Positions 1-64,000 of a stretch of 64,000 nt of DNA are shown one piece after another. A program made the position numbers and the translations under genes. The stretch is from assembly GCA_905178155.1 (NCBI GenBank), contig CAJINV010000002.1, positions 12,533,621 through 12,597,620 on the forward strand, read 5' to 3'. The notes beneath the pieces are model-generated. The model did no database searches, was not told where the DNA came from, and saw only the letters and a list, made by a program, of their open reading frames with translations. Each line of letters opens with the position of its first letter. Position 1 is the first letter of the stretch. Origin of the DNA: Amoebophrya sp. A120 (lineage: Eukaryota; Protista; Dinoflagellata).

Positions 1-1265
1 CTGGTCGCACTTGATCACCACGCGGTTTCGCATGTGCGTGAGTTGATCGGCTAGGGGCTGCACGCTGCGGTCCCAGGTGGCCGAGAAGAAGCAGGATTGA
101 AATTTTTCCGGAAAAGAATACATGATCACCGCCAAGTCCTCTTCAAAAGAGCTTTCTTCCAACATCCGGTCTGCCTCGTCGAGAACAAAAAAAGTGACGT
201 TATGGCAACCTAACTGTCCGTTTTCCACGAAATCCCGCATGCGTCCCGGCGTTCCAACCCACAGGTTCGCATACACCATTGACCTAGATGAACGCAACAA
301 AACGATTCACGTTCAGCGAAATACGTTCGTCTTCCTGTTCCTGCTCATGTACTTATTTACATAAAAGTTGTCTTCTTCTTCGATGAATCAATGCTTGTAC
401 GTCTTGTTGCTTTTCGCTGAATTAGGTACGGCGGAAAGAAAAATCCTATATAGGTAACGAATACGAAAGCTGCTTCTCTTTTTTCTCGCCGCCGTAGCAC
501 ATCCCCGTGGTCACCGGGAAATTACACCTGTCCGAAAGCGCCGGCGGGACGATTTTCTGGGCCTCGCTGTGGATCTGGATGACGAGCTCTCGTGTCGGGC
601 CCATGATGAGCGCCCGGGAATGCGGGTTAGCAGTCAAATGGATGATTGCGGGGACGAGAAAGGCAAGCGTTTTGCCGGAACCGGTTTTTGCCACACCAAC
701 GACGTCGAACCCCTGGATCACGAAGGGAATGGTGAATTTTTGCACCTTATACGGATGGCCCAGTCCGATTTGCTTGAGTTTTGCCCCCAGTGTAGACATC
801 TGGTCTCGCAAATACCTGAAAAGCATTAGCAGTATTATAAAGCGCAAGGTCATGCTGAATCCATGATTACGAAGTATTTGCTTCCCATAGTACCTTGGGC
901 ATGTCGCGACCTCCTACTACAGCTTTGATGCAAGAGGCATAGCATTAGTCTATTTACTTACTTTTTTCCGTTTTGGCGCACTTTCTCCTCCGGCGGCAGC
1001 GGAAGGAAGAGCGATCGGTAAGACCGGAACGTGATGAGCTTCGTGCAGTCCGGATCACTTTCTCGTGGATACTTGTACTCGTAAGTAATGTTTTCCTCGG
1101 ATCTTTGCGCGTCGGGGCATTCATAGAACACCTCCTTGAAGAGACTGGACTTCTGTCCGAATATGTTGAATCGCACCGAATCCAGTTTAAATGCTGGAGG
1201 TCGCATGCTTGGCGGGTGACTCGCGTACAACTCAACCTCATCGTACCCGTGGTCCGAGCATCCTT
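1..1265 (-). CDS. DEAD-box RNA helicase (DDX5/DBP2-like), core exons; 3' part continues beyond the left edge. Exons about 962-1265, 465-815 and <1-283
   Basis: Q motif and motif I (PYKVQ...GFDVVGVAKTGSGKTLAF) and motif Ia PTREL are in 465-815. GTPGR, VLDEADRML and FFSATW are read manually in 1-283. GT-AG introns at 816-961 and 284-464 join these in frame. Confidence 0.92.
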
Positions 1266-3169
1266 CTAGCAAAGCTTGGGCGCCGTTCGGTCCTTGCAGA
1301 CTGTGTGATGAATGATGATGTGGATTGGTGATCTGGACATGTAGTTCATGTGAATACAGAGACTGTGACTGGCAGACAAGCTGATTTTCATGTCATGTTT
1401 TTGTCTTCGCGGCGAAATAAACAACAAGAATAAAAGCAGTGAGTTGTACAGAGCGTGCGATTGTGGTGCGACGCTGGTGCTGGGCCGCCTATTTTCCATT
1501 TTCTTCGTGTCACGCCCGGTTACTCCCAGCAGTCCCTGTGGCGTCCCTGTACTCTTCGGCGGCATCGACGACTCAAGATTGCGCGCCCGGTTTGCAGACG
1601 GCTGTGATGTGCCTGCTCCGCAACGGCTGTTACCGGTCACAACAGAAGAGCTGCGCGCTCTTCCTTCGTTCTGGCGAGGGTATTTCTGCCCCGCCGTACT
1701 GCGGTTTGTTCCGAAACTGCCGCACACCTCCGAGCCGCCGTCCTGCTGCTGACCGCTTGCCCGACCGCTCTCAGCGAATTGATGGTCACGACCTGACAAT
1801 TTCTGAGTTTGAGCATGCAAAATCTGCTGCTGCTCGGTGTCGTCGGGGTTATAGTTGCTTACGCTTTTTTGTTCTCCAGGCGGAGACCAACCACGCATGT
1901 CCGTGCTACAGTTCCAAGATTGAAATTCCTGACGTGTTGCTGTGTCCTGTTGTTCGCCATGTACTCTCTCTGCCACTTCTTTTTTTGTTTGCTGAGCATT
2001 ATCCTCGTCATTTGCTTCCCACCATGGCCTTGAGCTGCTGCTTTGCGTTTGCCACCAGATTGCATCTGCGTCAGCAGCTTCATATTGATCATCAGACCAC
2101 TTACCCTCCTGCTCCTTTTCCGGTGCCCACTTGGCGTAGTGTCCCCACGAAGAATCATCTTCTTGCTGCTCCACCGTAGCACGGCCGTAATTCCAATCTT
2201 TGTAGTTCATGGTCTGGAGGCACTCGCTTTGTACTTGCGAACGAGCGGCCTCCAGGACGCCTCCTGTGCCCGCACCGCCAGTTCCGGCGTCGAAAGCATC
2301 GCAATCTCTTCCACCTACTCCGGCATGGGACGCTTCCCGATCTTCATCATCAGACGACGCTGACACGTCTGGCACCTCGGAAGACTCCTGGGCTTCCTCG
2401 TTATCCGAACAAGAAGCGTCATATTGTACACGCTCCTTCTCAAAATTCAGCTCATTTCCTTCTCCAAGTATATCGGAATGTGCCGCAGCGGCAACATCCG
2501 CGCCCTGCTGCGCGAAATTGTAGATCTCCACCGTCGCCTCAGGGTCTTGGTCTTGCCAAAAGCTTTTCATGCCAGGCGTTCCCACAACGTTTGAAATGCC
2601 TAGCCAGGCTTGACACGTTACGCGAGGGTCAGCCGGTGGAGGAAGATCGAGATAGTCCGCAGCGTCGTAGACACGACGAGGGTCCGTGCCACGCAAATCC
2701 TCGCCGCCCTCATCTCGGAGGGTCGTTCCAGCAGCGGTACTTCGATTCGGTTCCGTTGCTTCCGCCTTGTAGTGCTGCTGTACGGCCGCGACTTGTGGTG
2801 TGGCGGCTTCTCTTACGCCTGTGACACCCGACGTGCCAGGAGTTCGGTGCAATAGGCCTGATATGCTTTGACTTCGATTTGATGTTTGTCGCTCGCCATT
2901 CGGTAAAGCCAAGTTTTGCGGCCCCTGCAGGTGTCCACGCTGCTGACAGACTAACTGGTCAGCCTCATAGACCTCGACCCGAAACTTGCGCGGAAAGGCT
3001 GTGCCTCCCCGTACCTTCAAGCGTACTGTTACGGGAACCTTCGGTCCATGCTGATTCACAAGAAACGTCTTCTCCAATAGCTCGTCTTCCTCCAGCACGG
3101 CTTGTCCTGTGCCAGTGCGATAGCCGAGATTGTCAACCATGTTCGTCGGATCTCCGCTCTTGTCTTTAT
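1266..3169 (-). CDS. Long low-complexity (Q/S/G/W-rich) coding exon, probably the N-terminal extension of the helicase gene; 3' splice donor not resolved
   Basis: Part of the 740-aa ORF 1266..3488, protein-like from KDKSGDPTNMVDNLGYRTG onward. The ORF segment above 3169 merely reads into an insertion. Confidence 0.6.
3121..3169. repeat. Direct repeat R, copy 1 (49 bp)
   Basis: tagccgagattgtcaaccatgttcgtcggatctccgctcttgtctttat, identical to copies at 5851 and 7021. Confidence 0.98.
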
Positions 3170-4623
3170 TAGGGGTTGAAAGAATTAAGTTTTTGGTCAA
3201 GGTTTTGATTTGCGATTTTTCATTTTTTTTCTCCTCGCTCTGAATGGAAAAGGAAAGCGCAGACCATCCAGCCGAAAAAGCTCGCTGCGCCGATATCAAC
3301 ATCTCGGCCGGTATCCAGACCAGCAGAAGCCGGGCAAAATGGAAGCCGCGCGCTTGCTGCTTCCAACCTCCCCCCCGGGTGAATACGATGAAGCCGCGGC
3401 GGCATTTTTCTCGGCTTCTGCTGACCCGGACTGCTGGCCAAGATATTAGCCTCGGCACCTCCCCAGAAGAACCCCAGACGCATGCCATCCGCCGCGAGGT
3501 ATTTGGGGCGCCGGGCTGCTGGCCCGGCTTCTCCGCCCCCAGATCTCATCCTGCGGTGGCGCGTATCGGGGTCCGGGGGAAGAGGCTGAGCAGCTGCGGG
3601 CTTGCCCGGCTGGAGGTTTGGCCGGGTCCCGGTTGCCGCCAAGGCGGCAAGTTCTCGGCTAGGCCTTTTCATGACAAAAGCGCACCAAAATGGAAGCAGG
3701 TTCTGATTTTTTCCGGGAGCTTTCCCCGGACTAACGCTTACGCCTTTGCCCCTGCCCTGGCCCCCCCCTTTCGGCCGAACTTGGTGGCCTAAAGTGGGCC
3801 GACGCGGGCGCCCATATCTTGGCCTGGCGGCCTGCCTTTTCCTGCGAGTTCCCTGGAGCAAATGGCAGGGCGCCCGGCTTCTCTGGCCCCGCATCCCGTT
3901 CCGCAATCTTGCGGGACGCCGTCCGGAGGCAAAGGTAGAGCACCTTCATCCTGGCCAACCACAGGGATGCTTGTCCCTGTAGTGGCTGCCGCCAAAGCGG
4001 CAAGAGGTTGGCCAGGGTTTTGCTCAGAAGAGGCTCACGGACATGGACGCAAAGACTTACTTTTCCCGGAAGCTTCCCCCGACCTGGAAAAATACGCTTT
4101 TGCTTTCGCTTTGTGCTTCATCTTGTGGCCGAAAGTGCGGAGCCGAGCTGCGCCGATATGCTCGCCCATATCGTGTCGAGGCGGCCTGCTTCGTCGTGCA
4201 AGCCACCTGGAGCAACTGGCAGGGCGCCCGGCTTCTCTGCCCCCGGATCTCGTTCCACAATCTTGCGGGACAACGGGAGGAGGCAGAGGCAGAGCACCTT
4301 AACGGCCAACGACGGATATGCCTGTCCCTGTGATGGCTGCCGCCAAAGCGGCAGGGTTTTGGTCAGGGTTTTGCTCCGAAAAGGCTCACCGCAATCGAAG
4401 CAAAAACTTATTTTTTTCGGGAGCTTCCCCCGAGCTAATAAAATAAGTTTTTGCTTTCGCTTTGCTCTCCTTTTTGTCGCCGAAAGTGTGGAGTTGTTCT
4501 GGGCGGGTTTGTTCGCCCATATCGTGCCCAGGCAACCTGCCTGGCCTTGCAAGTTACTTGGGGCGAGTGACAGAGCGCCCGGCTGCTCTGCCTCCGGATC
4601 TCGTTCCGCAATCTTGCGGGAGA
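3170..4623. mobile_element. Inserted cassette 1 (1454 bp), non-coding, GC-rich, with ~350-bp internal tandem repeats
   Basis: Bounded by R copies 1 and 2; no recognisable protein; internal repeat is cut off at the R junction. Confidence 0.6.
3630..4621. repeat. ~350-bp degenerate tandem repeat, about 2.8 copies
   Basis: gccgccaa(a/g)gcggca recurs near 3635, 3988 and 4338; cc(g/a)caatcttgcggga recurs near 3901, 4255 and 4606. Confidence 0.9.
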
Positions 4624-4663
4624 GTCAACCATGTTCGTCGGATCTCCGCTCTTGTCTTTATGT
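4624..4663. repeat. Direct repeat R, copy 2 (40 bp, left-truncated)
   Basis: gtcaaccatgttcgtcggatctccgctcttgtctttatgt, which is R positions 12-51. Confidence 0.97.
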
Positions 4664-5850
4664 TACTCCGAAAGCATGGGTCTAGATGTATGGGGTGCCG
4701 AACTTGCCCAGAACTTGCGCAGAACTTGTCGGACCGGTTTCCGGTTGGGGCAATACAAGAGGGCGCCGGGGTTCCAGGCAACGAGGGCCCAACCTTCCGC
4801 CGGTCTATACTGCTCAAGTGGATGCCGGCTGCACGTTGGTGCGAGACAGCAGCCCACCAAGATGAACCACCTAAACGACGGCCAAACGCTACGGCAACAC
4901 GCTTGCACATCAACCGAAGATGAGCACGATGCAGCATACTTCCCCCACAGCCGAGCCCCCGTCCGTGCTCGCGGCTGTGGGCACGACAAGAAGGGAGGCC
5001 TTTCTTTGAGGTGTTGCACCGGAGGGGGGGCGCGAGAGCGAGTGTCGCCCTGTGGCGAGACAGCGCGTCTACGGCCGGGAGCATGCCACACCAGCGCAGC
5101 AGGAGACAGGATGAAGGGAGAGCGCCATCGTGTAACGCGCGTTACACGATGGCATGCGGCTTCGTTTGCTGGAATGCGATAAAACAAAGCGTTTCGGGAG
5201 CGCGCGCGATGACAACAAGATAATCCTCGGCGGGCCCGCCCGACGACTGGGGCCGGCCCATCCACGCCGGGCGCCGAGAGGGGGGCAGGCTTGGCAGGCT
5301 GCGCCGAGCCAACACCCAGGCGGCCTCCGATGCCGTGACACCTCGCAGCCTGCCCTCCTTCAGAAACCCAAAAACCCCCGGGGTGGCCCTCTGGCCGCTT
5401 TAGGGTTGCGAGGCCCCCGAACCGGATCAAACCACAGCGGCGCTCCCATCAAAGAGCACGTCGGCGGCTGGCGGTGCCGAAGGCCGGCACTTCGGTTCGA
5501 CGATGCGAAACACTCTCGCCGACAAAGACAAGGCCCGGACCACCCTCGTGGCCCAAACTACAAGAAAAAGAAGTCCTCTCCGTGGGGGGCGTCAACATGA
5601 CAGACAAAACAGAAGCTGCTTGAAGCAAGGGCAGGCAGAGTGGCGCGCCTCCTCTATTAATAGGGCACGAAGGCGAGGAGGGGCGCTGCTCGCTAACCAA
5701 GAAAGTAGCCGCAGCCTGGCAGGCGAGCCAGCGGCGCCTTGCCCCTCTCACTCGGGTCTAGCTGGCGGGCGTCTCACCTTGAGGAAAGATCGAGTTGCGT
5801 CCTCGATCTTTCCGAGACAAGTTCTGGGCCAAGTTCTGGAACAAGTTCTG
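4664..5850. mobile_element. Inserted cassette 2 (1187 bp), MITE-like, with subterminal inverted triple CAGAACTTG motifs
   Basis: Left 4698-4733 ccgaacttgcccagaacttgcgcagaacttgtcgga is an imperfect inverted repeat of right 5811-5850 tccgagacaagttctgggccaagttctggaacaagttctg. Perfect 30-bp palindrome at 5124-5153; 12-bp-stem hairpin at 5783-5813. Confidence 0.7.
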
Positions 5851-5909
5851 TAGCCGAGATTGTCAACCATGTTCGTCGGATCTCCGCTCTTGTCTTTATG
5901 TATCATTGC
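5851..5909. repeat. Direct repeat R, copy 3 (59 bp)
   Basis: Identical over 59 bp to 7021-7079. Confidence 0.98.
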
Positions 5910-7020
5910 ATGACTCGCAAAAGCCCCCCCCTTTTCGCCGGAAAACTTCTCCCAACGCCCTCGGGGGACGCAATTCATGCCAAGTCGATCGGTTTGGCGC
6001 GCTGGTGTAGTTCTTTTGAAGCTTAGCAAACATCTGCAGCAGCACGAAGATCGGCGGCACAAAACAAATCTCCCTAGGCGGGCGATCAAAACCGGCTGAC
6101 TTTGCGCGCTGTCAACAAAAGCGAAAACGCGTTGACTTTGCACTTCGGGCTCGCCTAAAGAACCCCTCAGGAAGGAAATAAAAAGCCCGCGCTTTTTCGC
6201 TCCGTTTTACGAATAGGCTGGAAAAGTGGGAGAGTGAAACTCCACCAACTTTTCGCACGCAGCGAGCTTTCAGTCTGCCTCCAGAAGACACTCAAAAAAC
6301 CAAGTGAAAGCTCAGCGGTGTTTTCACTCGGAGTGACAAGTCACTACACATTCCGAAAGGCTTAGGGAAAAGAAGTGAGAAATCAGTGATTTCTCACTCT
6401 CGCGAAATCCTGACGGCTGGAGACCTTTTCTGGAGTCCGACTCCAGAGTGAGAATTTTTCAAAAGTGAGAAATCAGTGACTTCTCACTACTTTTCTCGAA
6501 GGTACTTCGGGGCTCGAAGGTCTTCGGGGCTCGAAGTACCTTCGAGAAAAGTAGTGAGAAATCACTGATTTCTCACTTTTGAAAAATTCTCACTCTGGAA
6601 AGAGTGAACGCGACTCCGACTCCGGAGTGAGAATTTTTCACAAGTGAGAAATCACTGATTTCTCACTCCGTTTCTCGAAGGTGTTCGAGAAACAGAGTGA
6701 GAAATCAGTGATTTCTCACTTTTCCCAAATGAAAATTTTTCAGAAGTGAGAAGTCAGTGACTTCGCACTTTTTTCAAAATGGAAACTTTTCAGAAGTGAG
6801 AAATCAGTGATTTCTCACTTTTCTGATTTCTCACTTTTCCAGAATGAAAATGCTTCAGAAGCGGGAGGTCGCTGACCTCTCACTCCGCTGTTCGAAGCCC
6901 TGCGGGAAACGGACCGGAGTGAGAAGTCTTCCAAAATGAAAACTCTTCCGAAGTCAGAAAGCGCGTTCTTCTCGTCCCGTTTCTGGACGGAATGTAGGCC
7001 CCTTGTTTCTCAAAAAGAAA
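5910..7020. mobile_element. Inserted cassette 3 (1111 bp), non-coding, palindrome-rich, A-rich right end (ctcaaaaagaaa)
   Basis: Bounded by R copies 3 and 4; contains an array of 25-bp palindromes. Confidence 0.65.
6300..6930. repeat. Array of 25-bp palindromes AGTGAGAAATCA(G/C)TGATTTCTCACT nested in larger hairpins
   Basis: Copies start at 6374, 6464, 6553, 6643, 6696, 6745 and 6795, plus degenerate ones. Arms 6442-6509 and 6532-6599 form a 68-bp inverted repeat with one mismatch; a second hairpin spans about 6642-6721. Confidence 0.95.
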
Positions 7021-7079
7021 TAGCCGAGATTGTCAACCATGTTCGTCGGATCTCCGCTCTTGTCTTTATGTATCATTGC
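7021..7079. repeat. Direct repeat R, copy 4 (59 bp)
   Basis: Identical to copy 3; on the minus strand encodes AMIHKDKSGDPTNMVDNLG. Confidence 0.98.
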
Positions 7080-7330
7080 TTTTTCGGTACAGAGCCTAAA
7101 CACTTTACCTTTAGATGTCAGTTAGCACAACATAATGAATTCTGATAGATATTGTATTTCTTCAAAGAGGCTATAGTGTAGTATTTTGTATCTGCTTTCA
7201 GTACAATTCTTTCCATTGATCATGTTGCTTCACATGCGCTGCTACCAGCACTCGAAACGGCGTAGGGCAAGGAATTCCAGGGGCTCATCTTGAGTCTGTT
7301 CTTCAATACATGTGAGACTTCTGATGGATC
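7021..7330 (-). CDS. Putative upstream exons (about 7246-7330 and 7021-7095) of the gene interrupted by the cassette array
   Basis: An AT-rich GT-AG intron at 7096-7245 would join LEFLALRRFEC-W-LCTEKAMIHKDK in frame with R and hence with the ORF resuming at 3120. Confidence 0.4.
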
Positions 7331-7908
7331 TATCAACCAAGCGACGACTAGGAGCGTTGATCCGTAGTTTTACCAACAGATATTCTTTTTTTTCCACAAC
7401 CATACATGCTAAAAAAAAACGAACCACACACAAGAAGTGATCCATTCAATCTTTGAGAATGAACAGAAAATGATCGTCTGCAACATCTTGACCTTGTGCC
7501 ACTGAGGCTACTTTCCTTTGGGTTAAAACGAAAGAGCGCTGGTCACACCCAGGAAGCGAGAACTGTATCCTAAGGAAAGTACAAAAATAAGTCCAGCTTC
7601 GCTGTCGCACGAAGATCATCTTTTGTAAGTATCTGATCGACGCGGATTTCTTTCGTAGTGTCACACCAACAGTCAAGAGAACAACTTTGCCGTGAAAAGT
7701 GGCTTCGGTAATTTGAGTCGAACACGCACCGACAGTATCTCTTCACTGTGCTTTATTGCTTCGCAATTAGGATGCAAAAATGCAGCACTGGCTCCGTATT
7801 TCACTGCTCAATTGTCAAAAAATCTCGAACTCGTAATTCTGCGCGTATCATAACATCGGGCCAAAAACGGAACGAATGGTTTTTTCATTTCACCTTATGG
7901 ATACAACC

Positions 7909-10900
7909 TTACGTAAAAACGATTTCCGTAACGCGTTTCTCAGTGTCAGCTCCAGCTGCTTTGACCAGCTGCGAAAAGTTGCTTGTCTCGTCGCGAAGCA
8001 GATCCTTCGGTGCCCCGAATTCGGCCTTGGAGCCGCGGTCCAGAAAAAGCACCTTCTCGTAGTCCGCAATCGTTTCCAAACGGTGTGCAATGGTCAGCAC
8101 GCAGCAATCTTTCTGCTTCTTCAGCCAAGTCCGTATCGCGCGCTGCACCAGTGCGTCGGTCTCCAGGTCGCAGCTCGCCGTTGCCTCGTCACAGACTAAA
8201 AGCTCTGGCTTCCGCAGCATCACGCGCGCCAAGCAAACCTGCAGAGATAATAAAAGTTACGTCAGCGGACCGTTTTTTCCCCTGAAATCTGAATCAAGAA
8301 AGAAAAAGACGCAAGAAAACATTCAACCACAAGCAGTAAGATTTGTAGAAAAATGTTGTTACCAGCTGCCGCTCGCCCAGACTAAGGTTTTTCCCCGATT
8401 CTTCAAGATTGGTCACCAAATCGTAGTGTTTCAGAACCTCCTGCTGCTCCTTTTCCCGTTCGTCACCACCGTCTGATCTAGAACGTTGGAACAAGCAAGC
8501 CGAGGCCAGCGCATCCTCGCACTCCTGATCGCTGTATTCACCGAAAGGATCCAAATTTGCCCGGACCGTGCCGCTGAACAATACTGGATCTTGAGTGATG
8601 ATCCCCAGGCGCTTTCGGCTTTCGTTGACCGGCACGACCACGCCCCGGGTCGGGTCCGAGAGCAAGCTCTTCCCGTTCAGAAAAATGCGCCCGTGAATCT
8701 CCTCAGCGAGGTTGAAGATCGCGACGGCGATGGAGCTCTTGCCCGCGCCCGTCCGCCCGACCACCGCGCAGCGCTCGCCCGGCGCGATGGTCACCCAAAG
8801 TTTGGTCAACACGTAGTTTGGCAGATCCTTGCGGTATTTAAGGTAGAGGTCCTCTATTACCAAACCAGGCTGCGGTTTGTCAAGTCGATCTGGAAGTAGA
8901 GCATCCTTCGCTGCAGTTGTTGCATCTTCCAGTTGTTCTGCGGACCGCTGTACTAAAAGCGGCTGTTGACAACTGTCGTCGCCCCCATCTTCGTTGCTCA
9001 CAGCTGCTTCTTCGAGTGAAGTCTGTGACAACCGAGCGCGCTTCCCGAGGTACACTTGCTGGCTGGTCGGAGGCGCGCCGCTCTTCTGGCCTTTGAAGCC
9101 GCGCTCCTCGTGAATCTCTAGCTTCGTCGTTTCCCCGGGCAAGGCCCTGTGGTCGCCCTCCACGTCGCGACTGTTTGCGTTGTCCAGATCGCTGTGCACG
9201 CCGTCTTTGGGCACGAAGTGCGGGCCCAACTTCCGCAGATTTTCCACCGACGCAACGCTCGCGTCCGCCTGTACGTAGTACAGGTAGCAGTACAAACACG
9301 CCTCCGAGAAGTTCATGCACCACCCGAGCAGCACCCCGGCGATCCCGGCGTCGAGGCGGGAGGAGAACACCAGCACCAAGCACCAGTACAGCAACCCTAG
9401 CACTTCGATCCGCACCCCGAGCCAGCGGAGAGCCAAATTCTGCGCGTACGTCACGCGGGATTGCTTGTTCAGCAACAACCGGCAGAGCTGACTGTAGACC
9501 TGCTGCCGCTGGAAAACCCGGATCACCGTGACCCCTTGGCACGTTTCGGAGAAGAGCGACAAGAGCGCCGGCAGATTCTCCAACTGTTTCAGTTCCGTCA
9601 GGCGACGCCGGGCGGTGGAGAGCAGGATGCACAGCGGGAGGAGAAACGCCGGCAACACGAGCACCAGGTACCACGGCCACAAGAGCCAGGAGGAAAACAC
9701 CACCGCCGTGATGTTCCAGCTGAAGAACAAGAAAAAGGGAAACAAGGCAACCGGGAGACTGGCGTCGACCTGCTCCACGTCGAAGGAGAAGCGGGTTAGC
9801 AAAGCGCCGACGCTCATCGTGTCAAACCAGTGGATTGGGGCGCGGAGCACCGAACGCAACATGTCGTCGAACAGTTTCTCCGAGGCCATGCGGGCGAGCC
9901 GCGGGAAGGTTCCGCGGAGCGCAATCTGCAGCGCTTTGTTCAGTCCCATGAACACCCCAAAGAAGATCAGGTACCTCTTCCGATGCAGCAACCGCGTCAC
10001 GTCGTCGTCCTCCGGGTGAAGCACGTCGGTCTGGCTCCACCAGGACATGCTGAGATCGCTGAACACCGCCAGAATCCGCTCGCCAGTCATCAGGATGCCC
10101 CAACCGATCAGGGGCACGAAAAGCCGCAGCGGATACACCGTCGCGGCGGACACCGGGTGCAGCTTCGTCGCGGCGAATTTCGCCTGCCGGCTCATGGCCG
10201 CCAGGTAGGTCGCGTACATGGAGAGTTTTCCTGGCACGAGATCTTTCAATTTCGCCAAAACCGCCGCGTCGGGCTCGTCGTGATCGTCGCTCTTTCCGTC
10301 TACAACAGAAGTGCTACAGCTGCCTTTCTTTCGCTTTAATGTCGCTGTTCCGCCTTCGACGTCAAACGGCTTGTTGGGGTCCTCTGGGTCTGGGTCGGGG
10401 AGCTCGGATATTGGTAGTCGTGCTGGTGAGTCTTGCGGCTGCCGCTTGATCGCAGCGGGCGTCGTGCACATTCCATTGTCGTCTTGGTTATCAAGTGCAA
10501 AAATGTCTGGGTCTGAATGAATGAATGAGTGACGCCCCCTGACGCACCTCGTCGATCCGATCGCTTCACTAGTTCTTCTTCTTTCCTGGACTGCCACGAA
10601 TGCAAAACGCAGCCAGCTTGTCGCGCATACATGTTAACCAGCAAGCGATTTCCCGGTCCGACGGCCCCTCTTACTCCGGTTTTCGACGACACACGCTGTG
10701 TCGCCTGTGGGTGAACCAGTACGCCATGCGTACATGGACGAAACCCTGATTGGCCGTTGAGCCACCCCCGCGGCACCTACCGACTCTCCCCGAGCCGGTA
10801 CACGTGATCAACAAACACCACTAGTGCCTACTGCTCCGTGGGTCTGGAAAAGTGTAAACTTGTCATGCAGATTTTCCATGACCCATAAGGTCTGGAATGC

Positions 10901-13900
10901 GGGACTTAGCATGACAGACTCTGCGAGGTCTCTCCCATGCCTATCCTGCATGAGAAACTCCCTTCCAACTTGGTCAAAAGTGGACAGCTTTTGGCACTCA
11001 TGCAACACAGATTGTTGCGTGCTTCAGATGTACCATGACAAGTTGGCACCTTCCAGACCCAGACATTTTTGCACTTCATATTGGTCCGGCGAGTGCAATA
11101 CACAGGCCTCCAGCTGTCGCATGCTTTTCACCGGGGAAGCGTTCCGCGAGGTCGCTCTGCTCACGGAGGCAGCTACTGCTGGCTCGTCCCGCAGCGCGCC
11201 GACGGACGACTTCAAGTTGCGCGTGTACGTGTCGTGCTGATTTTCGATCGTGTTCATGGACGTGCTGGTACCCAGCGGATGGGACTCGGGATCGCGAAGT
11301 TGCAGCTGCCGCGTCGCGGGCGGGGTTAAGGAGGCGCCGGAAGTTGTATAGCCCGGACTTTGGTCGTAGTCGCCATACGCGCGTAGCTGCAACTGGTGCT
11401 GCAGCTCCTGAATGTTCGCGGCATCCGTGCTGGGCTCCTGCGCGGCGTGGATCAGCAGCGAGCATTCAGAAACCGCGTTCCCGATCGGATGGATCACGCC
11501 GCCAACCAGACCCCCCGCAGCCCACATCAGCCCGTCGGTGGCTGGGGCGGTGCGGAGTTCGTAATTGTCGGCGACCTGCTGGTCGATCACCTGGTGCGGT
11601 TGCTGTGTGGGTGTGTTCATGTCGGTCCGTGCGTTACTACTCTCAAACGCGTGCTGCTGGTTCTCGTCGTCCACGTACTGGCCCGCGGTAGCGGATCCCT
11701 CCACGAGAGCGACGTTCTGTGCCAGTGTATCGCGGAGCAGACAGGCAGTTTCGAGGCGATCCGAGATCAAACACTCGACATCAGCTTCATTTGCAGAAGT
11801 ATTCGGCACTTGTTGATCTGGAGGCAGCTGACCGAAGCTAAGCGCCGGATCCATCGGTTTAACGATCGGGCTTCCCCGGGGGCCTATCACGACTTCGGGC
11901 GATAATACTCGTGGTGAACGTGAGGGTGACCACCCATGACTTGGTTGTCCATCGGTTGTCCGTGTGCGCACAAGTGGCAAGCTCATTTCCGTATCTTCCT
12001 CCTCCTCATCCCCCTCAGGAATGGGCGGCGGGTAATTGTGGTGAGGCTCCTGCTCGTTGTTGAGATTGGTATTGTCGTCCAGGTTTGCTCGTAAGTCCGT
12101 GCCGAATAGACTATCCAAAGTCTGGGGCAAACCTTGGCGCGGTCGAACCTGTGCCTGGCGGCCAAAGAGAACCGCAGCCAGGGAATGGCTGTTTTCCTCC
12201 AAGCGACTCGGAATACCGTCCTGCAACGCGGCTTCTCCGTCCCCCAAAGGACCTCCACCGCACCAGTTATTCTGCGAGCTGGTGCTGCTGACTGTTCTCG
12301 CCAATCCGGTGGCGGATGCGGACGCACACGGGACGAGGTGCAGGTCCCGCTTTTGCTCGTCACTTCTGGCAGTGGGCGATTCGAGATGAACTGCGCCCGT
12401 TGTCGACGACGTTGCGCTGTGTGTGAAATACGCCGACCCGACTGAAGTTGTCGACATTGTTGGCGCTAGCGCTGTTCGACTCTGCTCCACCTCGGAGAGG
12501 ACGTCTTCGATTAGACGTGGCGCCGTTTCCTCCCGCGGAACTGCGTGCGGCGAGGAAAAAAAAGCCGACATACTTGCAAGCGAATTGCCCGCTGGCACGA
12601 GCTCGAACTGCGGATAGCTGGAGGTTGCGACCAGTTGCTCCTCCGAGTCCAGCGGCGCGCCGCCAACTGTCGTATTCAGTGGGCGCAGGAAAACACCAGG
12701 AGTGGAGGACAGGACCGGAATGGAGGCTGCTGCATCTGCCGGCGAATTGTTCAACCCTGTTGCGTTCGCGGAAGACAGCACACCCACGGCCTTGCTCCCT
12801 GCAACCGCACTGGAGAAAGTCCGCGTCAGCATCAAATCGTCGGGTACCGCAGTAGTCCCCGCGATCTCGGTGGCAATCGCACCAGCGGGAGGGGAACACA
12901 GACAGAGCTCGTCAGCCGCGGCCTGCCAGGTCACCGACCGACTGATGGGGTCGATCGCAGACTCCTCCTCCATCTCCTTCTCCAGCTGCGCGTAGTCTGC
13001 ATCCTCGACTATTGGAAACAACTGCTTAACGGCAGTATCGACCCGAAACTTCCGCACGCGTGCCCGCACTGGCCGGTCTACGAAGTCCGGAGGGGGATAG
13101 CAGGAGGCAGCTGCGGGTGCATGTGCACCCGCCCCGCCGACAGTCGCGGTCCAATAGTCCTTGTTCGCTGTGAAGAGAAACCCTTGCCAGGGCTTCTGGT
13201 TGAAGGTCAGCTTGTCGCAAATCTGCACCGCGGTGCGGTTGTCGAGCGCAGCAAAGATGTCGTCGAACAGGAAGAGGTCTGTCTGGTCAAAATCGTACAG
13301 AGCCCGTGCGAGCGCCAAGCGCATGCGCTGCCCGCCGCTCAGGTTGCCGCCGCGTTCCCCCACGATGGTCTGGTCGCCGTAGGAAAACTGAAACTGAATG
13401 TCAGAATCGAGATGCGACATCTGGATGCACTGCTGATATTTCCCTGCATCAAAATCGCGGTAGAACAGAATGTTTTCCCGAACCGTGCCCGCAAAGATGA
13501 ACGGTGACTGAGAGACGTAGCTTACCTTTAAGATCTTCTTGGCTGCCGAAGTTCCTGGGGCTGCGGTCGCGTCTAGATCTACAGCACTGGATTCTAGCAA
13601 AGACGAAGCCGCTGCCGGTGGCCCAAATCGCATCTCTCCATCGCAGATCCTCGCTTCCCCGAGAATGCTTTTCAGTAAAGTGGACTTCCCACTGCCGACC
13701 CGACCCATCAGGACGATTGTGTCACCCTGGCAGAGTTGCAGATTCACCTTCTCGAGCACGGTAGCGGCGTCAGGAGCAGATTCGTGTCCTGCTCCTGGTG
13801 GGTTTGCAGGCGAGGGAGCTGCCGTCCCATTACTGTCCCAGCCGACTGACAGGTCTTTCAGATCCAGCAGAACGTCTTCCTGACGTCTACTACTTTTTCG

Positions 13901-15904
13901 TTGCGACAGGTAACTGGTGGTCGAATCTCCGGCGAAGCAAGACTTGAAAGTCGATGCAGAGACCGAGCAGGTTATGTCCAGCGTTTGTTGCTGCGGCGTT
14001 GCATTCGGCTGGGGTCTTGCAACGCTTCCGGGCGGCAGCGCAAGCTGTTGTCCCGCTTGTTTCACCTGTTCCGCGCTTTGACCCAGCAGTGGCCGACGCT
14101 GGTCCTCGGTTGCGTCTTCTGAAGTGGACTCACCACTCTTTGTCACGTCAGTGGTTAAAGCGGGATCTTCGTCTTCATCCCCTTGTTTCGTTGTCGTCGT
14201 GTCAGGCTCAGGCAAGAACTCCAGTGGCAGTAAATGCGGTTGCATTGGCTTCGTCAAATCTTCGGTTGCTGAGGGCTGGCTGCCCGCTGCTGCAGCTCCA
14301 GACATACCTCCACCTCCCGCGCCGGCGAGTATAGACGAGCTTGGCAGATCTTTATTGTCTTCCAATTCGTTCTTGCACTGAAGACCATATGCAGTACTGA
14401 AATCCAGTCGCTTTTTGTCATCCCCTCGCCGGAGAAAGTCTTCGATGCGACGAAGGCTATTGAGCAGACTGAACATGCTCCCCGTGACGTTCGCCATGTG
14501 CAAGATCGGCAGCGAAATCTTGTAGCAGATGTTGGTGACCAGAAACGCGGTGGCGGTGCTCATCTCTCCCTCCTCGTCGGACAGGGCGAACCAGCGGGGC
14601 GCCAGAAGGAAGAAAATCGACACCAGACCAGGCACGGCCGCCAGGAGAATCGTTTTCACCGCGAAAAGAAGCAGTTCCCGGCCGCAGTCCTCCAGCTCCT
14701 CCTGCCGCAGACTCTGCACTTTTTGCAAATACGGTTCTTCCCAGGTAAAGAACTTCACAATGCGGATCCCGGACAGCAGTTCGTTGCAAACCAAAATGCG
14801 CTTTTCCGACTTCTCCATCCGCTTTTTGCGCGCGTCGTCGCCCAGCCGGGAGACAAACACGTTGATGACACACATGCCGAACAGGAAAACCAGCCCGATC
14901 GCCGCGATCCAGAACCCCAGCAACTGGAAGAGAAACAAGCTGGCGCCGAAGACCAGCAGCGGCACACCCCAGAGCTGGTGGAAACCCGGGAGACACTCGA
15001 GCCACTGTGCCGCGTCGGTGGTGACCAGCTTCAGCACCTCCCCCGAGTTCACGGTCGGGAGCGAGAGCAGCTTCTCGTAGATGGTCACGACGGTGTAGGC
15101 CCGCAGTCGCTGCCCCAGGTTGGACATCAGGTAGGTCGTCAGGTTGGTGGCGATCAAATTCACGAACGTGAAGAACAGCAGCAGCCCCCCGTAGCTCCAG
15201 TACACGCCCGCGTGGCAGTGATCCGGCGTCCGCACGAATTTCGGCAAGTAGAAATCGACAAACAGCCGATCGTTCTGCATGCGCTGCGTTCGAAGTGTGG
15301 GATCTAGCGGCGCATCTTCGTCGTGCTGGCACATGTCGAGGTACTGGATGATGTGGTAGAAGGAAATCAGAAACCAGAACACGGCGGCAACCGCGAGAAA
15401 TTGGTACGCCACAGCGAGAAAAAATATCCGCCGGTGCTCGGTACACCCGTTTACGACGAGCCAGAAGCCGAAACTCGGGGTCGCAGTCAGTCCAGCATTT
15501 ATTGCCGTACTTTCACTTGTCTGCTCCTCTACTGTTGATCGTGAAGCTTGTCGCGGAGAACTGATATTTGAAGTCGCTTTTTTCACACAGGGTCGCTGCA
15601 GCACGAGGCCGCTTTTTTGTTCAGGTTGGTCGGCAGGTGCATCTTTGGAGGTTTCGGCTCCAGATGAAAGTAGCACCAATGGTGCGGATTCTTTGTTCTT
15701 TTCGTCACCAGGAGTAGCCTCCGCCGCTCGGCCGACCGTCACCGGCGCGTCGGGTAGCGCGTCTTGGTCTGGGAGGGACGGTAAATCGTCGCATTCGATC
15801 GCCGGGTCGTCGTCGCTCAAAAACCATGGCCACCAGACGCAGGACCGCTTCGACCGGCCAAACAGGGGGCCGATCCTCGAAAAGGAAAAATCATAGTAGT
15901 CCAT
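7909..15904 (-). CDS. ABCC/MRP-family ABC transporter (TMD1-NBD1-long linker-TMD2-NBD2), ~2,428 aa; exons 11076-15904, 8363-10490, 7909-8238
   Basis: NBD1 has GRVGSGKS, VGERGGNLSGGQ and LFLFDD. NBD2 has GRTGAGKS, IITQDPVLFSGTVRANLDPF, NLSLGERQL, LLVCDEATAS and IAHRL. ABCC TMD motifs are present (GIRIVKFFTWE, LRAPIHWFDT). GT-AG intron at 8239-8362; non-canonical intron at ~10491-11075. Confidence 0.95.
10491..11078. mobile_element. Introner-like non-canonical intron, family A (585 bp), in the ABCC gene
   Basis: Perfect 23-bp inverted repeat (10493-10515 aagtgcaaaaatgtctgggtctg; 11054-11076) and 3-bp direct repeat tca (10491-10493; 11076-11078). Removal restores the frame (PDQY-DNQDD); no GT-AG register exists within the direct repeat. 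Confidence 0.85.
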
Positions 15905-17258
15905 CGTCGAGATGATAGATCGGGTTCGGTGCGGGGGCGAGATGTTAAGAGAGTTACAACAATAGAAGCATTTTGAGTAAACGAACCTAATACTATCGAA
16001 AAACTATTAAATAGCCTGAGATAAAGAATTGAGCTAGCATGCTTAAGGAGCTTGCAATCGGGATTTATTTCCTGGCTTTGGATTCGAAAAAGGAGCGATA
16101 AGCAGGAGTTGGCAGTTCTTTGCGGAAATCCTATGCGCATGACAGATTTGCGAAAATGAAGAAGAGAGAAAGAAGAAACGAGCGGAGATTTTCATTTGTA
16201 TGGAGTTCTTGTGGTCTGCTGGTGGTGAACGTCTTCACTAACGCCTTAAGCACTGGCCTAAACCTTCCTCCCGTTTGCCGACAGGAGGAAGACCGATCAT
16301 GATTACATCGGCGGAAGCGGGTTACGCTCTGAAATAAAAGGTCGTTGGCAAAAATGGATTTTCACCTTGAGATCAGTTCCATTTCGGAAAAATCTTACAC
16401 AAACACAGAGGAAGACTGATGTGCACGTGAGAAGTGAGTCCGCTTGATATCAAAATTTGCACGCGAAATTTCTACAGTCAATCGCGCGACCATAGCTTGC
16501 AACCTCGCTTCATTGGGGACCACATACATACAAAATTGCGTGCCAAAAATCGCACTGTCATATGCATTCGGGTGACAAAAACCAAAAAACAATGACGTAA
16601 AGTGAATTCAGTTCTAACGTTCTATCGGTGCGCGTGCGTAATCAAGTGGATGATCTAAAAACATAAAACAAGCATCGAATGCCGCGTAATAGCTCGTCGT
16701 AGAAGATCGTGCACTATCTTCCACGAGATCGTCCACTAATTTTAGCATAAACTTCTACTTTGCCATGATCAGTGATCCGCTCGAGAAGTGTCCAGATGAA
16801 GATGCTGATGTATGATCATGGACGTCTCTGAGGCCACGAAGCCGATACCGGTCGCTTTCAAGAAAAGTGACACGGATCTGAAGTGCTGTATGTTGATCAC
16901 TGTGTACACTTTGTTCGTCCCTTTTTGCACAAAAGCAGTGGGCCCCACAGCCATCGCTCTAAAACCGCAAAGATGCACAGTTCGCTGCAAAGCCAGATCT
17001 CCGGTGTCTTCAGTTCCTTACTTTGGGGAACCGCGTGAAGCAGTGCTCGTAAACCATGATCCTGGATCAAGAAAAAATGAACGCACTCAGAGTGGAAGAT
17101 AAGTTCTTACTTACCACGTTATCCGAATTCTTGAAACGCGTGCAACCTGAAAGTCGCACGCTGGTGTCGAGTGAGTAGACGTTTTTTCCGAACAAGACGC
17201 CACTTCAATGCTTCTTCTGTTCAGTCCTTTTTCGGCACGTTCGGTGCGCCCGATGAAT

Positions 17259-17879
17259 TCAGCTCCTTCTAGATCTAGCTGTGCCATACTCGCTCTTGTT
17301 TCTCAGCCAGAACACTGTTGTGAAGCAATCGAGCGTGGAATTACAGATGTGAGCTGACCAAAGGCCATCGTTTTCTTGATCCCAAAACGCCGTAGCTGCG
17401 GTGTGCGTTCCCGATTCCGCCTTTTCTACGATCACGCACGTGACCACGTACTTGTAGGGCCTCCGGAGATCGTTGAGTCCCCGCAGGGAACTATCCACAA
17501 TTGTCTCGCACCACTCATTCACTTTCTCCTGGTCATAGACCGAGTCTTGCAGAGTCTCGTGCACAACTCGATTGGTCACTGCGCGAATTTCCTCCAGCTT
17601 GCCGGGTGTCGTGTTCTCGGTTTTTGTGGTTTGGCTCGCCTCAGATTTGGTGCTTCTTTCGCTACCTTCCAGTAAATCTTCGGTGGCAGCAGTACCGTGT
17701 CGAGCTTTTCTTACTTCGTGTTCTTTCTCAACCTGCAGCTCCGTCGATTCATCGCCTGTCGCAGTATGTGTTTCAGGAACTACTGTTGAAATGGCCTCTG
17801 AATCCGTGCAGCCAGTGTCGGACGGCTCTCTCGTCGCGAGTAGTGGAGGCAAGGCGTCTTCCTCAGTGGAGGCAGTCAT
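17259..17879 (-). CDS. Tctex-1 family dynein light chain with acidic N-terminal extension
   Basis: YDQEKVNEWCETIVDSSLRGL...PYKYVVTCVIVEK...AFWDQENDG...CFTTVFWL matches the Tctex-1 consensus. Confidence 0.9.
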   Translation of the reverse strand: MTASTEEDALPPLLATREPSDTGCTDSEAISTVVPETHTATGDESTELQVEKEHEVRKARHGTAATEDLLEGSERSTKSEASQTTKTENTTPGKLEEIRAVTNRVVHETLQDSVYDQEKVNEWCETIVDSSLRGLNDLRRPYKYVVTCVIVEKAESGTHTAATAFWDQENDGLWSAHICNSTLDCFTTVFWLRNKSEYGTARSRRS

Positions 17880-18450
17880 CTTCAGGAACCCTCCCAGGCG
17901 GCGTGTCGGGTGTGCGAAAAACCGACGGTAAAGAGCGGGAGGAACTACTTCCTGACATCAAAGATGTAAATGGTTTCTTGCTTCTTCTCGTTTCTCGATG
18001 GTCTCCTGCAGTAACAGGAGATGTCGCAAACGCCATATTTATTCCTACTCGAAAAGGAAAACGCCGCAGAAAGTATAGCAATTCTGAATACAGTACTATG
18101 CGCTGCACAACCTCCGTCGACACCTAAGACTTTTGGCAAACGCAATCGCAGGGCTCTACAGTGTTACGCATCGTTTTTTTCATGCAGCGCATCTTGGTGC
18201 AAGACAAATGCAAATCGCCGCAATGAGCGGCTAAATTTTGACTCCTGTTGCACTTGCACGTGCATCCATGATTGTGCTTGTCGAGAGGCTACTCGGTCGA
18301 GTACTTGTTCTGTCGAGCTTGGATGAACACGACACAGATCAACACAGAACAAGAAAGTGCGCTTAGAATCCTTCGTACTAATGCGCCCGCTGCCAAGAAT
18401 TTCAGCGTAAGCATCACATCGACGATTGTTTCCGATTCATTGAAAAGCCT

Positions 18451-20526
18451 CTATCTTCTTTCAACGCCGCTGCTACAAGACGAGCTTGCCGCATTATCTA
18501 TTCCCGCAACGAAGGGGACAGGATTCGTACCAGTGCCTCGACTGGGCCTCGCGACGTCTCTCACACTCGTTATTTCACGGATCAGCCGTCGCTCAAACTC
18601 ACCGGTCGGAGGTCCGGGCGATTCGTCGTTGCTGGACACATCAGCGGCTCCGTCCTCCTCGCCGTTGTTCCGCTCTAGCTTGGACTTGTTTTTCTCTGCT
18701 TGCAACAACCTCAGGTCGTGCCACAAGGCATGGGTTTTGAGGCCGAGCAACTTTAGCCAACAGCGTCCGCACTGGTGTCGCCCGTGCAGCTTGTAGAGCA
18801 GCAGGCCCTCCCGAACCTGCTCCTGAAATAGAAAGGCCGTGTTCCGCTCACTGCTGCAGGCATTGGCGATGTCCTGCTCGAATTGCATGCGGCGGCAGGG
18901 AAACCCGCATCGAAAGCACTTGATTTTCGGCTGATTCTGGTTTATCTGCAGGTTCACCACCACGGTCTGCACGGGGAACTGCTCGCTTGTTCCCCAGTGG
19001 AGCCCTCTCTCGACGTGAGGCGGAAGGGCCGACAAATCTACGCTTTGCAACATTTCCTGTCGTGTCAAGTCTCCCCGCTTCGCGTGCGCTGCTTGTGCCC
19101 TGTATTTTGTGAGTACTTATCCAATAACGCGCTGTAGCTTTTGTGAGCGGACCAAATCGATCCCTTTAGATCTACGAAAAGCTGCGTTATTCGACGATCA
19201 AATTGTAATCGATGTTGCTGCCCGATGGAGTAAAAATTTGAAATAGTTAGAATACAGTGCTGCTCTTTCCGCGAGATGTTCCAGGGAAAGTTTGGGCAAT
19301 GCGGTCGACCTCCGCAGCCCGGCGCAGAGAGTGCTCACGTGCGCTGCCGCCGGTGCCCTTTTCGTGAACGAGAATGCTGTGGAGGCGCCGTCCGCGGAGG
19401 ACTTATGCGACCCGAGCGCCACCGTGATCTTGAAGGGTACGCCGTCTCCTGGAAAGCGCTCGTCCGGCACCGGCTCGGGTAAAAATACGCCTTTCTGAAA
19501 CAGCAACGCACGAAACTCGCAGTACAAAAGCTGTCGGTGCAAGCGGTCCTGAAACACCACCCGTTTGCAACTCTCATCCCACAAACGGACGACGAGAAAT
19601 GAACCTGGGTCCAGGGCGGGCAGGAACCTTGGCAAGAGGACCGTGCTCGAGGTCGTGCTTTTGGTTCCGCGGGCTAGCGCTGGTCTAGCATCCGCCATCA
19701 ACAGCTGAGGGCTGCCCCGTCCGGAAGAGGTCTCTTTTGCCGCTGTTCCTCCTGCCCCGGACGCAGGATTGGTCGCCGCGGATGCTGCCAGCGGGGGTGC
19801 GCGGCTTGCTGTAAGGTTCCTTGACGACGTCGCGCCTTGTTCACCAGCGGGCTTTGTTGTTGAGCTACTTTTGTTCGCAGCAGTGATACAACTTCTCTTG
19901 CCTACTTTGCTGCAACCCTCACCCCATCCATTGCTTCGGAACGCCGGCAGGGCTGCGCCCAAGATTGCGTCCCCCAGTTTTGCGTGGTCCAAGAACGAGA
20001 AAATGATGTGCAAAACGCCCTTTCCTAGATTCCGCTCGAACGCGAAGGCCGACCAGAGCGTGCCAGCCAGCTTGTTCCTCCGCTTGTTCATGACCCTGCG
20101 GAACACCACATCGAAGGCATTCAGCGAAAAGCGGTTCATGCGCCGCCCCACTAATGTGTCGATATTCTGCAGCACCTTCATCTTCTCGGTGGCCGCTTGC
20201 AAGCGGAAATCCTCACTTAGAACAGCGTGGCGCGTACCGCAAAGTGAGGGGGACGAGGATAGCGTGGACGAGGTTGAGGAAAAACAATGCGTTGAATTAC
20301 AGGACCCGTCCGCAGGAAGTTCTTTACTTGTCCCAAGGGCTCCATCCATCGTCTCCTTCCGCTTGGTGAAAATGGAGGTCGAGGTCGTGACAGTGTTTCG
20401 TATCCCCTCCTGGTCCTGCCTTTGTTCACCGTTCTGGTTTAGGCTTTGCTGTTTTTCATTGACATTGTGCCTGCTGTTAACACTCGACGACGAACCAGAT
20501 CCACCGGTTGCAGATGAAACGGGCAT
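18451..20526 (-). CDS. Hypothetical protein, two exons (19256-20526 and 18451-19099)
   Basis: 442-aa and 205-aa ORFs join in frame via a GT-AG intron at 19100-19255. Two CxxC pairs near the C-terminus (CFRC, CGRC). No family recognised. Confidence 0.65.
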
Positions 20527-23223
20527 TTTTATTAAGGGGGCAATGCTAGAAGGTTAGTGCTGGTGATCCTGCGCGTCTTCCAATTGATTCCCGCATCGAT
20601 ATGTTGGTGGCACCAATGGCGTATAACTTCTGACTCAGCAACCCATTGCGACGGAGGCGGGGTTGGAAGACTGTTCGACTGCTTATCATAGACTAAGGGA
20701 TACAAGCCGCAAACCATCTACTATTTTCATGTACCTGCTTACTTTTTTCTGTCCTCTGCACTGCGATATTAAGTATAAATTGACGCGTCTTGTCTTTCCT
20801 TCTTTTTCAACGCTTTGTTCTTGTACTGGCAGCGCCTGATGCTTATTCACGGATAAGAGAGACGACGACAATTACCTTCATGTTGCGAGCCTGTCCCCGG
20901 CCTTTCTTTGCCCTCGAAGTCATAAACGCCATCCTGACCTGGGCAAAAAGATACTCTTGCAACACAGCAAAAACAAACTAACACGATTCGCAAAATCGAG
21001 ACGAGTGACAGAACCTACTTGCCGACGACTCGAACAATCAAGCCCACATGAATTAAATAAGGTCCGCCTTCCGATCCAAACCTTTTCCCGGAGCATTATT
21101 TTTTGATTTTGTGCAATTAGAATGCAGAGCGGGAAATCCCCCGATCTCACTCGCATTCGCAATGAATTCTGCCTCGTACAATGTACCGAACCCAAGGTTG
21201 CGGCAATGTCAATACGTGCGCTAGGCGCTAAAGTCTGTGTGGGTGTCACGGGTGCAGCAGTGCAGTGCACGAATTCGTTGCAATTGCATATACCAAAACT
21301 CTTCTAATTTCACTAGGGTTTCCAAGTCGTCAATTGCATGCACCAGCGGCTGCAAACGACTTGCGTAGGCTCCTCCAAGATTGACAGCCTGTTGTTGACT
21401 ACCCCAAGTCTGGAGCCGAAAATCTCAATGTGGAGTTCCGCCTCATGACAAGTCACATGCTTAGCCTGAGTTCGAATTCATACAGTATACTCTACTACTA
21501 CAAGGATCTGGATGTTAAAAAAGTGACTTCTCCAAGATGGCTCTTGGAGTGCTTCAAGATGGCCCTCGGGTAAAAAAGTGAGTTCATAAATAGGTCTCCC
21601 CATGAATACAGAAAAAAAACCTCCTGCTCCATCATATCGGAGGTCTACGGGCAGTTCGTCCCTTGTGGCATCAGGCCTTACTAAAACCAATAAATTATTC
21701 ATTCATTCACTACCCTCGTGACTCGATGCACTTCTGATGGCACATGTGGAAACACGATTGGCACCTCGTCGCACTTCTGGTGGTGCGTGCAGGCACATCG
21801 CTGCGGTGACCCAGTGGTCAGCAGCTTATGTTTAGTGTATTTATGCTCCCCGACGGTGGAAGCAGCCACCATAAATTACTTAGAAAATACAGTAGAGAGT
21901 ATAACACGATGAGCTTAGACAAAAACTAAACGTGAACTTTACGAAGTGCAACGTACGAGATGTGACGAGAGACGTCCTAGGACAGTGAAGCAGGGACGGC
22001 TACTGCCACACGGGGTCCCGCAGAGACCGAGTACAGGGTACCTGACCGTGGTACATCAAAGGCCTGGAGGTCTAAGCGGGTGCTCGCACAGATCGAGTCC
22101 AGGTCAACGAGTAGTACACCGTGGGTGCATGCTCACTACTACTCGAGGCCTCGATCTGTCGACAGCCCCAGCAACACATGGGCGCGGCAAAAAACGCACG
22201 ACTGTCTACATACCGTGATGGTATGTACACTGTCGTCGCCAGCAACTGGCGATAAAAAACCTACCGACGATGGTACGAAACTACGAGCACGAGCACAGAC
22301 GTACGAACCGATTTTGTTTTTCGTTTACGAAGTCATACCGATTTTTTACGTGGCGATGCAATACCGAAAGGGATTTTTTACGAAGTGCCATCGTGTACCG
22401 ATGGGAAACAAGAAAGCTGCTGTTGCGTGGACGTATGAATCCTCGGATGCTGCTTGTAGACGAACGAGTTACCAAAACCACTACAGACTGGACGAGACTT
22501 TTTACTTTTAAACTTTCATTTTACGTACCACTGGCACAGAATTTCATTTCTACTTGTTTATGAAATATATTTCTTTTCACTCTTTAGTGCACCTGTGATT
22601 TGTGTTTTATTAGTATTTCTCCGCTTCTTACCTCTGAAACGGGGAACGACCACATAGAACAATCCATCCCATAGTTTTAAGTTTTGTCACAAAGTAGAAA
22701 TAAATTTATAAATTTTCTAGAAATCTAGCTACTAGACCGCGAATCGAGAAACGGGGTCTAACCGTAAAACGAAAAAAGGAAGTTTGATGAAATTGATCTA
22801 GTACGCCAAGCGCCGGGTACTAGCTCTAGAAAAGAACAGAGACTTAAATCCTAAAAAAAATGTATACCTAGAAGAGGCTACAGCGAGGCCGGTGGATCTG
22901 TGAAAAAGTTGTAGGTCGCAAGTGTAAGGAGACGCCTATGCGTGAATAAGGAAATGAAGATAGGGAGTAGGAAAATCCTGGAGGAGGCTGGGGAGCAGGA
23001 TAATCCTTGTTGGGTAGAGAAGAGTAAAGGGAAGGGGAACTAGGAGGAGTGGAGAATGGCAAAGAAGGCAACAAAACCTAGGGGGCCCGAACATACCCTA
23101 GGAGGCCCCAGCACAGCTCCTAGCTAAGCCGGTTCGTTGTAATCCATCGTCGTGTTTGTTTCTTCATAATCCAAGACCTTAGTGTACAGTTTGTCGTTGA
23201 TGTTGTTGCGGTTTAATCTGCAT

Positions 23224-23830
23224 TTACTGGCTCATTAACTCGTTTTCGTTATCCTTGTTTTTCGTCTGCTTCTCCGTACTTGGTAGTTGTACTATTATCG
23301 TGTTATCGTCGAGCAACTGCACCGAAGAAACTGGTTGAAGTCCAGAAGCTGCACCGACAACTGGCTGCGCTGCGGACTGGCTGTAAAAAAGCTTGATGCG
23401 TGACGTGGTGATGCCGAAAATGTTCTTTGGAGAAAAAGATGTTCTCGAGTCAGTATGATAGAAAGATGAACATGATGGACTCGATGCAGCGTGTGAGAAC
23501 GTAGAACAGCAAGTGTAGGTTTTGTCGATGATGAACTGATGCGTTGGGGAAACATGCACTGCATTAAAGTGCACCCCTTGCCATAAGCGAATATTCCGAC
23601 AAAGTGGGCGGCGCGGACCAAGACAGTCGTCTGATTTGGACCGGGTGGTAGTTGAGAATGTTGTTGGGATGCAGAGTTGTCGTAATCCCGGAATCCGCTG
23701 GGGCACTTGCGTTGGGGTTGAGCATGGTTGCATCCGGTGCGACATGCAGGATGTCCATGGCCGAGGTGTTCAGGCGACGGCGTTGTGCCGGTGGTTCCGA
23801 ACTCAGTTCGTCTGAACCCCACCCAAACAT
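23224..23830 (-). CDS. Possible small spliced gene or gene fragment
   Basis: Protein-like ORF pieces (MFGWGSDELSSEPPAQRRRL...; ...QLLDDNTIIVQLPSTEK) in different frames; structure unresolved. Confidence 0.25.
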
Positions 23831-24167
23831 CCCACCACTTATCCTGCTCCATCATACATTTTTGGTTCGCGTGTGGTTGCTCTGCAGGTGCTCCTTACTC
23901 ATTGTCAAATTTATTCATTAAGTTTAATTGATTGCATCATACAGGTGGACTCGGACCTTGTCGGGAGGGCGTCTAGGGCAATAAAGCAGTTGCAAATATA
24001 CTGAGAGCAAACAAAACGGCGCGGAATTCGCTAGTAGCCGTCAGCTTCTGCGTGAAACATCGAAGAAAAATTTTACACCTGGTCGAAAATCCTGCACTTA
24101 GTCACAAATCTTTTGTTTGTAATAGTTCGCAAATTATCTCTCCAGAGCCTCTGCGCTGAACACTAAA

Positions 24168-25145
24168 TTAGCTGCTGCCCCCGTCTTGCGGATTCCCATG
24201 CTGCTGCTCGTTGAAGCGCTCTTTTGCAGCGGTCCTGCTCGTGATGTGCTCTTCTCCTCTCAAATGCGGTTCCTTCCTCGGCACAAAATCACCATGATGA
24301 GCCCCCTTTTCTGCGATTTGCCGGTATTGGTCCTCGCGAGTGATCCGGTTCCCGTTCTGATCTTGTCGAAAACACGGCTTCGGTCTTTTGTCCTTGTCGA
24401 GACAAACCTTACCCCGGTATGTCGCCCAGCAATGATCAAGCTTCTCATCATCTAGCACGTATGTGCCTGTCTCTGCGTCCTTGAAATAGCACGCAATGCA
24501 CTCGTTCTCTTCCACCGGCGGAAAACCCCTCAATACGTACTGCTTCGTCGGTGCCAGTTGTGTCAATGCTTCCCTGCTCCCGATTTCGTGGAGATGTACC
24601 GTTTCTTGCTCGAGGCCTCTGAGGTTTTGTCTCGACTTCAACGGCGTCGCTTTCGAGTTACTGGCTCCTTTCAGAATGCTCGTCGGCTTCACGTTCATCT
24701 CTACCCCGGTGATCCAAGTGCAATGCTTACTTACGATGTGTAGGAAGTCTTCATCGGAATCGGACTCCGACCCGTCGGTTTCATTGCTGCGCGAAGCTAT
24801 CACAGCCCCGTGGCGCGGCATCGCACCGTGTGGTTTCTTGCGTCCCAACTTCTTCGGGTGCGGACCGAAATTCACATATGCAGCATCTCGGCGAACAGGG
24901 GCAGGCTCTGCCGTCACCACGACTGGAGTTGTTTCTTCGCGCCGGCGCGGCATAAATTGCGTCGAACCTGCTTCCTTGTAGCGAACGTCAATGGTTGCGC
25001 CTTCAATCTGGGAAGTTTGCAACGCAAAAGCGAGCAGCAGGCTAAGCCTAACGCATGAGAAAAGACCATAATAATTTCTCGCAGTTGCAGGCGAAGGAGA
25101 GGCCATCATGTGAGAGACAGGGGAAATGAAGTACACAAAGCCCAC
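24168..25145 (-). CDS. Hypothetical secreted protein
   Basis: 325-aa ORF with an N-terminal hydrophobic stretch (VRLSLLLAFALQTSQIEG) and a Cys-containing C-terminal region. Confidence 0.7.
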   Translation of the reverse strand: MGFVYFISPVSHMMASPSPATARNYYGLFSCVRLSLLLAFALQTSQIEGATIDVRYKEAGSTQFMPRRREETTPVVVTAEPAPVRRDAAYVNFGPHPKKLGRKKPHGAMPRHGAVIASRSNETDGSESDSDEDFLHIVSKHCTWITGVEMNVKPTSILKGASNSKATPLKSRQNLRGLEQETVHLHEIGSREALTQLAPTKQYVLRGFPPVEENECIACYFKDAETGTYVLDDEKLDHCWATYRGKVCLDKDKRPKPCFRQDQNGNRITREDQYRQIAEKGAHHGDFVPRKEPHLRGEEHITSRTAAKERFNEQQHGNPQDGGSS

Positions 25146-26893
25146 ACTATAAATGCTTCAAAAACTGATCTCCGCAATTCTATACGGGAAAAGCCGCCAA
25201 AAAAGCAAAACACTCGCACAAAAGTTAAGTGGCTTAAACTAAAGTAGTTGAATATTGTGTGTCTTCCAGAAATTTGTGAGCGTCGGGCAGTCGCTTTTCC
25301 TTGTTCGCAAGGAAGTAGCTAAAAGCTTAGGGTTTTAATAGACGTCAATAATCTGGCAGCGATAGAGACAACTCCTCCGCAACAGAACCAGGGACCCGAG
25401 TCAATAGCAAAACGGTGCACAAAATGACTAGGATTAGCTACGTAAACTGTGGCGATAGGTCTTTTTTTGAAGAGGTTGCGCAATCCTTATTATTTGAGGA
25501 CACCATCGCCATCGCCAACCGAGAAGATGATGAACTTGAGCAAGTTATGGATTTTTGGTGAATGCTGAACTCCAGCTTCTACTTTCGGTCAAATAATGGA
25601 TCTGAGTCACATGATCTTCTTGTCCCAAATCATTTGCTTCTTAATTTGGTTTCGGCTATCGGATCTGAATGTGACATTTTGTGCCACAGTAGCAAAGACA
25701 AAACCGATTGTAGTGCGCGACTCGCGCTGGCACTGAGTTGGATCTGCGGACGTGTGCGGGTCTGTTCGATCTGCATTTCACATCAAAGCCCGAGCCTGCG
25801 AAAATCTGCGACCTGCGCACACTCGCGATGTTATCATCGCACTGCTCTGATTGAAATCCGCATAACCACGAACAGGAGCAGACACAATCAAAACCGAGAA
25901 TGCGGCCAATTTTCAATAGACCACACTGTCTGACTCACACAAGTACCACCCGCAAAAAACCGAACCGGTGGAGACCTCCAGTGACAGAACTCCGATCGAC
26001 CATGTGTGCATCTAATGAAGCGACCTTCATCTATCTTTTCTCGAATTCACGGAACAACAAATATCATCGTATCATCTAAGTATGTCCATGCCTCGAACAC
26101 ATCAACGAACAGCCACAGCACAGCGTTTCCGCCGTCCAATCGAAGTCACTCTGCATTTCCACTGCGGGTTCAATTCCTTCTCAGTCTCGGTACGTTGCTT
26201 TCATTTTTGTCTTTCAGTTTTCAGTCAAACTCAGACTGTCGTGCTGAATGACGCAAATTGATAAAACACACTAGACCGGGCAAGTTTCGTCGAGACACAA
26301 CTCCGGATATAATTTGTTTCCGACATTCATTGTCGTGCTCAGACATAAACTCCCTGAGAACTTTTTGAGGTGGGCGAATTGCTAAAGGATTTCTGGGGGA
26401 AGATTATAACCGCTCTTTTATAGTTTGCTTGTACGCAATTCTGACCTCCAGATTCAAAAAACCATTGGCTTGCGATTGTAGTTCTAGTTGTGGATGCGAT
26501 TACAATTTTCATGAGGGGGTTCCTCTACTTCAATCTCAATCATACACGGATGCAAAACGAAAACTCACACGACTTCATCCTACTGCTCGCTAAAGTATTC
26601 AAAAAGTTCAAATACTTGCATCTCCCACGCAGTTCCTATACCATTACCACCCGCTCAACGACAAATTACTTATGAACAAACTTTGTACAACAGTAGTGCT
26701 TTTGACTGAGCTCCCGAGAAAAGATAGAATCATGATCGCGAAACGGGACAGTCAATGACAGTGTGGTGGTGGTTTCTGCCGCAATGAAGATGCCCATAAA
26801 TTTCTGCCAGGAAAACAAAACTTAAACTTATGCCCTCATTCGCATACATATATCCCTTGACGCGCGTCCACCTGCGTGGTCTACGATGCTTTT

Positions 26894-27901
26894 CTAGTGG
26901 TCATCGCCCTCCTCGTCGTCCGCATCGTAGCCGCTTTCTTCGTTCCGAAACACGACCGCGGCGTCTTCATCATCGATAATATTTTTCCCGCACTGTTTCG
27001 CTGGTTGTCGTGCGTGAAGACTATCGATTTTACTTTTCCGGCAGTGTTCGCTCCTCACCATCAAGTGTTGCGGGAAGGGTAACAAAAGCGGGTGGCCAGG
27101 TTGACAATGAATAACGCGTATTACGCACTGCTCCCCATTTTCATTTTTCGATGAATAAAATACACCTCGCCCCCAAGAACCCTTGGCTTTTCGGCGTCTT
27201 CGTCCGCACTTAGTCTTAGAATGCTTCGATTTGTTCCGCTTCGGCACCTCCTGTTCCTCTTCCTCCTGGTCCGCATCATCGCCTCCTTTGAACTCGTTCC
27301 AAGCATCCGCAAGACGCTTGCCGGCCACCGGCTCCCCGGCGGCATCGATCCCGAAGGAAAACTTTGGCTCACCGTCCGGCGTGTCGAAGGTGAACGTGCA
27401 ACCCTCGTACCCCGGTGGAGGTACAGCCCAGCGGTGCTTTCCGCCAACCTTTGTTGCTCCTTTGGTGGCCCGCAGCCACTCCTCCTCGCTTTCGACTCCC
27501 AGTGCGGCCCAGCCCTCCTTCGTCGTCGGAAGCTCATGGAATTGTTCTACCACGGGCTCGCGCCAGCTCCCCGACTTTGACTTTCGCTCTTTCGCAGCCC
27601 CAACCGCATCCTCGTCGTCTTCACAGACTGGTTCAAAATGGTCAAAACAATCGTCACTCCACGCAGTTTGGGTGCTGGCATCGGCGCTGCCTTTGCCTTT
27701 CTTCAAAATCCCGCGCGGTGGCGGACTCCACTCTACGTGTTTGCCTTCGTCAGTACTAACTTTCCCCTGCACGGGCGCTGCAAGCCCCGCAGAAAGGGGG
27801 TTCGTCAACGCACCTCCCGCGATTGGCTGGCTTTCGAGGAGACGAAGTCCCCACGAGAGCTCTGCAAGCAGAGCAGGAAGCAAGACTAACCCGGCCCGCA
27901 T
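26894..27901 (-). CDS. Hypothetical secreted protein with RWAVPPPG motif
   Basis: Signal-peptide-like start MRAGLVLLPALLAELSWG. Shares RWAVPPPG(Y/F)E...L..AWN with the 29129..30706 protein. The 3' end may be spliced. Confidence 0.72.
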   Translation of the reverse strand: MRAGLVLLPALLAELSWGLRLLESQPIAGGALTNPLSAGLAAPVQGKVSTDEGKHVEWSPPPRGILKKGKGSADASTQTAWSDDCFDHFEPVCEDDEDAVGAAKERKSKSGSWREPVVEQFHELPTTKEGWAALGVESEEEWLRATKGATKVGGKHRWAVPPPGYEGCTFTFDTPDGEPKFSFGIDAAGEPVAGKRLADAWNEFKGGDDADQEEEEQEVPKRNKSKHSKTKCGRRRRKAKGSWGRGVFYSSKNENGEQCVIRVIHCQPGHPLLLPFPQHLMVRSEHCRKSKIDSLHARQPAKQCGKNIIDDEDAAVVFRNEESGYDADDEEGDDH

Positions 27902-29128
27902 TCTTTTGACGATGTACTTATTTATTTCTAGTGGCCTACGCGATCATCAAAGTGGCAAGATCTGCAGCTTTTGTACCGTTCAAATTTGTTCAAAGCAGTG
28001 GCGATGCCGTCTCCATATGATATCAGATAGCTAGTCTATGGTAGAGATACTTTTTTCTTCAAGTTTGTAGATCAACTCAGTTACTTATACTACTTCTTAG
28101 AATTACTTCAATACTGTCGTCGACCTCGACGTCGCAGATACTGATATGCCACGCCTGGTCCTGTAAGTGTAGAAGCAAATGATTTTCATGTTCATCAAAA
28201 CATGCGCATTTTTGTCTCTGTCTCACTTTCGCGGCTTTTTGGTGATCGATATTCTTTCCTGGTGATTTTGGTGATCCTTTGATTTGTCATCAAGAGCCTG
28301 GACGTAGCTTTTTCCATTTGAAAAAGAACCGAGCTGTCTATGCTTGCATGATCCATGCATCGTAAATTTCATGCATCGATTTCATCATTTGACACGAGAT
28401 CTGTGATCTTTTCTTGACGAGCTTCACCTAGATATAGATTCATTCATCTTCATTGCGAACAGCCACAATACTTAGTCGAGTGGCCGATGGCAATGACTCG
28501 AGTGAACTATCACGATGAAGGTGGTGGACAAGATGGAATCAAGTCCTGAGGCGATTTCTCTGTGGCATCATCTGGGCAAAGACAGTTCGGATATACAACA
28601 CATGAGCTGTACTACAAGTGGTGGTAATCGTTTGCCAACCAACATCGCGTCGACGCTGTCGTCTCGAGAAATCAGTCGCCACGCTGCTCAGAACGAACTG
28701 GAACAAGATGCATACGCGACCATTACCTCATCTTTAAATTACAATCTGCGTGCGCCCTTTCTTTACACACAACAAAGCTTGGCAAAGAGTAAGTAGTCAA
28801 TATTTTAGCTTTGCTTCTCTGAGTCTAACGCACTGATCCTTGCATCGCCATTGCGTTTACGAATTCGAATGAAATCATACATTACAAGTTGACTGCAACT
28901 TGGTTCATTTGTCGAAGGTGCATTCGTGCCTCGCAAACAACACGAATCTTCTAAAAAAAGCTGGGGCAGGATCCCTTTCGTTGTATCGAAATCGACCGCC
29001 AGCATGTGTTGGTCAATGCACTGCGCAAGTGGTTTTGTCAAGAGTCGCTGGAGAAAGATGAACTCCATCTACCGCCTTGTCCCTCCAGTAAGTGAGGTCG
29101 ACAGTACGGCTCTCCCGAAGACACCTAC

Positions 29129-30706
29129 CTACTGTGGATGGGCAGATGCAGATATTTCGTTTTTTTCCGGCGTCTGCCTCGCTTTTAGTTCCGCCAGGAT
29201 CTCCAACCTTTTTGTTCTCGCCTGCTGGGCTCGCCGAACGAGCTCGGCTCGTTTCTCTTCGGTCATTTGCTCATGCTTGTCCATCACGGGAAGGCGCTGA
29301 CTGGCGCGGTAGGCGTTCCAAGCGGCGTCCAAGGTCGGATAGAAGACCGCATCCCCCGTGTGCTCGGCTCCGCTGCGGACGTAGACGAGAGAGCAGCTTG
29401 TACCTTCGGCTCCAGCAGTTTCACTCCTGCCATCAGCAGCAGCATCTTGATTAACTATTACTCTTTCATCGCTCGTTTTCTTCTGTAGTACGACGGCCTC
29501 GAACCCGGGCGGTGGCACGGCCCACCTCTCATGCATAGCATGGTGCCGCCATTTTTCGGGAATACCGCTTGGCTCCTGGGCCTTTGAGACCTCCAGGCTG
29601 TACTGGCACTCTTCGTTCAAGTGCTGATCCGAAGCGAACCACACCCGCAGCTTGGCCCGAGACTTCAAGGCAACCGGTGAACTACCAGTCGACACGGGAC
29701 CACTCTCGTCAGCTTTCGATGGAACTTGTTCTTCTGGTGGTCGTGCGATAGTGACGTTATTTCTCGTGTGGTCTGCGCTTCGTGTTCGTGCATCTCTGCT
29801 TTCTATTTCTGGGAGCGTTTCTTGGCTGCAACGGCGCACCGCGTCGTCAAGGGCCAGCATTTGCTCGGGACGGCTTGCGCCGACAATGTTGTCGTCGCCA
29901 GGAGGCTCCGGGGTTATCTCCGGGGGACGCTGAAAGTCGTTGTACCCTCGTCTCTTAAACATTTGTGTGCTTGATGCAGGAGCACCCGATTTCTCGTGAT
30001 CGGAGGTTGGCTCACCACCTATCACTCTTCCTGGAGTCCCTGTCGCAGAGCGCACAGGCGTAGCACGATCAGTCACTGGAATCTCCTCGCGGTCGAGAGA
30101 AGATGGACGGGTCGCAGCAGTGGCGCTCATCCGGTCAACATTTCCTTCTACCGGAGGTACAGTTTTTAATTCTGGGATAGGGAGAGGTTGTGCAAAATTT
30201 CTATCTGTGGTAATAGCGCAGTCCCGTATCTCCTCGGGGCTGCTCCTACGATGATCCTCGTCATTGTTTTGTGTGCGGCTCCGTGCAACCAACTGCTCTA
30301 GCTCGAGTTCGTTCTGCCCGAGTCCCAGAGACTCGTAAAACAGCTCGTGGTCTCTATCATATTCATCGTCAACACCTTCCTCGCGCTCCCCCGGCTCCCG
30401 GTCGTAGCTGCCCCGCCGCTCGCTACTGGCTAGACCGCGTAGCATTCTGTCGATCTCCGCATTGGTACGACGCCGCGGTGTGCTGCTCGTTGTGGTAGTC
30501 GTCGTCGACGCGAGATTCGTGGCGATAGGTAGCGCTGAAGACGCTAATACAGGTGTTGGCGGCGGGGCAGAAAAAGCGCCGAAAAAATGCGGCTCAGTGA
30601 GCTGCAACAGCAGGAGTGCAGAAAATGCCATCGCTGCTCTCAACACACTGCGAAGTTGCTGCGTCATACTAAGCCGCGTGGTCACCATCACGGTAAGTAG
30701 TGTCAC
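29129..30706 (-). CDS. Hypothetical secreted protein with RWAVPPPG motif
   Basis: 525-aa ORF with hydrophobic N-terminus (AAMAFSALLLLQL) and C-terminal ERWAVPPPGFE...TLDAAWNAYR. Confidence 0.75.
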   Translation of the reverse strand: MTLLTVMVTTRLSMTQQLRSVLRAAMAFSALLLLQLTEPHFFGAFSAPPPTPVLASSALPIATNLASTTTTTTSSTPRRRTNAEIDRMLRGLASSERRGSYDREPGEREEGVDDEYDRDHELFYESLGLGQNELELEQLVARSRTQNNDEDHRRSSPEEIRDCAITTDRNFAQPLPIPELKTVPPVEGNVDRMSATAATRPSSLDREEIPVTDRATPVRSATGTPGRVIGGEPTSDHEKSGAPASSTQMFKRRGYNDFQRPPEITPEPPGDDNIVGASRPEQMLALDDAVRRCSQETLPEIESRDARTRSADHTRNNVTIARPPEEQVPSKADESGPVSTGSSPVALKSRAKLRVWFASDQHLNEECQYSLEVSKAQEPSGIPEKWRHHAMHERWAVPPPGFEAVVLQKKTSDERVIVNQDAAADGRSETAGAEGTSCSLVYVRSGAEHTGDAVFYPTLDAAWNAYRASQRLPVMDKHEQMTEEKRAELVRRAQQARTKRLEILAELKARQTPEKNEISASAHPQ

Positions 30707-31380
30707 GTGTCGTTAGTGCAGCGAACCGAAAGCGAACTCGATATTAAAGCACGCCTGCTACTTTTACTTCCGTGTCAACCGCGCCGCAACACAGTAAACT
30801 AGACAACACGAAGTTTTACGATCTGAAACGATCGTGTGCTGTTGTACCCGGCTGTGCAACACAAAGTCTACGACTCTACTACCTAAAACTGAAGTCCTAC
30901 TGCCCTACATAAGCAAGGGGAAGACCAAATGACAAAAACGAAAACCATGCGACCTGCAGAAAGCATAGTGATAGATCGATATTGTTGAGATGGCACAAAC
31001 GTACAAGCTGAAAGAGTGCAGATGTCGGTCAAATGTCGAGGTCTCTTGTCTACTTCTTAAAGTGCAAAAAGACTGACTGGCACGATCATCGCGCTCTACT
31101 ATTAACTTCCGGTTTGATTTAATAAGCGATCGCATTCCAGTTTCCAACAGATCGGGAATGAGGAAGAGAACAACAGCACAGGCAATACAACCACAAATTC
31201 TCACATCTTGTGGCGCAGTCGCACACCACACCTGCCTCGAAGCATTTATATCGTGTTTTCCGTACTTAATGCTTCCGAATGGGTTCTTTGTTCGTGCTCC
31301 GGTTGATATAATTGGATTGTCAACTTTGACATGTCGCGGTTGCGTGCGACTGAGAAGCAATTTTTCATCTCTCATCTTCC

Positions 31381-34300
31381 CTAGGAGCACATCATGTAAA
31401 GTTTGCAGTCGTCTTGCTGTAACGCGATCGGGACATTTTTGATGAACCTGACGTCGCGCATTTGCCCGACCACGTTCTCGATCCGCAGAATCCAGTACCG
31501 GTCTGACCAGCGCCAGGCTGCGACCAGCTCCTGGAGACTTACTTCAAACACATCGCGCTGTTTCTTCGGCGTGGCTTTCACTTCCACGAGAATGTAGGCC
31601 GCCGCTGCTCTTTGCGCGGGCGCAGATCCAGTTCCCGGCCCGGCGGCGTTAATCAGGAAGAGTTCCTGCAGTCGCTTGTCGTTGATTTCGAATTTTTTCG
31701 TGGCCCCGCCCGCTGCGGGCAAGACCAGTTCCGAAAAGTATCGTTGCACGTCGGACAACCGATCCTCGGAGGCGAAATCGGCTTGATCGGCTTTGCGAAT
31801 GATGAAGTCAAACGGCAGACCGGCCTCATCAAATTCGTTCAGCCACAAGACCGCGTAGCCCATCTTCATGAGCACGGTCTTAGCCTGCTGCTCCCCGAGT
31901 TCACCGATCAGGTTCTGCACTTCCGGATCGACATTCTGAGGGTTTTGCTGTATTTTCTTTTCCAACTGCTTCCTTTTCCCTTCTTCCTGCGGGTTGGCCT
32001 GCTCTTGTCGCACCTCCGCGTTCTGCGGGTGCCGCTCCCCGGGCACCTTTTTCTGGTGCTTGATGCGGAACATCAGGTCCTTGTCCTTTTTCGTCAGCAG
32101 CTTCTGGAAGTCCTGCCCCGTCAGGTCGACAGGGCGGTCCTGGTTGGTGGTTGTACCGCCATCATTTGCCAAACTCATGCTGTCCGCAGCATTTCGATCA
32201 CCTTCTTGTCCCGTTTGCTCCGACTTATTTTTGGCAAGCTGTCCCTCTGGACCTGCAGAGCCTCCGCTATGCTGGAACGAGGGCGAGCCGCCGTGATCGT
32301 GGTCCCCCGGACCGCGCAGGTCCTCTTGCTTCATCACTCGCTGCGATGCCTGGGCGGGGAAGGGTGCATTCTGCGCGCCGGTCTGGCCCATGGCTTGGTT
32401 TCGCCTCGACTGGATAAAATGCTGCTGGGCCGCGTAAGCGTCTTCCGCGATTCGAGACAGCGCCCCCTCCGTTTTCTGCATTTTCCTTGGCGGACCTTTG
32501 ACTACGGCATCAGCATCCTCCTCGCTGCCGAGCAGCTTCAGCTGACGCAGGGCCTCCTCTTCCTGCTTCTTGGCCTCCAAAATTTCGGTGAAGTCCACTC
32601 CTGCCCGCGTGTCCGGCTCATCCAGAGACGAGAGCCGAGGCCGCTTCGCCTCGTTTTCCGTCACAACTGCATCGAAGCGAACCGAGGAAGAAGCCCCTGC
32701 TGTAGTCCCTGGAGCACCCAGTTGCAGCTGCGAAAAGCTCTCGAATCCTTCGCTCCGCTTCGCTCGGTTTTGCTGCCGCGCCTGCTCCCGGGCCGCCTTC
32801 TGTTCCGCGTCGAGTCTTGCACGGTGCGCGAGTTCGTGCTCGTAGGCATCGTAAATAAGGCGCTGGAAGAAGTTCTTGTCGCGCTCGGTTTCATTCTTTT
32901 GTTGTTCTTGTTCATTTTCCTCTCCGATTTTATTGCTTTGAAATGCAGATACCGTCGTACTTTCTCGACCGAAAAAGCTCGCGAGCTCGTCTGGCAAGGC
33001 GGCATCCTCAGCCATGCCCTCGTCCTCGTGCTGCGCAGCACCTTCTTCCTCCGCACCGTTCTGTCCGTCCACTTGCCTCATCGCCGCAGCGAGGGAGTGC
33101 TGCACATCGTAGCATTTGTCGTCCTTTCCGTACACTGACGACCGCACGCAGGTATCGATGCGCTCCTCCATCAGACGCACTTCCTGTTGGACACCTTCCA
33201 GAACCCACGAGGGGATCAGTACCTCCTTCGCGTACGCCTCTGGGTGTCGCAGCATCTTTTCCGTCGGCTCTGAAATACCGCTCGCAGGGACGTTTTTCAA
33301 CAACTCCGGAACCAGGACGGCTGCGACGGGTTCAAAGCACCGCGTACAGAAATAGTGCCAGAAGTTTTCCAGTGTTTCGCCGCTGATCGTCTTTCCATCG
33401 CGGCCGAACTCGTTCGCGACCAGCTGGAGCTGCGTCTGGAGGATTTTCGAAGCGAAAACTTGCGACTTTTCCAGCAGGAGCGACTCCGGAGACCATTGCG
33501 CACTAGTCGCGGCACCACCTCGTCTTCGGTTCTGAGCCACGGCCCTGCGGTTCCCGCGAAATGGCAAGGCGCACTCCACGGAAGCCGTGGCAGTGACGCC
33601 AACGAAGGGCTCGAGGTCAAACGCGGTGCTGGGAGGAAGTGTTGCGGTATCGGTGTAATTATCGACGTCGTAAAGAGACACTAAGCCGTTGCTATCCGTA
33701 GTGCGAATGATCTCTTGCAATCTCGTAAACGAATCCGCGGCTGCAACGTGGTTCGCGCCCGACAGCGGGGCGCAGAGAAACGATTTGCTCGTCTCTGCTG
33801 CATCTGCAAGCAGACCGCCAGCCCCAACAGCCGGAAGACAAATGCAACGCTGTTTAGAGATTTTCTTCGCCCCCGTTGCGGAAGCAGTACCTGCACTGCT
33901 GTAGTTGTATTGTTCCTCGCCTGTAATCATGTCATTCTCCTTTTTCCCGCCAGAAGACTGCTGCAAGACGTAAACTTCCAAATCCTGTAACTTTTCCCAC
34001 AGCGCCTTCGCGATTTTCCGCAATTTCCCCTTTGCGTCGTGGTTCAAAGATCGAAGCGCGGCATTATACGAAAACTTTGCCAATCCGTGGTCAAAAAGGT
34101 CCAAGCTCAGCTGCAAAACGCGCAAAAACACACTCTTCAAGTAAAGCGCGTCACAGTTCGCCAACAGAACAGTGGCAGCCTTTGCCGCAAGCTTCTCTCG
34201 CTCCGGCTCCTCGAGCACGGAAAAGTCGGCGTGAAACAGCCGTCTTCTGGTGGTGCGCAAGTCAAACACGACGGCCTGTAGCGACACTGGTCGGCCTGAC

Positions 34301-37300
34301 TGCTGCGTTCCCACCGCTTCAATCGTGCTCAACATGGCTGCCTCTGCTGCGCTCTGGTCATCTGCTACACGACCACTCTCGTTACTTTGTTTTTTTGCTG
34401 CGTCAAAGGTGGCAAGCAACGGTGCCGGAATCTGCCTTCCATCCCATCGGTACAGCAGGTCGCCCGCGGTGGCAAGACGTTCGAACTCGATTTGGAAAAG
34501 CGGCACGTGCAGCAGCCGCCAGGCGCTAAAAATCAGATCACGCATCTTGTTGTGGTCCGCAATGGCCAGCACGTACGGCTCCACGAGATCGTAACGAAAG
34601 TTAAACTTTTTGTGGGGACGACTCTTGTCTGCCTCCTTTCCCCCGGCCCAGTACGGCGCGGCGGGAAGGAACAGCCCGCTGGGGGATGTTGACGTCGTCC
34701 CCTCAAGTGGACTACTATCACTCTTGCCACCAGGTAACACCAAACTCTTCCAGCTCCCCGTCATAGTTGGTGCGATTTTGACTTTTTTCTCCACCACATT
34801 TTCCACAAAGGCCTTCAGAACCTCGGACGCGTTGTGAATGATCTCCAGAACCTCGGGCGTCAACTCTTGCGGCTTCTCCGAGAGCAGGGCATCGAGCGCG
34901 CGGCGCAAGTCTACAGTGCTTGTTGCATTTTTACCTGTACTATTCGCTAGCGCTGACATGCCGTGGTCATCATCTTGGTCCATCTCTCCGTCGACCCTAT
35001 TTTCATCAACAAGCGCCTGAATTTCAATGCGCACGCATATGCGCAAATGCTCGACGACGCGCTCGACGACTTCTACCGCGTCCTCCGTTTCCAGTACGAC
35101 TCGTGAGATTTGATCCGGGAAAGATATCTTAGCTTGGGACGAGTGCCCTGCAGTACTGGACGCAGGATCGTCTGGAGGCGCATCACCAAGTGCTGTTGTA
35201 GCCTCATTGTCCAGCAACACTGCATCTTCCTCGTGCGTCATCTCGTGCGCGACGCCGTGCAGGACCTTGAAGAAATCCGGCCACTGCGGAGCGTCCACAA
35301 CGCCCCAGTCGGCGAGCATGTGGTGGAGCCGATTCTGTTCGTCCGACGCCAGGAACCTCTCCTTTTTCGGCTTTGGCAGCACACTCTTCGGGCCCCAATA
35401 GTAGTTGCCCACGCACCGCTTGCGCATGTACTTCCTCGCGACGTCGCAAGCCGAATCAGACACATACGAGTTGTACGAATCCAGCAGTCGTGCCTCGTCG
35501 TAAAAGCAGAGCTGGTCGAGCGCGTAAAACTTTCCCGGCATTTTCTTCCCCACGCCCCGGTCGTCAAACGAAAACCGAATCTGGTTCAGCAATCGCGGGT
35601 GGTTCGGGACCCACACCCAGGAGTGGGTGGCAAGGAACGAGCTGACGAAAGAACTGTCTGGCGAAGCACTTATTTGCGCTGTAGTGTCTTTAATATTTTC
35701 GTTTTGTTCCTGCTCGTCGCCCTTTTTGATCTTTTCCCTCGCGACACAGTGCGCCAGGTGGGAATACAGGTTCGTGCAGTCTCGGATAGAAAGGCGGACC
35801 TCGGCTCCCGGCCCGGCCTTGTTCAAATCCTGGATGATCCGCACCAAGTGCTCGGCCGACGGGTTTTCCAGCAGAAACAGGGTCGGCCAAAGTTGATGCA
35901 GCAATTTCACGGCTGGGTGCAGAATGTACGGTCGTTCCAGCGCATTGGTGTTGTCGGCGAGGATCGAGGCGCGGTGCTTCTCGTCGAAAAGCTGCTGCTT
36001 CTTCGGTAAAGGCTTCAAGGTCGTACTTGTCGCAGCCTTCTTCGACGCGGTTGCAGCGTTCGCACTCGTGGTTGTAGCCGCAGCAACCACTGCGGGCTGT
36101 CGCGCCGGAGTCGCGTGCGGGGCGAAGGGAACGCTGAGCCAGCTCTCTTCGGAGGACCGCAACGTGTCCCCAGTCACGTTCAGAAGCCACTTCGCCTTTC
36201 GCAGCTGCTCGTGGAATCTACTAAACCTCGTCTCATCCGCATAATACGAACTTATTTTGGAAGCAGGAGCTTCTTGCTGTTTTGTGGAACTGGTTCGCGT
36301 CTGCAAAAAAACATGGTGCGATCTACTAGACCCCGAATTCACGAAGTACGTTTCCATGACGGAGAGCCACGTGTTCTCGAAGATTTTTCCTTTCGGAACA
36401 CCACTGCTGGTGATGGAGGTTACCTTCTTGCTTTCAGCTTCGGCCCCCGTCGCGCCAGCCGGGTTTTCCGCTAGCTTTTCGAGGCAGTTCACGATTTCGG
36501 CGAATTCCGAGCTCTTTCCGGTATCATCTGCGTCAACTGCGAGTGATGGCCACACACCCAGCTCGACCCAGAACGACCGCCAGGAAGCCGTCGCTTCGTC
36601 GACCTCAAGCAGGTCCCCCTGCTCGGCCTCGTGATCCACGTACACTTCCGGGCACCACCGCCACCAAGAGGAAGAGTTGAATGAAGTGCGCAGTGCGGGA
36701 AGAAGAGGGACCGCGTGAACCACCTTGGGATCATTGTGCTCTTCGTGCGTATTATCTGCTGTGGAAGCAGCTACACACTGTGCACTCTTCAAACGAATGA
36801 TTTCCACGGTCTCTCCTTTTTTGTCGTCCTGCGCGAAGAGCCACGGTGAGCCTTTTCGGAGCTTCTCCACAAGATCCGCACGCTTCGCCGCTGGCATGGC
36901 ACGGGGCCTCGAGGAAGCAGTTATCTTCGAGGAAGTTTTCGTACTTGAGGTTGTCGCTTTTCCTGCATCGGTAGCGGGGGAGGTTTTTGAACCATGAGCC
37001 TTAGTAGAATCGGAAGTACTTGCGCTCGCCGCGGTCCCCTCAATCAAAAGTTTCTTCAAATACAGGGTGCAGGCCAGAAGTTTCTCCTTGTCGGGCGCTC
37101 CGCCGTCGGGACTGTTGTCCAACAAAACTGGCAGCACGTGCTGCTCGCAAAAGTGCTGTGAATCTAGCTTCTGCACGCCGAGGCGCTGCAGCAAAACGCC
37201 CAAACGCGGCTCCTGGTTCACGAATTCGCGAAATTCCGTGTCTAACACGCGCACTTTTTCCAGAGAAACTAAAAACTCGGCGTCGTAAATGGACCGCCCG

Positions 37301-40300
37301 CTCTGCTGCTCCTCCTGAATGGATACGTACTGTATAGGGGAGCTCCGCGGGTCCGTGTGCATGATTTCGTCCTGCAGTCGTTTCACCGGGATAATTTTCA
37401 ACGTTTTCAGTTTTTGGATGTCCGGCTTGTCCTCAAAGGCGATTAGTAACAGCAAGGCGCGGTGGAGGAGCAAAGTGTTATTCCTCTCGCTTGCGTTCGT
37501 CGTGTGGAACAAGATGTCCTCCGTGCTATTGTGAATGTTCAGCTGCTCGAGACACTGCAGGGCCACGGCACCGTCAAGGGACTTCAGATTGACCGCCTGT
37601 GCGAGTGGTTCGGGAACCTCACAGGCAAGATAGAAGAGGTTGCACGCATTCACCAGCGGCTCCACGAACTGCATAATCCGCGACTCCTCGTTGTCCATCA
37701 CACCTCCAAACCCCCCGTCGTTCCGCAACAATCCGCCGAACGCTTGACGCGCCCCGGCGGCGATTGTCGGCGGCAACCGCGCCCGAAGCACTTGGTGTGG
37801 CGCTGCAAACAAGCGTGTGGAGGCACTAGTACTTGAGGGTGATTTTCCGGCTTTGCGGACAAACAGGAAGGGCACGCTCTCCAGCGCGGCAAGGACCGCG
37901 CGCGGAGTGCGCTGGAAGAACTCCAAACCCTCGTTCGGCAGCGGGATAACCTGATAGAGCTGGGACAGCATCAGATGGAGCACCTGCTTCCTCTTTCGCA
38001 AGTGGGTGTCGAAGTTTGCAGACTTTCCTTCTGCTGGAATCTGCAGAGTCCTGGTACCCGCAGCAGGACTGATGTCTTCATCGTCCCACGGACTTTGCAA
38101 GGCCAAAAACGCCGCTTCGTCCTTACTGGGGTTCACTGCGAGCTCGTAGTAGTTCTTCCCCACAATCTCGATGTATTTCCGCACTGCCTTAGCAAAGGCC
38201 GCCGGCACGTGGTCTCGCAAAAACTGGTTGAATGCGTCGGTCGAGGTCAGAGCCTCGCGACTGGTCGCGACTGCGAAGTCCGCCTGGATCACGAAGCGGA
38301 AGCCGTAGCTCCGCGTTGGCAGCCAGGCGAAGACGTGCTGCTGCTCCGTAATCAAGGCGTTCTTCTGCAAGTCGTGATATTTGCTCGAGTCCGGTTCGGC
38401 GCCACTTGAAGATCCTCCCTTGTTCAACGGGCTGGAAATGAATCCGCCGATGATAGCATCGTGATCTGGAACGGTTGAGTCGACGGCTTCCAAACTTTGC
38501 AGCTTTTGCAAGTAGCTGTTCACATCCGGAACCGGAATGGCAATCTTCAGTTCAGAATCCGCGTTGCCGCGATCGGTCGGCGAGACCAAGGATTCCGTGT
38601 ACACAAACCACGTTTCCCGGTCCGCAGCGGGGGAAGAGTAGAGAACATTATCCTTCATCGCAGAAGAAGTGCCAGAAGTAGTAGAAAGGGTTTCCAACGC
38701 TAAGATGCTCGAGCTTGCATCGTCAAACAAGATGTTCTTCTGCATCTTGATTTTGAAGTACCCCTCGTGAGCGAGCACCAACCGCTGCAGCTTGCGCAGA
38801 AACAGAAGTAGTCTGGGCTGCAGATCTTCGGTCAACCTGCCCACGAGCTGCACCGAGGAGAGCGAGTTCAGCAGCGGCAAAACGGTCCGCGTCCCGCGAT
38901 TTTTAAAACTTGATAGAGCTGCAGTTGCAGATCCCGATGTGCTCGCCGAAGACAGCGACAGGCTTGTCACGTCTGGTGACAGGTTTTGCGCCGGTCGCGC
39001 GAGCGGGAAGGGGACCAAATACCCCAGGCCGTTCAGCGCATCGCAGTCGAAGTGAAAGGAGAACGCGCCGGAGTGGATGATCGGGGTCTTTGTCACTTTG
39101 AACACGGACTTGAACCCCACACCCTTGTGCCCAATGAACTTTTTGTTCGTCTTCGTGGATTGTGCAATGTCGCACAACGCGCGGACGTCTTTAGCCTGAA
39201 ACCCCTCCTCGCAGTGCTCCGCGATCAACAGCGCCTTCGCCTTGTTCTTTCCCGGAACTTTGTGCAGCGGGAAAGTGGTCCACTTGTTTTCCTGCTTCTG
39301 CTGGTCGATGTCCGCTACGGTGATGCACAAAGCAGGCACCACCTCGTCGGAAAAGGAGCAATCATCGGCGTTCTGCAGCAGTTCCAGGACGAAGTGAGAT
39401 TCCCCGGAGTACAGATCCGCGGCCAGCCGACTCACCGCGCCCTGCAGCGTCTTCTGCAGACTGCGAATCCGCTCGTCCTGCGGCTCGCGAAGCCAGTGTC
39501 TCGAGACCGGATCGACGTCCTGCAGGGGGACCCCTTTGACCCGCGCGATCTCCGTGCACAGCGTCTCGTTGGAAAGATTACTCGGCGGGGCTTGTTCGCT
39601 TCCTGGTGTTCGCTCGTCGGTCTTTCCGGCTTGTTCCGGCAGCTCTGTCGGTTTGGCCGTTTTCGACGTTTCTGCTTGTTCTTTCGCCGCCTGTGCTGCG
39701 AGAAGTTGCTCCTCTTTTGAAAGCGCAGGCGCTGCTATCGCACTACCTTGTACTTCCGCAAGTTTCCGCTTCTTCGAAGGTGGGCCGTCGTCAGTCGTTG
39801 CAGAGACTAGTCTATGCTTGACCAGAAAACCCTCCCGAGCACGGCTATCTACAAAGGATTTTGAAAAGTCTTCCTTTGGCAGTGTCCACTCGGTAATCCC
39901 GAATTTCTTTCCGAGTTCCAACACCAAAACCCGATCGTTCGGCGACCCCGCAGTTTCCGCGAGCAGCAGCGTTCTGGGCCGCCGCAGCTTCACGTAGGGA
40001 CGCAGAAACACGTCCGCCACGGCTGCCGCATCCAATTCGGAAGACACTGCAAGCAGCTCGTACGGAATCAAGTTCGCAAACCGCAATGCAACAGATTCCG
40101 GATTGGAAAACTTCGACGAGACAGACGCTATACTCGCATAGTATTCTGCAACTTCCTTTTCGTACACGCCAAACATCTCGACGGTGCTACTCGATCCACC
40201 AGCTGTGATGTTGTCAGAGGCATAGTGGCTTTCTATGTTTTCGCGCACGAACCTGCGCACCACGACAGCGACGGCGCTGCGCAGGTTGTCATCCTCGAAG

Positions 40301-43300
40301 AGAGATCGCCGCAGCTCGTCACTACCCGTCGCCGTACGGTAGTCGCCGATTTTGAAGTAGACGCCCGCTTTGACCTCGAGAAATTCGGTCTGAAACTTCT
40401 TCAAGTCTTCGCTTTGCAGAGTGGCGCAAAATTCCGCGATTGACCCCACGAATGGCGCAAAAACCTCGCTCCAATCCGGATTCGCAGCGGCCACATCCAT
40501 CATGAGAGGAGTGTTCCAGAGCCGGGTAAGGGCGTCGGTCCTCATTTTTTTCAGTGCTGTCGCGTCTTGCTTCTCCGAGGTTTGGCTGTCAGAATTTCGT
40601 CCCGTAAGCATCATGGCTAGCCGTGGAACCGCGTCGGTCGATGCAGCAAACCGCGCTTCTTCCAGCCTAGCAACGTCGACTGCACGCCCCGAGAGATCCG
40701 GCATGCACTTCTTCAGCAGCAAATCTAGTCCATTACTCGAGGTTGAACTCGCATTTGAAGTTCCAGAGCCCCCAAAGTAGTGCCGCTGCATCGCAGCCCG
40801 AAGCCGGCCCTCCACTCTTTCCTTCGACGGTTCCGGCATTTTTTCTTCCTGCGCGGCGAGCAAGAGACCGATGTTCTTCCACCACTTCAGGTCGTTATTG
40901 GAAAAGTTATTTTCCGCAGTCTTTGCGGCTTTTCCTGCACCGCCCTCTTTGCTCTTCCCATTTGTGATACCTCGGACGTCGCAGAGCTGATTCGGGCCAG
41001 CAATGAGGCAATTTTTCTCCACGAGCAAATCCGCAAGTTTGTAGCCGTACTGCTCTGCCAGCAGAGCCACGACGGAATGCGCCTTCACGGCCTCGTGGCC
41101 GTACTGATCTTGCAGCAGCGACTCGCAGTCAGAGACCCACTCCAGGAATTCTGAAAGCCCGAACGTCGACTCGGTTGCTGCACCGTGTAGTTCCAATTCT
41201 TCGCCTATTGCCGCATTAACACCGGACTCCACTTTCGCTTTCGCGACTGCCACGACGCAGCTATCCACGCGCTCCGTGAGCAGCTGTATCAAGTGGTCCG
41301 CGAAGGCCGTTTCGGATACGGCGGTCACGCCCTTCGCACCAGGCGGTCCAGTTTTGCTCTGGCTGGAAGTAGATGTAACTCCTGCGTTGAGGCCAGAAGA
41401 AGAAGATTTTACGAGCAGTCCGGACGCTTTTGACGTTGCGGTCGGGACGCTTTTCCTCTGCTCTTGCTTCGTAGCAAGTACTGCATTCGAACCACTCCCG
41501 CCGATCGCAAGCATAGTACCAGCGCTGCCATTGACTCCACCAGTGCTTTGTTGCTCCAGCAATTTCTCACTCAAGATCTCCCGCAACGTTTTCGCCTCGT
41601 GTTGCTCCCCAGCAACGTCGCCACTGTGATCGGAAAGCACGATAACCGGCCCCGCGTGGACCAGGTACTCCAGTACAGAAACCGGCGCTTCGGAGTTCGC
41701 GGAACAACGAAGGAATTCCAGATACGCTTGCTCCGCCTCCGCCAGAATTTCGAGCAAGTCCGCATTTTGCTTCGGGAATTTGTCCAACGAGGCCAAAACT
41801 CGGCGCTTCAGCTCGTTGTTCAGGTACAGCTTCCGCAGGTTGTCCGCTTTCTGCACCGAGCTCTTGTTCCACACCTCGCTACTTTGTTTCTTCATCTTCG
41901 CCGCCGCCTTTGTCAGAGGAATGATGTTCGCCAAGGTCATGAACAACAGCGGAGACACCGAGTGCTTCACGAACCGGTCGACCAAAGTGTCCAGGTCCTG
42001 CTCCTTTTGCGCCAACACGATTTGCACCTTGTTCACGAGCTCCGCTACTTGGTCGGTTCCGGCTTTCGCCGACTTCTCGAAGTTTGCCAACACACTGTGC
42101 ATGGACTTGAACGAGCGGCGAAAATCCAAACCCAGGTCCCGGGCGCAGAGCGCCTCGCAGAACTCCAAACGCAGTCCGTAGGTCTGGCACTTCTCGAACG
42201 CGCGGAACACGTGCTCCCACCGCATCACGTGGGACACGTGCACCTGCTCCTCCTTCACGCGGTCGTGCAACTGCTTCACGTTCGTGCTCAGCATCAACTG
42301 GTTCTCCTTCCCGGCGTGGTTGAAGTTCGACCGCTGCAGTTTCGCCAGCTTCCACGGCCGCGTGTTGATGGCTTCTATGACCTGCTCAAACGTTACAATC
42401 TCAAACGTTACAATAGAATCTGAGATTTGTCTTGCATGATCAACATGACAGACTCGGACAGCGTTCCACTTTTTGCAATGCAAATTTCGCCAGATTGTAG
42501 TGCGGATTGGAACTCCAGAACTTGTCATGCGCAATCCTGTGGGAGTAGGGTAGATCATGTTCATGCACTTCTTGCAACACAAATTCCAGATTCTATTGTA
42601 ACGCTTGAGATTGTAACACCTGAGCGGGTTATAGCTTCCTCCAACACTTTCTGTTCGCGGTCGAACTTCTTCTTCATCTTCCGCATGATAGTCCGCACCA
42701 GCCCCTGGCGCTGCACGAAGACGCCCAGGTCCAAGTAGTTCGCCTTTTTGTAGATCTGCGCCACCTTCTTCAGCCCCGTCTCGATGGTCCAGTCGGTGTC
42801 CCCCTGGTGCTCGTCCCAGTTCTCCGCCGGGATCGTGGCGATCAGGTACCCCATCAGCCGCTCGGTGGAGAGTTCCGGGAACTTCACCACGGGCTGCAGG
42901 GACGCGTCGGTCTCCTTTTTGATTTTCGACGCAGAGCTGTTGTTGATCGTCGGGAGGAGATTCAGTTGGAAGTTCCGCCGCACCAACGGGTGGTATTCAA
43001 GTCGACCCAGGGCGTTCAGCGACTCCTGCGACTTGATCACGGGGTTGCGTTCAATCATGATCCGCAAGTCGTGCAGCGTCATCAACGCCATGCAGGAAAA
43101 CGCCACTTGGCAGGTCGTGTCCACGACGAAGGAGACCTGGATCAGTCCCTTGAGCAGCGCGCCCACCTGGGGCAGGTTCAAAATCTGCGAGGGGTGCATC
43201 TGCTGCGCCCAGGCCAGGTTGTCCAGCTGTCCCTGGATGTGCGCGATGGTGAGGAACCCGTGGGTCTTGATGAACCGCTCGAAAACGGAGGTCACCGTTT

Positions 43301-45621
43301 GTTTCATCTGCTGAAAGTCGGCCTCGCTCAATCTCTGATTCTTCCCCTGCCCCTTGCGATTGTTCGTGTTGGCCCAGGGGTCGATGTTGCGGGAGATCGC
43401 GTACGCGACGCGCGCCTCCTCGCGCTTGTACTCTTCCACGTAGGACATGTTGTAGTAGGCCAGCACCTTGGCAAAACTGTGCTCAATCAGGTTTGGGATG
43501 CAGTAGATGTCCAAATGACCGTCGTCGTCGTCCAGGTCCAGTTCCGCTGCGTGCGTGATCTCCATGGTGTTCTCCGCGTTCAGAAACGTCCGCGCTTCGG
43601 CGAGGGAGTGCTTCCTGGGTGCCTTGACTTGCAGCTCCAGTTGCTGATTGTTCTGTGCCGCGCCGCCCGTGGTGGTCCCAGGACTTGCTCCTGGTTCTCC
43701 GTCCGCTTGCATCGCCTCGGCGGTGAAGTCGACCTGGGTCTGGTCCAACCGCTCACTCATCTCCGCTCGCACCTGGCTCCCGTCTTGTCCGAAGCCCTCA
43801 AAGGCGAAACCCTGGTCGCCGTCGCCCTTATTTCCAGATTTTTTCTTCGGGTTCACGAGGCCCACATTGACGCTCTTCACCTTCGTGTTCGACTCCGACG
43901 CGAAAACGTTGTAAACGTCATTTCGGACGGCGCGGTGCTGATTGCGGAACACCTGCGTGGCCTCAGCCTGGCTACCAACAACAGCAGGGATGCGGGCTGC
44001 CTCATTGTCTTTTTCCTGAACAACCTGTAGATCATAGTGACAGTCTTGCTAGAAGGGCATGGATGAAACTACATGGCCTTTTGATGTGGCATCTTGTCGT
44101 ACAAGAGGTCGAGCATGTTGCGCCGAACTCCCACTTGAACAAAAGAGAAACAAAGTGCTGCCGTCGATCATCACTCTACTTATTTGATTCAAAAAAACAT
44201 CTTCTTGAACAAAAACCACAACGGTGGTGTAGGGATCAAATGCCATACCTGTGTTCCCCCGGGCAGTGTTTGTACTTTTCCCCCGGTCTTGGCTCCTATC
44301 AAACCCCCCAGATGCTGCCTGAGCTTGTCCTTATTCGCGGTCGCAGCTGCACCAGGCAGCGGCACGAGCTTACTCCCCGTAGCCTGTCCTGCGGTGTGGC
44401 TTTTTCCCGTTACCGCGTTCCGCAGTTCCGTCGTCCACATCCGACCGTTGCCGGGGACAAACACATTTCTGTCCCGGGCCTCAAACCGACGGTGAAGTTC
44501 CTGCAGCTTCGAGGCCCGCGACTGTTTGCGGCCGTACCAAATCACCATGAAGCGGTTCACGTCCCGCTGTCCAAAGGATTCGTGCTGGATCAGCTCGCGG
44601 TACTCGCGGTGCTGGGCGACGATGTGGATATCCTTGCGCTGCTGGTTGCTCAGCGACGCGGGGAACTCGTATGTCGGGGACGCATCCCCGAGGGCGACCA
44701 TCTCGGCAAGCAGGTGCCAAACATAGTCTGCGAGCTGATCACTCGTGTACGTGTGCAAGGGGTCCTCAATCACCTTGTACAACGGATCGTCATCCACCTC
44801 GTTTTCGGCTCGGAGGTTGTTTAGCTCCTCCGCCTCGTCCTCCTCGTCCTCGTCAAACCCGTAGGCACTGGGCTGGCCCCCGTACCCCCCGTCGTCGTGG
44901 TCTTCCGCAAGAGAAACGTGCGGTGCGGCGTTCTTCTGCCCATAAGTCTGCTCGTCACGCTGCGGCTGTTCCTCTCGTGGGGACGAAGCTGAAAAGTGGT
45001 TGAGAAGAGTGAAGTGATATTGAAACAATGCAATCATAGCATTTTATTTTCCATGCTGGGTACGGTGAGAGGGCACAGGTACTCAAAACACGCTACATTT
45101 TTACATCTCTATCTTGGTGTAATGTTGTAACCTTAGAGCATAAGTTATGCTCTAAATCCATAGCAACTACTATCTAAATCATGATCCGCCATACCATAAT
45201 TTGGCTCTTCGTCATCGTCGAGCACGATGACGTCGTCATTCTGGAAGGGATTGTTTGTCGCAGCACCGCGCCCGCTGCGCTCACTTCTGGACGAGTGTGC
45301 TGACTGCTCGAATTGGTCGTTCTGAAACGGGTTGTTTTGTTGAAAAGGGTTGTTGCCGCTCGAAGAGGAACCACCCCCTCCGGTATTTTGATCGTAGTTC
45401 TGACCCCCCCGTCGCTGATTAAACGAGGACGACCCGGACGAACCTCCTGCACCCTGCTGCCCTCCGCCACTGAAAAGGTTGTATGCAGCGGCCTTGCCCG
45501 CGTGTCCTTGCTGATTCTGGTGGTGACCACCTTTCGCATTCTGCCGTCCCCGGTTGTTGTGCCGCGAGTTGTTGGCATGCTGCGTCACGCGTTTCGGCAT
45601 TGGCAGATTAGACGATGACAT
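31381..45621 (-). CDS. Giant NO VEIN-like protein (~4,515 aa): R3H domain + sacsin/NOV-type GHKL ATPase + C-terminal DUF3883 PD-(D/E)xK-like domain; exons 45195-45621, 44249-44988, 42634-44024, 31381-42370
   Basis: ATPase motifs LAADLYSGESHFVLELLQNADD and IGHKGVGFKSVF, plus GFRFVIQADF. C-terminus has GELGE...WLNEFDEAGLPFDF...LVEVKAT...FEVSLQE. R3H motif FPASLSNQQRKDIHIVA...HESFG. Exon lengths sum to 13,548 nt, a multiple of 3. Confidence 0.88.
42371..42638. mobile_element. Introner-like non-canonical intron, family B (263 bp), in the NO VEIN-like gene
   Basis: 5-bp direct repeat gcttc at 42371-42375 and 42634-42638. Long imperfect terminal inverted repeats (tatgacctgctcaaacgttacaatctcaaacgttacaatagaatctg versus cagattctattgtaacgcttgagattgtaacacctgagcgggttata). 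Removal gives in-frame VLEEAINTRP. Confidence 0.85.
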
Positions 45622-47509
45622 GTTCGCAAATTATGGTCGGTGCGTGCGTTCGGATGAAGTGCGAGCGAAATTTAGGACATCGTGTGACCGGATTGTTTCG
45701 CAATTTAGTGGGAGGAAGTGAAGAGCAAAACTAGCTGCCTCTAACCAAAGACAGCAAAAAACTCTTCGTATAGATACAAGCGAGTCAACACTGCGATGAA
45801 ATTGGTGTATATGCGCCCATGTTATGTATGGAGGCAAAAAGAGTACATTCATACATACAACTAGCTAAAAAAGCGACTGCTTATCACGGCGAATACGAAT
45901 ACTTACAAGAAAGACAGACTGATTTATTACTTTGACGTTTACTCCTGGGCGGGTTGTTGCACAATGAATCTGATGGTAGGGAGGTCGGTGTAACGCGAAT
46001 GGGGATATCTGTATCTGTAAGGAAATGTGAGGCTGTAAGCATTACTTAGTAACAATCTTCGTTTTGAGATCCTGTTATTAACACAAGCACTCCGGACTGA
46101 CCTCTGACCTGTCTTTTCACGAACCGCGCTCCTAATTTTCTGAACCGAGCGACAATGCATATTTTCGGTAGTGGACCTTGGTGACCCAGCTTCGCCCCTG
46201 GGATAAGAAACACGACAACCAGGCTGACCAACAGAACCCGAATAGAGATAGACTGTGAGTCGCTTGAGCGATCTGGTAAGTAGATCTTGCGTAAAGACAG
46301 ACAACAGAGGAACTTCTGGACACGAAAATCACGAGCACAGAGACACAGAAAGATTGATTGACAACACAACGATACCATGTCAATATCTGCGACTTCATTG
46401 CGACAGAGAAGATCGATTCCGATTTATTCTTCCCGAAGACCGGACCAGGACCAGTGGATACACACAATTTCAAACGCGAATCAAAATGAATGTTCTCTTG
46501 CTGTGACCGACAAAATAAATCTTTGTACGGTTACGGACAGAGTTCGGCGAACACTGAGAATCAGGGAGGTAGAAGGGTGGACGCGGGTCACACCACTGAA
46601 AGTGAAAAAACTGCTTTTATAGGAAAACTCTTTGTCCGGGATGTTCTCGTCTCGATCAGTGGCGTAAAAGTTTGTTCGACACATCACTGCCAGAAGAACG
46701 GCGGCCGTTGGTACTGACATACGTTTCTCAACAGCGGAGGTTGTTCGCGGCGTTCATGCAACAGGCTGCGAACTGTTTTGTTCGATCGTTCCTAGCTACA
46801 CGGAAGAAAAAAGTAGGGACGTCCTTGTGTAAAGTGCGTTCTCCTTTAGTTGCCTTTCCTCTCTCGCTACGCCACGGTGGCCATTTGAGTACTTACTTAC
46901 TACGCTAGTGATGTTGTTTATCATAGAACTCCGGACAATAGATACGCTGGGGAAAGTCGGGAAATCAAGATTTTTGAGTATGTTCAACCTAGTAGCATTC
47001 TTGGAGTGAAAGTCGAAGTCGCGAAACGCGCTTCCACTTGACTGCTTGGGCGTAACCGGGATACGGTAATTGTGGGGGACACAGCAGGGGCGTGAATAGG
47101 CCGAAAAACTTCCCAGTCTCGGTATTCCTACAGTGTGTGGGTGGGAGTGCGCGGACGATATCTCTTAATTCTAATTTCAATTCGGGTGAAGAGAAATTCC
47201 AAAGCTATGTGTTCTCTCGCGTCTGGGGTCGCGTAGGTGAGGGTGTTTACTTACTGTTCTTTTGTAAGAAGATTGCGGGTAGTGCTTAAACTCGTAGAAT
47301 CAAAATTTGGAAATGTATGTTATGCCAATGCCAAAAACACGACGAAAAAAAACGTAAAGATTTGAAACCAGTAACAGAATATTAATGTTGTTGAAAAATA
47401 AGTAAAATGCCCGGTGAAGGACACCCAAAGAATTCCACAAGTTGAAAATGATTCTGCTGCCTTGATTGCGTGAGTCATTCGATTCGCGGCCAAAATGACG
47501 AATAAAGTT

Positions 47510-49132
47510 TTATTCGTAGCCGGCAATGTGCGTGGTTGACATCAGCTGCTGCTGCTGGTCGGACACCCGCGGCTGCTGTCCCGTGTAGCGCGAAGCCGGG
47601 CGTTGCAACCCGCTTTGCTGCTGGGCCAAGAGCGCTTGCTGCGAGGCCCGCGTGGTTCGGCTGCCCTGCTGTTGGGCGAGAGGCGGTTGTTGCGAGGCCC
47701 GCATGGCTCGGCTCTCCTGCTGTTGGGCCAGCAGCGCTTGTTGCGAGGGTCGCATGACTTGGCTCTGCTGTTGCTGCTGCTGTTGCTGCACTTGGCTCGC
47801 TCCCCCCGCAGCCTGACTTTGCACGCGGGACTGCTGCGTAGTTGCGGGCCGGGCTGCAGTGGCCGTACCGATCGCACGGCCTGGGCTGGGACGCGGGCTG
47901 CGGCTCCGCGACCGCCCCGCGCGGTTGGACGCAGCGGCAGTGCGACAGAGGTTGATTCCGTACAACATCACAGCGATGATCAAAGTCAGAAGGATAAAGA
48001 CGCCAGTTCCCTGACAGCAAAATTTGCAAAACTCAGCGTTAGCACCGGTCCCCGCCGCAGCGTACGTCGGTTTGTAGGGACTGGGCGTCGTCGTGGGCAC
48101 AACACCCTGCTTGTTTTCCGTGTGATTTTTTGCCGCGCCGACCGGAGTCGCACTCTTTCCCGCGCCTTTTCCCCCATGTTGGACGTCGCCACCGCCGGAT
48201 CCCGCACCATTTCCCGCGCCTTTCCCGGAGGATGAATCGGTACTGTTTTTGCCGGCGCCAACACTCGCCGAATCGCCCTGGTTCCCCGGGACGGCGTTCG
48301 CAGCGGCTGCCGCCGCAGCCTCGTCCGCCTGCTCCTGCAGAGTCTCCCCAGTGAGCGGAGTTTCCTCGGGCGGTTTCTTCGATTGTCCCGAAATGAAGTC
48401 GGAGACGGGGAGCTGGTTAGCAGGAGCAGGAGCAGGAGCAGCGGTCGCAGTTGGAGCTGCCGAGCTAACCACGGATTCCGTGGTGCGCTGGGTTGGATCG
48501 ACATTCCTTCCCAACGTGGGCAGCTCGTCGCCCATGGCTCCTTCCAAGCGTGTCTCACCATCCTCATCTTCGTCGTCGGCGGGCTCTTCTACTTCCAGCG
48601 GTGATTCGGCGTCGGCGGCGTCTACGCTTGATATTGGCGCTTCATCGCCGGTACTGCCTGACGATGCGGTACCGTCGTCAGTGTAGAGATCGGGTGTGCT
48701 TCCCGACGACGCCTCTGCGCTCTCATCGGTTTGATCGCCGCTCGCACCTGCTCCCGAGGGGAGCAATGGTCCGCTGCTCGCGCTCGACTTCCCTCCACTC
48801 CCCGCGGAGGGCCCTGCGTCGGTCGGGGGACCACCCTCGGCTGATGTGCCTTTACCCTCTCCCTTCGCGGAGGTGTCGCCAGCCTCTGCCGCAGCGTCCT
48901 GAGATCCGCCATGACCGCCCGTCCCCTCGTGCCCCGAGGCCCCGGCGGGTTGCCGGCCGGTCGTCAAGAACGTGCCGGACAAGTGCCGAGCGTGGCCCTT
49001 CCCGTTTTCAAGATCTCCGTGCCCCTCGATGAACCGATCCAGCAACGCTTTCTGCCGCAAGTGCCCTCTTTTTTCAGCAGAGAGCGTTGCCACCGAGGCG
49101 CCACTGAGGAGAGTGCTGCGAAAAAGTCGCAT
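47510..49132 (-). CDS. Putative type-I membrane/surface protein with low-complexity ectodomain and Q-rich tail
   Basis: 540-aa ORF with signal-like N-terminus, G/S/A/E-rich middle, and TM segment CCQGTGVFILLTLIIAVMLYGINLC. Confidence 0.8.
   Translation of the reverse strand: MRLFRSTLLSGASVATLSAEKRGHLRQKALLDRFIEGHGDLENGKGHARHLSGTFLTTGRQPAGASGHEGTGGHGGSQDAAAEAGDTSAKGEGKGTSAEGGPPTDAGPSAGSGGKSSASSGPLLPSGAGASGDQTDESAEASSGSTPDLYTDDGTASSGSTGDEAPISSVDAADAESPLEVEEPADDEDEDGETRLEGAMGDELPTLGRNVDPTQRTTESVVSSAAPTATAAPAPAPANQLPVSDFISGQSKKPPEETPLTGETLQEQADEAAAAAAANAVPGNQGDSASVGAGKNSTDSSSGKGAGNGAGSGGGDVQHGGKGAGKSATPVGAAKNHTENKQGVVPTTTPSPYKPTYAAAGTGANAEFCKFCCQGTGVFILLTLIIAVMLYGINLCRTAAASNRAGRSRSRSPRPSPGRAIGTATAARPATTQQSRVQSQAAGGASQVQQQQQQQQSQVMRPSQQALLAQQQESRAMRASQQPPLAQQQGSRTTRASQQALLAQQQSGLQRPASRYTGQQPRVSDQQQQLMSTTHIAGYE
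47605..47760 (-). repeat. Three coding 51-bp (17-aa) tandem repeats
   Basis: VMRPSQQALLAQQQESR / AMRASQQPPLAQQQGSR / TTRASQQALLAQQQSGL. Confidence 0.85.
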
Positions 49133-50484
49133 TTGTCTTCTCGGGTAAGTAGGTGGACGCGGTTAGAACAAAAAGATAAATTTTCTTGCGCAGAGTAAGT
49201 TGTGATTTTCGAGGTGAAATAAGTCTCCAGTGGTACACATTTAATCTGAAAAGCCTCCTTGTCAAACGCTTGCGACAAAAAGAAAAGTCAAAGAAGTGCG
49301 TCTTGGAAAACGTGAGTGCATGACCTGTTTTTACTCAGTACATTTGATCGAGCACGGAAATCTTCACATTCTAGACCTTCGATTGCTGAGCAGCCTAATA
49401 GACGAAACATCGCTTTCCAGGTGAGTCCTCGTCCGCAAAAGAGGCATGTCCAACACTTGTTTTGAACGACACGAAACACCAGAAAAACGAAAAAGCAGTG
49501 GGATGCTTTTTCTTGCACGACGAACTGCGCACGAAACTTCTTGCAGTGCTTACCTGATACAGGACGAATACGAAAGACCTGGGTGCAGAGACAGTACGAG
49601 ACGACACCCAAACACGTTTCGCCACTTTCTGCCCGATGTCTTCCAATTTTCATGAGCAGAAGGAAATTTCAAAACAACTAGATTGAACACGAAATCACTG
49701 TTGTACAGGTACAGCGAAACAACCCGCGCCCACCTCAGCCATGACAGTTCGGGGGCGGAGCCGCTGCGAGGATCTTGTGGACGTAGTTTCTGCAAGAGGA
49801 GTGATGGGTCAACTTGGTTGTCACAGGGATACTTCGGGTGATTCTGAAAGCATGCAATATCTGGTGTGGGATTGGGTCTGGGATGCAGACACAGTTGTTA
49901 AGAAGCAGTGCATCTTCCGGGTAAGAAGTGCATTTGATTTGCTTTACTCGATTCTGGGGTACGAGAATCGTATGTATAAGCAGGAACCGAGTGGCAGAAA
50001 AAAATTCAATTTGAGTACACGGGGAAGTAGCCATGCGGGGAGTGGTTTTCTACGTATGCTCTTACTGTTCAGAAAATGTAGATGTTTCTGGGGCACTACA
50101 TCTTCAGGAGGTGGTGGTAGTGCCGAGTGGCGCTAGTGTACAGATCGTGCGTCTGTGCGGTCCGAGGGGCTTCGGCTCGCGGTGCTGAATATTTCTAATG
50201 TAAAAATTTTGTAAGCAAATCGTACAATGAAAAAAATCTCAACTGGTAAAGAAAAATGAATGTCTAAACAAAAAAAAAGCTGAAATTGGAATCGCAGAAT
50301 CAAAGTATAAAAAAAGTAGAAGGTATGATATGCAAAATGTTTTCAATCAACGGAAAAAAATCATGTGGAAATAGGAATGGCACAACTACTAGTTACAACC
50401 ACAGATTTGCTTTGTAAGTAGAGTGGTCGAGAGACAGAGGCAGAGCATGCATTTGTTCGATAATGCAGCTGCACCGTGCGATTA

Positions 50485-52961
50485 CTACGGAAAGACCCCA
50501 CCCGGTCCGCGCCCGGTCGTTTCCTGCCGCGGCGCCAGGTACGTGCTCTGCGGCTGCTGCATGTTGTCGTCCCCATCGAACTGAACCCCGGGCGGTCCCA
50601 CCTGGTAAATAGCCACTTCGTCATCGTACATCATCATGGTCGGAGGTGGTCCTCCCGGCCCCGTGAAGCCTCTTCCGCGCGCCGTACCGTAGCTGTCCTG
50701 CCCCCGGCCTGCGCCTGTCCGGCTCGGCTTCGGCGCTCCGAGTGCGCCCATCACGCCGAAAATCAGCCCAACGCACAGGCCCATCACGACGATCCACACA
50801 AACCAGCAGAAACAGCAGAACCCGCTGCAGCATCCGGCGGCACTGTTGTTGTTTCCGCACGTACAGGGGTCGTTTTTGGTGGTATGATCGACCCCGCCCT
50901 GCGCACCGCAGCACCCTCCGCCACCGCCACCATAATTGTCCCGCCCGCGCAGATGCTTTTCGTGCTCGATCATTCTCATTTCCGACTCGTGGACGCTCTC
51001 CCGAATGCGGTTTCCCGCTTGCGCCGCCAGATACCCGCCTCCCAACCGGACCAGATCCGTCGCAACGTCGCCGGCCGCCTGTTTAAAGCCGCCCTTCGCT
51101 TCTGATTCTTGTTCCCCTTGATGCCGGGAAATCACTTTCTCCCCGGTTGCAGCTGCCCCGCCTGCCGCCGCGATGCCGTCCCCTTGGCGGCCAGCACCCG
51201 CACCGGGAGTGGGCGGATTTGCACCCGCACCCGGGCGAGGCGTGTTGGCGGATCCTCCGTGCGGGGTGCGCTTCTCCTCCTCTGCAGCCGCTTCACTTTC
51301 CAATACGGAGATCAAATGGCTCGCGCTGTTCGCGGGGGTCAGCACGAAAGGCGCGCTCGAGTCCACGAAAACGTCGTTGCCGCCGACTTTGTAGGACTGC
51401 GCCACGCCGCCGTTTTTGTTGCCTTCGCCCCAGGCAAGATCCAACTTCCGGCAGTTCAAGTGCCCAATGCCAACGCCCGTGGACTGCGTCGCCATGACCG
51501 CGTACGCTGCGCCAACATCGTACGCCATCTCCCCGTCACTACGCCACTGCTTGAGCAGCGCCGGGTTTGACAACGTTTCCCACTGCTGCAGTCTCTGTTC
51601 CTCCGTCACCGCATTCCTGTCGTAGTGGTCCGTCTTCTGGCAGTTTTCCCCCAAGGTCGGCAGTTGCATCCTGTGTTTTTTACATTAAATGTCAATATCG
51701 TTAGTGCGCGACGATGGACCGGCATCGGCAACTACCAAAGCAACAGCTAGAATAAAAGCAAAAGAACCATCCTCAGTATGTCTCTCATACACCGAGAACC
51801 AAGATCCAAAAAAATGTCTGTACAGTTTGTCCTTGAATGGCTCTTCCGGGGGCGGCAACAAGGATGGCTGCGTCGCCAGCATTCGCATAGATGGCCACAG
51901 CGGACCGAGGCTCTGCGGCATCACAACGGCGTCACGGAGCGGATGCCCTACTTCGTGCAGGCAAGTGCGGCCCGCGCCGGGAGTCTGCTGGCCTTGGGAC
52001 TCTTTCATCTTCACCAGCCGCCCGATGTGCTCCTCCATCCCAGACTCGTCGTTGGCTGTTTTTTTTGGAAAAGATTATAGTAAAGGTGGCAATGAATTCT
52101 GTACCATAATTTCATTTTTCAGCTTGAGCACCTGAAAAAAAAGCGCGGCGAGAAGTGAATTAGCTTCTACAACTTGAAGCCGAAACTTCTGTGTCCGTCT
52201 TGCACTTGCATAGATTACTTCTACATCTCAAAACTGATAGTACCTCCCGCCGAGCAAGCTTTCGGGTCCCCCTTGAAGACGAAGACGACGTCGAGGGTCG
52301 GCATTTTGTGGTCGATCGAGGAAGACGGAGTGTACATGTCCACCGGAACGTACATTTTCGGCAGCATCACGTGGTACTCGCTGGCTTCGTCGATCGGTTC
52401 CCAGGTGCCGGTTTGCGAGTTCAAGCAGGCGACATTTGTCTGCGAAACGTGCAGATCCACGGTTTGGCTGTCGCGCATGTCGTGGACCAGATCGGCAAAA
52501 ACGTTGGCGGGCAACTTTTCGAAGCGAAAAAACCGCATTTTGTGCGCCCCGTCCTGGGACAGTGGGTACAGGTGGCTGGCGTGCATAGGCTCCGTGGTGC
52601 CGTAGAGCAGGTCATCAAAATACACTACAATCGTGTTGATCCGCGACTGTGCCTGCTGCGCTGCGCGGTCGGCAACGGTGTAGCAGGCAACCTTTTCCCC
52701 GACACTGCGGCGAAGCTGCGCACTGTACAACTCATACGGATCCAGGGGCTTGTCGGATAAAGGAAACCCGTGGGGGGGCAGTCCTACCCGCGTCGTCGCT
52801 CGGGCATTCTTCTTGTAGTTCTGTGTGCCGGTGGCACTCTTGGTCGTCTTCTTGCTCGCGACCAATTTTTGCCTGTTCGCCACTGCGCTCTGCTGGGCGC
52901 TCCTGCCGCTGGCTCCGACGGCGGCAGTGGCAACCGCCATGAAACTAAACTTGACCACCAT
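50485..52961 (-). CDS. Putative type-I membrane protein (~711 aa); exons 52244-52961, 51824-52055, 50485-51670
   Basis: Three ORFs join in frame via GT-AG introns 52056-52243 and 51671-51823. Signal peptide MVVKFSFMAVATAAVGA; Cys-rich TM segment GCCSGFCCFCWFVWIVVMGLCVGLIFGVM. Confidence 0.78.
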
Positions 52962-54145
52962 TATCCGGGGACGAAAAATGATGAAGATGATACTTAGATA
53001 TTACAGCGGGGTTGTACTGTATTGAATTTATGAATAATTCAAAAAAAGCGTGTTGAGAGGCAGCCGGATAAAACTGGAGGTTCGTTGTCCTAAATTGAGT
53101 CCGAAAAATACCGAAGGAAGCCACGCGAGCTTCCGGGTGATCGCCCTGATTTGTTGAAGAGGCCTTAATTGAGCTTTGTCCAATATCTCAGATGGAATTG
53201 GAAACATCACAGCAAGAAGACGAAGAAAAAGACACGAAGCGCAAAACATTTAAGCACGAGGTCAACAGCACGATCGGGAGTACAAAGACGAACTGTATAA
53301 TCAGGACGATTGCTGCTAATTTGTTCGAACGACGTGATCAGTATTCTACAGTGAACGAAAAAAATATTGTACTTTTCGCGACGCAGACCAACTGCAACAG
53401 TACGAGTTTCATTTCCTTTCCACAAGATAACATCACGACACATGAAATCTTCTTCATTGCGACGGGCACACAATAGCGAACCAACCAGCGCGAACAAAGA
53501 TAAAAATTCATAACTACTGCATGAAAGACAGGCAACATATGAGCAGCCCTCCATTGTCGCCATTCACTCTTTCTTACTGATGTCACACTGGAAACCAAAA
53601 TTCGACATACATTTTGTACAGGGTATCTTGCTATTTTTGGAGCATGCAAAAACTCAAATAATTCGTCGTGTACAACGTAACATCGAAAATTTTATGACAT
53701 TTTTCCGTATGCGCAAAATCAAAGCTGAAGTCTTACTCATGGTCATGACATGTTCCACGTGAAATTTATTTTGAAAACATCAAAAAGTTTTATGACATTC
53801 TGACTTTTCCATACTATAAAAACTGAAATTACTCTACTTTATTAGGGGCGAGACACAATTACTTCACTTTACTCAAATATTACTCTTACTCATGCGCATC
53901 TTCTATAACTTTCCTGAGCTTTATGCTTATCTTTCCCGGAATGTATGTGATGAAATTAATTCATTTGTTCTGTTTCAGAAGCGAGTTATTTTTACTCAGT
54001 TGTACACATTGGCTATTTCGATCGTTTTTGAGGACGTCGATTCGTGAAGCTTCGACTCGAACTCGTTTCTGTGGTAAAGCTGAAGTACTTCTTCATCCTC
54101 GACGTTATTCCACTTCAACTTTTCCGAACAATATCATCTTTGTCG

Positions 54146-57100
54146 TCACGGAGACTCTTCAGAGTCCGGCTCCTCGTCATCACCTTCCTCTTGGCTCTCT
54201 TCTTCCTCGCGGCTATCAGTAGCCACCGGAAGTAGCCGCTTCGTCAACGCGTGCAAAAACTGGCGCATCACCCGTTTTGCGCGGGACCAGGACACTCTGT
54301 ACACGTCGACTGCAACCTCTCTCTGGTCCTCGTAGTCGCGGTGAAAGTGCTGGCCGTAGATAAGACTGAACGGAACACCGAATGGCGTCAGTAGCGTGTA
54401 CGAGTGTCGTGTTTCGAGGTCTATCCCTGCGAAGTAGATTTCCTTCAGTGGTCCGAACACGGTGCCCCGGCCGGTGTACGGGTCTAACAACGTCCGATGA
54501 TCGGGACATATTTCGTTCGCGCTAATTCCCGCTATTCTTCTGGTTATTTCGCAGTGTGCCTCATCTGCTTGCGCGAACTTCTTGTCAAGCACGAGAAGCA
54601 GCCGCGCTCTTCTGCTGTCAACGGCTGCAAGCAAGTTCTGCCTCTTGATCTTTCCTCCCTCCGAATGGGCAGCAAGCATGTCGACCGCAATCAGCAGGAG
54701 GGGTTCCGGAGTCCGGTCGTCAGAGTGCCGATTGATCGGCACTGCGTCCGCTCCACTGGGGCAGTTGGCAACAGCTTCAATCACCTCCCACCGCTCGGAC
54801 ACGGTCCAGTCATCGAATGCGATCATGCCCGCACGAATCCAGAAGAAGAACTCGCAACACTGTTTGGCCTGCTTTTCCACGGCGGGATCAACACCGCGGC
54901 GGCCCTGTTTGGTGTATCCGTTGGCGCGCGCAAACAGCGGCATCTGTGCGCAATTGATCACACTCGCGAGGAAGAATTTCCGAAGCCACCGAGCAAGCGG
55001 CTTCGCGGCGGAGCAACCATCTGCGCGCAAAATGTGCATCCAGAAGTCGTCTGTTGTGTACATCTGGACGAAGTCTTCCAGCTCAGGAAGTTGAAGTTCC
55101 GCATCCACGGTTAATTGTTCAAGAGGATCAAACAGGCCGAGAAATAAAAACTCAAGGTCCATCCTCGGTCTCGGGTTTTCCCGTCCGTTCCACATCCTTA
55201 GTTCGAGCGCCGCTCCCAAGTAGTCGGTGGAACTAGACTTTTTCATTCTCCTCTCCTTCCCCCGACATTGTTCCCTGACTTTTTCAGCCTCTGCTCGTAG
55301 GCCGTGTCTCCGATTGTCGACGCGCTGGATTGGGTGGGGAACCGCCTTCCCGTCTTGGAGGACGAAGCGGCGCGGGTCTTCGTAGTCCATGGCCAAGTTG
55401 AGACATTTTGGCGCCCCAAAGTCGAAGCAGACAGACCACTTCGGGTCGGTCAGACGGAGTGCGCGCAACACAAACTGCACCGGGTCCACGCCGCCCGCTT
55501 CCATCTCGCCGTTGTGGTAGTACCAGCCGGAACGCTCGTACTCATCTAGCGTGAAAAACAGATCGGCGTTAGCGGTAGGGGTTTCTGCACAGAATCGCAA
55601 GTCCGGACCCTCGACCCCAACATGGAGCATCTCGCCATCCCGCAACTCATCCTCCGCAGTGATGGAGCGCGACGGTGTACTAGTATTCCTGTGCATGGGG
55701 CTCTCCTCAATGTCCTGGTGTGGCTCCGCCCTCTGCTCCTGGTCGGTGGCGCCGGAAGCGTCGCTCGCATGTTGCGGCTCTGCAACCTCCTCGATCTTCA
55801 CCGCGTTTGCACTGCACCGAACCACACCCGGCTGTTCCTCTTTGTCCTGCAGAAGCCGGTGAAGCTGAATCAGCACTGGCGGGAACTTATTGTCTGGGTC
55901 ATCGCTTGGGATTTTTGCTGCAATCTTGGTTTGCAGCTCCCGAAAGCGCTCCTTTTTGTTTTTTGACTTGTAGTTCTCGATGGACACGGTGAAAGAATCT
56001 TCTTCCGAACCACTTAGTCGCTGCACTTTCAACGAAATCGTGGATGCATTTGTGTTTTTTTCTCGACAGGTGGAAAGACCGAGGTGACCAGGTGTTTTCT
56101 TATTGTGCTCGTGGATTCTGGTGTTCCGATCGGGTTGAGAGCCGTCGTCGTCAGAGCTGTTGGTGTCCAGACCCTGAAGCTTGCGCCTATCCCTTTGCAG
56201 CACGTGCATTTTTTCTTCTTTATTCTCAGGATTCACATTCACCTCGTCAAGATCGATCTTATTCTTACGAGATGAAACCGTCTTCGCAGCGGAAGACAAG
56301 TGCTTTTTTCCGTGATGTTTCGCATTGCTCTTCCTGACGGTTGCATTGGGATTGCCACCCGTTGTACAGCCACGAGCAGGACCCGCTTGTCCGTGCTTCT
56401 CACATGTTGTGTCGACGATCTTGAAGAAATCCTTGTCCGGCCTCGCTTTCTCGGTCGCAATCCTCCGGTCTCCCGCAGCAGGCGACGGCGGCGCGCCCGT
56501 CAAGTAGCGCCGCAGTTTGTCGGTCAGGGACGAGTTATCGTCGTCTGCGTTGTAGTTTTTGAAACATTTCAGAAACTTGTCAGAGGATTTGTTGCCTTTC
56601 TTCTTGTTTGTACTTTCAGGTTCCTCTTCACCGCCTTTGGTTTTCTTGGCATCGGTATCGCCCGCTAGCAGTGGTTTTGTGCTGTTTTGGTTCTTACTAA
56701 CAGCAAGAGTACTAGCCGGTCCTTCGCTAGAACAAGTTTTGGTGTTCTTCATTCCCCCTGCCTTCGGCATCAACCGGTTGTTTTTAGAGAGAGCCGCAGC
56801 TCCTGCTCCTTCCGAGGGGGCTTTCTGATTCTTTGCATCTTCTGTGCCTGTACAACTACCAGAAGTATTCTTCACTAATCCTTCCCCGTTGAACTTCGCA
56901 CTGTACACTTCCACGGGACAGCTCTTCGAAAACCAGCACTTTTTCTTCGCTTTTTCGAACTGATACTCCGCGAACCTCGTTTTCTTTTTGTAGTACTCCT
57001 CCGGATTCGTCTGTTTCAGCTGCAGAATGGAAACGATTTCATTTTTTTGGTGGTTCAGGTTCATCTTGCTCCCGCTCGATTTGGAATTTTTGCCGTTCGA

Positions 57101-58219
57101 AGAGTTAGACGATTGCTGACCACCACCACTTTCTAGCTGCTCCATACTTTGTTCCTTAATCTTCACTTCCGTCCTCTTGATTTCCCTGGCCCATTCCTTG
57201 GCACAAAAATTCTGAAACTCCTGCACCGAGTGGAACACCTGCGGCTTGTTCTGTTCCTGTTTCTGTGCGATCTTTTCCTGCAGAATGATCTTCGTCGCTT
57301 CCTTTCGCAAGTACTGCTGTTGCTCCGGATTTGACAGAGCGAACACCTGCTCCGCGTTCTGGGGGGCAGAAACACCGCCTTGTTGGTGCGTCTGTTGTAC
57401 TAGGTGGTCCACAGCATGGGACAAAGGGACTGGTGGTGGTGGATCAAGGCTATTTGTCTTCAGCATGTTGCCCATTTGCATTTTTGCCACGTCGCGCGGA
57501 AATTCGTCCTCGATCAGACGCTGCTCTTCGGTCGTTGTAGTTCTTGCAAGAACTACAGCATTCTCTTGTTTGTCCCCGGGTGGAGCTTCGCTTCCAGGAA
57601 TAACTCCAGCAGGAGGTGGTGCTGCACCTCTCGACGAGGACAGCACCAGCTGCCCGGTAGAAGAGGTTCTAGTACTCGCCGAAATAAATTCTCCTGCTTG
57701 TTGTGCTTCTACTTCTAAAGCCACTGGATCATCGGATCTTCTTTCAGAAGCAAAAGGACCTCCTTCCTCCCCTGATTGCAGCGCCGTGGCGAAGATGTTC
57801 ATGTTCAGGTGGTCCAGGGCCGCGGGGGCATTGGAGTTTTTAGTTTTAATCTCTGCGGCAGGCACATTCTTACTATTATTCGCAAAAGAGGACGAGGAAG
57901 AGGACGAACCACCTGCCGCACTCCCAGCTACTTGTTTACCTTTTTTCTTTTCCACCTGTTCCTTCACAAGCGGGGCCAATTTCTTGTAGACCCACCTTGC
58001 GTTTTTGTTCTGCGCCAAAAAGTCTTCCATCGCCTGGCTGTTCCCCTCCAAGTAATTGTGTACGTTCTCAAAGGAGTGGAGCAAGTCTTGCTCCTTCCAG
58101 TGGGCCAGTATCGTGCCGCGGAGCACCAACCTGGTGTTCTTCAAGACGGACTCCAGGAGGGCCCGACAGTCCGACTGCCGGTTTTCCCAGATCGTTCTCG
58201 CCTCCTCGAAATGGACCAT
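54146..58219 (-). CDS. Hypothetical protein (1357 aa)
   Basis: Long uninterrupted ORF with low-complexity N-half and globular-looking C-terminal ~480 aa; no family recognised. Confidence 0.85.
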   Translation of the reverse strand: MVHFEEARTIWENRQSDCRALLESVLKNTRLVLRGTILAHWKEQDLLHSFENVHNYLEGNSQAMEDFLAQNKNARWVYKKLAPLVKEQVEKKKGKQVAGSAAGGSSSSSSSFANNSKNVPAAEIKTKNSNAPAALDHLNMNIFATALQSGEEGGPFASERRSDDPVALEVEAQQAGEFISASTRTSSTGQLVLSSSRGAAPPPAGVIPGSEAPPGDKQENAVVLARTTTTEEQRLIEDEFPRDVAKMQMGNMLKTNSLDPPPPVPLSHAVDHLVQQTHQQGGVSAPQNAEQVFALSNPEQQQYLRKEATKIILQEKIAQKQEQNKPQVFHSVQEFQNFCAKEWAREIKRTEVKIKEQSMEQLESGGGQQSSNSSNGKNSKSSGSKMNLNHQKNEIVSILQLKQTNPEEYYKKKTRFAEYQFEKAKKKCWFSKSCPVEVYSAKFNGEGLVKNTSGSCTGTEDAKNQKAPSEGAGAAALSKNNRLMPKAGGMKNTKTCSSEGPASTLAVSKNQNSTKPLLAGDTDAKKTKGGEEEPESTNKKKGNKSSDKFLKCFKNYNADDDNSSLTDKLRRYLTGAPPSPAAGDRRIATEKARPDKDFFKIVDTTCEKHGQAGPARGCTTGGNPNATVRKSNAKHHGKKHLSSAAKTVSSRKNKIDLDEVNVNPENKEEKMHVLQRDRRKLQGLDTNSSDDDGSQPDRNTRIHEHNKKTPGHLGLSTCREKNTNASTISLKVQRLSGSEEDSFTVSIENYKSKNKKERFRELQTKIAAKIPSDDPDNKFPPVLIQLHRLLQDKEEQPGVVRCSANAVKIEEVAEPQHASDASGATDQEQRAEPHQDIEESPMHRNTSTPSRSITAEDELRDGEMLHVGVEGPDLRFCAETPTANADLFFTLDEYERSGWYYHNGEMEAGGVDPVQFVLRALRLTDPKWSVCFDFGAPKCLNLAMDYEDPRRFVLQDGKAVPHPIQRVDNRRHGLRAEAEKVREQCRGKERRMKKSSSTDYLGAALELRMWNGRENPRPRMDLEFLFLGLFDPLEQLTVDAELQLPELEDFVQMYTTDDFWMHILRADGCSAAKPLARWLRKFFLASVINCAQMPLFARANGYTKQGRRGVDPAVEKQAKQCCEFFFWIRAGMIAFDDWTVSERWEVIEAVANCPSGADAVPINRHSDDRTPEPLLLIAVDMLAAHSEGGKIKRQNLLAAVDSRRARLLLVLDKKFAQADEAHCEITRRIAGISANEICPDHRTLLDPYTGRGTVFGPLKEIYFAGIDLETRHSYTLLTPFGVPFSLIYGQHFHRDYEDQREVAVDVYRVSWSRAKRVMRQFLHALTKRLLPVATDSREEEESQEEGDDEEPDSEESP

Positions 58220-58535
58220 TTCGTTACTCCAATTGAAGTTGTACTGCTCTTTATGTCAAGAGCTTTCACTTGTTTTTGTTGATGCGATTTGATTATTGAC
58301 AACTTGCGAGCCGGAAACAGATTGTAGTGTAGGCGAAATGCCTTAATATTTCAGAACTCTCTACAAACACTTCAGACAGGGTGGGATGTCTGACCTGTTT
58401 CGTGTTTCGTTTCAAAACCCGTCCGCCTCCGCTCCAATAGCAGGGGGACAAAAATAAAGTAGATCGAGGTGTTAGCTAGACAACAGATGCATGCAACTTT
58501 AGCCAAATAATCTTCTATCTGTTCTAAAATGTAAA

Positions 58536-58594
58536 TCTGTAAAAGAAGCAACGAAAGGTAGGTTTTATTCTGTAAAAGAAGCAACGAAGGGTAG
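58536..58594. repeat. Short direct duplication (26 bp, period 33)
   Basis: tctgtaaaagaagcaacgaa(a/g)ggtag occurs twice. Confidence 0.85.
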
Positions 58595-59650
58595 CGACTC
58601 AAGGCCCTGTACTAGTGGTAAAAAGCACAAGCGAGGACACATGGGTGTGATATGAAGAAATTTGTTTTCCTAGAGAACATGCTTGCGTCCGCCGTTCTAC
58701 TTTTTGTCTCCGGTCTCGAGATGAGACTGCAATCGCTCAAAAGTCAAAACGAATCCAAGGCCGAAGAAAAGACACAAAGAAATCTGATTCGTATCTACGT
58801 TTATACACGACTTGCAACGATGTGCCATAGCGATTAGATTTAGAACCATTAAGAACGAAGGCGAAGCCTCTGCCCTATATAAAAAAACCTCGACCAAGTA
58901 TACTTCAGAAGATGCTGCGCATAGCAAAAAAGAAAAGCAAAAACCGACGTGCGGTTTCCCACGAATCCATCTCAAATAAAAGCCAGAAAGAAAAAATCCC
59001 AAAGCGAACTCCTCTACAAAATGTAATTGCTGACAACACCAATTTCTTTTCTTTGCGGCAGGCGCATGATACGTACAGAAAAAACAGGCACGAACGCATC
59101 ATACATCATCGCGCAGGGACAGCTGCATCTAGAAGTACGAACACCAATTGAAGAACCCATCAGCAGAGCTCCGTCAGACGGGATCTTTACTGGAATCGCG
59201 TCGATTTTATTCAATTATGAAAAAAACAAGTCCAATGAGGAGCGCAATTGTACAGGAACGAAACACGTATGGTTCTTTGCGCAACAACGCTAGTGCGTCT
59301 ACTGGCTTTTTCTGTTTTCTTCTCGACCAATTAAATGGATGATATTCATTACCATACACAACAAGAACAACATACGCATTTTATTACATTCTTGTCTTGC
59401 ATTTCTTTGTGGGTTTGGTCTTCCAAAAAATCATCAAGGCAGAAAACTCCTCAGAAGTTGGGAAAATCTGAAACAGAATTCGAAAGCGTCTTTTCGTAGC
59501 TGCAGCTTCATCCCTGGCCATGATAAAATACACAAAGCTAATATGGTCCTTGCCAAGCGAAGAAAGTGCAGCTGAGTTGAAGGCACTTAGGTGCAGCCGG
59601 CTGCCCACGCCTCGCTTGCCGTGCCTCCATCGACGTCTTCGGAGAAATCT

Positions 59651-61987
59651 TTATGCCTCCTCGTCCAACTCATCGAGCTCCTCATCGGAAGAGTCACGGT
59701 CCTCGCCCGCGCTTTGATCGCCTTCCGCGCCATCAGTGTCACCCGGCTCGTGATCTTCCTCCGGCTCGGCGAAGGTGCAGGTAATTCGGATAGGGTCACG
59801 GACGGAGTGGCCGTCTGGATTTTGCAAGCGGTACGCGAACACGGCTGCGACCAAATCTTTCCACGTGGCGGCCTCGCCAAAATTCTTGGGGTCGCGGAGG
59901 TCTTCCGGAACGATCGGGGCGTGGCTGCTGTCCTTCTCTTCGTCATAGCTATTGGCGTCGGGCAGCTCATCCACAAAAAGCCGGACGCAATCGAATTGAA
60001 TCTGCTTGTTTTTCTTCGGAAAAAGATACTCGAAGCCAGGACAGTGTGGCCGGCCAAAATCCGATGTGAAGGAGGTGACTTGCTTGAATGTAGCAGTTTG
60101 CGCATGCTCCAAGCAAATCTTTGAGAGAGTGTTGTAGTCCGCGACAAATGCGAGCGCCTCATCCTCGGTTTCGAAGAAGTAAAAGTCTTCCAAGATCTGG
60201 TCCGAAGAAATACCGATTTTTTCCAGTAGTCGGCTCGGTGTGGCGGCCCGCGCCAGTGACTCGTTGACGCGATCTTCCGCCGCGTCCCAAAACGGATTGA
60301 TGTACCGCACCAGTACTTTGTAATTCTGGACGCGCCAATCCTCCGGGGAAATAACTGTGATTTGGCTGCCTGTAGCCCATCTTTTTTTTCCTTCAGCAAA
60401 GCTCCTCTGTCGCTGCTCCACAGAAAAGAAAAAAAAGTCCACTGGACGCCGACACTGCATGTGTGTGGGTAAGCTAGGGGAGTGCTCGAACGCGAAGCGT
60501 TCTAGCTCCCGAGTCGTGTTCATGCTGAAGGTCCCCATTCCTAAACGACACACTCCAAAGTCAACGACATCGCCCGTGAAGGGGTCGAGTGTGAAGGCGA
60601 GACAGCGCACCATTTTGTACTCCACCAAACGACTGTCTGTTCTGGTCTCAAAGCGGCGTGTCTGGGACAGATGGCGTGACGCACCCCTTCTATCGAACGT
60701 CCTCATTCTGTACTCCCCTGAAAGTCGATAGATCAGATTGAAGCTGCCCGGATGGCTCTTTTTCCACTTCTTCTCTTCGGTCCATCCACCTTGACTGCGG
60801 TCGCTGCGTTGCCTTTGGATCTCGTCCAGTAATCTCGGCACATTCCACACATTCATCTGGGCTTCATTCTCTCGGCAAGTCCTTTCTTGGCTATCATTGG
60901 CAAGCTGCTGAAGCTTTTCCCCGATGTTGGCACAACTGCGTTCTCCATCCGAAGAAGATGAGCTCAAGCATGCGGGGACGAAGCTGCCGAGATTAGGTGG
61001 GAGCTGGAACACTCGGCCAAGTTCTTCAGTACACACCTTAGCAAAGTTGCAAGCTTGTAGCGTGGTATTGAAACCAATCGCGCAAAGAATGGTGTTGCGC
61101 ACGTTCATGTCGAGCACACCGCCGAACTCGTGGGACTCCGCTTCCGGTCCCGGAACAAGGAGGTCGAGTTCGCGCCACTCCGTGGTCCCAAAGAGGCCAA
61201 CGAACTGGCAAGTAAGCTCGTCGAACTCGGGAGAGCACTCACCAGTCGGAAGCCGCGCAACACAGGGGGTACTCCCGGAGACAATCACGTCGCCAGCGCA
61301 GTTCACGATCTGAAAATCGACCATCGGGAGCAAACTCGCGAAACTTCTGGTCTGTTCTTCCGAACCAATAACCGGGCCAAACTTTTCCCGCATCAGGTCC
61401 GGATACGAATCGAGGGCCTTCAACTGCTCCCGGTGGATTCTGTCGGCCTCGTCAGCACGCGCCTCCCATTCGTCATGGATGGACTTCAACTTCTGGACGA
61501 CACTCTCCTCAACGAACGCCTCCACCTGATCCGCTCGCCTCAGCAGTTGCGATGCGAAGTCTTCGTCGCTTGCTGCCTCGCTTTGTTCAGCAGTGGAGGT
61601 CGTGGCGATGTTTAGTAGATGCTTCACGTCACAATCTACCTGCTCTATGACCTCATTGAGAACATTCTCGAGTCGGTGTGTGACGGTCAAAACCGAATTC
61701 TTCTCGAAAAAAGCAGGTCGCCTCAAGCTTGAAGCTCCACAGCAGGCTGCTGCAATGTGTTTCGCTTCCTTCTCGTCGGTATCGGAAGGAGGCCCACGAC
61801 ACGCGTGATTTTTCTTCAGCAGCTGCTCAAATTCAGCGAAAGAATGAAACGGAGCGGAATCTTTGAGGTGCGGCAAGATGTACGAATTGAAAACAGATTC
61901 GCCAAAAAGCCCTGCAGCCTCCTCCAGAAAATATTGCTTCATGTATGACAGCTCCTCCCCCTGCTGCTGCTGGCCGGATAGGCTCAT
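59651..61987 (-). CDS. Hypothetical protein (778 aa) with acidic tail
   Basis: Long ATG-initiated ORF with protein-like composition; no family recognised. Confidence 0.85.
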   Translation of the reverse strand: MSLSGQQQQGEELSYMKQYFLEEAAGLFGESVFNSYILPHLKDSAPFHSFAEFEQLLKKNHACRGPPSDTDEKEAKHIAAACCGASSLRRPAFFEKNSVLTVTHRLENVLNEVIEQVDCDVKHLLNIATTSTAEQSEAASDEDFASQLLRRADQVEAFVEESVVQKLKSIHDEWEARADEADRIHREQLKALDSYPDLMREKFGPVIGSEEQTRSFASLLPMVDFQIVNCAGDVIVSGSTPCVARLPTGECSPEFDELTCQFVGLFGTTEWRELDLLVPGPEAESHEFGGVLDMNVRNTILCAIGFNTTLQACNFAKVCTEELGRVFQLPPNLGSFVPACLSSSSSDGERSCANIGEKLQQLANDSQERTCRENEAQMNVWNVPRLLDEIQRQRSDRSQGGWTEEKKWKKSHPGSFNLIYRLSGEYRMRTFDRRGASRHLSQTRRFETRTDSRLVEYKMVRCLAFTLDPFTGDVVDFGVCRLGMGTFSMNTTRELERFAFEHSPSLPTHMQCRRPVDFFFFSVEQRQRSFAEGKKRWATGSQITVISPEDWRVQNYKVLVRYINPFWDAAEDRVNESLARAATPSRLLEKIGISSDQILEDFYFFETEDEALAFVADYNTLSKICLEHAQTATFKQVTSFTSDFGRPHCPGFEYLFPKKNKQIQFDCVRLFVDELPDANSYDEEKDSSHAPIVPEDLRDPKNFGEAATWKDLVAAVFAYRLQNPDGHSVRDPIRITCTFAEPEEDHEPGDTDGAEGDQSAGEDRDSSDEELDELDEEA

Positions 61988-62621
61988 CTTGAAATTGAAT
62001 ACTAATTCGAATGGTTCTTATCTGAAATAACGATCTTGGATCTTGCTCCTGTGCAGATCCCACCAAACAAAAGATAAAACGCTAAATTTTCGAAAAGCAT
62101 ATCGACGGCGGTTTTTCGCAACGTTCATGTTTGGGCTCGTTTCATGTCTCGGAGAGCAAGTAAATTCCGGTCGACTTTAATTTTTCAAAATTGAAAATTC
62201 AAATTCTAAATCTAAACGTAAAAAAATACTCCCAGTATTATTGGTACGCTTCGATAATTGCAATCTTTACGATAACCCACAGCGTCAGCTCTTCACGAAC
62301 GATATGTACGAAAACAAATAAGCAGGAGTCTACCCCTCTTCCGATCTGCCATTTTCTTCTGCCCAGTCCAGAATTCATCCCCAGCAGTGACTACGAAACG
62401 AGAAATCCAGGGGGCCTTCTTCTACGTAACCGCATCAGAACAACTCATACACAGCGAAATGTTTTCAAACGACGGACCGCGACTCGTCCAGCAGAAGCAG
62501 TTAAACTTAAGTAATGCCTTTCGCATATAAATCGCGAGCAAGTGCGGTAGTGGCATCTTTTTCGTGCCATTGCTCGTCGCCGGGCTGGCGATCTACTTGA
62601 ACGGCTCGTCAACAGCATCTG

Positions 62622-63914
62622 TCAATCCCAAGAGTCAAAGGAGAAAAACTCTAGTTCTTCGATCACGAACTCTTCCTGCGTCGACAGTGTCGTGGAATTG
62701 AAAGTTGCGCAGTTCGGCGAGCTCGTGCCCCGCAAAAAGTCGGACTCGATCACAATGGCCGCTCGTCCCCCGCCACCCACCGCAAGCATGGTCTCGTCAG
62801 AGTACTGGATGGAGGAGTTCGCCGCACTCCAGGGATACACGCGGAGAAACTTTTGCCCATTTTCCGCTCCCTTCTCCGCACTCGTCCGTACGGCGAACAC
62901 GAAGCTTTCTCCGCTGCCGTAGTAGGTTCCCTTGCACTCCCAGCTTTGCGCCAGAAACGCGCCGAACCGCGCCCCAAACTGGTCCTTGACGAACAACACC
63001 GACGGGCCCTTGTCGTGCAAATTCCTGTGAAACGTCTGCAGCGACACGCCGTGCCTCGACGGGGAATAGGCCAACTGCCAGTTGCTGAAACGGACAGAGA
63101 GTGGCAGGAAAGCAACTAGTTCAGCGAACAAATCCTGGTCTTCGAGCGTCGCCGCCTCCCAGATCCGGCTGTTGGTCGGCGGCTTGGGCAGCGCGAGGAG
63201 ACTTTCTTCCTCCGTGTTCGAAGAGCCAGAGGAGGTCTGGAGACCGGTTGGCTGCGCGGCTGCACTCGTGGCGGTCGGAGCTTGACTCCCAACTGGCCGT
63301 CGATTTGCAGGGTTGATGGAACCCGTGCTGACGTTGTTGTGCTCAAATGCTTGCAGTTTCTCTGTCCCCGCGGTTTTGTCACTCCACAAGTTGTCATCTT
63401 CCTGCACCAATTTCCGCCGGTAGCTTCCCCCGATCCGTCCCTGCTCCTGCTGCTGCGCAAATGGAACTGCTGCAGCCGGATTCGTCGACGTGGCCCTGAC
63501 ATTCTTGTCGGCAACGCCAGAAGCCGCTGCCGCTAGTACGCCACCGCCACTTGTGTCCACCGTTGATCCAGGCTGTAGTACCTCCTCCTCTGCACTTCTA
63601 CCACCCGCACTACTAAATCGGTCTTCGCCGCCGCGGCGTCTCCGGTCCTGCGTTCCGCTACCACCGCTTCTGGCCGATGAGGACGCCGATCCGGAAGAGC
63701 CGGAATAAGACGACGACTGCTGCCCTCCTAACTTCACTGCGTGCTCGTCCGACGGCCCGAAAAAAGTTTCCCAGACCGATGAGATGAGCGATGGCGGCTC
63801 CGGCGGCAAGTAGTGTTCACGCAGTTCTTGCCCGCGTTGGTCGTAGTTTCTCGCCCTGTTTTGTTCCCGTCGTGGGGCTCTGGATGACGAGGAGCTCGCT
63901 GCATCCTTATGGAT
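62622..63914 (-). CDS. TLDc-domain protein (OXR1/NCOA7-like), last exon; 5' part lies beyond the window
   Basis: WQLAYSPSRHGVSLQTFH...FGAF...YYGSGESFVF...LAVGGGG...GTSSPNCATFNS...FVIEELEFF. The frame stays open upstream of 63809 up to the introner end. Confidence 0.92.
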   Translation of the reverse strand: MHKDAASSSSSRAPRREQNRARNYDQRGQELREHYLPPEPPSLISSVWETFFGPSDEHAVKLGGQQSSSYSGSSGSASSSARSGGSGTQDRRRRGGEDRFSSAGGRSAEEEVLQPGSTVDTSGGGVLAAAASGVADKNVRATSTNPAAAVPFAQQQEQGRIGGSYRRKLVQEDDNLWSDKTAGTEKLQAFEHNNVSTGSINPANRRPVGSQAPTATSAAAQPTGLQTSSGSSNTEEESLLALPKPPTNSRIWEAATLEDQDLFAELVAFLPLSVRFSNWQLAYSPSRHGVSLQTFHRNLHDKGPSVLFVKDQFGARFGAFLAQSWECKGTYYGSGESFVFAVRTSAEKGAENGQKFLRVYPWSAANSSIQYSDETMLAVGGGGRAAIVIESDFLRGTSSPNCATFNSTTLSTQEEFVIEELEFFSFDSWD

Positions 63915-64000
63915 TGTAAAAATGTCTGGGTCTGGAAACTTGTGATGCTGGGTGGCGTCTCATGATGAGGCTACAAATGCTGGCTCAGCATGACAAGTTT
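63915..64000. mobile_element. Second copy (one end) of introner family A, in the TLDc gene
   Basis: tgtaaaaatgtctgggtctggaa matches the ABCC-intron terminal repeat. Internal motifs aaacttgtgatgc and gcatgacaagttt match aaacttgtcatgc near 10856. Confidence 0.8.

Follow-up and report, generated by a model that had tools for sequence, protein, structure and literature searches.

In Amoebophrya sp. A120, three repeat cargos (S1, S2 and S3) of 1454, 1187 and 1111 bp are stacked with a common orientation at the first codons of a DEAD-box RNA helicase gene, and they are separated and bounded by copies of the gene's own start (R) in the order R-S1-R-S2-R-S3-R. The array is confirmed to be a real stack rather than a concatenation of alleles. 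Its best explanation, to which we give an even chance of being correct, is that S1 to S3 were pasted in by trans-acting target-primed reverse transcription, with a candidate enzyme encoded elsewhere and reuse of the duplicated site.

The array occupies positions 3121-7079 of the window, the 64-kb stretch of DNA analysed here. Its boundaries follow from exact maximal repeats across this stretch (Table 1) and agree with the positions of the R copies and the cassette lengths given in a preliminary description of this DNA. The R copies contain no mismatches, and an extra A, at 3120 and 7020, immediately precedes both R copy 1 and R copy 4. Of the target duplications first proposed, R12-49 (38 bp) and R1-51 stand, while that of S3, given as R1-59, becomes 56-60 bp, since other copies of S3 also carry the TGC found at 5907-5909. 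When the 64 kb were searched, with mismatches allowed, for direct repeats of at least 24 nt at a spacing of 300-8000 bp, nothing but the six R pairs was left after exclusion of the repeats internal to S1 and S3, and in blastn comparisons the cassettes matched neither each other nor the remaining window.

Table 1. Features of the array and its host gene, in positions of the window
Feature	Position	Strand	Remarks
DEAD-box RNA helicase gene	1..3169	-	runs off window start; modelled as P0001, 1168 aa
R copy 1 (R1-49), gene-proximal	3121..3169		exact repeat
S1	3170..4623		multicopy; ~330 bp unique left end, then ~three diverging 351-bp tandem units
S1 end in helicase-covering contig	3170..3262	-	no mismatch; contig 3712 nt
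R copy 2 (R12-51)	4624..4663		exact repeat; GAGA just before = R6-9
S2	4664..5850		multicopy; left end common to other copies
R copy 3 (R1-59)	5851..5909		exact repeat; last three bases may be S3's
S3	5910..7020		multicopy; left end common to at least 4 other copies
R copy 4 (R1-59)	7021..7079		exact repeat; contains inferred original start codon

Read depth supports the stack. Among short-read contigs, that of R1-59 has a depth of 133.6 and its flanks have depths of 41.3 and 43.6; the resulting ratio of 3.06-3.23 fits the 3.0 predicted for a stack, not the 1.28-2.0 predicted for single-insert alleles, and the array is therefore genuine. The assembly artefact that the preliminary description had raised as an objection, single-insert alternative alleles strung in series, is scarcely credible: none of the listed contigs spans the array and run X1 may itself underlie the assembly, but distinct junction contigs for S2/R and R/S3 are each at full flank depth (44 and 41.9), and the R/S1 junction is crossed by a contig from a separate study, in a run presumed to be RNA.

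R comprises the first codons of the helicase gene. Whether it is single-locus had been raised at the outset; it is single-locus coding DNA, its depth being accounted for by the four copies in the array, and not a dispersed repeat. R has no Rfam match and folds no better than shuffles (z 0.32). The modelled start of P0001 lies at 3302, inside S1. The inferred original ATG is at 7075-7073 on the minus strand, in R copy 4, with an in-frame stop 16 codons upstream; on the same strand R copy 1 is missing this first ATG and keeps an in-frame second one (MVDNLGY). The contig of run X3 that covers the helicase, whose RNA status is a guess as none of the runs listed as containing this DNA is on record as RNA, keeps 93 nt of S1, and judging from sequence this end of S1 is likely to be the gene's present 5' leader. 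The retained part includes an AG with a pyrimidine tract at 3241-3240. No joint removing a cassette occurs in X3, for which contigs only, presumed to be RNA, were searched.

The view that the cargos are dissimilar, non-coding and non-autonomous has held up. They are multicopy, none of the 14 cassette ORFs matches Pfam at E<=1 or encodes a reverse transcriptase or endonuclease, and, as originally claimed, no reverse transcriptase, endonuclease, transposase, recombinase or Cas family is found among the 28 long ORFs of the window. When S2 is compared with a relative in another assembly (L001), codon-position bias is seen in none of the six frames. A coding origin of S2 was considered, as 3/3 indels relative to L001 are multiples of three, and was rejected because there is no codon bias. 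Features of SINEs and retrozymes (a tRNA- or small-RNA-derived head, a hammerhead ribozyme) were not found: ARAGORN returned 0 tRNAs, no Rfam family reached gathering score, and a search with a hammerhead core pattern found no such motif on either strand. The Rfam matches in S3 were discarded as sub-threshold miRNA-hairpin matches caused by palindromes. The element ends together with R (10 sequences) fold no better than shuffles.

The two ends of the cargos differ in character. The termini conserved within families are the left ends: that of S3 is seen in four other contigs, and that of S2 is common to the L001 relative and an X3 contig. Ragged right ends are seen in S1, S2 and the L001 insert. 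That of S1 lies inside a 351-bp tandem unit, that of S2 in inverted 12-bp repeats at 5817-5850 that are cut short, and both fall within arrays that extend further in other copies. S2 additionally has 11-bp repeats at 4700-4728 and a 30-bp palindrome at 5124-5153, and the centre of S3 is an array of 25-bp palindromes in ~50-bp units. A hairpin of at least 4 bp closes three of the four right ends, a post hoc count against a background of 13-27% per position. The preliminary description had taken the right junction to be the fixed site of a first nick, bearing 3' tails, an assignment that the conservation, lying at the left ends, does not support. Of the tails themselves, the A-rich right end of S3 is present and forms a 5-bp hairpin, but the tail repeat of S2 recurs inverted near the left end (4700-4728) and is longer in other copies. 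No recognisable end sequence is common to the three cargos, and none has a true poly(A) tail. The cargos and the L001 insert are each 0.96-1.45 kb in length, and all four lack terminal inverted or direct repeats (best 8-10/20 inverted), whereas a control introner at 10489-11080 has a 19/20 terminal inverted match.

Relatives were also sought more widely. In an estuary metagenome (X8), 7 contigs at a depth of 2-5 carry short, variant fragments that between them represent all three families; none spans a target. Scans of viral contigs with the S3 palindrome and the S1 unit, and of prokaryote genomes with the S3 palindrome, gave 0 matches; a 17-nt S2 pattern gave 2 in viral contigs, both dismissed as chance matches within phage capsid-like genes. 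Five element motifs had no match in the listed cell text of 12 of the 14 supplement files of PMC12130899.

The L001 relative of S2 lies in an unrelated target and is flanked by a 46-bp duplication, so it is the mobilising process, and not R, to which the long duplication belongs. The prediction of 30-60 bp duplications elsewhere is thereby borne out, for S2 only. The duplications of the four insertions are 38, 51, 56-60 and 46 bp, a variation in length of the kind expected of non-LTR retro-insertions. At the left junction the target ends in T in 3/4 cases (4/4 if the TGC belongs to S3), and this junction is preceded by AT or GT. The T-run at the conserved end of S2 is 1-2 nt here and 3 in L001. 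A homolog search with an L001 ORF gave no match.

Under target-primed reverse transcription in trans, a candidate non-LTR-type reverse transcriptase/endonuclease would act on repeat cargo. Both strands would be nicked 40-60 bp apart at a loosely specified site; a repeat RNA would be copied, with the family's conserved end joined at the left junction and the other end left ragged; and fill-in of the overhangs would duplicate the target site, providing a fresh target in which the next cargo could land. The geometry forces S2 to have preceded S1, and S3 would be the earliest if growth always took place at the gene-proximal copy. Retro-insertion is favoured because the duplications vary within a narrow, long range, because a conserved end is paired with a ragged one, the pattern of 5'-truncated retro-copies, and because S1 to S3 and the L001 insert lack terminal repeats; the variable T-run of S2 also fits, since such variation is expected of a short A tail or of untemplated addition, and so does the T in which the target mostly ends at the left junction. 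Non-LTR elements are reported from A120 (PMC7789003 and PMC12130899). Precedents in the accessible parts of their sources are the 126 bp target duplication of the R9 element (PMC6895275), the duplications of >50 bp, with a median of 900, of Dualen (bioRxiv 2022.05.23.493040) and, for stacking, Drosophila R1 arrays whose elements are separated by a 14-bp duplication (PMC2718515). The trans-acting, target-primed process of the preliminary description thus remains the best fit, with its candidate enzyme placed outside the window.

Several observations count against target-primed reverse transcription. S2 carries the same short repeat, inverted, at both ends, an arrangement typical of DNA transposons, and truncated retro-copies usually spread more widely in size than the cargos do. 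Three insertions within 60 bp require a targeting signal, and the one motif that could serve is both weak and out of register. The cargos also want a shared end sequence, poly(A) tail, tRNA head, Rfam family or hammerhead-like motif, and no reverse transcriptase was found in the window or linked to them.

The main alternative, somewhat unlikely, is one-ended DNA transposition finished by host repair, in which a transposase (HUH/rolling-circle or DDE) joins one true end, and repair copies ~1-1.5 kb of donor before rejoining the target a few tens of bases short of where it left, so that the far end is ragged and the duplication long. As described in the available text on Replitron-1 of Chlamydomonas, an element with no RNA step, the left end is fixed, the right end fuzzy and the duplication variable (PMC10288648), all of which is seen here, and its non-autonomous partner Replitron-N1, at ~0.9 kb, resembles the present cargos (PMC10288648; bioRxiv 2022.12.15.520654). 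The inverted subterminal repeats of S2, the palindrome-rich cargos with their hairpin right ends and the TA with which S1 and S2 start, like the genome's TAT...ATA elements, point the same way. However, the RG target, terminal direct repeats and Rep gene of Replitrons were not found here, and the X1 contigs show no right TIR, as they contain no strand-changing joint. Ordinary TIR elements here leave 5-bp duplications, and 2-11 bp or none are the lengths listed for all of the 57 A120 families (of 58) that were covered. Furthermore, three unrelated families would need to fail alike, in the same orientation and at the same site.

It is also possible, but unlikely, that the array was written in a single event by a reverse transcriptase alternating between the target overhang and new, unrelated repeat RNAs. 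R1 would then be a physical nick, which accounts for its exact reuse, and the scheme would also account for the identity of the R copies, their shared polarity with the cargos, the gradual movement of the opposite boundary (59/56, 51, 49) and the fact that L001 has an unrelated target. LINE reverse transcriptases are documented to jump from end to end without homology (PMC6895275); no description of an enzyme going back to the target repeatedly, between one cargo and the next, was found in the literature searched.

Host repair by itself, without any element-encoded enzyme, is improbable. Here a long 3' overhang would be extended by a polymerase switching between the overhang and stray repeat DNA. 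Such repair needs no site-specific target, and it is consistent with the microhomology at two junctions (GAGA = R6-9; TGC = R57-59) and with the identity of all R copies, which suggests loads of similar young age. Independent insertions nevertheless share their first element base, both for S2 (here and in L001) and for S3 (five contexts), and random capture would not yield identical starts.

There is very little chance that a dedicated system recognises R and loads cargo in the manner of CRISPR. Three loads within 60 bp, the double reuse of R1 and a nested geometry fitting one-ended growth speak for it, but R is single-locus coding DNA, the repeat length differs for each load and, for S2, the unrelated target in L001 largely refutes such a system. 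R and the L001 target share only a 10/11-nt motif (p 0.02-0.03, n=2 targets) that is out of register and is degraded in the second copy of the L001 duplication. R-specific targeting, as first claimed, is thus not supported. The earlier likeness to CRISPR is confined to the layout; the repeats here are varying sub-intervals of a host exon, the spacers are 1.1-1.5 kb, and no Cas family, Cas1-Cas2 included, was found.

Among known systems, CRE/SLACS elements make long target duplications but are autonomous and have fixed multicopy RNA-gene targets, whereas R is single-copy and not a conserved multicopy gene. R9 and Dualen share long duplications ascribed to widely spaced nicks; they are autonomous in the available accounts (PMC6895275; bioRxiv 2022.05.23.493040), and R9 has a fixed target, a multicopy RNA gene (PMC6895275), whereas no ORF, fixed target or shared cargo end is found here. 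Drosophila R1, in the accessible text of PMC2718515, likewise places elements serially at one site, with target duplications as spacers and new insertions in earlier duplications. Those arrays consist of copies of a single autonomous element, and their site in 28S rDNA is fixed, in contrast to three unrelated, non-coding cargos in a single-copy coding target with variable duplications of 38-60 bp. The introners of Amoebophrya are non-autonomous repeats placed within genes of the same host, described in PMC7789003 and PMC12130899 as being spliced out and as having inverted TAT...ATA ends with direct repeats of 3-5 nt. The control introner has these ends and direct repeats and S1 to S3 have neither; the duplications of S1 to S3 exceed those of introners about tenfold, and the presumed-RNA contig keeps the end of S1. 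No published account of such arrays was found for Amoebophrya.

If target-primed reverse transcription is the correct reading, a retro-integration machinery takes up unrelated non-coding cargo of ~1-1.5 kb with no fixed target, and the 40-60-bp duplication would be a scar of an unusual kind that could lead to an enzyme writing RNA into DNA promiscuously. If the array was instead written in one event, the reverse transcriptase may write repeat-spacer-repeat arrays wherever it acts, with no site specificity, a form of array building found neither in CRISPR nor in R1 arrays. Because the duplication is long, insertions can accumulate at the start of a gene while the reading frame is spared. Finally, the end of S1 has apparently been turned into the 5' leader of the helicase gene, which suggests a route by which gene starts may be rewired in a compact parasite genome.

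The R and cassette coordinates of the preliminary description were right: the four copies of R, the target site at the start of a minus-strand DEAD-box helicase gene (numbered R1-59), are exact maximal repeats with 0 mismatches, and they alternate with three inserted cassettes, S1, S2 and S3, in the layout R-S1-R-S2-R-S3-R. One pair of R copies is 1 base longer, with an A at both 3120 and 7020. As had been described, the cassettes are dissimilar, without a match among themselves or to the remaining window. With repeats internal to S1 or S3 filtered out, a direct-repeat scan found no other direct repeats of at least 24 nt lying 300-8000 bp apart in the window.

Repeat copies, cassettes and TAT...ATA elements, in window positions
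Feature	Position	Length	Repeat structure	Remarks
R1-49 copy	3121-3169		exact maximal repeat	
S1 cassette	3170-4623	1454 bp		
R12-51 copy	4624-4663		exact maximal repeat	
S2 cassette	4664-5850	1187 bp		
R1-59 copy	5851-5909		exact maximal repeat	
S3 cassette	5910-7020	1111 bp		
R1-59 copy	7021-7079		exact maximal repeat	
TAT...ATA element	10489-11080	592 bp	TIR 19/20; duplication TTGGT, 5 bp	interrupts ABC-transporter gene
TAT...ATA element	42376-42633	258 bp	duplication GCTTC, 5 bp	short subterminal repeats

Read depth was compared in a run of short-read contigs (X1), whose reads may be the assembly's own and whose word depth is independent of scaffolding. Depth is 41.3 and 43.6 in the flank contigs and 133.6 in the R1-59 contig. 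Of the 26 pieces, 8 are listed; they include contigs across the S2|R junction (depth 44) and the R|S3 junction (41.9) but not the two S1 junctions or R|S2, and none of the contigs listed spans the array. By 31-mer counting, averaged over R1-59, 3.0 copies are expected from a stack and 1.28, 1.72 or 2.0 from alleles with a single insert. R depth is in fact 3.06-3.23 times flank depth, above any single-insert value, which makes an assembly artefact highly improbable. This ratio leaves no space for further exact copies elsewhere; the depth of R is wholly used by the local copies, and R is therefore not a dispersed repeat, and not the end of an element either, two possibilities that the preliminary description had entertained.

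In X1 the depth of single cassette contigs lies at 93-281, and all three cassettes are therefore multicopy, as had been anticipated. Their non-coding character is likewise upheld: 0 of 14 ORFs had a Pfam match at E<=1, no tRNA was found in the cassettes, no Rfam family reached its gathering score, and a hammerhead pattern gave no match. S1 opens with a unique left end and goes on in 351-bp units; S2 carries 11-bp repeats by its left end, a motif that returns in inverted orientation as 12-bp repeats at its right end, and also a 30-bp palindrome; S3 has 25-bp palindromes in a central array. Terminal inverted or direct repeats were found in none of the three and are present in the control introner (the published Amoebophrya TAT...ATA repeat in genes). 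The 12-bp repeat array of S2 (5817-5850) is attached to different internal sequence in contigs of X1 and of X3, an RNA-guess run from a different study, and one X1 contig leaves out S2 4971-5467; some members of the S2 family therefore carry internal deletions or are chimeric.

Four other X1 contigs join the S3 left end at 5907 or 5909 with different flanks, an X3 contig joins the S2 left end at 4665, also with a different flank, and multicopy contigs begin near 3168 at the S1 left end, as judged from their distance-to-end values. In other copies the S1 and S2 arrays run on beyond 4621 and 5850. Because left ends are shared and these arrays continue past the right ends, the verifiable family termini sit at the left junctions, where a variable second cut had been proposed, and not at the right junctions that had been taken as fixed. 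The S3 right end is common to a depth-130 contig that stops at 7020, and it may therefore be a true element end.

When the S2 left end was used as a query in one scan of metagenome contigs, a single match, L001, was obtained, with 83% identity to S2 across the first 516 bp and divergence from the palindrome on. The L001 insert of 964 bp lies between 46-bp direct repeats (43/46 identical), and the expectation that a cassette family would show long duplications outside the array thus holds at this one locus. No codon-position bias was found in the differences between S2 and the L001 insert, all frames being even. The L001 target is unlike R apart from a 10/11-nt motif. At this one locus, then, the cargo family brings its long duplication along to a different target, and R, to which insertion had been thought specific, is not required. 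The motif, TTCGTCGG(A/G)TC, is common to L001 3952-4000 and window R22-32 (p 0.020 by shuffling, 0.027 against window 46-mers) and could be a loose targeting motif; it is absent from the second duplication copy and out of register with both boundaries. The 30-bp palindrome (5124-5153) marks the point where S2 and its relative cease to match (L001 4484-4513 and 4644-4677), and contigs of X1 and of X8, an estuary metagenome, change to other sequence beside it, at 5119-5121. The palindrome may represent a joint between modules of related repeats. Short terminal hairpins occur at right ends 4623, 5850 and 7020 (stems of 6, 4 and 5 bp), the stem at L001 4961 being only 3 bp; this count of 3/4, against a background of 13-27% per position, is post hoc and weak.

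Target-primed reverse transcription is the best fit to the array, with roughly even chances of being correct, and is preferred because the duplications are long and variable, one end is conserved and the other is ragged. The cited sources describe a 126-bp R9 duplication and template jumping without homology by LINE RTs (PMC6895275), Dualen duplications >50 bp (bioRxiv 2022.05.23.493040) and reported non-LTR elements in A120 (PMC7789003; PMC12130899). Published R1 arrays form when elements insert into a 14-bp duplication left by an earlier insertion (PMC2718515), a precedent for sequential loading here; such repeated use of a duplicated site would need a targeting signal. T precedes the left junction in three of four insertions (in all four if TGC is counted to S3), and the T-run of S2 varies in length; both fit RNA on either strand. 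Against retro-insertion, no enzyme was identified, the cargos have no end sequence in common and no real poly(A), and their size range is narrow. In A120 fam9 (PMC12130899, Dataset S2), OTU (PF02338) and RT (PF00078) domains are recorded in some TIR introner copies, which may point to a non-LTR element lying within introners.

The inverted subterminal repeats of S2, which resemble those of DNA transposons, also count against retro-insertion and favor one-ended DNA transposition with repair, a tentative and less likely explanation. Replitron-1 resembles the array in its fixed left end, fuzzy right end and variable duplication, produced without RNA; unlike the array, it has an RG target and a terminal direct repeat, both missing here (PMC10288648). 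A variant of the retro-insertion reading, rather unlikely overall, is that one lesion, through serial jumps between the target overhang and new RNAs, wrote the array; such a model would require no targeting signal and would account for the reuse of R position 1 and the 59/56-51-49 boundary series. Repair alone is improbable, and an R-specific system is more doubtful still, given the unrelated target of the S2 relative in L001.

Both TAT...ATA elements in the window carry 5-bp duplications, and such elements with short duplications are the published A120 signature (PMC7789003). The first is a typical introner and served as the control; its TIR is matched also over 17-20 nt at 63918. The second lies within a long ORF region that includes a 3871-aa ORF with Sacsin and NOV_C domains. 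Farhat et al. give direct repeats of 3-5 nt (PMC7789003), and in Dataset S2 from Gozashti et al. all of the A120 rows covered, 57 out of 58, have duplications of 2-11 bp or none (PMC12130899). Literature searches for target-duplicating elements of Amoebophrya or dinoflagellates brought up introner papers and reviews, and no account of unrelated cargos stacked in a protist genome stood among the records listed, which came from a literature with few subscription papers and without Repbase. The array is a real feature and a new, variant form of known target-duplicating insertion.

The downstream DEAD domain has as its top foreign homolog a protein of Amoebophrya sp. A25 (56% identity). R is coding on the minus strand; in the empty-site reading, an in-frame stop lies 16 codons upstream of the ATG in R, and the frame runs on through MIHKDKSGDPTNMVDNLGY into the helicase ORF. 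In the gene-proximal R copy the first ATG is missing and the second retained. Near the end of S1 (3240-3262, minus strand), 71 nt upstream of R copy 1, a pyrimidine tract with a terminal CAG resembles a splice or trans-splice acceptor, and a short out-of-frame ATG lies downstream of it at about 3223. A 3712-nt X3 contig spans 2400-3262 with 0 mismatches, extends 22 nt beyond the acceptor-like CAG, unspliced, passes the R/S1 junction and terminates 93 nt within S1. Its length is consistent with the modelled coding length from the contig end (3467 nt) plus a trailer, and no X3 cover was found over the unique intergenic bins at 7468-7800. With the RNA status of X3 taken as a guess, this contig suggests that the helicase gene now draws its 5' leader from S1.
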